Shown: one piece after another, positions 1-64,000 of the stretch
Layout of the letters: each line of letters starts with the position of its first letter
Numbering within the stretch: the first letter of the stretch is position 1
NCBI GenBank assembly: GCA_039698055.1
Contig: JBDKTL010000027.1
Location: 64,001-128,000 of the forward strand
DNA length: 64,000 nt
Direction of reading: 5' to 3'
From: Methanoregula sp.
GTDB taxonomy: Archaea > Halobacteriota > Methanomicrobia > Methanomicrobiales > Methanospirillaceae
The notes under the pieces: generated by a model
The model's input: only the letters and a program-made list of their open reading frames with translations
The model's database searches: none
Told to the model about the DNA's origin: nothing
Program-made: the position numbers and the translations under genes

Positions 1-971
1 AAAAGCGCGATTGAATCCGAAGACATTCCCCTGGTGACCGCCAGTCTCCGGAAATTATGATAGGTGCTTTTTTTCGATGTCAGTAACGATAGCCGGAGCC
101 CGAAAAAGATGGGTTCGATGTCGTTTGGGTACTGCGTGATCAGCTGGTTTACGACACCCGCAGCGCCCCCGGCATCGCGGTTCTCGATCTTGAAATAATA
201 CATCTCGCGCAAAAAGTCGATATCCGTATAGAACCGTTCGGTTCCGATCTGGATCAGTTCTTTGCGGATGTCGGTGTTTTTTGTTATCACCGCATTTTTC
301 AGGCCGATCTGGATGAACCATTTCTCGTTAGGGAACCATTGCAGGCTCAGGCGTATCATCTGCCAGAAAATCGTATGTAAAAAAGTGGGATCTTCGATCT
401 GCACCTGGCTGAGCCGGAACACCGGTGGTTTGACCCGTGCGAGGTCAAGCAGTTTCTCCCGTGCCAGGAGTTCCAGCTCGTTTGGCCGGTGAATTTTGGT
501 CATTTCATCCAGTGCATTGACTTCACGAAGCGACAGCCTGTAATAGCAGTGCGCCACCGCGGTGCCAAGGAGCGTGTCAAGATGCCAGTAATTTTTCAGA
601 TACTCCAGTGCATGCGCATGGTCCCCGTTCTTGAGCAGTTTTAATCCAACGACAATGTGGATGCCCATTTCAGAATCTTTTTTCTTCTTCTGGCGCAGTG
701 CATTCTGCATCACTTTTTTTACATACTCAAAATCTGCACTGTTCGGACTGGCATCCAGGACCTTAAACGTGATATCGTCAAGAAACGCATCGAATGCATC
801 GGCGGAAATTTTCGGAAAAGAATTCTCCAGTGCCGAGATTACGTAACCGTAAAACACCGGGAGGTTCACATCTATTTTTTCGGTATTGCGTTCGATATAT
901 CCAAAGAAATCTTTTCTCAACAGGTTGAGCTTATCGTAGATGATGGCTTCGGATAACGTCTCGTCCTGCAT
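1..971 (-). CDS. Hypothetical alpha-helical (TPR-like) protein, runs off the left edge (3'-partial)
   Basis: Hand translation from ATG at 971 (MQDETLSEAIIYDKLNLLRKDFFGYIERN...) stays open to position 1. Absent from the ORF track because no stop lies in the window. Confidence 0.8.
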   Translation of the reverse strand, partial: MQDETLSEAIIYDKLNLLRKDFFGYIERNTEKIDVNLPVFYGYVISALENSFPKISADAFDAFLDDITFKVLDASPNSADFEYVKKVMQNALRQKKKKDSEMGIHIVVGLKLLKNGDHAHALEYLKNYWHLDTLLGTAVAHCYYRLSLREVNALDEMTKIHRPNELELLAREKLLDLARVKPPVFRLSQVQIEDPTFLHTIFWQMIRLSLQWFPNEKWFIQIGLKNAVITKNTDIRKELIQIGTERFYTDIDFLREMYYFKIENRDAGGAAGVVNQLITQYPNDIEPIFFGLRLSLLTSKKSTYHNFRRLAVTRGMSSDSIAL

Positions 972-1018
972 ATAAAGTGAATTGATTTTGCAGATATTTA
1001 AGAGTTTGAATCTTTTTT

Positions 1019-2791
1019 TCACTCATCGTCTGCGGTATAGTAATAGAATTCGCCCCTGGCTTTCTGCTCCCGGTCAAGGAACGAATCGGGTTTGTTGATC
1101 CGGGGCCGGCCGGTCTGGTCCCTCCGGAACGTGACGTCGAGTTCTTTTAAGAACCGGTTCATCCCCTCCCGCATGGGAAACGGCCCGGCAGCGGTTCCGG
1201 AAACGCCCGGTTCTCCTTCAAAGACGAGGATCCGCTCGCTGATCATATCGATGAGATAGATGTCGTGGTCGATGACAAGGATTCCCTCTTCTTTTCCTTC
1301 CGCATGGTGCCTGATCATCCGGGTCACTTTTACCCGCTGTTCGACATCGAGGTGGGCGCTTGGTTCGTCAAGGATGTACAAGTCTGCATCCCTTGAAAGG
1401 CATGCGGCAATACTGACCCGCTGGAGTTCTCCCCCGCTCAGCGTATCCACCGGGGACTGGAGGATGGGTTCAAGGGATAAGGATTCGATGATCTCGTGCT
1501 GGTAATAGGAAGTATCAAATTTGGTCGTGCACTGGCGCAGGTACATTTCCACGGAATCGGACGTCTCTGCTTTGATATACTGGGGTTTATAGGAGATCCG
1601 CAGCTTGAGGTCCATGGTTCCCGTATCAGGTTTTTCTTCCCCGGCAAGGAGCTTGGCAAAGGTACTCTTTCCCATGCCGTTTGCACCCACAACGCCCAGC
1701 ACTTCCCCCGCTTTAATCGTGCCCCCGGATACCGTGAGACCAAACGTCTCGTACTGGCGGGTCATTGCAGGAATCTCAACGAGATCTTCACGTTTGGATC
1801 CTTTCAGGTGGGCCCGTTTCTCAAACACGACTGCCGTGTCACGGAACCGGACGTTCTCTTCTGCAAGATACCCTTCAAGGTACTGGTTGATGCCCACCCG
1901 CACACCTTTGGGCCGGGTGATAATACCAAAGACGGCGGGTTTGCCGTACCCGACATGAACCGTGTCGGCAAGCATGTCAAGGATGGCAAGATCGTGCTCG
2001 ACAATGACCACCGGGCGCTGCGCCGCAAGTTCGCGGATCAGTTTTGCCGCAGAAATACGCTGGTAGATGTCGAGGAACGGCGTGATCTCATCGAGGAAAT
2101 AGAGATCGGCATTCCGGGCAAGGCATGCCGCGATTGCCACCCGCTGGAGTTCCCCCCCGCTCAGCGTACTGATATGGTGATCGAGGATCGCATCGAGTTT
2201 GAGCGCCGCCGTGATCTCGGCAAGTTTGCTGCGCTCATCGGTTGTTTTCAGCAGGGCATCGACCGTCCCGGTAAACACTTTCGGGATAAAATCGATATAC
2301 TGGGGTTTTATTGCAATTTTCAGGCTCTTTTTTGAGACGGTCTGGAGATAATCAAAGAGTTCGGTGCCGGCATACTGTTTCAGGATCTCGTCCCATGCAA
2401 CTTCGTTGTCGAAGTTCCCGAGATTCGGGTGGAGTTGCCCGGACAGGATTTTTACCGCGGTGCTTTTCCCGATACCGTTGGCACCGAGAATACCGGTGAC
2501 TTTTCCTGGCGAGGGGATCGGCAGTCCATAAAGCGCAAAACCATTTTTGCCGTACCGGTGGGTAGGGTGCTCGAGCTCTTCAGGAAGGCTCACAATGTCT
2601 ATCGCGTCAAACGGGCATTTTTTGATGCAGATCCCGCAGCCGACACAGAGCTCTTCAGATATCACCGCCCTGCCGTCTTCACCGATAATGACCGTCTCGT
2701 CACCGGTCCTGACCCGGGGGCAGTAGATGATGCATTCGGTGCCGCACTTTTTTGCGTGACACCGGTCTTTGTGCACAATAGCAATTCTCAT
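1019..2791 (-). CDS. rli: ABCE1/RLI ribosome-recycling ATPase
   Basis: N-terminal Fe-S motifs (CHAKKC..CIIYCP, CVGCGICIKKCP). Two ABC domains (GANGIGKST, GANGMGKST, LSGGELQR twice). Confidence 0.97.
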   Translation of the reverse strand: MRIAIVHKDRCHAKKCGTECIIYCPRVRTGDETVIIGEDGRAVISEELCVGCGICIKKCPFDAIDIVSLPEELEHPTHRYGKNGFALYGLPIPSPGKVTGILGANGIGKSTAVKILSGQLHPNLGNFDNEVAWDEILKQYAGTELFDYLQTVSKKSLKIAIKPQYIDFIPKVFTGTVDALLKTTDERSKLAEITAALKLDAILDHHISTLSGGELQRVAIAACLARNADLYFLDEITPFLDIYQRISAAKLIRELAAQRPVVIVEHDLAILDMLADTVHVGYGKPAVFGIITRPKGVRVGINQYLEGYLAEENVRFRDTAVVFEKRAHLKGSKREDLVEIPAMTRQYETFGLTVSGGTIKAGEVLGVVGANGMGKSTFAKLLAGEEKPDTGTMDLKLRISYKPQYIKAETSDSVEMYLRQCTTKFDTSYYQHEIIESLSLEPILQSPVDTLSGGELQRVSIAACLSRDADLYILDEPSAHLDVEQRVKVTRMIRHHAEGKEEGILVIDHDIYLIDMISERILVFEGEPGVSGTAAGPFPMREGMNRFLKELDVTFRRDQTGRPRINKPDSFLDREQKARGEFYYYTADDE

Positions 2792-2815
2792 GGGGATCAG
2801 AAAAACCTTAAAAAA

Positions 2816-3169
2816 TTATGCCGGCAGGGCGGTCAGCAGGATGGTCCATGTCATAAACCAGAACGCAAAGGTCATGAATCCCTGGTAAAACCAGTCTTTG
2901 GCACCAAGTGTCGTGTTGGTAAAATGAAGGAGCATAAAGATATGTTTCTGGACAACGACTCCCGCAAGCATCAGCATAAACGCCAGGAGCCCGATGTCCT
3001 TTCCCGAGATGCCGCTCAGGTAAAACGACAGGATCCCCGCAGCAATACCAATAAGGCAGGCAGTGAGAGTCCGTTTGATCCGGTCAATATGTTCGACCTG
3101 TTTTTCCTGTTTTGATTTTTGCTTTTTCGTCAGCACCGGCGGCTGCTCTTCGTGAATTTCTTCGGTCAT
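2816..3169 (-). CDS. Archaeal EMC6-like small membrane protein
   Basis: 117 aa with 3 TM segments and C-terminal KDWFYQGFMTFAFWFMTWTILL. Lies directly upstream of ABCE1. Confidence 0.75.
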   Translation of the reverse strand: MTEEIHEEQPPVLTKKQKSKQEKQVEHIDRIKRTLTACLIGIAAGILSFYLSGISGKDIGLLAFMLMLAGVVVQKHIFMLLHFTNTTLGAKDWFYQGFMTFAFWFMTWTILLTALPA

Positions 3170-3229
3170 CCCGGTACACCAGTAGTCTTATTTTTTAGTG
3201 CGCAAGCCATATGTAATTTGGTACACCCC

Positions 3230-5113
3230 ATGGCAACCGAACAGGGTATGAGCGGCATCGACACAAAGGCGATCACCCAGGAACTCTGCGAGAAGCTGCC
3301 GCTCTGGATCGACAAGGTCTACCAGTTCGACAGCCGCACGCTCGGTATCCGGCTCAATGGCGACGAGCATGCAAAATACCTGTTCCTCATCGAATCCGGC
3401 CGCCGGGCACATATCGTCGAGACTTTCCCGGCAGCACCCAAGAACCCGCCCCAGTATGCCATGTTCCTGCGGAAATATCTCTCCGGCGGCAAAGTGCTAG
3501 CGATCCGGCAGCATGGTCTTGAGCGGATTCTCATTTTTGATATCGGCAAAGGCCAGCTCGTCTACCGGCTCATCATCGAGCTCTTTGATGAGGGCAACAT
3601 GATCCTGACGGATGAATCCTACAAGATTATCAAACCGCTCCGTCACCACCGGTTCAAGGACCGGGATATTATCCCGAATGCAATCTACACGATGGGCGAA
3701 ACCGATCCAACCGGTTCTCTTGAATCTCTTGCCGGCACCTTAAAAAACGATGACCGTGACCTCGTGCGGGCCCTTGCAATCGCCGGGATGCTCGGCGGGA
3801 CGTACGCAGAATATGTCTGCACATCGGCCGGTGTCGACAAGGCGATTCCCGCGTCATCTGCCGATCCGGCACCGGTTTTTGCCGCCATCCAGCGATTGTT
3901 TGACAAGGTCCTGCATGCACAAAACCCGGTCGTTTCTGCAAAAAGCTGTGAGCCGGTTGCCCTGTCAGACACGGCAGAAAAAAGTGGTTTTGGGAGTTTT
4001 TCAAAAGCCCTTGAAACATTTTTCCCGATAACAAAAGCCGAGAAAAAAAAGGCGGCGGTGCCAAAAATATCGGGCGCTGAAAAGATCCGCAAATACCAGC
4101 AGGACGCGATAAAAAAATTTGATAACCGGGTGGCAAAGACCCAGGAGATCGTAGCGCTTATCTATGAAAATTATTCGCTCATATCGGAGGTCATTGCCAC
4201 CTTTGATGCCGCGAGCCGGAAACATTCGTGGCAGGAGATCGAGGCCATCCTTGCGGCACACCCCTCTACCCTGACAAAAAAAATCGTGGCTGTCCACCCG
4301 GATGAAGCATCGGTGGAACTTGACCTTGGACAAAAAGTGAAAATCTTTGTCCACGAGAACGTCGAGCAGAATGCCCAGCGCTATTACGCAATCATCAAAA
4401 AATACAAGCACAAAAAAGAGGGGGCTCTTATCGCGATGGCAAAACCCCTGCCGAAAAAGAAGGCAGTGCGGCATGATATTGTTGTGATGAAAAAACTGTG
4501 GTACCACCGGTTCCGCTGGTTTGTCACGAGCGACGGGGTTGTTGTCCTTGGCGGCAGGGATGCCTCGCAGAACGAGGAACTGGTCAAAAAATACATGGCC
4601 GGCGGCGATCTGTTCGTCCACGCGGATGTGCATGGCGCAAGTGTCGTCATCGTCAAGGGAAAGACGGAGCGGATGGATGAAGTAGCCCAGTTTGCCGCGT
4701 CCTATTCCGGTGCATGGCGCAGCGGGCATTTTTCCGCCGACGTATATAGTGCCTTGCCAAACCAGGTCAGTAAAACGCCCCAGTCAGGAGAGTTTGTCTC
4801 ACGCGGTTCCTTTATTGTCAGGGGAGAACGCACCTATTACCGGAATGTACCGGTCGCCGTTGGTATTGCACTGGTCATAGAACCGGCGGCGGCACTTATC
4901 GGGGGACCACCCTCTGCCATAAAGGGACGCGGGAAGGTTTACGTGGAACTCAGGCCCGGCCAGTTTGAGCCAAACGATGTCGCCAAAAAAGTGCTGCGCA
5001 TCATACGGGATCGCATTACCGATGACGAGGAGAAAGCACTCAAAGGTGTCCTGAACACGGAAAAGGTTGCGGCATTTGTTCCGCCCGGGGGATCGGATAT
5101 TTTAGAGGTGTGA
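3230..5113 (+). CDS. rqcH: Ribosome quality control protein RqcH/Rqc2 (NFACT family)
   Basis: NFACT-N (FAMxLRK-like YAMFLRKYL, ELFDEGN), coiled coil, and NFACT-R (WYHRFRWF, GGRDASQNE, HADVHGAS). Start moved to MATEQGMS. Confidence 0.93.
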   Translation: MATEQGMSGIDTKAITQELCEKLPLWIDKVYQFDSRTLGIRLNGDEHAKYLFLIESGRRAHIVETFPAAPKNPPQYAMFLRKYLSGGKVLAIRQHGLERILIFDIGKGQLVYRLIIELFDEGNMILTDESYKIIKPLRHHRFKDRDIIPNAIYTMGETDPTGSLESLAGTLKNDDRDLVRALAIAGMLGGTYAEYVCTSAGVDKAIPASSADPAPVFAAIQRLFDKVLHAQNPVVSAKSCEPVALSDTAEKSGFGSFSKALETFFPITKAEKKKAAVPKISGAEKIRKYQQDAIKKFDNRVAKTQEIVALIYENYSLISEVIATFDAASRKHSWQEIEAILAAHPSTLTKKIVAVHPDEASVELDLGQKVKIFVHENVEQNAQRYYAIIKKYKHKKEGALIAMAKPLPKKKAVRHDIVVMKKLWYHRFRWFVTSDGVVVLGGRDASQNEELVKKYMAGGDLFVHADVHGASVVIVKGKTERMDEVAQFAASYSGAWRSGHFSADVYSALPNQVSKTPQSGEFVSRGSFIVRGERTYYRNVPVAVGIALVIEPAAALIGGPPSAIKGRGKVYVELRPGQFEPNDVAKKVLRIIRDRITDDEEKALKGVLNTEKVAAFVPPGGSDILEV

Positions 5114-5114
5114 C

Positions 5115-6143
5115 ATGAAAGCCGAGTACGGTGACCTCAAAAATAATGCCGGCGAGATCCGGCTCCTCCCGGAGAGCATCGACGATCTCTGGCATTTGCA
5201 GCACCTTGTCGCACCCGGAGACCTTGTTTTTGCAACAACGTTTCGGAGCGTCGATACCGCAACCGATAAGATCCGGCCCGAAAAAGTGGAAAAGCGCCCG
5301 GTCCGGCTGGGGATCCGGGCAGAACGGCTGGAGTTTTCCGAGCACGGGGTCAGGCTCCGCATCAGTGGTGTGATCGAAAATGGGATGGACTGCGGCGATT
5401 ATCACACGTTGAATGTGGAGACCGGGTACGAGATCTCGGTCATCAAACAGTGGCGCCCGGTCGATCTCGAACGGATTGAGCGTGCGGTAAAATCGTCCGT
5501 GTACGGGGTCATCCATATCCTTACCCTTGAAGAGGGCGAGGCAGAACTGTTCCGGCTCCGCCAGTACGGCCCCGAGAGCGTCATTGCCATCACCACGGGG
5601 AGCGGGAAAGGCGGCGAGAGCAACAACCGGACCGCTTTTTTCGATCAGGTCATGGGATACATCGCCGAGATTTCCGGGCCGCTGATCATAGCCGGCCCGG
5701 GTTTTATCAAGGACGATTTTGTCAGGTACGCAAAAAACCATAATTGCACCCCTGCAGAACGGGCGATTGTGGTGGAAACCCGCCGGATCGGGCGTGGGGC
5801 GGTGCAGGACGTGATTGGTGCCGGTGCGCTGGAAAAACTGATTGACGATCTCCAGCTCTCCCGGGAAGTAAAACTCATGAATGAAGTTCTGCTGCGGATC
5901 TCACAGGACGGTGCAGTGGCGTACGGAAAAAGCGAAGTGCAGAATGCGATTGAGATGGGCGCTGTACAGGAAATACTTCTTACCGATGCCCTGTTGCGGG
6001 ATTCTGCAATTATGCACATGGTGGAAAAAGCAGAACAGATGCAGGCTAAAATTGTGGTGCTTTCGACACAATTTGAACCCGGTGAACGGCTGGATGCACT
6101 GGGTGGGATTGCGGCGCTGCTCCGGTATAAGATGGTGAAATAA
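5115..6143 (+). CDS. pelA: mRNA surveillance protein Pelota
   Basis: PESIDDLWHL, GDYHTL, AGPGFIKD, AVAYG and LGGIAALLRY motifs. 1-nt gap after rqcH. Confidence 0.95.
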   Translation: MKAEYGDLKNNAGEIRLLPESIDDLWHLQHLVAPGDLVFATTFRSVDTATDKIRPEKVEKRPVRLGIRAERLEFSEHGVRLRISGVIENGMDCGDYHTLNVETGYEISVIKQWRPVDLERIERAVKSSVYGVIHILTLEEGEAELFRLRQYGPESVIAITTGSGKGGESNNRTAFFDQVMGYIAEISGPLIIAGPGFIKDDFVRYAKNHNCTPAERAIVVETRRIGRGAVQDVIGAGALEKLIDDLQLSREVKLMNEVLLRISQDGAVAYGKSEVQNAIEMGAVQEILLTDALLRDSAIMHMVEKAEQMQAKIVVLSTQFEPGERLDALGGIAALLRYKMVK

Positions 6144-6206
6144 AAGGTACCGTATTACATGGATTAACGTTTTTTAAAAAGAAAAAAAAATTGATCGAAA
6201 AAAAAT

Positions 6207-6887
6207 TTATTCTTCTGCTTTGATTTCCGGTTTCTTGTAGGACTCAACAAGGACAATCTCGGAAATCCCCTTGATCTGCTCGAATGCCTCGTGGAGGATT
6301 CTTCCCCGCCACAGGAGCCACCGTCGGTCGTAGTTGATGCCGGATGGGAGTGTGACCGTTACCTTGCCATCGTCAAGACTCATCTCCATTGCTTTTCCCG
6401 CATAGAGCTGGACAAGTCCCTTGAGCTGCTCGACCGGGTCCGTGACGGCTTCTTCAATCTTGTAATGGTAGACAAGGGTCTGGCCTGCAAGGGGTGCATT
6501 AAAATCGACGATGACCTTTGAACCGATGACATCGACAACCGTGCCTTCGCCCATCTCCTCAAGGTTCACCCGCATGCCGCGAGCCGGTTTGTCCTTGAAC
6601 TTGTTCTTCGGGTAGGACTGGATACGCTTGGGGTCGCGCTCGCCAAACGCTTTCTCGGGTGCAATCGTAACATCCGTTTCAGTACCGACTTTCTTGCCGA
6701 CAAGATCTTCATCAAGACCCAGCACGACATGCTTCTGGCCGACACAGATCGTGACCGGGCCATAGATTGCATTCGGGCTGTGGATACCGGCGCTCTTTGC
6801 CTCGTCCTCACTGGTGGTATCAAAGACGATGCCATCTGCACTGCCGGTATAACTGATTTTAACAAAATCTCCTTCGTTAATTGCCAT
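6207..6887 (-). CDS. Long-type archaeal FKBP peptidyl-prolyl isomerase (SlyD-like)
   Basis: GDFVKISYTG, FDTT, PEKAFGERDP and VDFNAPLAG motifs, plus a C-terminal extension. Confidence 0.92.
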   Translation of the reverse strand: MAINEGDFVKISYTGSADGIVFDTTSEDEAKSAGIHSPNAIYGPVTICVGQKHVVLGLDEDLVGKKVGTETDVTIAPEKAFGERDPKRIQSYPKNKFKDKPARGMRVNLEEMGEGTVVDVIGSKVIVDFNAPLAGQTLVYHYKIEEAVTDPVEQLKGLVQLYAGKAMEMSLDDGKVTVTLPSGINYDRRWLLWRGRILHEAFEQIKGISEIVLVESYKKPEIKAEE

Positions 6888-6941
6888 ACTTCACCTGACT
6901 ATATTAAATCGCAACAGGAACAGATAAAAGTGTGGCACACT

Positions 6942-7484
6942 ATGCTTGAAATTGAATTAAAAGCACGGGTGGATTCGCTCGATCCCGTACGCCGTGAGTT
7001 AATCAAGCGGGAAGCAATATCGCGTGGAAGGCAGCACGAGCACGATATTTACTACAACGCTCCCCACCGGGATTTTGGAAAAACGGATGAAGCGCTCAGG
7101 GTACGCTATACCAACGACCATGCCGTCGTTACGTACAAGGGCGCAAAACTCAGGCAGTATGGCCTCAAAGCCCGCGAGGAACTCAACTTTGCGGTTGAAT
7201 CCGGAGAACTCTTCGAGCAGATGCTCGACCGGCTGGGTTTTTTGAAAACCGCTGAAGTCAACAAGTGGCGGGAAAATTTCCAGCTCAAAGAAGCCGCCGT
7301 CTCGCTCGACATGGTCGATGAACTGGGCACCTTTGTTGAAATCGAGATCATGACAAAAGCCGATAATGCCACAGCCACCGATCAGATCCAGAAAATTGCA
7401 AAAGAGATTGGTGTAAAAGGCGAGCCGATCCTCGCCTCCTATCTTGAACTTTTACTCTCTAAACGGTCAGAAGTTCAACCTTGA
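6942..7484 (+). CDS. cyaB: CYTH-domain protein (class IV adenylate cyclase CyaB-like)
   Basis: N-terminal ExExK (EIELK), DEALRVR, TYKG and GTFVEIE. Confidence 0.88.
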   Translation: MLEIELKARVDSLDPVRRELIKREAISRGRQHEHDIYYNAPHRDFGKTDEALRVRYTNDHAVVTYKGAKLRQYGLKAREELNFAVESGELFEQMLDRLGFLKTAEVNKWRENFQLKEAAVSLDMVDELGTFVEIEIMTKADNATATDQIQKIAKEIGVKGEPILASYLELLLSKRSEVQP

Positions 7485-8100
7485 TATCCCGTGCCTCTGT
7501 CCCGAAGTGGAGCATTGCACAGTAGCCGTCCATCGCGGCACCGGGGTTTACTATTTTTACACCGTCAACATCCATCACGCCACGCTGCTCGTGAATGTGA
7601 GCGCAGCAGACCAGATCAAACTCTTTCATGTGGCGGCGGATGCTCTGGCTGCCTACATGCTCGCCTTTGATCAGGTCGAGTGTCTCGAATGGCGGAGCGT
7701 GCGTGAGAAGGACGTTATGAACGGTTTTTTCCATCTTTGATATCGCACCGTGCAGCAGGTCATCGATCTGCTTGTCGGTCAGCTCAAACGGGGTTCCAAA
7801 CGGTGTGGGATTCGATCCGCCAACGCCGACAATAGTCATTTTCCCCAGGTTGATCTGGTTCCCATGAAGGCATACGGTGTCCGAATGTTCAATCGTATCG
7901 ATGATCTCACGAGGGTCACAGTTTCCGGGCACTGCAAAGCAGGGGACGTCGATGCGTGAAAGCACCTCATCAACGGAATCCACGGGACCCATATTGGTGA
8001 TATCGCCAGCAATAAATACCGCTTCCGGACTCAAATCCAGAAATGAATCAATTTTACCGAATTGACCATGGAGATCTGCTATCAAAAGCACATCTTTCAT
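7459..8100 (-). CDS. Calcineurin-like metallophosphoesterase
   Basis: DLH, GD, GNCD, THAPP and AHIHE motifs. Confidence 0.9.
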   Translation of the reverse strand: MKDVLLIADLHGQFGKIDSFLDLSPEAVFIAGDITNMGPVDSVDEVLSRIDVPCFAVPGNCDPREIIDTIEHSDTVCLHGNQINLGKMTIVGVGGSNPTPFGTPFELTDKQIDDLLHGAISKMEKTVHNVLLTHAPPFETLDLIKGEHVGSQSIRRHMKEFDLVCCAHIHEQRGVMDVDGVKIVNPGAAMDGYCAMLHFGTEARDIKVELLTV

Positions 8101-9215
8101 GGTATATCATTTGAAGGATGTCTAAAAAACCTTATCTCAGGTTCGTTCCACGAACCGGACAGTTTCCCCGAGAGAGCAAGTCTCCCGCAGCATTTTTCGG
8201 TGTCAGGAAGCAGGGATCGCGCACGGGTTCCGGCAAGCATCGTCCCGGGGAGAGGAATAAACCGGTGGGCGTGAACCTGCCCGTGCCGGGCCACCCACTG
8301 CATTGCCGTGACCGTTTCCCGCTGGTTTTCATCCGTTTCAAACGGGAACCCCAGGATAAAGTCAACAATCGGGGTAATGCCGTGACCCGTGCAGAGCTCG
8401 ATGGCACGGACGACATCTTCCCATGTGTGCCCCCGGTGCAGGTGTGCAAGCGTAGTGTTACTTCCTGACTGGGCCCCGAAATGGAGTTTTGTATTGGCAC
8501 AGTACCCGGTAATAAGTTCAAGGGACCGGTCGCAGACAAACTCGGGCCTGACCTCGCTTGGGAATGTACCAAAAAAGATCTGGCCGGACAGTTTTTTTAA
8601 AAGAGCCTCAACTTTTTCAAACCGGGGATGAACGCCGTCCGAACCGTATGCGAAGGCATTGGGGGTGACAAACCGTGCCTGCCCGTGCCGGTCCGCACAG
8701 GACACAATACGATCGATCGACCGGTGCCGCATGCAGTGCCCGAAGATCTGCGGCGTCTGGCAGTACCCGCAGGCAAACGGGCAGCCCCGGGAGATTTCGA
8801 TATATGCTTTTTGTTCGGTAAATGCCGGGTAGGCATCGAGCCGGACGCTGGAACCGGCAGGCTCGTAATAATTTCGGGTTGCAACCCCGGGAATATCCCC
8901 GTCCCTGCCCTGTTCCAGATCTTCAAGCAGCCGGGGCAGGGTATACTCCCCTTCACCGACAACGACGTAGTCAGCGTACTGTGCAACCGCCTGGTAACAG
9001 GCCGTCGCGTGCGGGCCTCCGACAATCGTGATACACTCTGCATCCCGGATCTCGTCCCGGTACGACGGTTCGTTGAGGGAATTTAACGAATAACAGGTCA
9101 CATCGCCGGCAGGATGGTCAGATATATAAAATTTCATCCCGGCAGATTCTCCGGCAGCAGAGAGCACGGCAAACGAATTCCGTGCTGCATGGATCTGTCG
9201 CCAGTTTACCCGCAT
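8097..9215 (-). CDS. B12-binding-like/radical SAM protein (archaeal MJ1487/TIGR04013-like)
   Basis: GGPHAT..VVGEGE N-terminal domain and CPFACGYC SAM motif. Confidence 0.85.
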   Translation of the reverse strand: MRVNWRQIHAARNSFAVLSAAGESAGMKFYISDHPAGDVTCYSLNSLNEPSYRDEIRDAECITIVGGPHATACYQAVAQYADYVVVGEGEYTLPRLLEDLEQGRDGDIPGVATRNYYEPAGSSVRLDAYPAFTEQKAYIEISRGCPFACGYCQTPQIFGHCMRHRSIDRIVSCADRHGQARFVTPNAFAYGSDGVHPRFEKVEALLKKLSGQIFFGTFPSEVRPEFVCDRSLELITGYCANTKLHFGAQSGSNTTLAHLHRGHTWEDVVRAIELCTGHGITPIVDFILGFPFETDENQRETVTAMQWVARHGQVHAHRFIPLPGTMLAGTRARSLLPDTEKCCGRLALSGKLSGSWNEPEIRFFRHPSNDIP

Positions 9216-9272
9216 GATAAAAAAAACCGTACCTAAAAAAAATATTTTTAAAATATTTCCTGGTATCCTGTC

Positions 9273-9770
9273 TTATTGCCGGGTGCGATACTCCCGTAAA
9301 ACATCCACGATCTTGTATAACTGGCCGTTGTTCATCGCGACCCAAACCTCAACACGGTCAGGTTGGCCCTGGAGGGATCCTGATCCCCGGGTCCCGTCGA
9401 GATCGACAAAATTACCCTTGTTGGACCCCAGGGTAAGTGTTTTGGTGGTCCCATCCGTCCGGGTCAATTTAACGTCGATTCTTTGAACATTTCCTTGCCC
9501 CATGCCTCCCTGGAACGTAACCGTAATCACGCCGTTATAATCCTTTTCCGCGACATCAACGGTCACCGCGTTATAACTTTCCATGGTCACAGTTGGCCCG
9601 ACAGTCAGGCTTGCACCGGTTTGTGACGATCCGGCTGTTGGTGAAGATGTGCCGGCAGCCGCTGGCGTGGATCCTTGTCCCGCCGTACCGGTCAGGGTTC
9701 CGGTGCATCCGGAGAATGCGATGAGTATGCAGAGACACGCAAGAACCGGAATGATCATGGTCGTCTTCAT
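9273..9770 (-). CDS. Predicted lipoprotein with Thr/Ser/Gly linker
   Basis: Hydrophobic signal ending in lipobox FSGC, a low-complexity linker and a beta-rich C-terminal domain. Confidence 0.75.
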   Translation of the reverse strand: MKTTMIIPVLACLCILIAFSGCTGTLTGTAGQGSTPAAAGTSSPTAGSSQTGASLTVGPTVTMESYNAVTVDVAEKDYNGVITVTFQGGMGQGNVQRIDVKLTRTDGTTKTLTLGSNKGNFVDLDGTRGSGSLQGQPDRVEVWVAMNNGQLYKIVDVLREYRTRQ

Positions 9771-9827
9771 AGTACCAGAAGATGAGGGAAAGAGCTATTT
9801 TATAATTGCGATCAAAAATAAAATTCG

Positions 9828-10241
9828 TTATTCACCCTGCAACGAGCCGTCATATTCCAGTTCGCCCGTAGTGCCGTTCACGGTAACCGGGGTATCGTTT
9901 TTCAGCCGGGACAACGGTATCTCAATCCGGTCGATCATCGGGATGTTGCCGATGATCGCACCCGTCGCAATAATGGTTTCAGCCTCGGCATTGATGATCG
10001 CAGCCGGTGCATGGCCGTTCTGGCTCATCGCGTACAGCACATACGATCCCACGGTCGATCCCTTGCCAAAGGGAAATGCCAGCACTTTCCCGGCAATGCT
10101 TGTGCCTTCCAGCGGATGGCCTTTCTCCACAATACAGCCGGTGTCCGGGTCAACACCCGACAAAAACGAGACCGGTGCAGGACTGACAAGCAGCCGTCCT
10201 CTTCCCACCCCCCGTGAAATACCGCGACCTTTGATGAGCAT
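9828..10241 (-). CDS. DUF126 aconitase X swivel subunit (phosphomevalonate dehydratase small subunit-like)
   Basis: SFLSGVDPDTG, HPLEG and GKGSTVGSYVL motifs. Confidence 0.88.
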   Translation of the reverse strand: MLIKGRGISRGVGRGRLLVSPAPVSFLSGVDPDTGCIVEKGHPLEGTSIAGKVLAFPFGKGSTVGSYVLYAMSQNGHAPAAIINAEAETIIATGAIIGNIPMIDRIEIPLSRLKNDTPVTVNGTTGELEYDGSLQGE

Positions 10242-10285
10242 AATCACACCACATAAATGGTTGAAAGTAAAGATATAAGATTAAT

Positions 10286-11446
10286 ATGGAAGAGACCGCC
10301 GTCAATAACGCCACGCCTCAGTCCGAGCTCAAATACCAGATACAGCTCAACGAGCTCGAGGCAGCGCTCCTTGACCTCAAAGTCAAAACGGAAGATCTCC
10401 AGAAGGAGAACTCCCAGCTGAAACGGGAAAACAACCAGCTCAAGCGTATGCCGCTGTTTGTTGCCGTTGTTGTGGATATGCTGGAGAATGGTGAGATCTA
10501 TCTCCGCCAGCAGGGTAACAACCAGGAGTACCTGACCCACGCGTCCGATGAACTCCGCCTGCAATTAAAACCCGGTGTAAAAGTAGCCGTCAATAACGCA
10601 CTCTCGATCGTGAAAGTGATCGGCAACGTGTACGACTCCCGTGTCCGTGTCATGGAACTGGAAGAATCCCCGGACATCTCGTACTCGCAGATCGGTGGCC
10701 TGACCGAACAGATCAACGAGGTGCGGGAAGCCGTGGAATACCCGCTGACCAAACCCGAGATCTTCACGCGTGTCGGCGTCGAACCGCCAAAGGGCATCCT
10801 GCTCTACGGTTCACCGGGAACCGGCAAAACCCTTATTGCAAAAGCGGTTGCCCACGAAGCCAAAGCAAGCTTCATCCGGATGTCCGGCAGCGAACTTGTC
10901 CACAAATTTATCGGTGAAGGTGCGGGACTGGTCCGCGAACTCTTCGTGCTTGCCCGCGAACGTGCGCCGGCGATTGTGTTTATCGATGAGATCGATGCGG
11001 TTGGCAGCATGCGGACCAATGACGGAACTTCCGGGAGTGCCGAGGTCCAGCGGACGCTCATGCAGCTCCTTGCCGAGATGGACGGGTTTGATAACCGGGG
11101 CGATATCCGGATCATGGCGGCAACCAACCGGGTGGACATGCTCGACCCGGCGCTGCTCCGGCCCGGCCGGTTTGACCGGCTCATCGAGATCCCATTGCCC
11201 GACAAGAGTGCACGACTCGATATCTTAAAGATCCATTCACGGAAGATGAACTTAAACAACGTGAGCCTTGAATCCATTGCTGCGATGACGGAAAATGCGA
11301 CCGGTGCAGAACTGCAGGCCATCTGCCGGGAGGCGGGCATGCGGGCGGTGCGCCGGGATGCAACCGCAATCGGGATGACAGACTTTTTGGAAGGCATCCG
11401 CAAAGTCAAGGCAGAAACCATCACCGATACCCGTATGTATACCTGA
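10286..11446 (+). CDS. pan: Proteasome-activating nucleotidase (paralogue 1)
   Basis: N-terminal coiled coil and OB fold, [22 protein letters not shown], and C-terminal HbYX (MYT). Confidence 0.93.
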   Translation: MEETAVNNATPQSELKYQIQLNELEAALLDLKVKTEDLQKENSQLKRENNQLKRMPLFVAVVVDMLENGEIYLRQQGNNQEYLTHASDELRLQLKPGVKVAVNNALSIVKVIGNVYDSRVRVMELEESPDISYSQIGGLTEQINEVREAVEYPLTKPEIFTRVGVEPPKGILLYGSPGTGKTLIAKAVAHEAKASFIRMSGSELVHKFIGEGAGLVRELFVLARERAPAIVFIDEIDAVGSMRTNDGTSGSAEVQRTLMQLLAEMDGFDNRGDIRIMAATNRVDMLDPALLRPGRFDRLIEIPLPDKSARLDILKIHSRKMNLNNVSLESIAAMTENATGAELQAICREAGMRAVRRDATAIGMTDFLEGIRKVKAETITDTRMYT

Positions 11447-11494
11447 TACGGGCACGGTGCCGGTGCCCGGTTTTTACCCGAGGGGGATGTCCAG

Positions 11495-11989
11495 ATGAAT
11501 ATTCTTTTTATTCAGCGGGAAGGTATCGATCTCCACCACACTCTTTTTACATCTGAAACAAGCCGGCTGATTTTGCGTTTCTACCACCCGAAAAAAATGC
11601 CCTGCGGCGTATCGATCACAGTGGCTACGCTTGGGAGCGCCCTGTCGCTGGCCTCGGAACTGCGCTGGTATATCCGGCGCTATGCCCGCGAAGTCCTGTT
11701 TGAAGTGGAACACGGGATTTTCTGTACGCATCACCTGGCGCAGGAAGTCTATTACGAGCGGGCGGTGATCCTTGAAAACCCGTGGGGGTTCCGCAGGCTC
11801 TATGGTTTTAAGGGAGGGTCCCTTGTCAGCCAGGTGGTGATGACCCCGGGTTCCACGACTGAAGAGTATCACCAGGATGTGATCGGCGTCGACACGACGA
11901 TCATTGTCTGGTGCACGGAGGATGAAGTGGAGGATATCGGGGAAATAATCCCACTTGAAACTGCCGGCGAGGAACTTGCGGACGAGTAA
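11495..11989 (+). CDS. Conserved methanogen hypothetical protein (DUF5804-like)
   Basis: LFTSETSRLILRFY and ALSLASELRWYIRRY motifs recognised. Lies between the two pan genes. Confidence 0.65.
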   Translation: MNILFIQREGIDLHHTLFTSETSRLILRFYHPKKMPCGVSITVATLGSALSLASELRWYIRRYAREVLFEVEHGIFCTHHLAQEVYYERAVILENPWGFRRLYGFKGGSLVSQVVMTPGSTTEEYHQDVIGVDTTIIVWCTEDEVEDIGEIIPLETAGEELADE

Positions 11990-12078
11990 CGGGACATGCA
12001 TATTTACTCGGGAAATGCCTTGCGGATTTCCCAAAGTTACCAACGAAAAAATCTATAAAAAAATAAAAAAAATCCGGC

Positions 12079-13389
12079 TTACGCAAACATTACGCCTTCG
12101 CCGCCCGGAAGACCCCGGTTGAAATCGAGCCGGACTTTTTCAATTGCCGCAAGGAAATCCTCCTGGGTGATGGTCGGGCGATCCTTACGGATTGCGAACA
12201 TGCCCGCCTCCATGCAGATTGCGTGGAGATCCGCACCATTCTTTCCCTCCGTGAGCTGTGCGATAACCGAAAGGTCGACCGAATCATCGATGGTAAGGCC
12301 ACGGGTATGGACTTTCAGGATAGACAACCGTCCTGCATCGTTCGGGAGCGGGATCTCGATAATCCGGTCAAACCTGCCGGGCCGGAGCAGGGCACGGTCA
12401 AGGATGTCGATCCGGTTGGTGGCACCGATAATCTTCACGTCGCCCCGGTTCTCAAAGCCGTCCATGCCGGCAAGGAGCTGCATGAGCGTCCGCTGCACTT
12501 CCCGGTCTCCCGAGGTATTTGCATCAGTCCGGGATGCACCCACCGCATCGATCTCGTCAATAAAGATAATCGTGGGCGCCTTTGTTTTTGCCATGTCGAA
12601 GAGCTCGCGGACGAGCCGGGCGCCTTCACCGATATATTTCTGGACCAGTTCCGAACCCACGACCCGCATGAAGTGGGCATTGGTTTCGTGGGCGACGGCT
12701 TTTGCAAGCAGGGTCTTGCCGGTCCCCGGCGGCCCGTGGAGGAGCACTCCCTTGGGAGGTTCGATCCCGATACGGGTAAACAGTTCAGGCCGTTTCAGCG
12801 GAAGCTCGACGGCCTCCCGGATCTCGTTTATCTGGTCGTCCAGTCCCCCGATATCCGCATAGTTTTCCTGCGGGGAATCCACGAGCTCCATCCCGTAGAC
12901 CTGTGCATCGAAACTGCTGGGCAGCAATTCGACGATTGCAAGGGACTGCTGGTTCAAAGTGCAGCGTGCTCCCGGTTTTAGGTCATCCGCACTGATATTG
13001 GGGGAACTCCTCACCAGAAATCGTGGCCCGGCACTGCTGCGCACGATTACCCGGGATGCATCCACCACGTCCACGACCGTGCCGATAATGAGCGGCGGGC
13101 TCCTCAGCTGTTCGCTCTCGCTTTTGAGTTTGCGGACTTCCCGCTCGTACCGGATCTTCTGGGTCTCGATATAGCGTTTGTCTGCTTCAACCTGGCGCAA
13201 CTGCTCGCGAAGTTCAAGGTTGCGTGATTCAAGATTGCCGACCCGGTCGAGCATCTGGACTTCGAGCTCGTGCTTGTCGGTCTCTATCTGCTGGAGCTGT
13301 TCCCGCAACTGTTCGGTCAGCGAGCGATAGAGCCTGTATAATTCTTCTGGTGTCTGCGGTTCTGCAGATTCACGGAGTGTGTCGGCCAT
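12079..13389 (-). CDS. pan: Proteasome-activating nucleotidase (paralogue 2)
   Basis: Long coiled coil, [24 protein letters not shown], and C-terminal MFA. Confidence 0.95.
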
Positions 13390-13443
13390 CCGTTCCTCAA
13401 TTAGCTATATAGGGAAATCTGGATATAAAGTGTTTGTGAGAAT

Positions 13444-13953
13444 ATGCAGTGTGAAATGTGTGGAGAGACGATCCGCGGCGCCCCCAAGCTGATCCGCGTC
13501 GAAGGGGCTGAACTGCAGGTCTGCAGCAAGTGCGGGAAATATGGCACTGAGGTTCAGCAGCCACGCCGGACGGATGTGCGGCAGATGACTGCACGGCCAA
13601 CGCCCGGTGCAAAAGGGCCGGTGGTGCCGGGCACGGTCCAGCGAAAACGGGATATGTTTGACTATATGGGCGGCGATATTGTCGAGGATTATGCGGAACG
13701 GATACGAAAAGCCCGCATGGCAAAGGAACTCTCCCAGAAAGATCTTGCGATGCAGATGAAGGAAAAGGAGCTGCTGGTAAAGAAGATCGAGAAGGGGGAG
13801 CTGATCCCGGAAGAGGATGTCCGCAAGAAACTGGAAAAACTGCTTGAGATAAAACTGATTGATACGACAGAAACAGAAACAGAGAAAAAGACGCAGGGTC
13901 AGATCACCCAGACGCTGGGGGATTTGACGATCATCAAGAAAACCAAAAAATAA
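13444..13953 (+). CDS. Archaeal multiprotein bridging factor aMBF1
   Basis: Zn ribbon (CEMCG..CSKC), Cro-like HTH, and C-terminal TLGD. Confidence 0.93.
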   Translation: MQCEMCGETIRGAPKLIRVEGAELQVCSKCGKYGTEVQQPRRTDVRQMTARPTPGAKGPVVPGTVQRKRDMFDYMGGDIVEDYAERIRKARMAKELSQKDLAMQMKEKELLVKKIEKGELIPEEDVRKKLEKLLEIKLIDTTETETEKKTQGQITQTLGDLTIIKKTKK

Positions 13954-14382
13954 TTTTTTATAAAAAATTTTTCGGCCGGCCGGGAAATTTTTTTTTGTGC
14001 TCCGGAATAAAACCCGTTGTTGATAAAAATTTTAAAACGCGTTTTCCTTTTTTTCCTGCAATGCCCTGAATGGTTTGCCAGTGTGCCCTGACGCTTACGG
14101 GTGCATCTCCACCCATCGGGCATCCCTGATATCAGGTTCTTATGGCATACCTGATTATAGCAGGATTAAGGAGGGTAAGGGGTGCCCGGGAGATGCTCTT
14201 TTCCGGGCCCAATCCTGCCCCGGATTACCAAAAACCGGCACCTGTTTCCGGGTAATGGGGGATCGGGTGTCCACCGCATGAAAAAAACCTGTTTTAATCG
14301 GCCTGTTTGCCAAATAGCCTTATTTTATCGGGATTTTTACCTGCTCTTTATCGGGCTTCCAGCGGCATTTTTTTTGGACCCA

Positions 14383-14456
14383 TAGATTATGAGGTTGCGG
14401 GCGATAAACGGCCTGAAAACAGGGTCTGTGGCCCACGGTTAATTTCACGTCGGAGA
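14383..14456. repeat. 74-bp direct repeat, copy 1
   Basis: TAGATTATGAGGTTGCGGGCGATAAACGGCCTGAAAAC...TTTCACGTCGGAGA. 68/74 identical to 14700-14773. Confidence 0.95.
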
Positions 14457-14569
14457 ACGTGGGGTAATTACCTCCCCCAATGCCCGATTCGATCCACCCG
14501 GGACACGAGACCTGGCATGATCGTTTCTCCGACGTAAGACCCGTACGGATGGCAACCCCTTGAGGAATC

Positions 14570-14581
14570 TCCAGTGGAAAC
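14570..14581 (+). promoter_or_regulatory. ORB-like core TCCAGTGGAAAC (possible Orc1/Cdc6 site)
   Basis: Matches the archaeal origin recognition box core. It is a single copy with no G-string, and no cdc6 lies nearby. Confidence 0.3.
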
Positions 14582-14699
14582 GGTGTTGACGCCCGGCAAA
14601 AATCCTGTTGTAATTCGTTATTTTCCAAAAATAACTGTTTTAATCAGGAAAAAACCGGCCAATGTATCGGGTGTTTTTTTGGCACGTTTTTCCGGTACG

Positions 14700-14773
14700 T
14701 AGATTATGAAGTTGCGGGCGATAAACGGCCTGAAAACGAGGTCTGTGGCCCGCTGTTGATTTCACGTCGGAGA
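14700..14773. repeat. 74-bp direct repeat, copy 2
   Basis: 6 mismatches versus copy 1, offset 317 bp. Confidence 0.95.
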
Positions 14774-15164
14774 TTTTTGGGAATTTGGGGTTTTTCCCTG
14801 GTATTGTTGCTTTTGGATTTTGGATGACGGGAACTGTGCCGGTTTTTTTATGCTGGTGTATCCGGATTTTTCCGGGAATATTTTTTTAATTTTTCTTTTA
14901 CGCTGAAATGGATTTTCCGGAAAATATTGTTCGCATCAAAAAAAATTTTAGGTTTTGTGTTTTTTGGCAATTTTTAAAATATTGTGAACATGTGAAGCGA
15001 TGTTCCCGGAATTTACGATCAGACCCGAACGGGAAAAATTGATGCGATATTTGGTGATACACGTTTTGGGAAAAAATAAAATGGGGATTTTACTGAAAAA
15101 ATTTTTTCACTCAACGCCGCCCTTATGTCCCAAAAAGCCAACTCTCTTTGAAGAGGAAAACGAC

Positions 15165-15485
15165 ATGGACCGCAGGATCAGAAACCTCACATACTTTCTC
15201 GTCATTCTGGCGCTCGTGGGCACCGTGTCCGGTGCCGGGTACGTTGCGGCAGAACAGGCAGGTAGTGCAGTACCGGCAAACCATCCGGTGGCATCAGCAT
15301 TTCACGGCGACAATGGGATAAGCCGTATCGCCGGGGAGCATGGCAGCATCAGTGGTCTGCATATGAAGTGTTATTTCCCGATATGGAGACTGCCCGAGTA
15401 TTATATCTGCATCATGTTCTGCAAGCTTGGTGGGCATGGTGATGCATGTCCTGCCACGTGCGAAGCACGCTACACGGTCTGCTGA
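15165..15485 (+). CDS. Small secreted protein with C-terminal 6-Cys domain
   Basis: GAGG upstream of the ATG and signal-like MDRRIRNLTYFLVILALVGTVSGA. C-x12-C-x3-C-x8-C-x3-C-x6-C at the C-terminus. 9-bp inverted repeat (15485-15493/15522-15530) after the stop. Confidence 0.7.
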   Translation: MDRRIRNLTYFLVILALVGTVSGAGYVAAEQAGSAVPANHPVASAFHGDNGISRIAGEHGSISGLHMKCYFPIWRLPEYYICIMFCKLGGHGDACPATCEARYTVC

Positions 15486-15553
15486 CCTGCACCAGTACTG
15501 GCGGGTGAATTTTCGTTGGGCGGTGCAGGTATTGGGGGGATCACCCCCCCACA

Positions 15554-15562
15554 TTTTATATA
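15554..15562 (+). promoter_or_regulatory. TATA box, probable promoter of the aromatic operon leader
   Basis: TTTTATATA. Expected TSS near 15585, about 240 nt upstream of the first gene. Confidence 0.65.
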
Positions 15563-15627
15563 CCCCCCAAACCCACCAGTAAGTATGCAGGGTGAGTGTT
15601 CAAGCGCTCGTGAGGGTTTTTTTGCCC

Positions 15628-15762
15628 GTGAATGTCGTTATCACCACTAGTTCCACGCCCGCCCATTGCATCAGCATAACCGTTTCTGAAAAATCATTCA
15701 ACCACGGTACCGTCTGGTATCGCGTTTTTGCCTTTTTTGGCTTTTATTTCTGGTATCTGTAA
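15628..15762 (+). CDS. Putative Trp/Tyr/Phe-rich leader peptide of the aromatic amino acid operon (start uncertain: GTG 15592/15610/15628 or TTG 15622)
   Basis: [44 protein letters not shown]. 10 of the last 15 codons are aromatic. GAGGG at 15612-15616. Confidence 0.6.
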
Positions 15763-15763
15763 A

Positions 15764-15806
15764 CCCCCTGGTTCGCTTTTTAGAAATCTGGTGCGAAATC
15801 AGGGGG
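15764..15806 (+). promoter_or_regulatory. GC-rich hairpin between the leader stop and the first gene's SD
   Basis: CCCCCTG-G-TTCGC (15764-15776) pairs with GCGAA-AT-CAGGGGG (15793-15806). GGAG at 15809-15812. Confidence 0.7.
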
Positions 15807-15821
15807 ATGGAGTTGTTTGTT

Positions 15822-16613
15822 ATGAGAGGAAAAGAAATTCGTCTTGAAAGAATCATTAACCGGAATACGAAAAAAACCATCATCGTACCGATGGATCACG
15901 GGGTCACCAACGGCCCCATCCCGGGATTAATCGATCTCGGGCAGGCAGTCGATCTCGTTGCCGATGGCGGGGCAAATGCAGTGATCGGGCATGTCGGGCT
16001 CGCCCTCTACGGCCACCGGCAGAGCGGGCGGGACATCGGCCTGATCCTGCACCTGTCGGCGAGCACGTCCATCAGCCCCGATCCCAACGAGAAAGTACTG
16101 GTGAATTCCGTCACCAATGCCCTCAAGATGGGCGCCGATGCCGTTTCGATGCATGTCAATATCGGGGCAGACTCGGAAGCCCGGATGCTTGCCGACCTTG
16201 GAAGCGTTGCGGTCGAGTGCATGGAGTGGGGGATGCCGCTCCTCGCGATGATGTACCCGCGGGGCAAAAAAATCACCAGAGACAACGATGTCGACCAGGT
16301 AAAACTCGCCGCACGGGTGGCAGCAGAGCTCGGGGCGGACATTGTGAAAACCGTGTACACGGGCGATCCGGAATCCTTCCGCGAAGTGACCCGGGGTTGC
16401 CCGGTGCCCGTGGTGGTAGCCGGAGGTTCAAAGACGGATGACCGCACAACACTTGAATTAATTGAAGGTGCGATGGCAGGCGGTGCAGCCGGTATTTCTA
16501 TTGGCAGGAACGCATTCCAGCACCGGAGCCCGGCAAAGTTTGTCCGTGCGGCGGCATGTATCGTGCATGCGAACAAGAGTGTCGATGAAGCCATGGAACT
16601 GTTGAAGGTGTGA
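15822..16613 (+). CDS. aroA': 2-amino-3,7-dideoxy-D-threo-hept-6-ulosonate synthase (DhnA-type class I aldolase, MJ0400 family)
   Basis: [21 protein letters not shown] and AGGSK. First gene of the aro operon. Confidence 0.88.
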
Positions 16614-16617
16614 ACAA

Positions 16618-17403
16618 ATGATAGGTAAAGAGATCAGGATTGAACGGATCATGGACCGGAACACCGGCAGGTCGGTCATCGTGCCGATGGACCACGGTTT
16701 TTCCATGGGGCAGATCGAGGGCCTGCTGGATATGACCAAAGTCATATCGGACGTGAGCGAAGGCGGGGCAAATGCGATTGTCCTGCACAAGGGAATGGTG
16801 AAACGCGGTCACCGGAGGCACGGCCGGGACATCGGCCTGATCGTCCACCTCTCCGGCAGCACGACAATGAACCCGGACCCCAATGACAAGGTGCTCGTCT
16901 GCACGGTTGAAGAGGCGATTGCGCTTGGCGCCGATGCCGTTTCGATCCACATCAATCTCGGGGCGCCCAACGAGTCAAAGATGCTGGAGTCCGGGGCAAA
17001 GATTGCCCGGGACTGCAACCGGTGGGGGATGCCGCTCCTGATCATGTGCTACCCACGCGGAAAAGGCATTGACCCGGTGTCACCACAGGCAATTGGCCAC
17101 TGTGTCCGTGTGGCCGAGGAACTGGGCGCTGACCTGATCAAGACCAATTACCCGGGGAACACGGAAGCGTTCCACCGGATCACAAAAGCGTGTTCGGTGC
17201 CGGTGTTCATTGCCGGCGGCGAAAAATCCGGCGACCTTGAGACCTTGAAAATCATCCGGGACTCCGTCCATGCCGGGGGTGCCGGTGTCTGCGTGGGACG
17301 AAACGCGTTCCAGCGCGAGGACACAAAGGGATTTGTCCGGGCGCTCTGCCAGGTAGTGCACGGGGACACGGAGCCTGAGGCTGCGCTGGGGCAGGCGAGA
17401 TGA
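16618..17403 (+). CDS. Second DhnA-type class I aldolase (aroA' paralogue or DKFP-forming aldolase)
   Basis: PMDHG, LHKG, LGADLIKTNY and GRNAFQ. Clearly paralogous to the previous gene. Confidence 0.82.
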   Translation: MIGKEIRIERIMDRNTGRSVIVPMDHGFSMGQIEGLLDMTKVISDVSEGGANAIVLHKGMVKRGHRRHGRDIGLIVHLSGSTTMNPDPNDKVLVCTVEEAIALGADAVSIHINLGAPNESKMLESGAKIARDCNRWGMPLLIMCYPRGKGIDPVSPQAIGHCVRVAEELGADLIKTNYPGNTEAFHRITKACSVPVFIAGGEKSGDLETLKIIRDSVHAGGAGVCVGRNAFQREDTKGFVRALCQVVHGDTEPEAALGQAR

Positions 17404-18386
17404 AACTGTTCTGGGTCGATGTCCGGCCGTGGAACAAGGATATCGCGACGAGTGCTCTTGAGAGCGGGGCTGACGCGCTGATGGTCGATCATGCGGAGGA
17501 CGTGAGAAGGCTTGGCCGGATTACCACCATCGCGCCCGATGGCGACCTGAAAACAGGCACCGATGTAGCCGAAGTCACCATCACCGACAAGGCGAGCGAG
17601 AACGAAGCGGCAAAACTCGGGAACACCCGGTTTGTGGTGGTGACCACCCGTGACTGGACCGTTATCCCGCTGGAGAATCTCGTTGCACAGTCCGACCGGA
17701 TAATCGCGAGCGTTAAAAACCTTCACGAAGCAGAAGTCGCCCTGACGGTTCTTGAAAAAGGCGTCCACGGCATCCTGCTCAAAACCACCGACCCTTCGGT
17801 CGTACGATCCGTTGCGGCACGGGTAAAAGCGCAGGGCAGTACGGTAAACCTCGTCCCGTTCACGGTCACCGCAATCCGCCCGGTGGGGATGGGCGACCGG
17901 GTCTGCGTGGATACCTGCTCGATGCTGTCGGATGGCGAGGGGATGCTGATGGGCAATACGTCGTCTGCGATGCTGCTCGTGCATGCCGAAACCCTTGAAA
18001 ACCCGTACGTCGCGCCGCGCCCGTTCCGGGTAAACGCCGGCGCCGTTCATGCGTACATCATGCTGCCGGAGGGAAAAACCGCGTACCTTTCCGACCTGCA
18101 TGTCGGCGGGCAGGTGCTGGTATCCGACGCAGCCGGATCGGCAAAGACGGCGATCATCGGGCGGACAAAGATTGAGCGCCGTCCGCTGCTGCTGGTTGAA
18201 GCAAAAACGGATACCGCAAAGGTCAGCCTGATCCTCCAGAACGCCGAGACCATCCGGCTCGTGAAAGAAGACGGGAGCGCAATCTCGGTGGTAAATCTCG
18301 CGACGGGCGACCGTATCATGGGATGTGTCCTTGAAGGAGGCCGGCATTTTGGCATGGCCGTCAAAGAGACCATTGTTGAGAAGTGA
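17400..18386 (+). CDS. aroB': 3-dehydroquinate synthase II
   Basis: WTVIPLENL, GDRVCVDTC, RPFRVNAG, QNAETIRL and GRHFG motifs. Confidence 0.95.
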   Translation: MKLFWVDVRPWNKDIATSALESGADALMVDHAEDVRRLGRITTIAPDGDLKTGTDVAEVTITDKASENEAAKLGNTRFVVVTTRDWTVIPLENLVAQSDRIIASVKNLHEAEVALTVLEKGVHGILLKTTDPSVVRSVAARVKAQGSTVNLVPFTVTAIRPVGMGDRVCVDTCSMLSDGEGMLMGNTSSAMLLVHAETLENPYVAPRPFRVNAGAVHAYIMLPEGKTAYLSDLHVGGQVLVSDAAGSAKTAIIGRTKIERRPLLLVEAKTDTAKVSLILQNAETIRLVKEDGSAISVVNLATGDRIMGCVLEGGRHFGMAVKETIVEK

Positions 18387-18390
18387 CGCG

Positions 18391-19215
18391 ATGAAAGCAG
18401 GCATTATCGGCGGGACCGGGAAGATGGGAAAACTCTTTACCGGGGTTTTTGAACGGGCAGGATATACCGTGGAAGTCAGCGGCCGGTCGACTGCCCTGAC
18501 AAACGCTGCACTGGCAGAAAGGTGCGATCTGGTGATCGTATCGGTACCCATCCGGGACTCAGTAAGGGTAATCCAGGAAATTGCCCCGCTGCTCTCAAAG
18601 GACCAGGTGCTGTGCGATTTCACCTCGTTAAAGATGGAGCCGGTCGAGGCGATGCTCAAATCAAAGGCACAGGTGATCGGGCTGCACCCGATGTTTGGCC
18701 CCACGGTCAGTTCGCTCTCCCGCCAGACCATCATCGTCTGCCCGGCCCGTGCCGATCCCACCACCCTTGCTTCGCTTATCGCGCTTTTCAGAAACGAAGG
18801 GGCGGAATGCACGATCACGACACCGGAGAAGCACGACCGGATGATGGCGGTGGTGCAGGGTCTGACGCATTTTGTCACGCTCACCATGGCAGAGACCCTG
18901 CGCCGGCTTGATATTGATATTAGAACAACTCAGGCATTCACGAGCCCTGTCTACCAGATGGAAATGTCAGTTGTCGGCCGGCTTCTTTCGCAGGACCCGG
19001 ATCTCTACGCTGATATCCTGCAGGAGAACCCGTTTGTGCCGGAAGTGCTGGACGCGTGCCAGGATGCAGTGCGCAATCTTGCCGATATCGTTACCGCAGG
19101 CGACCCTGACCGGTTCCGGGAATTTTTCCGGGACAACAGCCGGCATTTCGGGGATTACTGCCAACAGGGCCAGGAGACAACGGACGCACTGATCGAATGC
19201 ATGGTGAAGAAATGA
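18391..19215 (+). CDS. tyrA: Prephenate dehydrogenase
   Basis: GGTGKMG Rossmann motif, DFTSLK, HPMFGP and HDRMMAVVQGLTH. Confidence 0.93.
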   Translation: MKAGIIGGTGKMGKLFTGVFERAGYTVEVSGRSTALTNAALAERCDLVIVSVPIRDSVRVIQEIAPLLSKDQVLCDFTSLKMEPVEAMLKSKAQVIGLHPMFGPTVSSLSRQTIIVCPARADPTTLASLIALFRNEGAECTITTPEKHDRMMAVVQGLTHFVTLTMAETLRRLDIDIRTTQAFTSPVYQMEMSVVGRLLSQDPDLYADILQENPFVPEVLDACQDAVRNLADIVTAGDPDRFREFFRDNSRHFGDYCQQGQETTDALIECMVKK

Positions 19216-20003
19216 CGGTCATCACGCTTGGCCCGGAAGGGACGTTCTCGCACGAACTTGCCCTGCGGCTCTCGTATTCTCCGCTGCGGCTGGTGCCCAC
19301 CATCCACGGTGTCTTTGCCGCAGTTGCGCGGGGAGAAGGCGACGGTATTGTCCCGATAGAAAATTCCGAAGCCGGTGGTGTGGGTGCAACTCTTGACGGC
19401 CTTTTGTCCTATCCGCTCTTTATCACCCGCGAGATGTATATGCCCATCCACCACCACCTCGCAGCCCGGGTACGTTTTGAGGAAATAACCGTGATCTATG
19501 CGCACCCGCAGACCCATGAGCAGTGCAGCGAACTGCTCGAGACGTGGGGCATCCCGGTCATCCACACCAGTTCCAATGCCGCAAGTGCAGTTGAGGCAAA
19601 AAACAATCCTGCTGCCGGTGCGATCGTATCCACCTACGCTTCGTCGCTCTATGATCTTCCCGTCCGAAAAAATAATATCGAGAATAACCCGGAAAACGTC
19701 ACCCGGTTCGTTCAGATTTCAAAAACTCCCGGCACGGCCGGCCACGAACAGAAATGCAGTATCCTGATCGATCCCGAAATCGATCGTGCCGGGCTCCTCT
19801 TTGACCTGCTGGGGGTTTTTGCACAGAAACGGATCAACCTGACCCGTATCGAATCCCGGCCGTCACGGCGGGGGATCGGCACCTACGTGTTCTTCCTTGA
19901 CTATGCCGTGTCCGCAGACACTCCCGGGGCACTTGCCCTCCTCAAGCAGATGACCACGGTCAAAGAGCTGGGCTGCTATGCACGAGCCGGGGTGCCCCCA
20001 TGA
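19212..20003 (+). CDS. pheA: Prephenate dehydratase (PDT + ACT)
   Basis: LGPEGTFS, PIENS, NVTRF and NLTRIESRP. Confidence 0.95.
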   Translation: MTVITLGPEGTFSHELALRLSYSPLRLVPTIHGVFAAVARGEGDGIVPIENSEAGGVGATLDGLLSYPLFITREMYMPIHHHLAARVRFEEITVIYAHPQTHEQCSELLETWGIPVIHTSSNAASAVEAKNNPAAGAIVSTYASSLYDLPVRKNNIENNPENVTRFVQISKTPGTAGHEQKCSILIDPEIDRAGLLFDLLGVFAQKRINLTRIESRPSRRGIGTYVFFLDYAVSADTPGALALLKQMTTVKELGCYARAGVPP

Positions 20004-21265
20004 TCAGGACACTCCCGCTCACCCGTAACGTTGATGCGACCGTGCGTGCACCCCCGTCAAAGAGTTACACGCACCGGGCTCTCATCACGGGGGCGCTTGG
20101 CTTCGGCACAACCGTACTTGAGCACCCGCTGGATGCAGACGATACCCGTCTGACCGCACAGGCTCTTGCCGCGCTCGGGGTTCCAATCCGGTGGCAGGAA
20201 GACCGGATCACTATTGCCGGCTGCGACGGGGTTCTTCCCACTTCCGGCACGACAACGCTCAATCTCGATAATTCCGGCACGAGCCTGCGCCTTCTCGCCT
20301 CCCTTGCGCTCCTTGCCTCCCACCCGGTTATTCTCACCGGCAGCGCACGGATGCAGGAGCGCCCGGTCGGCCCGCTTGCCGATGCACTCATGCAGATCGG
20401 GGGGACGGTCACCTTTCCGGGAAAACCGGGTTTTCCTCCCGTTCAGGTCAGCGGACACTTAAACGGGGGGCGGGTCAGCGTAGACGGATCGATGAGCAGC
20501 CAGTACATCTCCTCGCTCCTGCTCGCCGCCCCGTACGCGGACAGGGAAACGGAACTCTTAATCCTTGGTACGCCGGTGTCGCGATCCTATCTTGACATTA
20601 CCATGGATGTGATGCGGACATTTGGCGCCGATGTCAGGCAATCCGGTCCCGACCGGTTCGTGGTCAGCAACCGGGCCCGCTATGCCGGCAGGAACTGTCC
20701 TGTTGAAGGGGATTATTCGTCGGCATCGTATTTTTTTGCCGTCGCGGCAATCTGCGGCGGCAGGATGACGGTCACCAACCTCAGCGCCACATCCGTGCAG
20801 GGGGACCGGCAGTTTCTTACGGCCCTTGAAGCGATGGGATGCCACGTGTCCCGTTCCGGAGATGCCGTGACAGTTGAACGGACCGGCAGCCTTAGAGGAA
20901 TCACCATCTATATGTCGTCTGCCCCCGACACCGTCCAGACACTCTGCATGGTGGCTGCCGGTGCAGAAACCCCCACGACCATCACGGGAATCAGCCACCT
21001 CAGGTTCAAGGAAAGCGACCGGATCGCGGGCACGGCAGAACGCCTCAGGGCACTGGGCGGCGATGTGCGGGTTGAAGATGACAGGATAACCATTTTCCCC
21101 CGTCCGCTGCACGGGGGCACGATTGACCCGGGCAACGATCACCGGACGGCGATGAGCTTTGCGGTGCTGGGGCTGGGCACGGGCGATGTTGCTATCACCC
21201 ATGCAGAATGCGTGAACAAATCGTTCCCTGGATTCTGGGAAACGCTCGACGGGGTCGTACAATGA
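20000..21265 (+). CDS. aroA: EPSP synthase
   Basis: SKSYTHR, NSGTSLR, SSQY, KESDR, DHRTAM and KSFPGF. Confidence 0.96.
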   Translation: MIRTLPLTRNVDATVRAPPSKSYTHRALITGALGFGTTVLEHPLDADDTRLTAQALAALGVPIRWQEDRITIAGCDGVLPTSGTTTLNLDNSGTSLRLLASLALLASHPVILTGSARMQERPVGPLADALMQIGGTVTFPGKPGFPPVQVSGHLNGGRVSVDGSMSSQYISSLLLAAPYADRETELLILGTPVSRSYLDITMDVMRTFGADVRQSGPDRFVVSNRARYAGRNCPVEGDYSSASYFFAVAAICGGRMTVTNLSATSVQGDRQFLTALEAMGCHVSRSGDAVTVERTGSLRGITIYMSSAPDTVQTLCMVAAGAETPTTITGISHLRFKESDRIAGTAERLRALGGDVRVEDDRITIFPRPLHGGTIDPGNDHRTAMSFAVLGLGTGDVAITHAECVNKSFPGFWETLDGVVQ

Positions 21266-22653
21266 AACGGGTTGTGCTGGTGGGTTTTCGCGGGACCGGC
21301 AAGACCGAGGTTGGGAAACGCCTGGCCCGGGAAAAGAACGTACCGTTTTTCGATACCGACGACCTGATCGAGCAAAAAACCGGCCGCTCGATCCCGGATA
21401 TCTTCCATGACAACGGCGAGAAACGGTTCCGGGACATCGAACGCGAGGTTATTGCCAGCCTGCCCCTGACTGGCGCGGTCATCAGCACCGGCGGGGGCGT
21501 GGTTGCCGATCCGATCAACATGGAACGCCTGCGGGCCGACAGCAGCTGTGTCCTGCTCACGGCCGACATCGCGACCATTGAACAGCGCCTCACAAAAAAA
21601 CCGCGCCCGCCGCTGACGGGGCTGCCGCTGCACGAAGAGATCGCCGAGATGATCGATCGCCGCCGCCAGCAGTACCGTGCAGCCGTAGATTTCTGTATTG
21701 ACACCAGTGAAACATCCCCGGATGTTGCCACACAACAGGTTCTTGCGCTGCTGGATAACGGGGTTGCAACTGTTCAGCAGAGAAAAACAGCCTGTGCATT
21801 TTTCAGGACGGGCCGCATACCGGCACCGGCGCTTCAGAAACTCGAAGAGATCCTCACGGGACCACACCGGGACCCGCAGACCCGGATTCTTGGCGTCGCC
21901 GGGTATCCCTGCGCCCACAGCCGGAGCCCGCACCTGTTTAATGCGCTCTTTTCCCGGTACCATCTCAACTACCATTACACGTGGTTTGAGGCCCCCAAAC
22001 CCGACGAGATTATGCAGGTCGCCCGGGCTGTCGATGCAAAAGGGCTCTCGGTCACGATCCCGTTCAAGCAGGACATGATACCGTTGCTTGATGAGGTCGA
22101 CGAGACTGCCGCCCGGCAGATCGGTGCCGTCAACACGGTCGTGTTTGCCTGCGGGACGGCAACCGGCTATAACACGGACTGGCTGGGGATACGAAAACCG
22201 CTGGTCGGCATGAAAGGGTCACGGGCGGTGCTGCTTGGCGCCGGCGGGGGTGCGGCTGCTGCCGCGTATGCCTTAAAGGACCTCGACATGGACGTGATCG
22301 TCCTGAACCGTACGCCGCAAAAAGCACAGGCGCTTGCCGAACGCTTCGGCTGTGCGTGGGCCCCGTGGGATGCATTTGACCGGATCGATCCCGACCTTGT
22401 TGTCAATACGACACCGCTTGGCATGCAGCCGGATACCCGCAGCCCGCTTGCAGAAAAACAGATAACAGGGGAAATGACCATCTTTGATCTGGTATATACG
22501 CCGCCGGTAACCCCGCTCATCGGGATGGCGCGGCAGAAAGGGTGTACAACCATTACGGGCATCGATATGTTTGTCCACCAGGCACGGGAGCAGTTTTACC
22601 TGTTCTTCGGGATTGACGTGCCCGAACAGGTGATACGGGAGCTTGTCGCATGA
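21262..22653 (+). CDS. aroE: Fused bacterial-type shikimate kinase + shikimate dehydrogenase (AroK-AroE)
   Basis: Kinase domain: [29 protein letters not shown]. Dehydrogenase domain: HSRSP, SVTIPFK, GAVNT, NTD, GAGG. Confidence 0.92.
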
Positions 22654-23645
22654 ACACGTTTGGCAGAACATTTCGGATTACAACATTTGGCGAAAGTCAC
22701 GGGGCAGCGGTTGGCGTGGTCATTGACGGGTGTCCTCCCCGGATCGCGTTGTCGGCACAGGATATCCAGCCTTTGCTTGACCGGCGCCGGCCGGGAACCT
22801 CCCCGCTCACCTCGCCGCGCAGGGAGCCGGACCGGGTCGAGATCCTCTCCGGCATATTTGAGGGAAAGACTACCGGGACGCCCATTGCGCTGCTCGTGCA
22901 TAACGAGGATTCGCATTCCGGGGATTACGATGCCTTAAAAGACGTGTTCCGGCCGGGTCATGCAGACTTCACGTACCAGGAAAAATACGGTATCCGGGAC
23001 TATCGCGGCGGCGGGCGCAGTTCCGGCAGGGAGACAGTCGGCCGGGTGGCAGCCGGGGCGGTAGCCCAAAAAATCCTGTCGGCACACGGCATCGCCATCA
23101 CCGGGAAAATTCTCGCGGTGCACGGGAAATCCGGCCAGAATGAGATCGAAGCGGAGATCCGTTCGGCAAAGGAAGCCGGCGATTCTGTTGGTGGAATTGT
23201 TGAGCTTGTCGCTCGTGGGTGTCCTGCGGGGCTTGGCGATCCGGTCTTTGGGAAACTGGACGCACTGATCGCCGGCGCGATGATGGGCATTGGCGCAGTC
23301 AAGGGAGTGGAGATTGGCGACGGGTTTGCCGCAGCCGGGAAATTCGGGAGCGGGAACAACGACCAGATGACTGCTGACCGTTTTTTAAGCAACCATGCCG
23401 GGGGGATCCTTGGCGGCATCTCCAGCGGGCAGGATATTGTCGTGCGGATTGCGGTCAAACCCACGCCGTCCATTCAGAAAATGCAGAAGACCCGGGACTG
23501 CCACGGCAACCAGGTGGATTTGTCAATCCAGGGGCGCCACGATCCCTGTATCGTGCCCCGCATCGTGCCCGTTGCCGAAGCGATGATGGCGCTCGTGCTC
23601 GTGGACTGCTGGCTGGAGCAGGAAAAGTATCTGATCGGCCGGTAG
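22650..23645 (+). CDS. aroC: Chorismate synthase
   Basis: [28 protein letters not shown] and GRHDPC. Confidence 0.97.
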
Positions 23646-23678
23646 AACTGCACACCGGCTCGTGGGGTGGGCGGGAAT

Positions 23679-24572
23679 CTAAACGCGCTTTGTGATTCCC
23701 ACTTCAACCGGGTTCTCCGGATACGAGATCCATTCCGTAAACCCGCCTTCAAACATCACCACATCCGGGTAACCGAGCAGGAATTTCAGGACGAGAAATG
23801 CGAGTGTTGCCGTTTTCCCGGTCCCGCAGGAGCAGATGACGGTTTTATCCGGGGTAACCCCACGGGATACAAAAATTTCCCGGAGTTTTTCCGGGGATTT
23901 AATAAGCGCCGTATTTTTCTCATCCATCAGCGCCGGTGCCGGGACATTGACCGCCCCGGGAATATGGCCGGGTTTTGCCCACGATGCCTGCCCCTCAAAC
24001 GCAGCCGGTGGCCGGGTATCGACCAGCACGGCACCGGGCTTTTCCCTGAGACTGAGCAGTCCGGGATACCCGGTGAAATAATTCTCGCGGATGTGTGCGG
24101 TATATGCCACGCGGCGGGTACAGCCGGATACCTGCGTCACCGGCTGGTTCTCCTGCTGCCATTTGAGGAGTCCGCCGTCAAGAATACAGACCCGCGAATG
24201 CCCGTACCGGATGAGGGAATAGGCAACAAATGCGGCCGCAAAACCGTCGCCCGGAGCAGATGACGGGGTTCCTGTTCCGTTCCCCCCGGTATAGACGACC
24301 AGCTCGCGTCCGCTCTCTATTCCCACTACCCCAAAAAGTGCCTCTGCCATATCTTTTGGAATCCAGCGTGCCGGAATATTTCCTGTATGCACCCGGAACA
24401 GGCCCTCCGGCACATGCACCGCGCCGGGAATATGGCCGGAGAAATAGTCATGGACATCTGGCCGGCAGTCAAGGATCATCAGGCTGCGGTCGTCACGGTG
24501 TCTGGCCAGCCATCCGGTTGACACCCAGCGGACGGGAGGATTGGTTATTTCTTTGCTGCGTGCTGTTTCCAT
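23679..24572 (-). CDS. Tandem-domain sulfurtransferase (rhodanese)
   Basis: GHIPGA twice, LDGGL, active-site CGTGKTA and FEGGFTEW. Confidence 0.9.
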   Translation of the reverse strand: METARSKEITNPPVRWVSTGWLARHRDDRSLMILDCRPDVHDYFSGHIPGAVHVPEGLFRVHTGNIPARWIPKDMAEALFGVVGIESGRELVVYTGGNGTGTPSSAPGDGFAAAFVAYSLIRYGHSRVCILDGGLLKWQQENQPVTQVSGCTRRVAYTAHIRENYFTGYPGLLSLREKPGAVLVDTRPPAAFEGQASWAKPGHIPGAVNVPAPALMDEKNTALIKSPEKLREIFVSRGVTPDKTVICSCGTGKTATLAFLVLKFLLGYPDVVMFEGGFTEWISYPENPVEVGITKRV

Positions 24573-24708
24573 GCTATCCCTAGACAGATGTTTTTTTTTA
24601 TTCATGCAACCGGAAATCCGTACTCCTCTTTCGTTCTCAAACCCGGAATACCCTCAAAGGGAGTACCGGGTTTGGGTCTTGCATCCAAAAACCGGGAACC
24701 CACAAAAA

Positions 24709-25347
24709 TTACTCCTCCGGTTTCATGCGCTTCATCAGATCCACAAATTCTTCCACCGAATACTGGCCGTCTGCCGTTGTTGTTCCCATATGGCAGTATA
24801 CCAGTTCAGAACCAAAGAAGGGGAACATCGCCCGGGCATACCGGAACTCTCTTCCCATCACTCCGGTGCAGACGGGTTTTTGTGCCGCATGGGTAAACGC
24901 GAGCAGTTCGATGAGATCGTCAGCGTTTGCCGGCGTCATAATTATTTTGGGGATATCCCCGTACGCCCGCAATTCGCGCTCCAGCACAAACAACACATGG
25001 AGCGGCATCATCCGCCCGGCATGGTGCGATGCGATGATTGTTTTGCCGGTGGATTTTATTGCTGCCGCATGCATCGCGAAGCGCTGTTCTATATCGATAT
25101 AATCAACCAAGGGAATGATGGGGGAAATCTTTTCGAACCACTCATCTGCATTGCCAAAATACGTGCCGCCTTCCTCTGCCGAGCGGAGCGTTGCAATGAT
25201 GGGCAGGCCGGTCTCCTTTTTTGCAGCCGCGATCTGCGCAGGAATATCGCCGTGCATCAGGTCAAGACGGAATTCAATCATATCCGCTCCCTTGTCACGG
25301 GCGGCACCGGCATACGAGGCATCCGTGAGCGCAGCAACAATCTTCAT
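24709..25347 (-). CDS. aroD: Type I 3-dehydroquinate dehydratase
   Basis: EFRLD, IIATLR..EGG, YIDIE, IIASHH, MG..R and GQ motifs. Confidence 0.92.
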   Translation of the reverse strand: MKIVAALTDASYAGAARDKGADMIEFRLDLMHGDIPAQIAAAKKETGLPIIATLRSAEEGGTYFGNADEWFEKISPIIPLVDYIDIEQRFAMHAAAIKSTGKTIIASHHAGRMMPLHVLFVLERELRAYGDIPKIIMTPANADDLIELLAFTHAAQKPVCTGVMGREFRYARAMFPFFGSELVYCHMGTTTADGQYSVEEFVDLMKRMKPEE

Positions 25348-25544
25348 GACTGGTTTTTTGTTGGCGGGCTATCCTTAAAAAAATTCTTGGATGCCCAGGT
25401 AATGATAACTTTAAAAAAAATTCCCCCAACAAAAACTTCTCTTTTATTCACGGTTTATAAAACTCAAATCAAACATATCATGGATCGAATTTCCGGTGAC
25501 AAACCGGTTTATCCCTTTTTGCGATATATACGTCTACTACAGTT

Positions 25545-26087
25545 ATGGAAACCGGAATCCCCGCCTTTCAATGGCAGCGCCTTGTCATCACCCTGCTCGC
25601 AGGTATCGGGCTTGTCCTTGTACTGCCGCTCGCGCTCGCCATGGTTCTTGCTCTTCCGGTCACCCCGACCCTTGCCCTGATCGCGATGACACTCGTCATC
25701 GAGTATGCTGCTGCGCCCGGGGGAATCGCGCTTGGCCTCCCACCTTATTTTGTTCTGGGTGTCCTGTGCTCGGTAGCGCTTGGCATCACTCTTACCTTAT
25801 ATGGCCTGTTTGATACTCTTGCCACCCGATCAGAACGGATTGGGAATTTTTTGGCACGGTCGCAAAAAAAAGCGAACGAATCGTCCATTCTTGCAAAATA
25901 TGGCATCTTCGGGCTTGTGCCATGCGTCCTGATACTGGGATTTTATGTCTGCCCGGCCGTTGCATGGGTCTGCGGCTGGCGACGGGATTATGCAATCCTG
26001 CTCACGATGGCCGGGTATATCCTTGCTTCCGTCGCAATAATTCTTGTAACAGCCGGTGTAATCTCGATTCTTTCAACCGGAGCCTGA
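25545..26087 (+). CDS. Membrane protein, putative small multi-drug export family
   Basis: Multiple TM segments, GIALGLP and KYGIFGL. Confidence 0.65.
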   Translation: METGIPAFQWQRLVITLLAGIGLVLVLPLALAMVLALPVTPTLALIAMTLVIEYAAAPGGIALGLPPYFVLGVLCSVALGITLTLYGLFDTLATRSERIGNFLARSQKKANESSILAKYGIFGLVPCVLILGFYVCPAVAWVCGWRRDYAILLTMAGYILASVAIILVTAGVISILSTGA

Positions 26088-26093
26088 CCCGAT

Positions 26094-28754
26094 ATGACTG
26101 ACACGAAAAGAACCGGTTCCCCGGAGAAACTCCCCGAACTCCTTGCGCCCGCTGGTTCCCCGGAATCCCTGCGTGCCGCCATCGCCGCCGGGGCTGACGC
26201 GGTGTACCTGAGCGGCCGGCAGTTTGGCGCCCGTAAATTTGCCCGGAATTTTTCCGATGAAGAGATCCCAGAAGCGGTACGATCGGCCCATTTACAGGGT
26301 GTCCGGGTCTACGTGACGGTGAACACGCTGATCCATGACCGGGAATTACCCGGCGTTGCAGAGTACCTGGTGTGGTTGTACGCTAACGGCGTCGATGCGG
26401 TGCTGGTGCAGGATATTGGCGTCGCGGCGCTTGCAAAAAAACTGGTCCCTGACCTTTCCCTGCACGCATCCACCCAGATGACCATCCATTCCGCAGACGG
26501 GGTGAAATGGGCGGCAGGACAGGGATTTTCCCGGGTCGTGCTCGCCCGTGAACTCTCTCTTGCCGACGTGCAGGCAATTGCAGCGGAGACGGCAACGCTT
26601 GGCATCGGTCTTGAAGTGTTTGTGCACGGGGCCCTCTGTTACTGCTGGTCCGGGCAGTGCCTGCTCTCATCGGTGGTTGGCGGGCGGAGCGGGAACCGGG
26701 GCATGTGCGCCCAGCCCTGCCGGAAACCGTACACGTTCGTCACCGGAGACCGTGACGCATACGGCAATCCGGTCAACCTGCACCCCATCTCCTCAAAAGA
26801 GCGCTTCCTCCTCTCCCCAAAAGATCTCTCAACCTACCCGCACCTGCCGGAACTCGCCCGTGCACCGGTTGCGTCACTGAAAATTGAAGGACGGATGAAA
26901 TCTCCTGAATATGTTGCCACGGTCGTATCGATCTACCGGCGTGCGCTTGACGCAATCGCTGCCGGTACCTGGGAACCGGCAAAGGACGACGTGCAGGACC
27001 TGCTGCTCGCCTTCAACCGGGGGTTCACAAAGGGGTATATTTTCGGGGACAAGCATGCTGCACTGATGGGCCGGGACCAGCCAGACAACCGGGGGCTCTT
27101 TATCGGGGTTGTAACCCGGTTTGACAACCGTTTGGGAACGGTCACGGTCCAGTGCGAAACCCCCATCGTGCTGCATCCCGGCGACGGGCTGCTCTTCTCG
27201 CACCCGGATCGGCCGGAAACCGCGTGGGGATGTGCGCTCAATAATGAACCGGTCCGGACACCGTCGTCGGTTTCATTTTCCGTTCCACAACCGGTAACGG
27301 CAGGAACCCGGCTGTACCTGACAATGTCCGGCCCGCTGCGGGCACGGGCCCGGCAGATCGTGGCAAAACCCCCTGCAGGACTCCGGCATCCGGTCATGAT
27401 CGATATGAACGGGGCGGTCCTGCCGGACGGCACACTGGTGCTTGGCGGGGCGATCAATCCCGGCAGCGCCAATGTTGTCGTTATCCCCGCCACACGCTCC
27501 CGTATCCTTGTCCCGGCAGAATCCCGTCCGCTCACCCGCGACCAGCTGATACGGTCGCTTTCAAAAACCGGGGGGACACCGTTTGCCATCCGCGAATTCT
27601 CTCTTGACTATCCCGGGGGAATGTTTGCCCCGATTGCCGAACTCAACCGGGTGCGCCGGGAATTCCTGCAGTCTACACAGGCAATACTTGTCCAGTCAGC
27701 CACGCCATCCGATGAGCATATTCGTGCAGCACAGGACCGGTTGGGCGCTCTTGTCACGGGATGGCGCACACAAACCTCAGATCGCACCACTTCTCCACAC
27801 CGCCGCCGTGTCAGTCTTGCTGTTTCTTCCGACAATCTCGGGGGTGTTGCCGCTGCGGTACAGGCAGGTGCGGATTGTGTTTACTTTGAACCCACCTTTC
27901 ATCCGGACCCGGCAGGATATCAAAAATCCCCGGGCCCGGACTATGTCGCCGCACAGATCCGTGAAGCGCTTGCCTGCTGCCGCGATACCGCAACACGTCT
28001 TGTGTGGAAATTTCCCCGGATCACGCGAACGGTTTTCACTGATATGGCAATTCCCCTGCTTCCCGTGCTGGTAAGCGAGGGGCTTACGGAATGTATGGTT
28101 GACAGCATTGGCGCTGCACAGGCAATCCTCTCGGCAGCGCCCGGGATACGCATTGCCGGATCGGTGGGCCTGAACGTGTTCAACCACCAGACCCTTGACG
28201 AACTCTCCCGGGTGCCGTTCCACCTTGTCACCCTCTCGCCGGAGCTCTCCGGTACAGAGATTGCGGATATGCTCCGCACAGCGCCCTGCACTCCTCACCG
28301 TCCGGCATGTGCCGTTATGGTACAGGGTGCGGTTGAGGCCATGGTATCGGAAGACTGCCTTCCCCAGCCGGTATGGCAATGTCGTCATGACGCCCCCGAC
28401 CGCAAAGATCATAACCCTCCTTTTTTTGGGATCATGGATGAGACACGGCGGATCTTTCCGGTCTATGTTGACAGCGAGTGCCGAACCCACCTGTTCAACG
28501 CAATGGAGACCTGTCTGATCGATTACCTGCCGCTCCTGTTCGATGCCGGCATCCAATCGGTCGCAATCGATGCCCGGATGAGACCTCCTGCATATGTCAG
28601 CGGGATGGTGAAAATTTATAAAGAAGCAATCGCGGCGGCACAACCGGACAGCCCGGATGCATCCCGTCACCTCCGGGCATTAAAGGAGCAGGCCAGACGT
28701 ATTGCCGGGGGCCTCATAACTTCAGGGCCGTTCCTTCACGGACTTAAGGAATAA
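26094..28754 (+). CDS. Peptidase U32-family Fe-S hydroxylase with DUF3656 (RlhA-like)
   Basis: PELLAPAG, HASTQM, EVFVHGALC..SGQC..NRGMCAQPCR and KIEGRMK. The 886-aa length and KTGGTPF motif fit the DUF3656-containing class. Confidence 0.88.
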   Translation: MTDTKRTGSPEKLPELLAPAGSPESLRAAIAAGADAVYLSGRQFGARKFARNFSDEEIPEAVRSAHLQGVRVYVTVNTLIHDRELPGVAEYLVWLYANGVDAVLVQDIGVAALAKKLVPDLSLHASTQMTIHSADGVKWAAGQGFSRVVLARELSLADVQAIAAETATLGIGLEVFVHGALCYCWSGQCLLSSVVGGRSGNRGMCAQPCRKPYTFVTGDRDAYGNPVNLHPISSKERFLLSPKDLSTYPHLPELARAPVASLKIEGRMKSPEYVATVVSIYRRALDAIAAGTWEPAKDDVQDLLLAFNRGFTKGYIFGDKHAALMGRDQPDNRGLFIGVVTRFDNRLGTVTVQCETPIVLHPGDGLLFSHPDRPETAWGCALNNEPVRTPSSVSFSVPQPVTAGTRLYLTMSGPLRARARQIVAKPPAGLRHPVMIDMNGAVLPDGTLVLGGAINPGSANVVVIPATRSRILVPAESRPLTRDQLIRSLSKTGGTPFAIREFSLDYPGGMFAPIAELNRVRREFLQSTQAILVQSATPSDEHIRAAQDRLGALVTGWRTQTSDRTTSPHRRRVSLAVSSDNLGGVAAAVQAGADCVYFEPTFHPDPAGYQKSPGPDYVAAQIREALACCRDTATRLVWKFPRITRTVFTDMAIPLLPVLVSEGLTECMVDSIGAAQAILSAAPGIRIAGSVGLNVFNHQTLDELSRVPFHLVTLSPELSGTEIADMLRTAPCTPHRPACAVMVQGAVEAMVSEDCLPQPVWQCRHDAPDRKDHNPPFFGIMDETRRIFPVYVDSECRTHLFNAMETCLIDYLPLLFDAGIQSVAIDARMRPPAYVSGMVKIYKEAIAAAQPDSPDASRHLRALKEQARRIAGGLITSGPFLHGLKE

Positions 28755-28829
28755 TTTTTGGTAATTATCAAAAATCAGCCCCCAAATTTGATTTACCGTA
28801 ATCATTTTTTGATGGAAAAAACGATGCCT

Positions 28830-28860
28830 GCCGCCGCCCCGAAGGGCGCCCCGCGGCGGC
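28830..28860. repeat. GC-rich inverted repeat downstream of the U32 gene
   Basis: GCCGCCGC (28830-28837) / GCGGCGGC (28853-28860). Confidence 0.7.
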
Positions 28861-29175
28861 CTCAATGAGTTTCAGTCATCGGATTTTTAGTAATCTGCCC
28901 CGTTGTGCCTAAAGAAAGGCCATGAGGCGGGGAGCCATACATACTATCATCAATCTTTTATTTAGTTAGTGCGGAAAAGTTGATTTAATCCTCTTCAGGT
29001 TATCTGAATTAATAATCACAAAAATCTTAAAAACGTGTTTATCGTCGCACTGGGGGCTGGTATTTTGCAACCAACTGATTTTTTTCTTGGTTGTTCTACA
29101 AACCCCCAGTCTCACGTGATCGAAAGGTCTAATGATGACCCGGTGCAATTTACCTGTCAGGTAAGGAGGGTATCC

Positions 29176-29844
29176 ATGTCGTCGCCACTGATCCTTGTCA
29201 ACCTGAAAACCTACAAAGAGGGAATGGGAAACCGTGCCCACCAGATAGCCACCGCTGCACAGCTGGTCGCCCGCGAGAGCGGTGCGACAATCGGGGTGGC
29301 ACCGGGTTTTATCGATCTCCACCCGCTCTGCCATCACTTTGCAGTTCCGGTCTATGCACAGCACGTGGACGGGTTCGAGCCGGGCGCTCATACCGGCCAT
29401 ATCACCGCTGACGCAATAAAATTCGCCGGCGCGACCGGATCCCTGGTGAACCATTCCGAACGCCGGCTCACGCTGGCTGATATTGAAGCATCGGTCCGGT
29501 CACTCCATGCCCACCAGCTGACAGCTGTAGTCTGCACAAACAACGATACCACAAGCGCCGCAGCAGCAGCACTCTCCCCGGAATATGTCGCCATCGAACC
29601 CCCGGAACTGATAGGGAGCGGGGTTTCCGTTTCAAAAGCAAACCCGGAGATTATCCGGAAATCGGTTGCTGCCGTCCACGCTGTCAACCCGAAAACGAAA
29701 GTGCTCACCGGTGCCGGTATCCAGTGCGGGGAATGCGTGAAGATTGCCGTGGATCTTGGCACGGATGGCGTGCTTCTTGCATCCAGCGTTGTAAAATCAG
29801 CCGATCCGGCAGCAGTACTCCGGGATCTGGTCTCAAAATTCTGA
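29176..29844 (+). CDS. tpiA: Triosephosphate isomerase (archaeal type)
   Basis: NLKTY, AQHVD, NHSERR and [17 protein letters not shown]. Confidence 0.96.
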
Positions 29845-29877
29845 CACCCTTTTTTTAAAAACTAAAAATGGGGATTT

Positions 29878-29979
29878 TTATTTAATCACCAGGTACCAGA
29901 CACCGAATATAACGATAAAGAGAACAATTCCCATACCAATCACGGTTACGTTGCTGATTTCAGTGGATTCTTCTGCCAT
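29878..29979 (-). CDS. 33-aa single-TM small protein
   Basis: MAEESTEISNVTVIGMGIVLFIVIFGVWYLVIK*. SD-like GGAAGTG and an AT-rich promoter-like tract upstream. Confidence 0.65.
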   Translation of the reverse strand: MAEESTEISNVTVIGMGIVLFIVIFGVWYLVIK

Positions 29980-30162
29980 GATACACTTCCGTTCGTGGAC
30001 TTCCCACGTAATTTTCCGTCGGTGTATTACTATTTAATCATTGTTATATCCCCACGGTCTCCTGCGGGGAAATGTGCATCCATAAAAAAAACTGATGGTG
30101 TGATGCATCCCCAGCGTTGCGATTCACCTGTTTAATACCCTGACCCCCCGGGTGGAATCGTA

Positions 30163-30717
30163 CTAGACAATAAGGGAGATCAGGTCGTGCTTGGTGATGA
30201 CGCCACGGACCGTGCGCCCGTCCACCACCAGCACCGCATGGTTCTGCTGGAGAATGCTGACAACCGTTTCCACGTCCATATCCGGGGGCACGGTCGGAAA
30301 TCCGGGCTCCATGAAATCCCGGACCATAAACAGCTGGGTTTTATGGAGGCGCTGCTGTTCGATCGCCTTGACGATCACCGACTCGGAAATGCAGCCAACC
30401 GGCACGCCCCGTTCAATGACCGGCAGCTGGGAGATGTTGTTTTTACTGAAGATCTCCACGGCAAGCGAGATGCTTTCCAGCGGCTGGACGGCAAGCACCG
30501 GTGCATGCATGATCTGGGCGGCCGTGATCTTTTTTGGTTCAGTCCGGTTAAAGACGGCGATGATCTTATTGAGCGTACTGACCCGGGGGTCCACGCTTCC
30601 TGCTTCGATGCGTGCCACCATGGACTGGCTGATGCCGGCACGCCGGGCGAGTTCCGTCTGCCTCAGGCCCAGTGTTTCACGGCGGGACCGGAGCTCCTCC
30701 GGTGTAGGAATATTCAT
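30163..30717 (-). CDS. HTH (XRE) + CBS-pair transcriptional regulator
   Basis: QTELARRAGISQSMVARIEAGSVDPRVSTL followed by two CBS domains. Confidence 0.92.
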   Translation of the reverse strand: MNIPTPEELRSRRETLGLRQTELARRAGISQSMVARIEAGSVDPRVSTLNKIIAVFNRTEPKKITAAQIMHAPVLAVQPLESISLAVEIFSKNNISQLPVIERGVPVGCISESVIVKAIEQQRLHKTQLFMVRDFMEPGFPTVPPDMDVETVVSILQQNHAVLVVDGRTVRGVITKHDLISLIV

Positions 30718-31037
30718 GTTCAATTACTACTGGTCATAGAAAAATATCAACTTTATGCAGGTTCCTAAAAAAAAATAAGCAGGTACATGCCCGCCCGGCA
30801 GGCCTGCTAAATCCCGTTTGAAGCAAACAAGAACCACCAGGCAACTCCAAAAGAGAAGAGACTAAAAATTTCCCGGTATTCTGGCGCGGGAAGCATTTTT
30901 TGGCTGGTGTGTCTACGCACAGGTTTATTATCCCAGCATAAGTTGGGCAGTCCTGCTGTGCAAAATTCTTTAAAGACCAGCACCTATAGAAGCTAAATGG
31001 CATAATCCACTGCATTCCTGGTGGATTAGTGTTGAAC

Positions 31038-31277
31038 ATGACTGAGTGTCTCACCAGTGAAGACGACGATGAAGGGAACCAACGGCGGTTCGCTTTCTCT
31101 TTTGCAACGATGTCCTGCCCGACAGGGGCAGGTGCAGGAATACGGATCATTGACCATGTGTTTTTTCGGTTCTCCCGCCCGGCGTACGGGTGGAGAGAGA
31201 GCGCCGGCAGACCTGCCGCCATCAACAGCAGTGCGAATGGTTCCTTAAGGGGACCCGGCGGGTTGATGACCCGATGA
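31038..31277 (+). CDS. Possible small ORF translationally coupled to the RLAN gene
   Basis: 79 aa (MTECLTSEDDDEG...). Its stop overlaps the next ATG (ATGA). No family recognised. Confidence 0.35.
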   Translation: MTECLTSEDDDEGNQRRFAFSFATMSCPTGAGAGIRIIDHVFFRFSRPAYGWRESAGRPAAINSSANGSLRGPGGLMTR

Positions 31278-32077
31278 ACAATCGTTGGGGTGAACCCCTG
31301 CGGTTTAACGAACTGCTCCCAACCCCGGGTCATGGATCTGCCATCCCGGATTCCTTATCGGCAGCCACCGGCATCCTTTCCCCGGCACCGGCCCCGGTCT
31401 TTGTTCCACAGAGGAAACCTGCGGTACGGGCGGCTGTAAAAAAAGTGCCGGGAATGACCAAGGATACGATGTTTGTGGTGCGGCGGGGCAGCACCTTCCA
31501 TGTGATCAGCGAGGATTACTCCTACAAGACCGAGCCGTATTATACGATTCTTCAGCACGAGGTTGACGGAAAAATCGTCAGCCCCACGAGCCGGCAGGTG
31601 CTGGATGCGTTCGTGGTGCCGATCTGCCTTGAGCGGCTGAAAAGCGCGGGTATACCGGTGTGCGAGTGGGGCATCTCGCAGGCATATGTCCCGTTCCCCT
31701 CGATCCTGTACGGGCTGAACTATTTTGCCACATCGTCAGATTATTTTGTTGTCAGCAACAATGAGCAGGCAAAAGAGACAATCAAGCACATCACCAACAA
31801 GGGAAAGTACCCGTTCTGCTACCAGAAACTGGATGAAGAGGCGACAATCCACACCTGCACCGCGATATTTGGCAGGACAATCAAAAAATGCAGTGCCGTT
31901 TCCCGGTATGCCGGACAGATCTACGATGTGTTCTCCATCCCGCTGGTCAGCATGGTCTTTGTGAAAACCGGTAAGAACTTTACGCTCTCCTCGCTTGCAC
32001 CGATGCGGTACAACCACCTCACCGAGCCGGAACGGGAACTGCTCTCCTTGTACCTGGCGAACCAGGAGTTTCTATGA
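31274..32077 (+). CDS. RimK-like ATP-grasp N-terminal (RLAN) domain protein
   Basis: DYSYKTEPYY..E..G...P and FGRT...IYDVFSIPLV motifs. Directly upstream of an ATP-grasp gene. Confidence 0.7.
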   Translation: MNNRWGEPLRFNELLPTPGHGSAIPDSLSAATGILSPAPAPVFVPQRKPAVRAAVKKVPGMTKDTMFVVRRGSTFHVISEDYSYKTEPYYTILQHEVDGKIVSPTSRQVLDAFVVPICLERLKSAGIPVCEWGISQAYVPFPSILYGLNYFATSSDYFVVSNNEQAKETIKHITNKGKYPFCYQKLDEEATIHTCTAIFGRTIKKCSAVSRYAGQIYDVFSIPLVSMVFVKTGKNFTLSSLAPMRYNHLTEPERELLSLYLANQEFL

Positions 32078-32946
32078 GCAAGCTCGGTATTTTTGTGGAC
32101 CGGAAAACCCTCTCGAACTCCGAGCAGCTCAACGCCCTGATCCACTGCCGGGACGTCGCTGAAGGAATGGGGCATTCGGCCGAGTTCCTGTTTCCGGTGG
32201 ATATCAGCAGGATCCCCAAAATGGATGCACTCTTCATCCGGGCCCGCACGGACCCGATGAACGTGACCTATGTAGCATCGCGGATGGCGGAGATGCACGG
32301 CATACCGGTGATCGACGACCCGAATTCCATCCAGATCTGCGGGGACAAGGTCAACATGTATTCCCACCTGCAGAAAAAAGGCGTCTCGCTCCCAAAGACC
32401 GTCTTTCTCTCAAAAAACGATCTGACCGTTGAACGGGTTGCAAAACTTTTCGATGACTTGGGAACGCCCCTTATCGTAAAAGAGCCCTCAACATCGTTTT
32501 CACTCCGGGTTGAGAAGGTGTCCGATATTGCAGAGTTTTTCCATGTCGCACACCGGTTCATCAAGATGTCGGACTGGATTGTCATCCAGCAGTTCGTGGA
32601 GAGCAAATATGACTGGCGGGTAGGAGTGCTTGGCGGTGAATTGCTCTATGCCTGCAAATATACGATCCCGTCCGTGACGTTTAAGATCCAGGCATCGGTG
32701 AACGGTCATATCGTCTATTGCGGGGTCGAGAGCGTTCCGGAAAATGCTGTGCCGCCACATGTGATCCAGCTGGGGATCGACGCGGCAAACGCGATCGGTA
32801 CCGGGCTCTACGGTGTCGATATCAAAAATAATAACGGGGATGCGTGTGTCATCGAAGTCAACGACAACCCTTCTCTGGAGAGCGGCGAGGATGCCGATTA
32901 TCCCCGGGTCTATGAAAAAATTGTTTCTCACCTTTTTGCGAAGTGA
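32074..32946 (+). CDS. RimK-family ATP-grasp ligase
   Basis: DALFIR, CGDK, PLIVKEP, QQFV..YDWRVGVL, YGVDIK and IEVNDNP. Confidence 0.9.
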   Translation: MSKLGIFVDRKTLSNSEQLNALIHCRDVAEGMGHSAEFLFPVDISRIPKMDALFIRARTDPMNVTYVASRMAEMHGIPVIDDPNSIQICGDKVNMYSHLQKKGVSLPKTVFLSKNDLTVERVAKLFDDLGTPLIVKEPSTSFSLRVEKVSDIAEFFHVAHRFIKMSDWIVIQQFVESKYDWRVGVLGGELLYACKYTIPSVTFKIQASVNGHIVYCGVESVPENAVPPHVIQLGIDAANAIGTGLYGVDIKNNNGDACVIEVNDNPSLESGEDADYPRVYEKIVSHLFAK

Positions 32947-32952
32947 TATATC

Positions 32953-33462
32953 TTGACAGAAAACTGGCTTTTACGTGCTGAAGATATCTGTATGCGTTGC
33001 GGGGGGCATTGCTGCGATGAGGCACATCCCCCCATCTCCAATCCCTGTCACCAGCGGTTGATCGCTGCCGGTGTCTCACCCGATAGTTTTGAAGTGAATG
33101 GTTACCGGCGGTTAAAAACCAACCCGGATGGAACATGTATCCTGATGAAGGAAGGGAAGTGCACCATCCATGATATAAAACCCGAGACCTGCCGGGCCGG
33201 GCCATTTACCTTCGACGTGATGGACGATCAGGTGCAGATTTTCCTGAAATTTGAAACCCTCTGCCCCATTGTCGGGCTCCTCAAAGAGGTACCGTCTGCC
33301 TATAACCAGCAATACGAACAATCGGTACGAAATATCGCGCATCTCGTTTCAAACCTGTCCCGTGATGAACTGACCGTGATTAGCCGGATTGAAGAGCCGG
33401 ATACGGAAAAAGTCGCAGAGATCCCGTTACAGGATATCGGATCTTATGTCAATCGGCACTGA
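32953..33462 (+). CDS. YkgJ-family (CxxCxxxCC) cysteine-cluster protein
   Basis: CMRCGGHCC, C..L...KCTIH..KPETCRAGPF. TTG start. Confidence 0.85.
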   Translation: MTENWLLRAEDICMRCGGHCCDEAHPPISNPCHQRLIAAGVSPDSFEVNGYRRLKTNPDGTCILMKEGKCTIHDIKPETCRAGPFTFDVMDDQVQIFLKFETLCPIVGLLKEVPSAYNQQYEQSVRNIAHLVSNLSRDELTVISRIEEPDTEKVAEIPLQDIGSYVNRH

Positions 33463-34555
33463 ACACGAATACTCGATCAACGACGCACGCTTCAGTGCCC
33501 TGCCGGTATCGGACCGGGTGATCAAATCCATCTGCGGGAGTTTTGAGAGCGAGATTCTTTTTGGCGATGTTAAACTGGGAAAGGAGCTCCAGAAGCATGT
33601 TCTCGAGTTCATCCCGCGCTCCCACGCGGACACGATCCCGGCACTCGAATCGCAGCTGGTGCAGGGCATCCAAAAATTTTACCGGGTGTTTCCCCACGGG
33701 TATCACCTGCTCGGTCTTGGCATGCACCCGACGCTCACGCTGGACAAAACCGCTGTATGGGACCATGACGAGGGCGAATATTATGAGGTCTATGACCGGC
33801 TGTTTGATATCCGCCAGCACGGGTGGCTTAACATCCAGGCGCTCCAGATCAATCTCTCGTATGAGGGGGATAAGGATCTTGTGGCCGTCTATAACCGGCT
33901 CCGCCCGCTGCTGCCCTACCTTATCGCGGTGACGGCATCTTCGCCGATGGTGGAGAGCCGGCTTACCGGCGCGATGGACAACCGTCTTATCTATTACCGG
34001 GAGAACCAGCAGGTGATACCGGACATCTGCCACGGGATCGTCCCGGCAGCTATACGAACCGTGAACGATTACCGGTCGGCGCAGGAAGCGATCTATTCCG
34101 AACTCAAAAAGCGTGACGCGGCAATCCTCTGCGAGGAATGGCTGAACTCAAGCGGGGTGATCGTCCGGTTCTCCCGCACATGTCTTGAGATCAAGGCGCT
34201 TGACGAGCAGGAGTGTATCTGTTCGGATATGGCAGTCTGTGCATTTGTGCAGGCGCTGCTCCGGTGCCGGGCACTTTTCCTTGAGACGGACCAGGACGCA
34301 CTTCTGGAACTCACCCAAGAGGTCATCATGCACGGTACGGCACCGGTGCAGCAGGAGCTCAAGGGGCTCTATGACGCGGCATGGCAGAAGGCGACGCCGG
34401 AAGAACGCCGGTACCTGCCGGTGATCCAGAACCGGATTACGAAGGGGAGTCTCGCTGAACAGATCGCAAAGCGGTACCGCGAAGAACACGAGATTGTTCC
34501 CATCCTTGCCGGTTTGGCGCACTGCCTCCGGTATAATGAACCGTACGGATTATAG
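33446..34555 (+). CDS. Glutamate-cysteine ligase-like (GCS2) COOH-NH2 ligase
   Basis: IGTEHEYS, ELQKHVLE, GMHP, QINL, SSP, RF..LEIKALDEQEC. Confidence 0.85.
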   Translation: MSIGTEHEYSINDARFSALPVSDRVIKSICGSFESEILFGDVKLGKELQKHVLEFIPRSHADTIPALESQLVQGIQKFYRVFPHGYHLLGLGMHPTLTLDKTAVWDHDEGEYYEVYDRLFDIRQHGWLNIQALQINLSYEGDKDLVAVYNRLRPLLPYLIAVTASSPMVESRLTGAMDNRLIYYRENQQVIPDICHGIVPAAIRTVNDYRSAQEAIYSELKKRDAAILCEEWLNSSGVIVRFSRTCLEIKALDEQECICSDMAVCAFVQALLRCRALFLETDQDALLELTQEVIMHGTAPVQQELKGLYDAAWQKATPEERRYLPVIQNRITKGSLAEQIAKRYREEHEIVPILAGLAHCLRYNEPYGL

Positions 34556-35272
34556 GTGCATCGCGGAAACGGGAGCCGGGCAAAGGTACCCGGTTTGAGA
34601 TGACAATACCGACGGGCGGATACCGGTTCATCACCGGGTAAAAAAAATACCGCTGGAGGGTTTGAGCCAAAAAGTGAGTCCCCGCCGGGACTTATTTTCC
34701 GGACCAGCCTTCCGGTACATCATGCTATTATCCGACATTTTTATGTTTATGCCCGCCCGGGGTGGCGATCCATCCCAAAAAGGGGTGCGGTCAACCAATG
34801 TTCCCGGGATTTTAATCCAACCACCTTACATGATCCACGGTTCCCGGCCGGAAAAGTATCGGATGTAAAGCCCTGTTTTTTCATGTTACACCCACTGTAC
34901 GCCATCCGGGGAACGATCGTCCATCTAATCGCTTTTATTAGCGTACATTTTCCTGCCCGCAGTATAGCCAGTTTTCCCTGAATATGGCCAAATCGCAGGA
35001 TTTCAAATAACCTGTGCCGGAATTCACCTGTTTTCATGATCCGATGGCTCGAAAATGACCAATCCGGGCACGTTTCAGGCTCGGATTCCGGCAGGGGAGA
35101 TGCATCCCTGGCAGGATCTCCTGTTGTCCCGGGAATAGCGGTAACATCCTCCTCGGGAGGTCAACGGATAGAGTGATTCAACGTGAGAACTCCCCCCTTC
35201 CCCATCATCCGCCCGGTTGACAGGCACATTAACAAGGCACCCGGACTATCTCTAGATAAGGACTGGTGAACG

Positions 35273-37369
35273 ATGTCTCACACCCTGCTCTCTGAATCCG
35301 AAGGGTACGAACTGCTGAAAACCTATGGTATACCCGTACCCCGGTACGAGGTAACAAGGAGTGCCAATGAAGCAGCCCGTGCCGCACAGGAAATCGGATT
35401 TCCGGTGGTCATGAAAATAATTTCCCCACAGGTGATCCACAAGAGCGATGCCGGGGGCGTTGTCACGGGAATTTCTACGCCGGAGGATGCAGGGCGGGCG
35501 TTTGACACGATAACCAAAAATGTCCGGGCTTCCAATCCTGCCGCAGAGATCGCCGGGGTGATGGTCGAACAACAACTTCCTTTGGGGCTCGAACTGATCA
35601 TCGGGGGAAAGACCGACGCTGCGTTTGGCAAGGTCATCACGATTGGCATGGGCGGAACTCTTGTCGAGCTCTTAAATGATGTGTCCATCGCGGTACTTCC
35701 CATCAGCGATGACGAGATACGCCGTATGATCCGCCATCTCAGGAGCTATCGCCTGGTCGCCGGGTACCGTCAGCAGCCGGCACGTGATGAAGGGGCGCTG
35801 GTTGCGACGATTCACGCCGCCCTTGCACTCTTTCTGGAGCATCATGAGATCGAAGAATTCGATATCAACCCGTTTGTCCTGTACGAAAAGGGTGGTTGCG
35901 CCGTTGATGCCCGGTTTTACCGGAACGAATCAGCCGGCACCGTGATCACCGCCACACTGGCGGTACCGCTCATGCCTGCATCCCTGCTGAAGATAAATTC
36001 TGTTGCGATCGTTGGCGCTTCGCAGGACCCAAATAAAGTCGGCTATGCGATCTGCCGCAACATGCTTGGATTTCCGGGGAAGCTCTACCCGGTCAACCCG
36101 AAGAGTGCGATGATTCTTGGGAAACCGGCATACCCGACACTTGCGAGCATCCCGGGAGATGTCGATGCCGTTGTCATCGCAATCCCGGCACCGGGCGTTC
36201 CAAAAGTCGTGCAGGAAGCCGGGGAAAAAGGTATTCCCCTTGCGATTATCATCTCATCCGGGTTCCGCGAAAGCGGAGCGGAGGGAAAATCCCTTGAGGA
36301 TGCAATCCTTACTCTGGCAAAAAAATACCCTGTGCGGATCATGGGCCCCAACTGCCTCGGTCTCATGCTCCCGTCGCAGGGCATCAACACCACGTTTGAC
36401 CCGGTCTCGCCAAAACCCGGCAAGATCGCGTTCATCTCCCAGAGCGGGGCAATCATCACAACCATCGTGGACTGGAGCCTGCCGGAGGGTATCGGTTTTT
36501 CTGCGGTCATATCGGTTGGCAACCAGGCCGATCTCATGTTTGAGGATTTTATCGGGTTTGTTGGTGATGACCCGGATACAAAAGCAATCATTCTCTATAT
36601 CGAACAGGTCCGGGACGGGCCACGGTTTATGGATATTGTCACCCGGATCACCGGTAAAAAACCTGTCATCGCGATAAAATCCGGTTCATCGAAGATCGGG
36701 CAGAAAGCCGCATCCTCCCATACCGGATCGCTTGCCGGCAGTTTTGCCGTGTACCAGGCAGCGTTCCGCCAGTCCGGGGTTATACCCGTGCGGTCAATCC
36801 GCGAAGCGTTCCAGGCTGCAGAACTGCTCGCGTCCGAAGGCTATCCTCACGGGGTCAGGGCCGTCGTTATTTCCAATGCCGGGGGATTTGCCGTGCTCTC
36901 ATCTGATTATGCCGAGCGTTTCGGGATCGACCTGGTGACATTCCCTTCGGATCTTATCCGCGAACTGGATGCGGTGCTCCCCAAAGACTGGAGCCGGGAG
37001 AACCCGATTGACATGGTGGGCGATTCAAGCGTGGACCGGTACGCAAAGACCTTTGACGTGATGATCGGGCACCAGGATCTCTGGGACATTGCGTTTGTCA
37101 TTGCGGTTCCGTCAGCAATTTCAGATCCGATCCGGGTCGCAAATGAACTGGTCAGGTTCTCCCGGCACACGCACAAGATGATTGTCGGCTGCATGATTGG
37201 CGGCGATTCCATGAAAACTCCGCTCCGCATCCTGCGGGACGCAGGGATTCCCAATTTCCCGGATATGGAAGATGCATTCCGTGCTGTCGGCAACATCTGC
37301 TCCTTTACGTGTCATAATGGTACCGGCCACGGGCATTGTACTGGCAATCCCGCCAACCGGGAAGAATAA
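35273..37369 (+). CDS. Acetate--CoA ligase (ADP-forming), fused beta-alpha
   Basis: ATP-grasp domain (HKSDAGGV, DINP) followed by the CoA-binding domain (VGAS, GPNCLG, SQSG, SHTG, NPIDM). Confidence 0.93.
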   Translation: MSHTLLSESEGYELLKTYGIPVPRYEVTRSANEAARAAQEIGFPVVMKIISPQVIHKSDAGGVVTGISTPEDAGRAFDTITKNVRASNPAAEIAGVMVEQQLPLGLELIIGGKTDAAFGKVITIGMGGTLVELLNDVSIAVLPISDDEIRRMIRHLRSYRLVAGYRQQPARDEGALVATIHAALALFLEHHEIEEFDINPFVLYEKGGCAVDARFYRNESAGTVITATLAVPLMPASLLKINSVAIVGASQDPNKVGYAICRNMLGFPGKLYPVNPKSAMILGKPAYPTLASIPGDVDAVVIAIPAPGVPKVVQEAGEKGIPLAIIISSGFRESGAEGKSLEDAILTLAKKYPVRIMGPNCLGLMLPSQGINTTFDPVSPKPGKIAFISQSGAIITTIVDWSLPEGIGFSAVISVGNQADLMFEDFIGFVGDDPDTKAIILYIEQVRDGPRFMDIVTRITGKKPVIAIKSGSSKIGQKAASSHTGSLAGSFAVYQAAFRQSGVIPVRSIREAFQAAELLASEGYPHGVRAVVISNAGGFAVLSSDYAERFGIDLVTFPSDLIRELDAVLPKDWSRENPIDMVGDSSVDRYAKTFDVMIGHQDLWDIAFVIAVPSAISDPIRVANELVRFSRHTHKMIVGCMIGGDSMKTPLRILRDAGIPNFPDMEDAFRAVGNICSFTCHNGTGHGHCTGNPANREE

Positions 37370-37408
37370 TGCTCCCATTGAAATCCGGGATACCCTAAGA
37401 AAAAAATT

Positions 37409-39088
37409 TTAGAGCGAGATCTTCTTTAATATCCCGCCGTTCTTGAAGATCGTGATCCCGCCGCCGCTCTGGGAAACGACAATTCCCACGGCACGGGTCT
37501 CCTTTGTCATCGCCGCTACCGAGTTGTGCCGGGTGCCCATGCCTTTTGGCAGCGCAACGCCGCTCGTATCCACCGTAATATACCGTCCTGCCGCCTGGAT
37601 ATACCCGTCACCGGAGATCACAAAAGCGCCGTCCATCTGGGCAAACTCCTTGATGCTCTCTTTGATATCCGGATTGGTGACCAGCCGGGATTCTGGCTTG
37701 TGCCCTTCATACGGGTTTAAATTGATCTGCCGGGATTTTTCAAGCACATTCCTGATATCACCGATAATAAACGTCGTGCCGACCGATTTTCCTTCCCGGC
37801 CCTCAATTGAGATCTCGGTGCAGATATGGAAAATGGCATCGAACACATCCTCGCGGATATCGGTTTCCGTCACCACCATCTCTTTCCATGTATCGGTGCT
37901 GATCCGCACCTGCCCGCTCTGCCGGCGGTCCGTAATGTCGTGGCCGATACAGAGGACTTCGATAACATGGCCCTCCTCGTCCCGGATTGCCTTGTTGATC
38001 CAGGCGATCCAGACACGGTCGCCGTTTCTCCGGATATTCTCGCTGACATTGACCGCCGAACCTTCGGCATTGAACCCGGCGTCGTTAGCCATCATCGAGA
38101 GATCGTGGCTGCCCCGGTTCTTTTCCGGGACAATCGTGCCCACGACATTTTTCCCGATCACGGCTTCCTGCGGGTAATCAAAGAACGTCAGGGCAAATGA
38201 GTTGAAGAATGTGATCGTGCCCTGCATGTCCATGCGGATGATGATACTCTGGGAATTCTGCATCATCTCACGGTATTTTGCCTCGCTTGCCTTGACCGCA
38301 TCTTTTAACTTCTTCTTATCGGAAACGTCGGTCACGACAATCGTGCCACCCTTTCGTGCATCGAGGGGATCGGCAAACTGCGACTGGAGGGCGCAGGTCA
38401 CGCTGCCGCCGCCAAGATGGAGAAGGTCGCATTCCGCATGACCGATACCCTGTGCGTCCCGGTGGATTTGAAGATCCCGTGCGGCCTGCTCGTACTCTTC
38501 AGGAGTCTTGAAGAGGATCTGGACGGGTTTACCCACAAGGTGTATCTCGGGATACCCGAGCAGCGCCGCAAGAGGCCGGTTCACCCATTCGATCGTATCG
38601 TTGCGCATCTGGAAGATCCCAAGCGGTGTTGCCGACAGGATGGTGGTGAGCTGATCGTTTTGTAGTTTTATGTCGCGCTCTGATTTCCGGCGCAGAGTGG
38701 TCTGCTTGAGCAGGGTGACCAGTTCGGCGATGGAGGAGCGGATATCGACCGTGCGGGAGACCGTGATCGCGATCCCGTTACTGACTTCTGACAGCCCGAA
38801 GTTGTTTGCCCCGGTATGGCTGTACAGGATCACCGGTGTAGCATTCCCTATCGAGCGGAGATATTTCAAAAAACCAATTCCGTCCATATCGGACATGAAC
38901 TCGATCCCGTTTACTGCCGGCACCAGTTCATAGGAAATAACAACATCATATGCCCGGGTTTTCAGTTTTTCAACTGCCTGTTTTGTGGACTGGGCAACAT
39001 CGAGCCGGACTTCACCGGTTTTTTCAAGGGCAGGCCGGATCTGCACCAGAAAATCAGTTGTATCATCCACAAATAAAACGGTAATCAT
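37409..39088 (-). CDS. Diadenylate cyclase with pseudo-REC and two PAS domains
   Basis: C-terminal DAC domain (EGREG..VGTTFIIGD, MDGAFV, GMGTRH, VVSQSGG). N-terminal REC-like domain and 2 PAS domains. Confidence 0.88.
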   Translation of the reverse strand: MITVLFVDDTTDFLVQIRPALEKTGEVRLDVAQSTKQAVEKLKTRAYDVVISYELVPAVNGIEFMSDMDGIGFLKYLRSIGNATPVILYSHTGANNFGLSEVSNGIAITVSRTVDIRSSIAELVTLLKQTTLRRKSERDIKLQNDQLTTILSATPLGIFQMRNDTIEWVNRPLAALLGYPEIHLVGKPVQILFKTPEEYEQAARDLQIHRDAQGIGHAECDLLHLGGGSVTCALQSQFADPLDARKGGTIVVTDVSDKKKLKDAVKASEAKYREMMQNSQSIIIRMDMQGTITFFNSFALTFFDYPQEAVIGKNVVGTIVPEKNRGSHDLSMMANDAGFNAEGSAVNVSENIRRNGDRVWIAWINKAIRDEEGHVIEVLCIGHDITDRRQSGQVRISTDTWKEMVVTETDIREDVFDAIFHICTEISIEGREGKSVGTTFIIGDIRNVLEKSRQINLNPYEGHKPESRLVTNPDIKESIKEFAQMDGAFVISGDGYIQAAGRYITVDTSGVALPKGMGTRHNSVAAMTKETRAVGIVVSQSGGGITIFKNGGILKKISL

Positions 39089-39271
39089 GTACGTATCGCC
39101 ATAAAATGTGCGCCGCTCATTCTTCGCATATGAGGTGGAGATTGTGCAAATAAATAGTTGTTGCGGGGAAAGGATCAGCGGTAACAGGAAAATAAATGGC
39201 CCATTTAAGGAATATATAGTCCTGCGTCCCGGCCGTGAAAAAAAAGTTCTGTGTCCTGTTATCGGGCGAAG

Positions 39272-39793
39272 TTAGTCTTCCGCAGGTGCAGGATCTGCGT
39301 CGTCTTCTGCCTCTTCATCCCCGGTTCCGGCATAATCTCCATGGTAGATCCACCACCCGGCAATGAGGATCAGGGGGATGCCGACCGGGACAGAAAACCC
39401 GTGCAGGTTGTTGAGCAACATCCCGTACTGCACCAGAAGGGAGATGCCGAACAGGATTCCGGCGGCAATGATGCAGAGCGCACCATGGTTCATGTTCTGC
39501 GGGTTTTTTTCTGCATATGCCAGAAGCGTAATGATGAAGGCTGCCATGAGAAGAACCGAACCGGCGATCCACACGATATAAGAAATCGCGGTTGTCCCGG
39601 TCAGGATACCTTTGGAAACATAACCCACGTCCCGGGTGATAAGGATGAAACTGTTGCCAAGGTAACTCTGCTGGTACCGGAACAGTGCCCATTGCAGGCC
39701 CGTTGCGAGCCCGTCGCCGATGACATAGATATTGAGGGGAATACAAAAGATCAGGGCCTGGAGAACCAGCGGAAGTCTGAGGTTTGAGGTCAT
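39272..39793 (-). CDS. Hypothetical multi-pass membrane protein
   Basis: Several hydrophobic segments and an acidic tail. Confidence 0.7.
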   Translation of the reverse strand: MTSNLRLPLVLQALIFCIPLNIYVIGDGLATGLQWALFRYQQSYLGNSFILITRDVGYVSKGILTGTTAISYIVWIAGSVLLMAAFIITLLAYAEKNPQNMNHGALCIIAAGILFGISLLVQYGMLLNNLHGFSVPVGIPLILIAGWWIYHGDYAGTGDEEAEDDADPAPAED

Positions 39794-39871
39794 GTGCGTA
39801 TTCTGGTATTGGGAGGGATACGTATTATAATTAAACGAAATTGCCCCGGAATACTACGAAAAAAGGAGAAA

Positions 39872-40219
39872 TTATTCTTCGGTATGCTCAACGATCGCGA
39901 GCTGGTACATCCAGTCCATCAGCGGGTGGCACTGGTCGACGATACATTCGAGCTCGCAGGCAACACACGGGATGAGTTCGTCACCGGCAATCAGGTCTGC
40001 GGGGTTTACCGGCATCTGCTTGCAGCGGAGAAGGAATGTTTTAATTCCGTCTTTTTTGTATTCGACCCGCTCGATGAGTCCGCTCTCTTCGAGTTTTTTT
40101 ACGATCCTCGAACATTTCCGGCTGTCAACATTTAAGAGTTTCCAGAGTTCGCTCTGGAGTACCCCTTCCGGCGTTGACCGGATCAGGTTTAATGCTTCAT
40201 CATCCACTGGGTCAGTCAT
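39872..40219 (-). CDS. Winged-helix protein with C-terminal 4-Cys cluster (TFE-beta/RPC34-like)
   Basis: GVLQSELWKLL..DSRKCSRIVKKLE wHTH and PCVACELECIVDQCHPLMDW. Confidence 0.7.
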   Translation of the reverse strand: MTDPVDDEALNLIRSTPEGVLQSELWKLLNVDSRKCSRIVKKLEESGLIERVEYKKDGIKTFLLRCKQMPVNPADLIAGDELIPCVACELECIVDQCHPLMDWMYQLAIVEHTEE

Positions 40220-40243
40220 CAGTTCCACGTCCCGGATTTCCTT

Positions 40244-40480
40244 TTAAAGAAGCGGTGCAATGGTAAGAATATTGTTGCCCCTGATGACAACGGTACCGAG
40301 GCTCCTGCCGCGCTCATTGTTGACAAACTCAATGGTTTCGTCCATGTGAATGTTCAGATATTCGTCCACTGCAACAAGCCGCCCCTGCAGCTTGCGCCCT
40401 TCGTCTTTAATCTCTACCGATATTTTTGAATCGACAAGTGCAAACACTTTTTTTATCGGCAAAACAATTCCGTTAACCAT
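40244..40480 (-). CDS. Lsm/Sm-like archaeal protein
   Basis: GRLVAVDEYLNIHM (Sm1) and VVIRGNNI (Sm2). Confidence 0.93.
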   Translation of the reverse strand: MVNGIVLPIKKVFALVDSKISVEIKDEGRKLQGRLVAVDEYLNIHMDETIEFVNNERGRSLGTVVIRGNNILTIAPLL

Positions 40481-40646
40481 CTGTCCTAATTTGGGGTCTG
40501 CGATAATTAAAGTTTGCTCAAAGAAAAATTGCAGGAAAAATGAATCCTAATAGGAAGGAAGTTCATGAAAGAAAGTGGACCCTTGCACATATCTGCTTTG
40601 TTAAAATTCTCTTTTTCCCGTCATTTTCTTATTCTCTCTAACAATA

Positions 40647-40718
40647 AGGAGGGTGACCCCCTCTCTCCCCCAGAGGGGGGAGGCACCCCAAGGGGAGGAT
40701 CCCCTTGACCCCCCTCCT
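40647..40718. repeat. GC-rich three-stem inverted-repeat structure
   Basis: AGGAGGG/CCCTCCT closes two inner stems, CCCCCTCT/AGAGGGGG and CAAGGGGA/TCCCCTTG. Confidence 0.75.
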
Positions 40719-40937
40719 GATTTGTTCATTTTTTTCATTAACCTTATGATGTTTCTTTAAACTATTGAGGAATGTCCAAACAGCGGGAAGGGAAACACGA
40801 TATACAAATAATCCCTATGAGCAACAGCATGTTTCTTTTTTTTTAAAGTTCGACATATCGTATTCATACCAACGTCATAACCATGTAATGTCATATCAAC
40901 ACGGGACAATTTCCCTTTCGTTAAAAACGTGAAAAAA

Positions 40938-42035
40938 TTATTCCGGAATGGGTTCCCACCGCTTCGCCAGCATTTTTTCCACTGAGGGAAGCGTGGTATA
41001 TTCCATCTCGCCCAGTGACAACCGGTGCGGCTCGAATGGCCCCTGTGCCCGAATGACATCGGCAAGCTCGTTGCACCGCATCCGGACACGGTCAAACCCG
41101 GGATCGTCGAACATGTCGGCAGGCCCAACCAGTTCCCCGTCCGATACCTGGAACCCGAAGCAGATGACCCGGGGCGGACCGTCAAACCGGGTACAGTTTG
41201 CATCGCAGAGCCCCACCGGCATGAACGGGCCATGGTGGGAGCCCCGCATCCATCCGGCAACCAGTACCGGGATTGTAAAGGGTTCGATCACTTCACCCAT
41301 GGACGGGAACCCGCTCTGGGCGCGGACGATCATGACCGGATCGTCTTTTCCGACATACCGGCCTGCCATCAGGTTCAGTCTCTGGGTACTGGTGGATGCC
41401 GCGATAGTCCCGTCCCTTTTGAACACGTGCTTGATGACGTACCGTGACGGTGCCCCGATGTAGGCGAGCATGCTGTAGCACTCTCCAGGGCAGGTGAACA
41501 TGATGCGGCGCTTCCCGATGAGATCGTGCACCTCAAAGACAAACCCGTCATGCAGGGACGGGTCGATCACCAGTCCCGGCGTATTGAACGGATCGGCAAA
41601 GATCTTGTACAAGTAGAAGTTCCATGCGCCGGGCTCGGTTTTGTCTGCCATAAACACCATGAGGGGGTCCGAACCGCGCTCCTCGTACTCCATCTCGGCA
41701 ACTCCGGGACCCATGCCTTTGACATTACCGGAGAAGGCATTCCCCAGCATATCCTGGCCGGCGCCATACAACTTCAGGCTTTTTGCAACTTTTGTGCATT
41801 CCATGAACACGTCCCATGCGAGCTTATGGATCTTTTCATGGTCGACGCCATGCCGGTGGGTCATGATAAGTTCGAGGTCATCGCCACAGTGCGTGACAAA
41901 CGAATCGATAAGCAGTTTTCCCTCTTCTTCCCTGAGCATCTTTGCCGCCTTTTCAAGAAGCCTGGGATGGGTGCGGGAGTGTCCGGGATAACTCCCGACA
42001 TCTGCTTTAATCACGGAGACGGTTATCTTTGCCAT
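40938..42035 (-). CDS. fbp: Bifunctional FBP aldolase/phosphatase (class V FBPase)
   Basis: IKADVGS.PGH, GDD, YGAGQD, DKTEPGAWN, YVGKDDP and GWMRGSH. Confidence 0.95.
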   Translation of the reverse strand: MAKITVSVIKADVGSYPGHSRTHPRLLEKAAKMLREEEGKLLIDSFVTHCGDDLELIMTHRHGVDHEKIHKLAWDVFMECTKVAKSLKLYGAGQDMLGNAFSGNVKGMGPGVAEMEYEERGSDPLMVFMADKTEPGAWNFYLYKIFADPFNTPGLVIDPSLHDGFVFEVHDLIGKRRIMFTCPGECYSMLAYIGAPSRYVIKHVFKRDGTIAASTSTQRLNLMAGRYVGKDDPVMIVRAQSGFPSMGEVIEPFTIPVLVAGWMRGSHHGPFMPVGLCDANCTRFDGPPRVICFGFQVSDGELVGPADMFDDPGFDRVRMRCNELADVIRAQGPFEPHRLSLGEMEYTTLPSVEKMLAKRWEPIPE

Positions 42036-42093
42036 GAAACAGTCACGTGTAGAGTATTCTGCTTTGAAAAGAAAAAAGGTGCGGTAGTTGAGA

Positions 42094-43233
42094 TTATTTC
42101 ATCGAATTGCGGACAAGTGATGCTGATCCATAAGATGAAAACGCCCTGAAAAAGACCAGGCTTTCCGCATATGCCATCGATTCGATTGCATGGGTGGTGT
42201 CCGGGCCGACTGAGTAAATCTCTTTTTTGAATTCTTTTATTGCCATCTTGCAGTTGCCGTCAAAGATCTGGCGGTCCTTTTTGCCGGGATTTAATGGCCG
42301 GTATTTTTCAAGCGTCCAGTCCTGGATGTTTTTGTAGAGTGCCGGTTCATAGATTTTGAACATGTTGAACGCGACATCCTGCCAGAACGTGCCGACGTTG
42401 CCTTTGATGATGTCCCCTTTTGGGAAATGCAGGTTGATGAGATCCCGCGGGGTGCCGGTGATCCCGTGCTGGGCGATGCCAACCTTCAGGTTATTATCCC
42501 GGAGGGCTTGTGCGATTGCTTTTGTCTGCGGGATGTCGATGGACAACTGTTCGATCACGTTCCCGTTTGCATCGTAGGTATGTCCGTGCGTGCTCCCGTT
42601 TGCTATCGCTAAAACCTGCGGATACACATCGTTCTCATTGAGGGCTTTGATGAACTCTACTGCTTCTTCAGGTCTTGTCAGGACAAGCCCGTGACCGTCT
42701 TTTCTCCCGATCTCGCCGACTTCCACTTCAAGCCCGAACGGTTTGCCGTTCATTTTTGCGGTGATAAACCGGGCAAGTTCCGTGGTGGCTGTAATATTTG
42801 GTTCGAGTTCTTCCCGGACCGTTTTTCCTTCAAAATTGAAGAGATGCGAGGCGTCGATGGCAAACGACGTGTACCCTGCCTGCACCTGGGCATCGATCAA
42901 CTGTTTTGTCTGTTCGATCTCCGCCGCATCACCGGTTTTTATCGTGATATGATCGGCATGGAGCGCCCACGTACCAAACCCAATCTCCGTTGCTGCTTCT
43001 CTCATCTTCTCCGAGAAGTCGTGAGGGGTCATACCGGTATACCCGCCCTTGAGGTCGCACTCTGACCGGGCGAGTTCCATGAATACCGCCGAGTCGGTAT
43101 CTTTTGCGGCCCTGAAAATTCCCCGTGCGACCGTGGCGATGCGGACGTTGGCCGCCATCACAATAACTTTTTTCCCGGAAACGCCGTTAAGGATCGCGGA
43201 TCCGGGGATTGGACCATATTCAGTTGCCATCAT
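42094..43233 (-). CDS. fba: Class II fructose-bisphosphate aldolase
   Basis: ALHADH, IDASH, EVEVGEIG, GSTHG, QHGITG and KGNVGT. Confidence 0.88.
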   Translation of the reverse strand: MMATEYGPIPGSAILNGVSGKKVIVMAANVRIATVARGIFRAAKDTDSAVFMELARSECDLKGGYTGMTPHDFSEKMREAATEIGFGTWALHADHITIKTGDAAEIEQTKQLIDAQVQAGYTSFAIDASHLFNFEGKTVREELEPNITATTELARFITAKMNGKPFGLEVEVGEIGRKDGHGLVLTRPEEAVEFIKALNENDVYPQVLAIANGSTHGHTYDANGNVIEQLSIDIPQTKAIAQALRDNNLKVGIAQHGITGTPRDLINLHFPKGDIIKGNVGTFWQDVAFNMFKIYEPALYKNIQDWTLEKYRPLNPGKKDRQIFDGNCKMAIKEFKKEIYSVGPDTTHAIESMAYAESLVFFRAFSSYGSASLVRNSMK

Positions 43234-43248
43234 ACACAATGCTCCTTT

Positions 43249-44157
43249 TTATTCGCCTTTTGCCATAAACGTTTCAATCAGCCGGATCTCTTTTTTCCCG
43301 CCAACATAGATAGGAGTGATATCATCGATCGCCACCGGCTGGATGGTGAGGATATCGGTTCTGCCATTGCTGATTGCCCCGCCAGCTTCATGAATGATCT
43401 TTCCCATGGGATTGGCTTCATACAGTAACCGGAGTTTTCCGGTTTCCTTTCCCTTGAACCCGGGATAGGCAAATACCCCGCCCTTATGGAGGATCTGGTG
43501 CACGTCTGCAACAAAACACCCGCTGAACCGGAGTTTGTAGCCTTCCTGCTCAAGATGTCCGATCCACCGTGCATGCTCCGGGAGGTAATTTTTCTTTAAG
43601 GCACCGGGTGCGTAAATTTTTCCCTCGGGGATTTTTATATCCTGTTCCTTTAAGATAAATTCACCCGTCTCGTCGAGCACGAATTCATGGACACCTTTCC
43701 CGGTGGTCAGTGTCAGGATCGTCAGGGGCCCGTACAGGATGTACAGGGCCGCAAGAAGGTCGGCACCTTTGCTCAGGACATGGCCGGGATAGATGCCGAT
43801 AATCGATCCGGTGCAGAGGTTCACATCGATGAGCGAGGAACCATCGAGAGGGTCGATAACGACCCCGAAATTGTTTTTCGGGGAATCGACTTCGATGAGC
43901 TGGTCCTGTTCTTCTGTTGCGATGTACCGGACAAGGCGTGATTTTTTCAGTCCTGATACAAACACATCGTCTGCATACTTGTCAAGGGCCTGCTGTTCCT
44001 CGCCAAACATGTTCCGGGTCTGTTCATCGCAGGGTGTTTTCATGCAGGTCGGGAAAAACCCTTTTTTCACCAGCCGGGCCTGGGTGCTTAAAAAAAGAAT
44101 AAGTTCGACCAGGTTTTTTTCTGTTCCGTTACTGACAAGGAAATCTTTGAGTATCAT
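43249..44157 (-). CDS. fbp: Class I fructose-1,6-bisphosphatase
   Basis: [24 protein letters not shown] and [17 protein letters not shown]. Confidence 0.94.
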
Positions 44158-44419
44158 GGTGCCGCCTCCCCCCGCTCTTTTAAGGGCGCCAGACCAGGGG
44201 TTTTTCATGCCGGATTCCCGGATTTCTGTTTAGTCTTTTGATTTTTCAGGTTTATCAGGATTATTGTCAGGTTAAAATTCCCGGGTCATACGGGCTCTGC
44301 ACCAAAGCAATGAAGTTTTTTTATTACACCTTTTCGGGCAGATTCCCCGGCAATCGATCCATTCAAAATAAAAAATCTCTCCCGAAAAAAACAAAGGTCC
44401 ATAAAAAAAAGAAAAAAAA

Positions 44420-44881
44420 TTATGCTGTTTTTTCCGATCCGGATCCACCTTCCGATGTCTCCAGGAGACTCCTGAAGGTCACTTCCAGTACCCCGTTTTT
44501 GAGCGTGTGCCGGATTGATGCGGGATCAACCGGGGGAAGGCCGGCAGTGGTGTGATATGTCCGGGCACTTCCGGCAGCCTCAAGGGTAAGGGTATGGTCG
44601 TTCAGCTGCATGTTCAGGTTCTCTTCAGATACACCCGGCATCTCGACGATCACTTTGACTTCATCGCCAATCCGGTGCACCTCTGCGACCGGCTCATGGG
44701 TATCCCGGGCATGGAACTCTTCGGGTTCCGGCTCATGGCCGGCACCTGGTCCTCCCTGGATGACGATCCGGTACCCGAATCCATCCGGCTGATTCAATGA
44801 CATGCCATCATCCATGCCGGCAAAGAGCCGCGCCATCAGCGCGTCCATCTCGTGGAATATATCCTGCGGGTTGTTTTTCAT
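44420..44881 (-). CDS. Small heat-shock protein (Hsp20)
   Basis: VEMPGV and KNGVLEV alpha-crystallin motifs. Confidence 0.88.
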   Translation of the reverse strand: MKNNPQDIFHEMDALMARLFAGMDDGMSLNQPDGFGYRIVIQGGPGAGHEPEPEEFHARDTHEPVAEVHRIGDEVKVIVEMPGVSEENLNMQLNDHTLTLEAAGSARTYHTTAGLPPVDPASIRHTLKNGVLEVTFRSLLETSEGGSGSEKTA

Positions 44882-44907
44882 GATTCATTCCTCCTTTTTG
44901 CTGGTGT

Positions 44908-47292
44908 TTATTCGGTTTTTTCCTGCAGCGTTTCTGTCAGTTTCTTAATTGCGTCAAAATCCTTCTTTGGCGCATACGTTATTTTGCGGAGCTTGTCGGC
45001 GTCGGCTTTGCCCGAATCATGTTTGAGGGCACCTGCACTCCTGATTGCCATGGCCGCATGCTCAAGGACTTCCCGCTGTTCGGTCGTGTAGAGCATCTCC
45101 CATGACTGGCGTTCAGATTTCTCCATCGCGTCGCGATCAAGGGAACCTTTTATTTTTGTCATTGCGGCATCGAAGTGTGCCTTTGTAATCATCACGTTCT
45201 TGATCGCGTCGGTCCGCTCCTGTTCGGTCTTTGAACCCATGACGACAAGGAATTCCCTGACTGCGGCCATCTTTGCCTCGCGGACGAGCGCCTCGATATC
45301 GGCACCGACATAGCCTTCAGTCTGCGCCACCATCGCGTCGATGTTCACATCTTTTGCAAGGATAGTCCCGGCTTCGCCGCTCAAATACACTTCGAAGATC
45401 TTTTTGCGGCTCTCTGCATCGGGTGCCGGCACATAGATGTGGCGCTCGAGCCGGCCGGGCCGGAGCAGTGCCTCGTCAAGCATGTCCGGCCGGTTTGTGG
45501 CGGCAAGAATGGTCACGTTCTTGAGTTCTTCCATGCCGTCGAGTTCGGTGAGAATCTGGGAGACTACGCTCTCGGTCACATGCGACGAGCTACTCGAGAG
45601 CCCGCGTTTGGGGACAAGAGCATCGATCTCATCAAAGAAGATGATGGACGGCGATGCCTGTCGGGCCTTGCGGAAGATCTCCCGTACTCCTTTTTCGGAT
45701 TCCCCGACCCACTTGGAGAGGAGTTCGGGGCCTTTTACCGAGATGAAGTTGCACTCGCTCTCGTTTGCGACGGCTTTTGCAAGCAGGGTCTTTCCCGTTC
45801 CCGGCGGCCCAAAGAGCAGGATGCCTTTTGGCGGTTTGGTCTGGAGGCGCTCGAACACTTCCGGGTACTTGAGCGGCCATTCGACCGCCTCGCGGAGCTC
45901 CTGCTTGGTATCCTCAAGACCCCCGACCTGCTTCCACGTGATATCGGGAATTTCAACGAGCACTTCCCGCATTGCGCTGGGCTCGACATGTTTTCGGGCC
46001 TCATCGAAATCATCGCGGGAAACACGGAGCTGGTCGAGTACTTCATTGGGGATATCCTCGTCGATTTTTATCTGGGGGATTACTTTGCGCAGCGCATGCA
46101 TCGCTGCTTCCTTGACAAGGAGTGCGATATCTGCGCCGACAAACCCTTGAGTGGAGTTGACAAATTCGTCGATCTTCACATCGTCGGCGAGGGGGACGCC
46201 CCGGGTGTGCACCTGGAAGATCTCGGTCCGCCCTTTCTTATCCGGGATGCCGATCTCGATCTCACGGTCAAACCGACCGCCGCGCCGGAGCGCCGGATCG
46301 ATTGCATCCGGAAGGTTGGTGGCGGCGATCACGATGACCTGCCCCCGGCCTTTAAGCCCGTCCATCAGGGAGAGGAGCTGGGCGACCACCCTGCGCTCCA
46401 CTTCGCCTTTTGTGTCCTCACGCTTGGGCGCGATGGAGTCGATTTCATCGATGAAGATGATCGCCGGGGCGTTCTGCTCGGCCTCCTCGAACTTTTCGCG
46501 GAGCCCTTTCTCACTCTCCCCGTAATACTTGCTCATGATCTCGGGGCCCGAGAGCGTGATGAAGTGGGCGTCCACTTCGTTTGCCACCGCTTTTGCGATC
46601 AGCGTCTTACCGGTTCCCGGGGGACCGTAGAGCAGCACCCCTTTTGGCGGCTGGATACCCAGTCGCTCAAAGATCTCCGGGTGCCGCAGGGGGAGCTCGA
46701 TCATCTCCCGGACAAGCTGGAGCTCACGTCCCAGCCCGCCGATATCTTCGTAATGGATATCGGATAATTCCTGCTTGCCCTCTTCTGCCTTGTACGGCTC
46801 TTCTTTTAATTCGATCTCCGTGTCATCGGTAACGATGGCAATGCCTTTTGGCAGCACTTTTGCAATAACGAGCGTGATTGCGTTCCCGATCACGTCGACG
46901 CGGACGGTCTGTCCTTCAATCACCGACCGGCCACGCAGCACCCTGGAGAGGTACTGTTCGCCCCCGACAAGCCGTATCGGTTGTGTCGGCTGTATGACAA
47001 TTTTTTTGGCATACACGGCTTCGGACTTGCATATCCGCACCTTCTCGTCGATACCGGTGCTGGCGTTGCTCCGGAGGTTCCCGTCAATCCGCAGGATGGC
47101 AAACCCGGTATCCTGCGCAAACCCTGGCCAGACGATCGCTGCGGCTTTCTTTTTGCCCTGTATCTCGATCACGTCGCCCGAGACCAGCCCGAGTTTTTTC
47201 ATCACCTCGATGCTGACCCGTGCAATGCCCCGCCCGGCATCGTCGTGAGCTGCTTCCTTTACTGTTACTTCTGCATAGGTATTTTCGGTCAT
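44908..47292 (-). CDS. CDC48/VAT AAA ATPase
   Basis: N-domain plus two AAA modules (GPPGTGKT twice, IDEID/FDEID). Confidence 0.96.
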
Positions 47293-47310
47293 CGTAATTC
47301 ACCTGGATTC

Positions 47311-47351
47311 CTTTAGGTTTACCATAAGTTAGCGTCCTAAAGTATATAAAG
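47311..47351 (-). promoter_or_regulatory. cdc48-hsp20 promoter: TATA plus palindromic operator candidate
   Basis: TTTATATA on the - strand (47344-47351). CTTTAGG/CCTAAAG inverted repeat encloses CTAAC-N5-GTAAA. Confidence 0.55.
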
Positions 47352-47518
47352 ATTTGGTATACTTGCAAACCGTCCCGGAACTGTCCGGACAGGGCTGATT
47401 CATGAGAATTTTTACTGGCTGTACCGTTGCCTCTCCATTTATGGTAAAAAAACAGACTTTGAAATAAATGCCACTGGGGGGATGGTTTAACCCCCACAGC
47501 GATTCTAAAAAAAAAAGA

Positions 47519-49252
47519 TCAGTGCGTGTCCGGTGCGTTATCTGCCGGCAATAACCGGTACGCCTCTTTTGGCACGATAATCTCGAACCGGGCGCCCTCC
47601 CCGGCTTTTCCGGTCTCGTGGATGGTGATCCCGGTCAGCGCAAGGATGCCCCGGGTGAATGCAAGCCCAAAACCCGTGTGTTTCCCAAACCCATACGTGA
47701 AGACCCGTTCTTTATCCTCATCCGGAATACCGACGCCATCGTCCTCAACCCCGATGATCATCTCGCCCGTGGCTGTTATACGGGCAGATATTTTGATCCG
47801 GGTCAGGTGCCCTCCGTGCCGTACCGCATTCTCAAACAGGTTGTACATCACTTTGACCACGAGAGGATCTGCATAAATTTCCACCGGTGAAAAATCTGGA
47901 ATGATTTCTATCTTATCATGCGGGAGATCGTCAATTGCCTGGCCGACCACCGACTCAAGCGATTGCCATACCGGCTGGAATGCCCCGATCTCCTGGTACT
48001 CCCGGCTGAACTGGAGGTAACTGTCAATTTTTCTGACCACATCGATGCTCGAAGAAATGTACTGGTCGCTTGCCGGACCCGTACGGTTCTCTTTGAGCAG
48101 CTCGAGGTATCCCCACAAGCCCGTAAGGAGATTATTGATATCATGGCGGGTCAGCCGGGTCAGGAGCGATATCTTCTCATTGGCGAGCCGGAGAGATCTT
48201 TCCGATTCTTTCCGGTGCGTGATGTCCCGGAGGATCAGGACAAAACCGGCCGGCTCCCCCTCAGGGTCTTTGACCACGGACCCGGCAATGCTGACTACTT
48301 TGTTGCTGTCATTGTCAAGAATTACCTCATGGTCACTTACCCCACCGTGCTCCCGGATATCCGACCACAGGAGAGCACCTGCGGGCTCCGGAAGGAATTC
48401 CCCCACGGCATGCCCGGGAAGGTTGCGTTCCTCCACGGAAAAAATTGCCGCAGCAGAAGCATTGGCCGACAGGATCCTCCCGTCAATATCCGATAAGACA
48501 AGCCCGTCCGGCATCATGCGGAGAATATCCGGGACCGCTGTCTGCGGGCTGAGTTCAAAGAGACCGTATTTCTGTATCGTGTACGTAATGATCAGGGAAA
48601 AAAGAACAATCCCGATGAACACCAGGTTTGGGAGATGAACCCCAAATGACGGCAGGAGTACTCCTGATAGAAAACCAAATATGATGACGGTAGCAACTCC
48701 AAGGCATACCAGGGCGTTCTGGTGCCGCTTCCTGCCCGGGGCTGCCTGCTGCCATGAACGGTAACTGGTGAAAGCTGCCCAGAGGATCACGACAAGGATA
48801 TAGATTGTCTCTGCTATGTAAGCCGGGCTGTCCTGTACCGGCATATAGAATAATCCGGAACCGGGCTGGTAAACCGCTGTGTACACAAGATCCGTTAGTA
48901 ACCCGATGAGCGCGAAGACAAGTGCAGGAATATAGAGAGCGGCAAGCACTGCCCAGTACGGCTTCCGCTGCACTGCGGGGTTTTCCGTGAAGACAAGGAT
49001 AAAGTGAGCCGCGAATGCGACGACAAACGGCCAGAATGTGCTCAGTTTCAGCCAGAACCTGACACCATCAAGACTGGCGGCGTGCCAGATCATGAACTCC
49101 CCAAAAGCCCAGTACGAGGCAGCAAGCATGGTGACGAGGAACAGGCGGTTGCTTGCGGACGATGAGCTCTTTGCATAAACAAAGATACCCAGACCGTACG
49201 TGATTACCGCGGAGATGAGACAGAACTGGATCAAAATTGCAGGAACCGGCAT
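47519..49252 (-). CDS. Sensor histidine kinase (N-terminal 7TM, PAS, HATPase)
   Basis: About 7 TM segments, PAS (MPDG..), H-box RHDINN, NAVRHG, DDGVGI and GFGL. Confidence 0.9.
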   Translation of the reverse strand: MPVPAILIQFCLISAVITYGLGIFVYAKSSSSASNRLFLVTMLAASYWAFGEFMIWHAASLDGVRFWLKLSTFWPFVVAFAAHFILVFTENPAVQRKPYWAVLAALYIPALVFALIGLLTDLVYTAVYQPGSGLFYMPVQDSPAYIAETIYILVVILWAAFTSYRSWQQAAPGRKRHQNALVCLGVATVIIFGFLSGVLLPSFGVHLPNLVFIGIVLFSLIITYTIQKYGLFELSPQTAVPDILRMMPDGLVLSDIDGRILSANASAAAIFSVEERNLPGHAVGEFLPEPAGALLWSDIREHGGVSDHEVILDNDSNKVVSIAGSVVKDPEGEPAGFVLILRDITHRKESERSLRLANEKISLLTRLTRHDINNLLTGLWGYLELLKENRTGPASDQYISSSIDVVRKIDSYLQFSREYQEIGAFQPVWQSLESVVGQAIDDLPHDKIEIIPDFSPVEIYADPLVVKVMYNLFENAVRHGGHLTRIKISARITATGEMIIGVEDDGVGIPDEDKERVFTYGFGKHTGFGLAFTRGILALTGITIHETGKAGEGARFEIIVPKEAYRLLPADNAPDTH

Positions 49253-49566
49253 GGTATCACCAAACCAAAAAATCGTGAGCAGTGGTCATGATATCCGGGT
49301 CTTACGACTATGCGGTCGGGTCACCGTGTCGATACGTATCTGTTATCTGTAATTCATCTTTATACCTCACCTGCGGAACTTATTCTTGGCTATGTTAACT
49401 TCCACACTGGCAATCAGGATCCCGATACAATATATGCCGGGGCACCATTGCTGCAATTTTTTCTTCATTACCTTAAATCAACTTTACTTGTTCTCTTAAC
49501 AAGCCAGATTTCGTCCAGAATCGCAAAACCGAGCATTTATCTTGTCTTTTGTGGAACCGGTATGGT

Positions 49567-50844
49567 ATGAGTATTGTTGCTGATGCAAAGCGTGGCATCG
49601 TTACCGATGAGATGAAGCAGGTGGCCGCCCAGGAAGGCGTCACGGAAGATTTTGTCCGGCGCAGTGTTGCCGAGGGCCATATTGTCATACCGGTTTCCCC
49701 CTATCGGAAAGTAAAAATCTGTGGTATCGGCGAAGGGCTTCGCACGAAAGTGAACGCATCGATTGGAACTTCTACAGATATTGTCGATATCCCCCAGGAG
49801 ATCGAAAAAGCCCGGCAGGCAGAACTCGCCGGTGCTGACACGTTGATGGAACTCTCAACTGGCGGCGATTTTGTCGAGATCAGGAAACAGGTTATTGCCA
49901 ATACCAGCCTCTCGGTAGGCTGTGTTCCGCTGTACCAGGCATTCATCGAAGCGGCCAAAAAAGACGGCGCGGTTGTCCATATGAAGGAAGACGACCTTTT
50001 CCGGATCACCGCAGAACAGGCAAAACTCGGAACAAACTTCATGGCAATCCACACTGGCATCAACTGGGAGACGGTGAAACGGCTGAAAAACCAGGGGCGC
50101 CACGGGGGACTTGTATCACGCGGTGGCGCATTCATGACCGCATGGATGCTCCACAATGAAAAAGAGAACCCGCTTTATTCTGAATTTGATTATTTACTGG
50201 AGATCATGAAAGAGCACGAGGTCACGCTCTCGATGGGTAACGGCATGCGGGCCGGCGCGATTCACGATGCAACTGACCGTGCTGCCGTGCAGGAACTCCT
50301 GATCAATGCCGAGCTTGCCGATAAGGCACATGAACAGAATGTGCAGGTAATCGTTGAAGGACCAGGCCATGTCCCTATCGATGAAATTGCTGCCAACGTC
50401 ACCCTGATGAAACGGGTGACCAACAACAAGCCGTTCTACATGCTGGGCCCCATCGTCACCGATATCGCACCGGGCTATGATGACCGGGTCGCCGCGATTG
50501 GCGCTGCCATTTCATCTTCCATGGGTGCGGATTTCATCTGCTATGTCACTCCCGCAGAACACCTTGCTCTCCCGACACCGGAAGAGGTCTATGAAGGTGT
50601 CATGAGCTCCCGCATTGCCGCCCATGTCGGCGATATGGTGAAACTGAAAAAGACCCGGGCCGCCGATCTCGAAATGGGGCATGCACGCCGCGATTTGGAC
50701 TGGGAACGCCAGTTCGGTGTCGCAATGAACCCGGAGCGGGCACGCAGGATTCGCAGCGAACGCATGCCGGCAGATACGGACGGGTGCACGATGTGCGGGG
50801 ATTACTGCGCATTAAAGATCGTGAGCCGGTATTTCAAATTCTGA
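49567..50844 (+). CDS. thiC: Phosphomethylpyrimidine synthase ThiC (or Bza-type paralogue)
   Basis: KVNASIGTS, SRGG, EGPGH, YVTPAEHL and C-terminal CTMCGDYC. Confidence 0.88.
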   Translation: MSIVADAKRGIVTDEMKQVAAQEGVTEDFVRRSVAEGHIVIPVSPYRKVKICGIGEGLRTKVNASIGTSTDIVDIPQEIEKARQAELAGADTLMELSTGGDFVEIRKQVIANTSLSVGCVPLYQAFIEAAKKDGAVVHMKEDDLFRITAEQAKLGTNFMAIHTGINWETVKRLKNQGRHGGLVSRGGAFMTAWMLHNEKENPLYSEFDYLLEIMKEHEVTLSMGNGMRAGAIHDATDRAAVQELLINAELADKAHEQNVQVIVEGPGHVPIDEIAANVTLMKRVTNNKPFYMLGPIVTDIAPGYDDRVAAIGAAISSSMGADFICYVTPAEHLALPTPEEVYEGVMSSRIAAHVGDMVKLKKTRAADLEMGHARRDLDWERQFGVAMNPERARRIRSERMPADTDGCTMCGDYCALKIVSRYFKF

Positions 50845-51068
50845 TTTCCATCATTTGTTTTATTTTTTCGTATACCTGATAGACAGACCGCCCTTTATTG
50901 CATGGGTTTGCTACGGATACACAGGGTCGCTTTTATAAAAACTGGCTTCTTTTACAGCACGATCTGGCAGCCAAGGTAATTTTTTTTTTAAAACGGCACC
51001 AGAGCAGGAAACCAAAACCATCAGTCGATTATGCAGTTTTTTTAATGAATAAAAAAAGGTATGTGTGT

Positions 51069-51719
51069 TTATGCAGTTCCGGCACTGTCATAGAGCATGC
51101 AGAGATAGCGTGCTTCGAAGATTACCATGAATGGCATAATGATAAACAGCAGGATTATCCCGATATACGGGATCAGCATACAGATGAATTCAACAATGCC
51201 AAGTACAATGAACATGACAATCAATGCAATAATATAATTTACCCAGCCAATCTGGCCGATGGTCGCTAAGATTGCACTGAAATTAAATGCTTCTCCCATG
51301 CTTCCTGTACGGGCAAACCTGATCATGCCAAACATCTCGACCAGTGCAATGAGGATCGCAACAATAATGAAGATCACCATGCCGATAAGGAAAGCGCCAA
51401 CCGATGCCATCGCGGCAGTGACGTTCCCAGCCATGGCGTCCAGTACAAGAGGCGTCAGGGCAATCGCCATGATAATAATCAGCGGCAGGGCGTAAATAAT
51501 TGCAATAATCGCGTACTTGATACCATCCACAAAGAGCGTACCCCAGTCCTGTACTTCAGGAGCGGGCTTTTCTCCGCGGAGAATTTTCAGCATATATCCC
51601 ATCAGGGGCAGGGCCAGAAGAATTGTTGCGATCAGCAGCAAAAACCACTTGGACCATTTTTCCCATAAGCCCTCCTTTGCATAGGCAAAGGCTTCACCTA
51701 CCATGTTTCCAACGTCCAT
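51069..51719 (-). CDS. DUF4013-like membrane protein
   Basis: GY..ILRG..PAPE..DW..LFVDG and RFARTGSMGEAFNF. Multi-TM. Confidence 0.8.
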   Translation of the reverse strand: MDVGNMVGEAFAYAKEGLWEKWSKWFLLLIATILLALPLMGYMLKILRGEKPAPEVQDWGTLFVDGIKYAIIAIIYALPLIIIMAIALTPLVLDAMAGNVTAAMASVGAFLIGMVIFIIVAILIALVEMFGMIRFARTGSMGEAFNFSAILATIGQIGWVNYIIALIVMFIVLGIVEFICMLIPYIGIILLFIIMPFMVIFEARYLCMLYDSAGTA

Positions 51720-51977
51720 AACTACACCATACTTGCATTCTGAATCATCGATGACGTTTCAGGCCACAATGATTAATTAATCTAAATAACTTCGCAGAAT
51801 AAAAATATATCGCATATATTTACCGTATTACTCTAAAAAAAGATAAAATGAAGTGCAAATGGAGATCTTCCCACTTTTTTGGTGACAATTGCCGATCCAC
51901 CTGAACCAGCGTATGCCGGTACGGAGAACATATACGATCGCACCCTGTTGGGACTTTACGGTCGAATAAAAAGAAAA

Positions 51978-53462
51978 TTAATGCCGGAAGTACCGCACAC
52001 CGGTAAAAACCATTGCCATATTCCGGGTGTTGGCTGCTTCGATTACGTCTTTATCCCGGATAGATCCGCCCGGCTGGACAAGTGCCGTGGCACCGGCATC
52101 AGCTGCAACCTCCAGCGTGTCCGGGAACGGCAGGAATGCGTCTGAAGCAACAGCCGACCCTTTCAGGGATGCACATGCTTTTTCAATTGCGATCTTTGCC
52201 GAATCAACCCGGCTCATCTGGCCCGCCCCGATGCCGAGTGTACGGTGCTGGTCTGCAAAAATGATGGTGTTGCTTTTTGTGTGTTTGCAGACTTTCCATG
52301 CAATCTGCAATGCCTTCATTTCATCGGCAGTCGGGTCTCGGTCGGTAATTACGCTCCAGTTCTCCCGGTAGGCAGGTGTCTTCTGGACAAGGATCCCGCC
52401 ATCGATTGTCCGGACCTCGTCGGAAGGGACTTTTTCGGGAAGCACCAGGACCCGCATATTCTCCTTCTTTTTCATGATGGAGAGTGCGTCACCGGAAAAC
52501 GATGGCGCAACAATTACCTCGACAAATGTCGAGTCAATCTCCTGTGCAAGTTTTGCATCGACTTCCCGGTTGAGTGAGACCACGGACCCGTACGCAGAAA
52601 CAGGATCTACTTCCCGTGCTGACAAGTAGGCTGCAAGGATATCCGGGCCGGTCGAAACACCGCAGGGATTATTGTGTTTGACAATGACCGCAGTGGGCTC
52701 GTCAAATTCCCGCAAAAGACCCGTGCCTGCATTGACATCGAGATAGTTATTGTACGACATCTGCTTTCCCTGGAGTGGTTCTGTCCCGGCGACGCCGGCA
52801 GTCCCGTACACTGCTGCCTGCTGGTGGGGATTTTCCCCATACCTGAGTGTCCGTCCGTTCACGTACTGGAACGAAAAAACCGGTGGAAATGATGCATCCA
52901 GACGATACAGGTAGTTGCTGATCGCTGCGTCATAGGCGGCGGTCCGGGCAAATGCTTTCTTTGCGAGGTGGAGTCGCTGATCTGCTGAAATCCCTGTCCC
53001 GCCGATCGCGTCGGAAATCAACGGGTAATCGGCCGGGTCAACAACGACGGCAACATCCTTGTAGTTTTTGGCAGCAGCCCGGATCATTGCCGGGCCACCG
53101 ATGTCGATGAACTCAATGAGTTTTTCAAGCGGCATTTCCTTTACCGACATCGTTTCAAATGGATAGAGATTGACCCCCAGGAGATCGATACGGTTGATCC
53201 CGTATTTTGCCATTACCGCATCGTCAATCTGCCTCCGGCCTAACAAGCCTCCATGCACTTTGGGGTGGAGCGTCTTTACCCGCCCGTCCATCATTTCAGG
53301 AAAACCGGTATAACTTGACACTTCGGTAAACGGAATCGCATGCTCCGCCAGGACTTTGCCTGTCCCGCCCGAACTCATGATACTGTATTTGTGCTGAACC
53401 AGGGACTGTGCCAGATCCACAATTCCTGTTTTATCCCAGACTGAGAGCAACGCCCACTTCAT
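51978..53462 (-). CDS. purH: Bifunctional AICAR formyltransferase/IMP cyclohydrolase
   Basis: ALLSVWDK, GRVKTLHP, IDIGG, YGENPHQ, KHNNPCG, SDAF and RYFRH. Confidence 0.96.
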   Translation of the reverse strand: MKWALLSVWDKTGIVDLAQSLVQHKYSIMSSGGTGKVLAEHAIPFTEVSSYTGFPEMMDGRVKTLHPKVHGGLLGRRQIDDAVMAKYGINRIDLLGVNLYPFETMSVKEMPLEKLIEFIDIGGPAMIRAAAKNYKDVAVVVDPADYPLISDAIGGTGISADQRLHLAKKAFARTAAYDAAISNYLYRLDASFPPVFSFQYVNGRTLRYGENPHQQAAVYGTAGVAGTEPLQGKQMSYNNYLDVNAGTGLLREFDEPTAVIVKHNNPCGVSTGPDILAAYLSAREVDPVSAYGSVVSLNREVDAKLAQEIDSTFVEVIVAPSFSGDALSIMKKKENMRVLVLPEKVPSDEVRTIDGGILVQKTPAYRENWSVITDRDPTADEMKALQIAWKVCKHTKSNTIIFADQHRTLGIGAGQMSRVDSAKIAIEKACASLKGSAVASDAFLPFPDTLEVAADAGATALVQPGGSIRDKDVIEAANTRNMAMVFTGVRYFRH

Positions 53463-53539
53463 GCTGTACTATGTGCTCAAGAAAGACAAAAAAGGTATGC
53501 AGATGTTTATTCTTACCTTGGCAACGAACAATTATCCTG

Positions 53540-53574
53540 CCGGATCACTCCTTAATGGTTAAGGAGACATCCGG
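53540..53574. promoter_or_regulatory. Palindrome between divergent purH and grpE
   Basis: CCGGAT-CA-CTCCTTAA-TGG-TTAAGGAG-AC-ATCCGG. Confidence 0.5.
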
Positions 53575-53838
53575 GATTAGCGGATCACCCCTACAAAAAG
53601 AGAATGGAACGCGGACAAAACAGTTTCATTGTCTTGGCAGGTATGCCGGATTTCCCTGCCAACTCCAGCAGGAATTGAAATTTGGGGGATGATTTTTTGC
53701 CCGTGTCTAATTTCCGCCTTAATTTAGTTTTTATTTTCAAATTATGCTTCAATGCTATGATTCAGGTCTTGCGAACTGTGCCAAAGTTTATATAGAACCA
53801 CAATGCTATAGATATTGGAACATCGATTGGGATGTACT

Positions 53839-54378
53839 ATGGAAACCAATGATTATCACGCCGAACCGGCTGAACAATCCGGCAGATCAGATGACCCGGA
53901 GTCCCGGGCATCTCCACCAATCCCCGAACCGGACGATCAGCGCCAGCGGTATGACGAACTCAATGACCGGTTCCTCAGGCTCGCTGCTGACTTTGACAAT
54001 TTCCGGAAACGTTCCGCACGGGAGCGTGAAATCTACACGCTTTTGGCCAACGAACGGTTTGCGGTGGACATTCTCGAAGTAGCTGATAACCTGGAGCGGG
54101 CCCTCAAATCTGACGAGGCACATCTTCGTGAAGGCGTCGTCCGGATTAACCAGCTGCTTGAAGACATTATGGCGCGTCATGGTGTGACACCCATAGATGC
54201 ATTAAAAAAACCATTCAATCCTGCAGAACACGAAGCAATCGTTCATGTTGCCGCCCCGGAAGATGCCGGGACGGTGATTGACGAGGTGTCACGCGGGTAC
54301 CGTATGAACGATCGAGTAATTCGCTACGCAAAAGTTGCGGTATCAAAAGGAAACAATCAACAGAAATCGGAGGAGTAA
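53839..54378 (+). CDS. grpE: Nucleotide exchange factor GrpE
   Basis: RLAADFDNFRKR, DNLERAL, FNPAEHEA and GY..RVIRYAKVAV. TATA at 53787-53794. Confidence 0.95.
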   Translation: METNDYHAEPAEQSGRSDDPESRASPPIPEPDDQRQRYDELNDRFLRLAADFDNFRKRSAREREIYTLLANERFAVDILEVADNLERALKSDEAHLREGVVRINQLLEDIMARHGVTPIDALKKPFNPAEHEAIVHVAAPEDAGTVIDEVSRGYRMNDRVIRYAKVAVSKGNNQQKSEE

Positions 54379-54381
54379 ATT

Positions 54382-56244
54382 ATGGCAAAAGAGAAAGTTT
54401 TAGGCATTGATTTGGGAACGACGTTTTCCTGTATGTCTATCATGGAAGCGGGAAAGCCCATTGTTATCCCGAACTCTGAAGGGGCACGTACAACCGCATC
54501 CATTGTCGCATTTACCAAAGAAGGCGAACGCCTTGTCGGCAGTCTTGCAAAACGCCAGGCGGTCACCAATCCCCAGAGGACGATCCAGTCCATCAAGCGG
54601 AAGATGGGGACCCAGGAAAAAATAAAAATTGACGACAAGTCATATACCCCCCAGGAAATCTCCGCGATGATTCTCCAGAAACTCAAAATCGACGCGGAAG
54701 CATATCTTGGCGAGAAGATCACAAAAGCCGTAATCACTGTGCCGGCATATTTCAACGATGCCCAGCGACAGGCAACAAAGGACGCCGGGAAAATTGCCGG
54801 GCTGGAAGTGCTGCGGATCATCAACGAACCCACGGCAAGTGCTCTCGCGTATGGTATTGACAAAGATCAGGATGCCACGGTGCTTGTCTACGATCTGGGT
54901 GGCGGAACCTTCGATGTCTCGATCCTGACGCTTGGCGATGGCGTCTTTGAAGTAAAATCAACCGCCGGGAACAACCATCTTGGTGGCGACGACTTCGACA
55001 AGCTGGTGCAGGACTACCTCATTGAAGAATTCAAGAAGAAAGAAGGTGTCGATCTCAGGAACGATCCGTTCGCTATGCAGCGCCTGCGGGACGCTTCGGA
55101 GAATGCAAAGATCGAACTCTCCCAGCGCCAGTCCACCAATGTCAATCTGCCGTATATCACCACGGGAGCGAGCGGTCCTAAATTCCTCAACATCGATCTT
55201 ACCCGGTCAAAACTCGAACAGCTCATCGGGAATCTGGTCAATTCAACCACCGGGCCGGTAAAACAGGCATTAAGCGATGCAAAACTGGAACCAAAAGATA
55301 TCCATCATGTACTGCTGGTTGGCGGTTCGACCCGTATTCCGATGGTCCAGGAACTGGTGAAAAAACTTCTTGGCAAGGAACCCGACAAGGGCATCAATCC
55401 CGACGAATGTGTTGCACTTGGCGCCGGCATCCAGGGTGCCGTGCTCACTGGTGAGACAAAGGATATCGTGCTCCTTGATGTAACGCCCCTGACCCTTGGC
55501 ATCGAAACCCTTGGCGGTATTGCAACAAAACTCATCGAGCGCAACACCACAATTCCCACGCGCAAGAGCCAGATCTTCTCGACTGCCGCTGATGGCCAGA
55601 CCAGTGTCGAGATCCATGTCGTCCAGGGAGAACGGGCACTTGCAAAAGATAATTTCACGCTGGGCAAATTCCAGCTCACCGGTATCCCCCCGGCCCCCCG
55701 GGGCATCCCGCAGATCGAAGTGACGTTTGATATCGATTCAAACGGTATCATCCACGTCTCTGCAAAAGATCTCGGATCCGGAAACCAGCAGGCAATCTCC
55801 ATCAAAGGGGACAAGAAACTCTCTGAAGACGATATCAAGAAGATGATGGATTCGGCAAAACAGTTTGAAGCCGATGACAAGGTCAAGCGCGAGGAGATTG
55901 AGACCCGCAACCAGGCTGATACTGCCGTGTTTACGGCAGAAAAGATGCTCAAGGAAAGCGGCGACAAACTGGACGCTGAAGACAAGACCAAGATTGAAGA
56001 GGGTATCGCTGCTGCCAAAAAAGCGCTGGGCGAGGAAAATATCGAAGAGATAAAAAAATCCATGGAGACCCTGACCGAGGCGGTATACGCTGCCACGACC
56101 AAGATTTACCAGAAGATCCAGGCCGAGCAGGCAGCTGCCCAGCAGCAGGCAGGCGGTGCCCAGCAAACTTCCCCGGAACCGGAACAACCGCAGGATGACA
56201 ACGTAGTCAACGCAGATTACAAGGTCAAAGACGAAGAAGAGTGA
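54382..56244 (+). CDS. dnaK: Chaperone DnaK
   Basis: [32 protein letters not shown] and NPDE. Confidence 0.98.
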
Positions 56245-57365
56245 CCCAGATGGGTTCGGGAAACTACTACGACATCCTCGGTATACCCCATAATGCCGAG
56301 GATAGCGAGATCAAAAAGGCATACCGCAACCTTGCACGAAAATATCACCCGGATGTCTGCAAGGACAGCGGAGCGGAGGAAAAATTCAAGGAGATAAACG
56401 AGGCGTACAGTGTGCTCTCGGATGAGCAGAAGCGTGCCCAGTACGACAATATGGGTCACGACACGTTCACGAATGCCTCAAAAGGCTCCTATACCGGAGG
56501 CGGTGGAGGATTCTCCTCCGATTTCTCCGGTTTTGGAGACATCTTTGATTTCTTTGGCGGGGGCCAGCGGAGATCCGGTCCTATGCCTGGCGCAGATCTT
56601 CTCATGCGGATCCAGGTTTCCCTTGAAGATGCGGTGTCCGGCACTGACCGGGATATTGAGCTGATGCATTCAGAACAATGTCCTGCCTGCAACGGGTCGG
56701 GCAGCGAGACAAAGAAACTCAATGTCTGTCCCCGCTGCGGGGGGAGCGGCCAGATGCGCCAGACTTCCCAGTCGGTCTTTGGCCAGTTTGTCCGTATGAG
56801 TACCTGTACCCAGTGCGGAGGAAGGGGCAAGATCCCGGAAAAACCGTGCCGGGAGTGCAAAGGATCCGGCCATACGCGGGTAAAACGTAAAATCAGCGTG
56901 CATATCCCGGCCGGTGTCGACAGCGGTATGCGGCTTCGGATGGAAAAGTACGGCGAGTCCGGAGATTACGGCGCACCCAATGGCGACCTGTTCATCGAGA
57001 TATTTGTCCAGTCCCATCCCCGGTTCCAGCGGATTGGCGACAATCTCGAAACATCCCTTGAGATCAGCCCGGCACAGGCAGTGATCGGCACAACGGTTGA
57101 AATTGAGACAATCGACAAACGGGTTCTCGACCTGAAAGTGCCCGCGGGCGTCCAGTACAATACTGCACTGAGAATTTCCGGAGAAGGAGTAAAACGGCGC
57201 GGGAAACCCGGCGATCTTCTTATCCGGGTAAAAATTGTGATCCCGAAAAATATCAGCAACGAAGAGAAGGAACTCTACGTGAAACTTGCAGAACTCGAAC
57301 ATACAAGCGGACAAAAATCAGGATTTTTCTCGGGCATCATGGGAAAGAAGAAAGGAAAAAAGTAA
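56241..57365 (+). CDS. dnaJ: Chaperone DnaJ
   Basis: J domain with HPD, G/F region and four CxxCxGxG repeats. Start is GTG 56241 or ATG 56250. Confidence 0.97.
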
Positions 57366-57685
57366 CCCTTTTTAATTCTTTTTTTATGAGGAGATCCCGT
57401 AATATAAAATTCATTACAGCCATGGGGTGCCTCACATTCTGGTGCAATAAAAAAATCATTTTAATTGATTGCAGTTGTTTTTTTTAAATAAATCAGGTTT
57501 CCGTTCAATTCACCCCCCTAAAAAGAGCGGTGAGCCATTTTTCATGAGGATTTTTTCATAAAAAAAATTTATTCCCATCGATGATTTGTTGAAGACCCCC
57601 CTTCGCCAAAAAAAAAGAAAACAACACCGGGCCAAATTATCTTTCCAGCACACCTATTTGTGTCCTTATCGCCAATATTGATAAA

Positions 57686-58657
57686 ATGAAACTGCTCTTT
57701 GAGCTGTCCGGGGAAAATCCAACACTCCCGTTTGCCGAGATTGAATGTGTGGGCCGCATCCTTGATCGGCGGTTGCAGGTTGCACTTGCAGAATGCCCGG
57801 ATCCCAACGCCGCACAACGCCTGGCAATGACGCATGGCGTGCTTGAGTACCTGGGCGAATGCAGCCCGGATATCGCCTCCTTTTCCTGTCTCTTAAAAGA
57901 ACTGGCAATAAAAACCGCCAATCCTTTTGCCGGCAGGGCAAAAAAGGTGCACGGGGGATGTCATGAATGCAATCCCTGTTCCCAGGCAGCGTTCGAGCGG
58001 CTGATTGGAACGATGATCGACGGGCCGATTTCGTTAAACAACCCGGTGGATGAATACCGTGCCATACTCTCGGAAGACAAGTGCTATTTTGGCAAAGTGC
58101 TGTTCCGGATCCAACGCGGCGGGTACGATGAACGGAACCCGGGGAAACGGGAATTTTTTCATCCCGGTGTGATGATGCCGCGAATGGCGCGGACGCTGGT
58201 GAACCTTTCATTGGGGGAGACAGAAACGATCCTGCTCGACCCGTTCTGTGGTACCGGGGGTATTCTCATTGAAGCTGGATTGCTTGGCATGGAAACGCTG
58301 GGAAGCGATTTTGATCCGCTGATGATCCGTGGGAGCCGGGAGAATGTGCCGGCAAGTGCACTGATGTTATCTGATGCCACACGGCTGCCGGTTCGCGATC
58401 GGTCCGTTGATGCTGTCGTGACGGATTTCCCCTATGGCCAGTCGGTCTGCATCAAAAAAGAGGATACGATGGACCGGCTTTATGCCGATTCCCTCTCTGA
58501 GATCAACCGGGTGCTGAAAAATCACCACCGCGCTGTCGTTGTCACGCACAAGGATATTTCCTCTATTGCCGCCGGGTATATGACCATTCTTCAGCATCAC
58601 GATCAGCGGGTGCATAAAAGTCTCACCCGGCGGGTGCTTGTTCTTGAGAAGCGATGA
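57686..58657 (+). CDS. THUMP-domain tRNA m2G10 methyltransferase (Trm11/TrmG10-like)
   Basis: FELSGE, FFHPG, LDPFCGTGG, TDFPYG and RVHKSLTR. Confidence 0.88.
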   Translation: MKLLFELSGENPTLPFAEIECVGRILDRRLQVALAECPDPNAAQRLAMTHGVLEYLGECSPDIASFSCLLKELAIKTANPFAGRAKKVHGGCHECNPCSQAAFERLIGTMIDGPISLNNPVDEYRAILSEDKCYFGKVLFRIQRGGYDERNPGKREFFHPGVMMPRMARTLVNLSLGETETILLDPFCGTGGILIEAGLLGMETLGSDFDPLMIRGSRENVPASALMLSDATRLPVRDRSVDAVVTDFPYGQSVCIKKEDTMDRLYADSLSEINRVLKNHHRAVVVTHKDISSIAAGYMTILQHHDQRVHKSLTRRVLVLEKR

Positions 58658-58992
58658 ATGTTTTCTCCAATATTTAATTTTTTTTAGATTTATCCTCCTC
58701 CTGCCGGGGTCGCGTATGGAGATTTATCGATCTCTTGCAGGACACGACGTTTTCTCCTATCCCTGCAAAATAAATAATTTTCATCAGTTAAAATAAACAG
58801 TTATTCCACAACCGCCGCGGATGTGCCCGGTCGGCGAACCGTGGGCGTGCTCGTAACCGGGGAATAGGGGCAGTTTATCCCGCAATGAAATTGAAGTGCA
58901 ATCGGTTTACCTGCAAAAATTCCCGTAAAAACAAAAAAAGCAGTTTTTGGAATTCTTTATGACCTTATCCTGCTCTATATTATCCAGGTACT

Positions 58993-59637
58993 ATGAGGTC
59001 TCCAACCTGCCTGTTTTTACTGCCAATCCTTCTCCTGTTCATGGTTCTGCTCCCCCCGGCTGCTGCATATTCCGGTGACGCAACGACGTTGTATGACCAG
59101 GGTGTTGCTCTTATCTCATCGAAGAATTACACTGAAGCAGTAACGGCATTTAATCAGGCCATTGCACTTGAGCCGGGATATTTTGAAGCATGGAATGAAA
59201 AAGCCGACGCACTCAACCGGGCAAAACGCTATGACGAAGCGCTTGTGGCATCCGATCAGGCACTTGCCCTGAATCAGAATGATGTCAAAAACTGGATCAA
59301 CCATGGGTATATCCTGTACAACCTTGGAAGATACGATGAAGAACTCAAGGCCTACGAACAGGCAATAAAAGTCGATCCGTCCAGTGCCGATGCATGGTTC
59401 AACAAGGGATATGCACTTGGAGGAATGGGAAAATGGGACGAAGCACTTACCGCATTTGCCACGGTAGAATCACTGGACCCGTCTTATCCCAACCTTAAGG
59501 CAAACCAGAAGATTGCCCAGCAAAACCTCGATGCGAGCACGCCATTTTACATAAAAAATGCCCCGATGATTGGCGGTATTGCCCTTGTTATTATCCTCGT
59601 TATCGCGTGGCTCTATGCAGTCCGCAAGAAATACTAA
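58993..59637 (+). CDS. Exported TPR protein with C-terminal membrane anchor
   Basis: Signal peptide, about 4 TPR repeats, C-terminal TM segment and RKK. Confidence 0.85.
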   Translation: MRSPTCLFLLPILLLFMVLLPPAAAYSGDATTLYDQGVALISSKNYTEAVTAFNQAIALEPGYFEAWNEKADALNRAKRYDEALVASDQALALNQNDVKNWINHGYILYNLGRYDEELKAYEQAIKVDPSSADAWFNKGYALGGMGKWDEALTAFATVESLDPSYPNLKANQKIAQQNLDASTPFYIKNAPMIGGIALVIILVIAWLYAVRKKY

Positions 59638-59838
59638 ACGGGAATTAAAACCGGTAATTCTTTTTTATCAATCGAAAAGTTGCCAATAATTTGATTTATT
59701 TAAGATTTGTCCCACCCATGGGAGTCGTTGGGGAGATTCATCGACTCCTAACCGGTCAGGAAGGTTTTATGATTTTTAACAAAACCGGTACAATATAAAA
59801 TCTCTTTCATAACATGCAATCCCCCTCGTGCTCCACCG

Positions 59839-59854
59839 GTCCCCCACGGGGGAC
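59839..59854. repeat. GC-rich palindrome in the intergenic region between convergent TPR genes
   Basis: GTCCCCC-AC-GGGGGAC. Confidence 0.55.
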
Positions 59855-60012
59855 GGGGCGCAGTGCGATGATACTCATCGGAAATACTAAACTATCACAA
59901 TCAGGGAATGCCACAGCGGTGGGGTTATCAAACACAGGATCGGGGAGTGTCAGTCTCCCAATTATACGAACCGGACAAACCCGGTCAATTCACCCGGTAT
60001 AGCAGATCTGCG

Positions 60013-63000
60013 TTACCGGCCTTTCTCGTAACAAATCCGTGCTTCTTCGTGTTTTCCGATATGATCGAGAATTGCTCCGATATCGTTCCAGACTTCCTTT
60101 CGGGAGGGATCGATCTCGATCGATCGTTTGAACGCGGTCAATGCTTCCTGGTATTTTTCCATCTCCTGCAGTGCCCGTCCTTTATGGATCCAGGCATCAA
60201 CAAAGTCCGGCTGGATGGAAAGCATTGCCGTGAACGCGTCCGCCGCTTCAGCGTGCCGCCCGAGCACTTCATAGGCACTTCCCTTGGTGAAGTATGCGAT
60301 GGAGAACGATGGATCGATGGAGATCGCCCGGTCGTAGGACTCGATCGCGTCCTCATCTTTTTTCTGCGCTGCAAGAGCCATGCCGTGGCGGGTCCACCCG
60401 ATTGCATTCTCCGGATCGATCCCAAGGCCGGCTTCGTAGGCTGCCTGGGCGTCCGCATATTTACCAAGATCGTAAAACGCGTTGCCCTTGCCAAACCATG
60501 CCGCAGAAAATTGTGGGTTTTTCTCAATGCCTTTTTCGAATGCCTCAAGAGCGTCCCGGGAAAGGCCAAGCTCGGCGAGTGCATTTCCTTTATGCACAAA
60601 CACATCGGCAGCCCCCGGATCCAGCTCCAGTGCCCGGTCATAGGATTGGATAGCATCGCGGTACTGCTCCAGTGATGCATAGGCAAGACCCCGGTCATGG
60701 TGCAGGGCAGCGGATTTGGGGATCATCTCCAGTGCCCGGTCATACTCGGTAATTGCCGCATCAAAATTGCCCTGGTCAAAAAGGGCTTTACCTTTCGCAT
60801 AATGAGCAGGGGAACAGGTGGGGTTGATCTCAAGTGCCCGGTCAAATGCCGCAATTGCCCCGTCAGGATTTCCCAGGGCAAAGAATGCCCGGCCTTTTTC
60901 ATAAATTGCCTCTGCCATCCCCGGGTTGACCGAAAGTGCATGGTCAAAAGCGGTGAGGGCATCTTTGAACCGCTCCGTATGGATAAGTGCCCGGCCTTTC
61001 TCGTACAGTGCATCAGTATAACCTGACTGGATATGCAAAGCGGCATCAAACGCATGAATCGCATCGTCAAATCTCTGGAGGTTTGCCAGAGCAATTCCCT
61101 TATGCAGGAACGCTTCTGCATACTGATCGTTTTTCGAAGATGCCTCATCAAATGCCTCAATCGCTTCCCCGTACAGACCTTTTTTGCTGAGTGCAATGCC
61201 TTTGTAATACAAAGCCTCTGCGTATTCCGGCTTCAGTGTGAGCGCATGGTCTAGTGCATCGATCGCTTCTCCGAACCGCTCCAGTTCGATCAGTGCCCTG
61301 CCGCGGTACAATTGTGTCATTGCGGAGTCAGGGTCAAGTGCCATTGCATGGGCATAGCCATCAAGGGCTTCATCGTATCGTCCAAGATTTGCTTCAGCAA
61401 TGCCCCGGTACAGCCATGCATCGGCATATTTCTCGTTCTGGGAAAGTGCCCGGTCAAATGAATTCACGGCTTCCTGGTGCATGGAGATCCCAAAGAGCGC
61501 CCTGCCTTTCTCATAATATGCTTCTGCGCACTGCGGGCGCCGTACTAATGAAGCATCGAAGTTCTTGATCGCTTCCTGGTACCGGCCAATCCGGGATAAA
61601 GATATTCCCATGTAATAATATGCAATCGCATTTTTTGGATCCAGCCCGATGGCTTTTGTCAGACAGGTAATGGCATCCTTATCTTTCCCAAGAGCTGCAA
61701 GCGCCATGCCTTTACCGGTCCAGATGTGTGCATAATTCGGGCGTACCCTCAAAGCAAGATCGAATGCACTTACCGATTCCTGCGGGTGTTTCAACCTTAA
61801 GAGGGCACAACCCTTGTGATAGAGTGCCTCATCGTGCCGGGGTTCAAGGGCAAGTGCATTATCATACGCGATCACGGCTTCTTTTTCCATGTGGATCTTT
61901 GAGAGTGCCCGGCCCTTGTAGTAATACGCGTCGACATACTCCGGCCGGATCTCCAGTGCCTTGTTAAATGCCTCGATGGCATCCTCAAAGCTCGTGAGTG
62001 CATGCAGCGCCCTGCCTTTCAGGTACCAGGCCTCGGCATTGGACGGGTCAATTTCCAGGGAATGGATATAGGATTCAATTGCGTCGTTGAATTTTCCAAG
62101 GTCGGACAGTGCCTTGCCCCGGTGGAGCCATGCATCAATCGATTGCGGTACTAATGCAAGGACATGATCAAACGCCTCAATGGCATCCTGGTGCCTTCCG
62201 GTGGTGGCAAGGGCAAGGCCTTTATGATAGAATGCCTGCATATTGCCTGCATCCAGGTCGACATTCTTATTGAATGCGACGATTGCATCATCGTACCTTC
62301 CGAGTTTTTCAAGCGCAAGCCCCTTGTAAAAATAGACCTCGGCATAATTTTTCTCAATGCCGAGTGTCTTATCAAACGTCTTGACGGCTTCCCGGAACAT
62401 GCCAAGGCTTAAAAGCGCTTTTCCTTTTTCAAACTGGGCATCAGCAAAGTGGCGATCGATCTCCAGGGCAAGGTCAAAGACCTTCACCGCATCTTCAGAC
62501 CTGCCAATTGTTGCAAGGGCTTTTCCTTTTCGATAAAGGGTCTGGACATGAGACGGATCGATGGCAAGCGCAAGGTTATAACTTTTTACGGCATCCTCAA
62601 ACCGGTTCAGCTCGTCGAGGGCCCGGCCTTTCTCAAGGTATGCGTCAAAATAATCCGGCCGTATGCCGGTTGCACGATCAAACGCCGTGCAGGCCTCATC
62701 ATACCGCTTAAGATGTGCATACACCTGTCCCTGCTCGTACCACGCGTCTGCCCGATCGGGCTGGATACGGAGGAGGGCATCAAATGCAGACACGGCGTCG
62801 GTATATGTTTCCTCCCGTGCGGCAAGTGACGCTGCCCGGTAGTATAATGCATCGGTATTATCGGGCTGGGCGGCAAGGGCGAGATCGAATGCCGGAATTG
62901 CTTCGTCGAACTTTTTCAATTTGAAGAACGCAAGTCCCCGCTCGTAACAGGTAGCCGGGTCACCGGGCGTGAGTGCGAGTTGCTGGTCGAACGAACCGAT

Positions 63001-64000
63001 CGCCAGTTCGAATTGTTCAAGGGACATATAGGCGACCCCCCGCTCGAAAAAGACCTGCGTATTATCGGGCTTCAGGATAACAACCTGATCGAATGCGGCA
63101 ATCGCCGCCTCAAACCTGCCGCTGTTGAGGAGTGCCTCGCCTTTTTCCAGCCACATGGCGGGGTTCTGTTGATCGCGGGCAAGAGCCGTATCAAACGCGA
63201 TGACGGCATCGTCGAACCGTTCCAGCCGGACAAGGGACTGCCCCCGCAGGTAAGCCGGTTCAGGGCGATCGGGGAGCTGTGTCACTGCCTCGCCGAGCAC
63301 ATCCTCTGCTTCTGCATGCCGGTCAAGGCTTGCAAGAGCCCGGCCTTTCTCAAAGAGGATTTCCCCCTGTGCCGGCTCCCTGCCCAGTGCGATATCAAAG
63401 ATATGGAGGGCATCCTCGTGCTGCCCCAGCCGGGCAAAGGCTTTACCCTCATCCAAAAGCAGCGGGATATTGTGGGGATCGAGTTTTCGCGCGTGTTCCA
63501 GCGCTGCAATTGCAGCCTCGTCCTGGCTGACATGGACATATGAGAGGCCCTGGTGATACCAGGCATCTGCATTATCGGGTTCCCGGGCGAGTATGCCGGC
63601 ATAGGCAGGTATGGCCTCTTCATAGCGTTCGAGCCGTTCAAGAGATCGTGCCATCTGGTAGTATGCATCCGCGTATTGGGAATCCAGATCGATTGCCTGC
63701 GCAAATGAACCGACCGCTTCCTCATCGTTTCCGAGTGCATACAGTGCGCATCCACGTTCGTACCAGGCTTCTTTTTTTTGGCTGTCCAGGCTGTTTGCTT
63801 CAGAGAATGCCGTGGTGGCCTCAGCATACCGCCCCAACCGGGCAAGGACCCTCCCCTTTTCATAATGGGACTCGTAATGGGTGGCATCGATCCCGGTTGC
63901 GCTGTCCAGCGCTGCGAGGGCGTCCTCATTTTTCTTCATCGCCGACAAGGCCAGCCCTTTGTTGAACCAGACCTCGTAGTCGTTTGGGTTAAGGGCGATG
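60013..64000 (-). CDS. Giant TPR-repeat protein (5'-partial)
   Basis: Continuous 34-aa TPR repeats (AW/Y..KG.AL..LG....A...FD.AL...P). The frame stays open to the right window edge. Confidence 0.93.
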   Translation of the reverse strand, partial: IALNPNDYEVWFNKGLALSAMKKNEDALAALDSATGIDATHYESHYEKGRVLARLGRYAEATTAFSEANSLDSQKKEAWYERGCALYALGNDEEAVGSFAQAIDLDSQYADAYYQMARSLERLERYEEAIPAYAGILAREPDNADAWYHQGLSYVHVSQDEAAIAALEHARKLDPHNIPLLLDEGKAFARLGQHEDALHIFDIALGREPAQGEILFEKGRALASLDRHAEAEDVLGEAVTQLPDRPEPAYLRGQSLVRLERFDDAVIAFDTALARDQQNPAMWLEKGEALLNSGRFEAAIAAFDQVVILKPDNTQVFFERGVAYMSLEQFELAIGSFDQQLALTPGDPATCYERGLAFFKLKKFDEAIPAFDLALAAQPDNTDALYYRAASLAAREETYTDAVSAFDALLRIQPDRADAWYEQGQVYAHLKRYDEACTAFDRATGIRPDYFDAYLEKGRALDELNRFEDAVKSYNLALAIDPSHVQTLYRKGKALATIGRSEDAVKVFDLALEIDRHFADAQFEKGKALLSLGMFREAVKTFDKTLGIEKNYAEVYFYKGLALEKLGRYDDAIVAFNKNVDLDAGNMQAFYHKGLALATTGRHQDAIEAFDHVLALVPQSIDAWLHRGKALSDLGKFNDAIESYIHSLEIDPSNAEAWYLKGRALHALTSFEDAIEAFNKALEIRPEYVDAYYYKGRALSKIHMEKEAVIAYDNALALEPRHDEALYHKGCALLRLKHPQESVSAFDLALRVRPNYAHIWTGKGMALAALGKDKDAITCLTKAIGLDPKNAIAYYYMGISLSRIGRYQEAIKNFDASLVRRPQCAEAYYEKGRALFGISMHQEAVNSFDRALSQNEKYADAWLYRGIAEANLGRYDEALDGYAHAMALDPDSAMTQLYRGRALIELERFGEAIDALDHALTLKPEYAEALYYKGIALSKKGLYGEAIEAFDEASSKNDQYAEAFLHKGIALANLQRFDDAIHAFDAALHIQSGYTDALYEKGRALIHTERFKDALTAFDHALSVNPGMAEAIYEKGRAFFALGNPDGAIAAFDRALEINPTCSPAHYAKGKALFDQGNFDAAITEYDRALEMIPKSAALHHDRGLAYASLEQYRDAIQSYDRALELDPGAADVFVHKGNALAELGLSRDALEAFEKGIEKNPQFSAAWFGKGNAFYDLGKYADAQAAYEAGLGIDPENAIGWTRHGMALAAQKKDEDAIESYDRAISIDPSFSIAYFTKGSAYEVLGRHAEAADAFTAMLSIQPDFVDAWIHKGRALQEMEKYQEALTAFKRSIEIDPSRKEVWNDIGAILDHIGKHEEARICYEKGR

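Follow-up and report, generated by a model that had tools for sequence, protein, structure and literature searches.

Control of amino-acid operons by leader peptides is a textbook bacterial mechanism. In the pheL-pheA, trpL and hisL systems it is the ribosome that senses charged tRNA, and in the translational attenuation of ermC and cat a ribosome stalled on the leader melts a hairpin that hides the ribosome-binding site of the next gene. In mycobacteria, leaderless short ORFs encoding polycysteine are described as first cistrons with their cognate codons at the 3′ end; RNA pairing there occludes the downstream Shine-Dalgarno sequence, which a stalled ribosome is proposed to free (bioRxiv 10.1101/834739). 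A search of the literature available to us returned no report of leader-peptide control of amino-acid operons in Archaea, and a 2021 review of archaeal transcription-translation coupling nowhere uses the word attenuation.

We analysed a 64,000-nucleotide stretch of a Methanoregula genome (the window), in which an ORF with an aromatic end precedes an operon for aromatic amino acid biosynthesis. Like the enterobacterial pheL-pheA, trpL and hisL attenuators (PMC3082878), it is a short ORF in front of a biosynthetic operon, and codons for the end products gather near its C-terminus. Unlike pheL, trpL and hisL, the Methanomicrobiales leader is archaeal and would respond to three amino acids at once, it lacks a terminator/antiterminator pair in most lineages, and its ORF is longer (47–90 codons versus 14–30) and probably has no ribosome-binding site before it. 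The stall signal of ermC and cat is an antibiotic together with the nascent peptide, whereas that of the archaeal leader would be scarcity of charged tRNA. With the mycobacterial Cys attenuators it shares a cognate-codon 3′ end, a predicted leaderless ORF and, in most of the order, a Shine-Dalgarno sequence that is predicted to be masked; there, however, the codon tract itself pairs, whereas here a separate C-rich segment just after the stop codon does so and a second, overlapping ORF is present. The two also differ in domain of life and in the amino acids concerned. The archaeal leader looks like a ribosome-sensed switch of a type so far documented only in bacteria.

The leader ORF and its surroundings

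The ORF lies directly upstream of the operon and on the same strand (features below are on the plus strand unless stated otherwise). A previous sequence-only reading had reported the frame 15592–15762 and its aromatic content, and both were confirmed when the window sequence was re-read: the frame is open, and 10 of its final 15 codons are aromatic (2 Trp, 3 Tyr and 5 Phe). The TATA box that it had located was found at 15554–15562 (TTTTATATA), and each of its in-frame start codons, GTG 15592, GTG 15610, TTG 15622 and GTG 15628, is present. It had placed 15592 at the head of these starts; the conserved start, where ATG and GTG alternate, is instead 15610, and the GAGGG it had pointed out at 15612–15616, though present, falls inside the ORF. 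With this start, the aromatic leader peptide is encoded by ORF-B (15610–15762; 50 codons and TAA). Its aromatic tail, the last 15 codons (15715–15759), contains a T5 run (15725–15729) and a T6 run (15733–15738), which are not conserved across the order. ORF-B is overlapped, in the −1 register, by ORF-A (15585–15650; 21 codons and TAG), whose ATG lies at the predicted 5′ end of the transcript. The operon downstream (15822–23645) had been read as one of eight genes for aromatic biosynthesis, and all eight are indeed aro genes by NCBIfam: two ADH synthases (aroA′), DHQ synthase II, prephenate dehydrogenase, prephenate dehydratase, EPSP synthase, a shikimate kinase-dehydrogenase fusion and chorismate synthase. 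The aroA′ start proposed at 15822 coincides with the conserved ATG, and an ATG upstream of it, at 15807, is not conserved in the alignment of relatives. A Shine-Dalgarno-like GGAG (15809–15812) is found 9 nt before the aroA′ ATG.

A TATA match (at most 2 mismatches) occurs upstream of the conserved leader ATG in 64 of 67 Methanoregula leaders, and the best TATA match is 30–32 nt upstream of this ATG in 66 of 67. Among 99 loci, the ATG lies 29–36 nt past a TATA-like match (again at most 2 mismatches) in 85, the transcription start being predicted here from TATA spacing only. The transcript would probably begin at or beside ATG 15585, too close to this start codon for a ribosome-binding site to fit. 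Immediately 5′ of the TATA box, a G/C-rich inverted repeat (15533–15551, no strand assigned) is a candidate operator, because relatives have a palindrome of the TGCTA...TAGCA type at the same place, in the alignment columns preceding the TATA box; similar palindromes are seen near aroA′ promoters in other families too. A scan for sigma-70 promoters found none, as expected for an archaeon, and a tRNA scan found no tRNA. One metatranscriptome contig covers 15665–15864, joining the end of the leader to the start of aroA′; it is the single support for their co-transcription, and weak evidence. RNA-library contigs are fragmentary and uninformative on transcript starts, ends and levels.

We compared the leader with other upstream regions of its genome. 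When any stop-to-stop frame in upstream DNA was admitted, five regions reached at least 8 F/W/Y per 12-residue window; Phe-rich frames are common because spacers are T-rich. A stricter test, whose criterion was picked after the ORF had been seen, counted the aromatic residues in the last 15 codons of frames of at least 30 codons ending 20–235 nt before a gene. Here the leader ORF scores 10 and is top of 855 upstream regions; the runner-up score, 7, is reached in 2 regions, so that 3 of 855 score at least 7. On its own, the ORF in the window is only suggestive; the comparative evidence is decisive, and makes the predicted leader solid. No comparable leader was found at the trp operon of the same genome. 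One Thr-rich and one His-rich mini-frame in this genome precede genes without an NCBIfam match. An Rfam search of 14500–16500 (E up to 10) gave nine matches, all far below the gathering score, and no leader family within 15585–15822; the L31 leader match at 14685 was dismissed as chance.

Conservation of the frame and of its aromatic end

In 70 non-redundant Methanoregula genomes this leader is found in front of aroA′, the first aro gene, and across Methanomicrobiales, an order of methanogens, it is recognisable in 27 of the 27 genera examined (6 families). At 98 further loci (26 genera, 6 families) the upstream frame has 4–11 aromatic residues in its last 15, with a median of 7. At the DNA level, the leader is conserved in 20 of 36 same-genus genomes at E≤1e-13, with 2 weaker matches besides. 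Outgroup genomes (20, from 10 other families) contain no such frame. The two best outgroup frames have 5 and 6 aromatic residues and end 134 and 328 nt upstream, respectively. Searching with the core motif gave 69 matches, of which 61 precede aroA′, 3 are cut off by the end of the locus and 5 are bacterial chance matches; among these 69, the motif precedes no other archaeal gene.

In Methanoregula, ORF-B starts with ATG in 41 and with GTG in 28 of 69 leaders, and is intact in 63 of 70. All seven broken copies are among the 18 records titled ‘MFD'; the ORF is unbroken in all of the remaining 52. Measured from the start codon, the last TGGTAY lies at a distance divisible by three in 57 of 64 leaders, over 18 different lengths, and in-frame insertions produce ORF-Bs of 47 to 90 codons, each with the aromatic tail at its end. 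In 62 intact leaders ORF-B is the only frame of the six that is open throughout: stops occur in every leader in both other sense frames and in two antisense frames, and the antisense frame aligned with the codons is free of them in just 23. An antisense gene was rejected, since none of the antisense frames stays open throughout the set; on the minus strand the longest frames are in different phases and belong for the most part to the reverse of aroA′.

Phe, Tyr and Trp make up 67% of the last ∼15 codons in Methanoregula, versus 8% of the proteome. By residue, the Methanoregula tails contain 31.9% F, 28.0% Y and 6.9% W, and the order-wide tails 25.0, 17.6 and 3.5% (46–67% F/Y/W overall, Methanoregula included), compared with 4.2, 3.0 and 1.0% in the proteome. 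The aromatic frequency is 0.4–0.8 over the last five codons and declines to about 0.1 by codon −22, and at least one of the last three codons is aromatic in 154 of 158 unique tails. Across the 27 genera, tail composition is retained but sequence is not. Comparison of the leaders thus shows the ORF, its frame and its aromatic end, as read from the genomes. The sequence-only reading had proposed a translated leader ORF enriched for the three end products of the operon, a view now strongly backed by retention of the frame through indels of three nucleotides or multiples thereof, the uniquely open frame, the tail composition over 27 genera and the exclusive linkage to aroA′; the comparison of relatives that it suggested reveals conservation of frame and aromatic composition, not of mere T-runs. 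Its idea that the Phe tract doubles as a U-rich terminator does not generalize, as a T-run of at least 5 is found in the tail of only 46 of 98 non-Methanoregula leaders (1 of 25 in family f5), and the gating of termination at this U-tract by ribosome position fares no better, the tract not being conserved.

The first 60 nt of the leader are almost invariant, 18-nt tandem repeat units are found inside it, and an N-terminal motif, V-x-V-F-S/L-P-V-x-x-F-I, is conserved across the order. What is conserved over the first ∼20 codons of ORF-B is the nucleotide sequence, with no pattern specific to one frame and no synonymous excess in any of them. The leader-peptide model leaves this conservation of the N-terminal ∼20 codons unexplained.

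Predicted pairing of the post-stop segment with the aroA′ ribosome-binding region

Hairpin P4 (15764–15806) has its 5′ arm 1 nt after the leader stop codon, and its 3′ arm is the G-run beside the aroA′ ribosome-binding site. It forms in the minimum-energy structure of all 63 Methanoregula leaders that were folded (mean z −2.2), and 4 of its 11 pairs change on both sides. Hairpin P3 (15706–15721; 6 bp, 4-nt loop) is located inside ORF-B and followed by the T5 and T6 runs; both sides change in 3 of 4 scored pairs, and it was flagged as terminator-like. The covariation observed for the compensatory changes in P3 and P4 was reached by 0 of 500 shuffles. Hairpin P1 (15592–15611), a predicted fold followed by a U7 run, is without covariation support because its changes are one-sided only; the 5′ helices of the leader never vary, so that covariation is uninformative on them either way.

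The post-stop hairpin begins 0–5 nt past the leader stop, and in most families it pairs with the aroA′ ribosome-binding site. The stem starts 1–5 nt past the stop in Methanoregula and between −3 and +6 nt from it in 93 of 98 loci order-wide. Compared with shuffles, a hairpin start near the stop is a weak statistic, both in Methanoregula (59 of 59 observed, 31 expected) and order-wide (66 of 79 observed, 51 of 79 in shuffles). The 16 nt that follow the stop are predicted to form a duplex with the 20 nt that lead up to the aroA′ ATG, at a mean energy of −12.8 kcal/mol, versus −8.1 kcal/mol for shuffled or reversed segments, and the native duplex is stronger than the controls in 18 of 23 genera. 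A chimera control gave a modest gap only (−17.1 versus −13.7 kcal/mol), and pairing of the post-stop segment with the ribosome-binding region was no better than in shuffles in f6g6, f4g24, f5g11, f5g28, f1g17 and f1g20. In 57 of 84 loci, 60% or more of the Shine-Dalgarno motif is paired. In the window, occlusion of the GGAG would be indirect, because it lies 3 nt outside P4. Comparison thus also shows the hairpin and its pairing partner, at the level of predicted folds.

No intrinsic terminator (a hairpin with an immediate U-run) was found in the window between the leader stop and the first gene, and no T-run follows P4. Only in f4g10 and f6g12 is the post-stop hairpin a 10-bp stem with a T5 run ∼10 nt later, about 50 nt or more before the gene. 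Consensus folding revealed no conserved mutually exclusive structures and no antiterminator, although the MAFFT alignment of 65 sequences, in which the hairpin was misaligned, would not have sufficed to rule one out. The conserved output element is the stop-abutting hairpin that pairs with the aroA′ ribosome-binding region, which argues for translational rather than classical transcriptional attenuation.

Proposed ribosome-sensed control and its alternatives

We consider it reasonably probable, from these comparisons, that the aromatic operon is controlled by a cis-acting, ribosome-sensed leader peptide, conserved across Methanomicrobiales, and that a ribosome stalled in the tail unmasks the aroA′ site, possibly with some termination. 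We infer where transcription starts, that the charging of tRNA is sensed and which way the operon responds, as follows. On a transcript with its 5′ end near ATG 15585, the ∼50-codon frame 15610–15762, in which Phe, Tyr and Trp predominate over the last ∼15 codons, would be translated. With an ample supply of charged aromatic tRNAs, ribosomes would finish and leave, P4, with one arm just past the stop and the other on or beside the aroA′ ribosome-binding site, would close, and aroA′ would be poorly translated; the untranslated RNA may additionally be terminated or degraded. When any of the three tRNAs is scarce, the ribosome would dwell on the last codons with its footprint over the 5′ arm, and the hairpin would stay open and aroA′ be translated. 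A stem that starts close to the stop and an aromatic residue within the last three codons would, for a ribosome footprint of the usual size, place the stalled ribosome over the 5′ arm, a geometry that is weak against shuffles. The benefit of stalling is a kinetic argument, because each terminating ribosome would also open the hairpin briefly.

The main output might instead be classical transcription attenuation, in which the position of the leader ribosome decides whether the polymerase stops at a hairpin and U-run before aroA′. Two hairpin–T-run motifs on the plus strand of the window, P1 then T7 and P3 then T5, would suit it, as would the covariation of P3, the 10-bp post-stop stems with a T5 run in f4g10 and f6g12, and the reliance of archaeal termination on U-tracts together with aCPSF1/FttA. 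We nevertheless think it unlikely, as T-runs are confined to some of the tails, are missing behind P4 in the window, and are not accompanied by a conserved pair of mutually exclusive structures. In addition, by geometric inference, the aromatic codons are at and after the T-runs, so that a ribosome could not stall on them while the polymerase is still at the runs.

Constitutive translational coupling, where the upstream ORF would open the aroA′ ribosome-binding site without any sensing of amino acids, accounts for a hairpin that abuts both the stop and the ribosome-binding site, a geometry that also fits termination-reinitiation. Yet it would explain neither why composition rather than sequence is conserved (46–67% F/Y/W in 158 different tails) nor why the element is restricted to aro operons, and we regard it as very unlikely. 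We give hardly any credence to a functional small protein, such as a membrane or other hydrophobic peptide, co-transcribed by chance. The order-wide N-terminal motif is what such a protein might show, but the sequence and length of the tail vary freely, neither ORF-A nor ORF-B has a Pfam or NCBIfam match, the 50-residue peptide as a query found no relative at 27–88 residues in a 5.8-billion-cluster protein collection, and the N-terminal conservation is of nucleotides, with no synonymous excess. That a protein or ligand binds an RNA or DNA element here, the open frame being incidental, seems to us highly improbable: the almost invariant first 60 nt without frame-specific substitutions, the 18-nt repeat units and the palindromes near the promoter are in keeping with it, but a non-coding element would not be expected to keep a frame over 18 lengths and long insertions, nor to have a uniquely open frame and a positional gradient of aromatic residues. 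Such an element and the leader peptide could also coexist.

Within the leader-peptide reading, ORF-A may have a part of its own. Its initial ATGCAGG is invariant in the 23 first-aligned leaders, with two variants among 62; ORF-A is open for 20–22 codons in 69 of 69 leaders, and the position of its stop is conserved order-wide, with all three stop codons used. The U7 run (15617–15623) provides a YUU-UUY motif in the ORF-A register, a candidate +1 slip site. In 70 of 99 rows, YTT-TTY occupies ORF-A codons 6–7 or 12–13 and the tail lies in the +1 frame; the motif is absent where the ATG is already in frame, in 23 of 99 rows. Some of the rows are mis-picked. In the single-ORF relatives f4g23 and f2g22, 4–9 of the first 14 residues agree with the trans-frame prediction, versus 1–2 for a GUG-started ORF-B; in part this agreement is trivial, the DNA being conserved and lacking one base. 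The conserved motif and the single-ORF relatives suggest that a +1 frameshift joins ORF-A to ORF-B.

The programmed +1 frameshift site of prfB is CUU-U. As at prfB and at hungry-codon sites (reviewed in PMC8211752), a P-site YUU could re-pair one base on and the zero-frame ORF soon ends; as with such cassettes, relatives with a site one base shorter have a continuous ORF. A difference is that the slow A-site codon would be Phe, slow only under starvation, and the frameshift is predicted. A single frameshift case (−1) in cellular archaea is reported in that review. It is possible, though we hold it to be doubtful, that the leader is a two-stage sensor with two overlapping ORFs on a leaderless mRNA, in which a hungry-codon +1 frameshift is followed by a stall in the tail. 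Ribosomes would start at the 5′-terminal AUG 15585 and read the conserved short ORF (15–21 codons) with its Phe-Phe. With plentiful Phe-tRNA they would keep the frame and meet the early stop far from the hairpin; with the second Phe codon ‘hungry', the P-site tRNA would slip +1 on YUU-UUY. The long frame and the aromatic tail would be reached only after the slip, and a second stall there would open the aroA′ ribosome-binding site. Should this be correct, Archaea would have their first described attenuator that senses amino acids and likewise their first regulatory +1 frameshift.

Since the peptide has no relative at 27–88 residues in the 5.8-billion-cluster collection, gene callers may overlook such leaders. 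The core motif is present in the cultured Methanoculleus, Methanocalculus and Methanosphaerula, where the proposed ribosome-sensed control is open to testing. This control raises questions about leaderless initiation on regulatory ORFs and a possible starvation-driven frameshift. If it holds for the order-wide element, it would mean that archaea, too, use the translating ribosome as a metabolite sensor.

The leader frame, its operon and chance expectation

Re-reading of the sequence upheld the sequence-only reading in its description of the locus. The frame at 15592–15762 (+ strand) is open and reaches its stop after an aromatic-rich end, with 2 Trp, 3 Tyr and 5 Phe among the last 15 codons, and the in-frame starts that had been named, the TATA box (15554–15562) and the aroA' start (15822) are all present. 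NCBIfam confirmed the gene identities of the downstream aromatic operon. On the + strand it runs through two copies of 2-amino-3,7-dideoxy-D-threo-hept-6-ulosonate synthase (aroA'; 15822–16613 and 16618–17403), 3-dehydroquinate synthase II, prephenate dehydrogenase, prephenate dehydratase, EPSP synthase, a 481-residue ORF fusing shikimate kinase and shikimate dehydrogenase (21208–22653), and chorismate synthase, which ends at 23645. The kinase of the fusion is of the AroK/AroL type by NCBIfam; shikimate kinase in archaea is usually GHMP-type. Rfam and a tRNA scan returned nothing relevant from the spacer before aroA'. Upstream of the leader lies a 161-codon ORF without a family match (15000–15485), which has a signal-peptide-like stretch following an internal Met and is overlapped by an RNA-library contig at 15300–15477.

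We compared the leader with other upstream regions of its genome (2.26 Mb, 49 contigs; the window is from contig 27). Phe-rich stop-to-stop frames are common, because intergenic DNA here is T-rich, and five upstream regions including the leader contain at least 8 Phe, Trp or Tyr within 12 residues. In a stricter test, whose criterion was set after the ORF had been seen (a frame of at least 30 codons ending 20–235 nt before a gene, with aromatics counted in the last 15), the leader ORF ranked top of 855 upstream regions with a score of 10, the runner-up score of 7 being shared by two regions. Since the outcome against chance varies with the measure used, the aromatic leader is, from the single sequence alone, suggestive and not conclusive.

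Other upstream regions of this genome were also noted. On contig 7, a 191-residue ORF (17944–18519) without a family match is preceded by a frame in which a 12-residue stretch holds 7 His. On contig 30 (locus L102, 1295–1336), a 13-codon frame with 9 Thr codons (M-T-T-I-T-T-T-T-S-R-T-T-T) overlaps at ATGA the start of a 481-residue ORF that is unmatched in NCBIfam and does not belong to threonine metabolism. The 5' spacer (~520 nt) of the trpEGDC..BA operon (contig 22, 6929–7449, minus strand) contains no Trp-rich frame; a strong 12-bp inverted repeat, GAATCCGGCCGG ... CCGGCCGGATTC, lies ~30 nt upstream of trpE.

Conservation of the aromatic frame

Within Methanoregula, which NCBI taxonomy places in the order Methanomicrobiales, the leader DNA was matched in 20 of 36 other genomes at E<=1e-13, with two more matches being weaker; in five other families, BLASTN found no match among 24 genomes. 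Species-representative genomes, scanned by pattern, contributed 71 stretches, of which 67 are archaeal leaders and 4 are chance hits in bacteria; pooled with the genus matches, these made 90 entries, or 70 non-redundant leaders, all 70 followed by an aroA' start. Read from the codon at 15610, the long frame (ORF-B, 15610–15762) is intact, with the aromatic tail at its end, in 63 of the 70. The seven frameshifted copies (L008, L012, L067, L069, L070, L075 and L089) are all in assemblies titled 'MFD' (7/18, versus 0/52 of the others), which we take to be built from long reads and so to be prone to homopolymer errors. Because the breaks fall within or close to T-runs, we regard them as probable assembly errors and not as pseudogenes.

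In 57 of the 64 leaders having a TGGTAY motif, its last copy lies a whole number of codons from the start codon, across 18 different lengths. ORF-B spans 47 to 90 codons, the long versions arising from in-frame, stop-free insertions in mid-ORF that keep the aromatic tail at the end. The codon at 15610 alternates between ATG (41/69 leaders) and GTG (28/69), as would be typical of a start codon; position 15592, at which the frame had earlier been started, is not conserved as one. In 62 intact leaders, the other two sense frames always have at least two stops inside the ORF-B span and two antisense frames always at least one, while only 23 leaders are free of stops in the codon-aligned antisense frame. 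By this comparison the + strand ORF-B frame alone of the six is maintained. An antisense gene was also considered and rejected, as the phase of long minus-strand frames varies among genomes and most of these frames emerge from aroA' read in reverse.

We then searched another 120 genomes of the order with the aroA' protein as query and examined the DNA preceding the gene at 109 loci; one, L129, lacked a usable start, and the final set comprised 98 loci outside Methanoregula (26 genera, 6 families). In all 98 a frame lies 20–235 nt before aroA' with 4–11 aromatics (median 7) in its last 15 codons, and most share an N-terminal motif, V-x-V-F-S/L-P-V-x-x-F-I, and a nearly invariant 5' sequence. 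The core motif was seen in Methanoculleus, Methanocalculus, Methanofollis, Methanospirillum, Methanosphaerula and Methanocorpusculaceae; of its 69 matches, 61 had an aroA'-type N-terminus at most 520 nt downstream, three were truncated by the locus end and five were bacterial chance matches. Ten other families of the phylum, represented by 20 genomes, showed no such aromatic frame.

Tail sequences are highly diverse and their composition is kept: Phe, Tyr and Trp make up 31.9, 28.0 and 6.9% of Methanoregula tails and 25.0, 17.6 and 3.5% of tails order-wide, compared with 4.2, 3.0 and 1.0% of the proteome. With genera equally weighted, aromatic frequency is 0.4–0.8 in the last five codons and ~0.1 by codon −22. 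An aromatic residue falls within the last three codons in 154 of 158 unique tails, and Trp within the last 15 in 110. Outside Methanoregula, 46 of the 98 leaders have a T-run of at least 5 in the tail region, and in family f5 only 1 of 25 does; the Phe tract, which had been proposed to double as a U-rich terminator, is therefore not a conserved terminator feature. A simple terminator scan of the window flags the predicted hairpins P1 (15592–15611) with T7 and P3 (15706–15721) with T5, and a termination component in Methanoregula is possible.

An overlapping ORF and a possible frameshift

At 85 of 99 loci an ATG lies 29–36 nt after a TATA-like match (at most 2 mismatches), and in 66 of 67 Methanoregula leaders the best such match is 30–32 nt upstream of the ATG. 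The usual archaeal TATA spacing puts such an ATG at or next to the transcription start, so the 5' ATG (15585 in the window) would be at or adjoining the predicted start. Most Methanoregula relatives (L002–L021) also have an inverted repeat of the TGCTA-N-TAGCA type ~10–30 nt upstream of the TATA box, where the window instead carries a G6-ATCA-C7 palindrome (15533–15551). Similar TGCTA...TAGCA palindromes lie close to aroA' promoters of other families and of outgroup genomes without the leader (L150, L154, L157, L296, L301, L303). The repeat is a candidate operator for a DNA-binding aro regulator.

The ATG at 15585 opens a short ORF (ORF-A, + strand) overlapping ORF-B. It has 20–22 codons in all 69 Methanoregula leaders and 15 in most other loci, with the consensus M-(R/Q/C)-G-(E/G)-C-F-F-A-G-(E/D)-(C/R)-F-Y-x-x. 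The conserved 5' leader (15590–15645 in the window; locus L117) consists of 18-nt tandem units, each opening GTGA(A/G)(T/G)G, two in most families and three in Methanoregula and in part of a sister genus, where the third lengthens both ORFs by six codons. Outside Methanoregula, ORF-A stops exactly 10 codons past a Phe-Phe pair in 46 of 58 unique sequences, using TAG (29), TAA (19) or TGA (10), and the overlapping ORF-B codon encodes 11 different amino acids. The fixed position, the three stop codons and the varied overlapping residues argue that a stop in the ORF-A frame is itself under selection.

An automated locus table (99 rows, window included) separated two classes. In 70 rows, the window among them, the aromatic frame is +1 of ORF-A and YTT-TTY, the candidate slip site, occupies ORF-A codons 6–7 or 12–13; another 23 lack YTT-TTY, and there the 5' ATG and the aromatic tail share one frame. 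Six rows fell in neither class, five (L142, L147, L169, L176, L189) through an unreliable ATG or tail-frame pick and L148 through an ambiguous tail; L180 and L166 were mis-picked though placed within the classes, and the picked ATG of L157 is the long frame's own start. By a motif-based pass and by eye, these rows fit the same two classes, except L148. The single-ORF lineages are scattered (coded family and genus f1g17, f1g20, f2g7, f2g22, f4g23, and f4g10 together with f6g12).

It is possible, though we hold it tentatively, that a +1 frameshift joins ORF-A to the long aromatic frame. In f4g23 and f2g22, where homology is traceable, the region is one base shorter and the single ORF shares 4–9 of its first 14 residues with the predicted trans-frame product, against 1–2 with a GUG-started long frame, a match that is partly trivial because the DNA is conserved. 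A 2021 review (PMC8211752) cites one accepted cellular archaeal frameshift on the same comparative signature, and describes slippage at 'hungry' codons under limiting charged tRNA; here the zero-frame A-site codon at the candidate slip would be Phe. Alternatively, the long frame may be initiated independently, at a GUG at +5/+8 or, in Methanoregula, at 15610, which is ATG in 41 of 69 leaders.

RNA structure and the proposed control

A hairpin of the P4 type (15764–15806 in the window) is in the MFE fold of all 63 Methanoregula leaders folded. Its 5' arm starts 1–5 nt after the stop and its 3' arm is a G-run adjoining the aroA' ribosome-binding site; the window's GGAG (15809–15812) is 3 nt outside it. 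The folding z averages −2.2 and is below −2 in 38 of the 63. In a 21-sequence alignment, two-sided changes affect 4 of 11 pairs of P4 and 3 of 4 pairs of P3, which lies inside ORF-B and whose covariation overrides the first Trp codon (Ala in several species). Of five covariation measures, four were never reached by any of 500 shuffles and the fifth (further pair types) was reached by 11; pairing dropped from 97% to 40–55% once partners were slid. The 5' helices are invariant, so covariation says nothing on them.

Order-wide, 93 of 98 loci have a first stem beginning between −3 and +6 nt relative to the leader stop, and 57 of the 84 loci with a recognisable Shine-Dalgarno motif have 60% or more of it paired. 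Stem position is a weak criterion, as shuffles expected 51/79 against 66 observed (31/59 against 59 in Methanoregula). The duplex between the 16 nt after the stop and the 20 nt before the aroA' ATG averaged −12.8 kcal/mol, versus −8.1 for shuffled or reversed sequence and −8.5 for a window inside the ORF. In 18 of 23 genera the native duplex was stronger than the mean of the shuffles; in f6g6, f4g24, f5g11, f5g28 and f1g17 it was not. A chimera control was only modestly positive. In f4g10 and f6g12 the post-stop hairpin, with a 10-bp stem, T5 ~10 nt later and at least 50 nt before the gene, looks like a terminator. As listed, f4g10 (L137, L167, L171, L174, L176) and f6g12 (L146, L147, L178–L185, L191) have a common derived leader, a single ORF ending F-W-F-R-Q followed by this hairpin and T5, though placed in different families, which suggests transfer or a misplaced genus.

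Parts of the region are present as contigs in four metatranscriptome runs of one study. A 202-nt contig (15665–15864) joins the leader end, P4 and the aroA' start, which lends weak support to co-transcription of leader and aroA'; these contigs are silent on transcript ends and levels, and DNA carry-over is possible. The openly accessible literature searched yielded no description of an archaeal leader-peptide attenuator. Upstream ORFs are mentioned in the available part of a Methanosarcina ribosome-profiling paper, attenuation is not, and 'attenuation' is absent from a 2021 review of archaeal transcription-translation coupling. The closest described system is that of mycobacterial polycysteine leaderless short ORFs (bioRxiv 10.1101/834739).

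Comparison bears out a translated leader rich in aromatic codons; it does not support the start at 15592 or the U-tract mechanism first attached to it. For a leader that would sense aromatic aminoacyl-tRNA the comparative support is good, the sensing itself being what we infer. In some lineages, transcription termination may add a second layer. Most likely, the main output is translational: a ribosome stalled on the last codons of ORF-B would unmask the aroA' ribosome-binding site.
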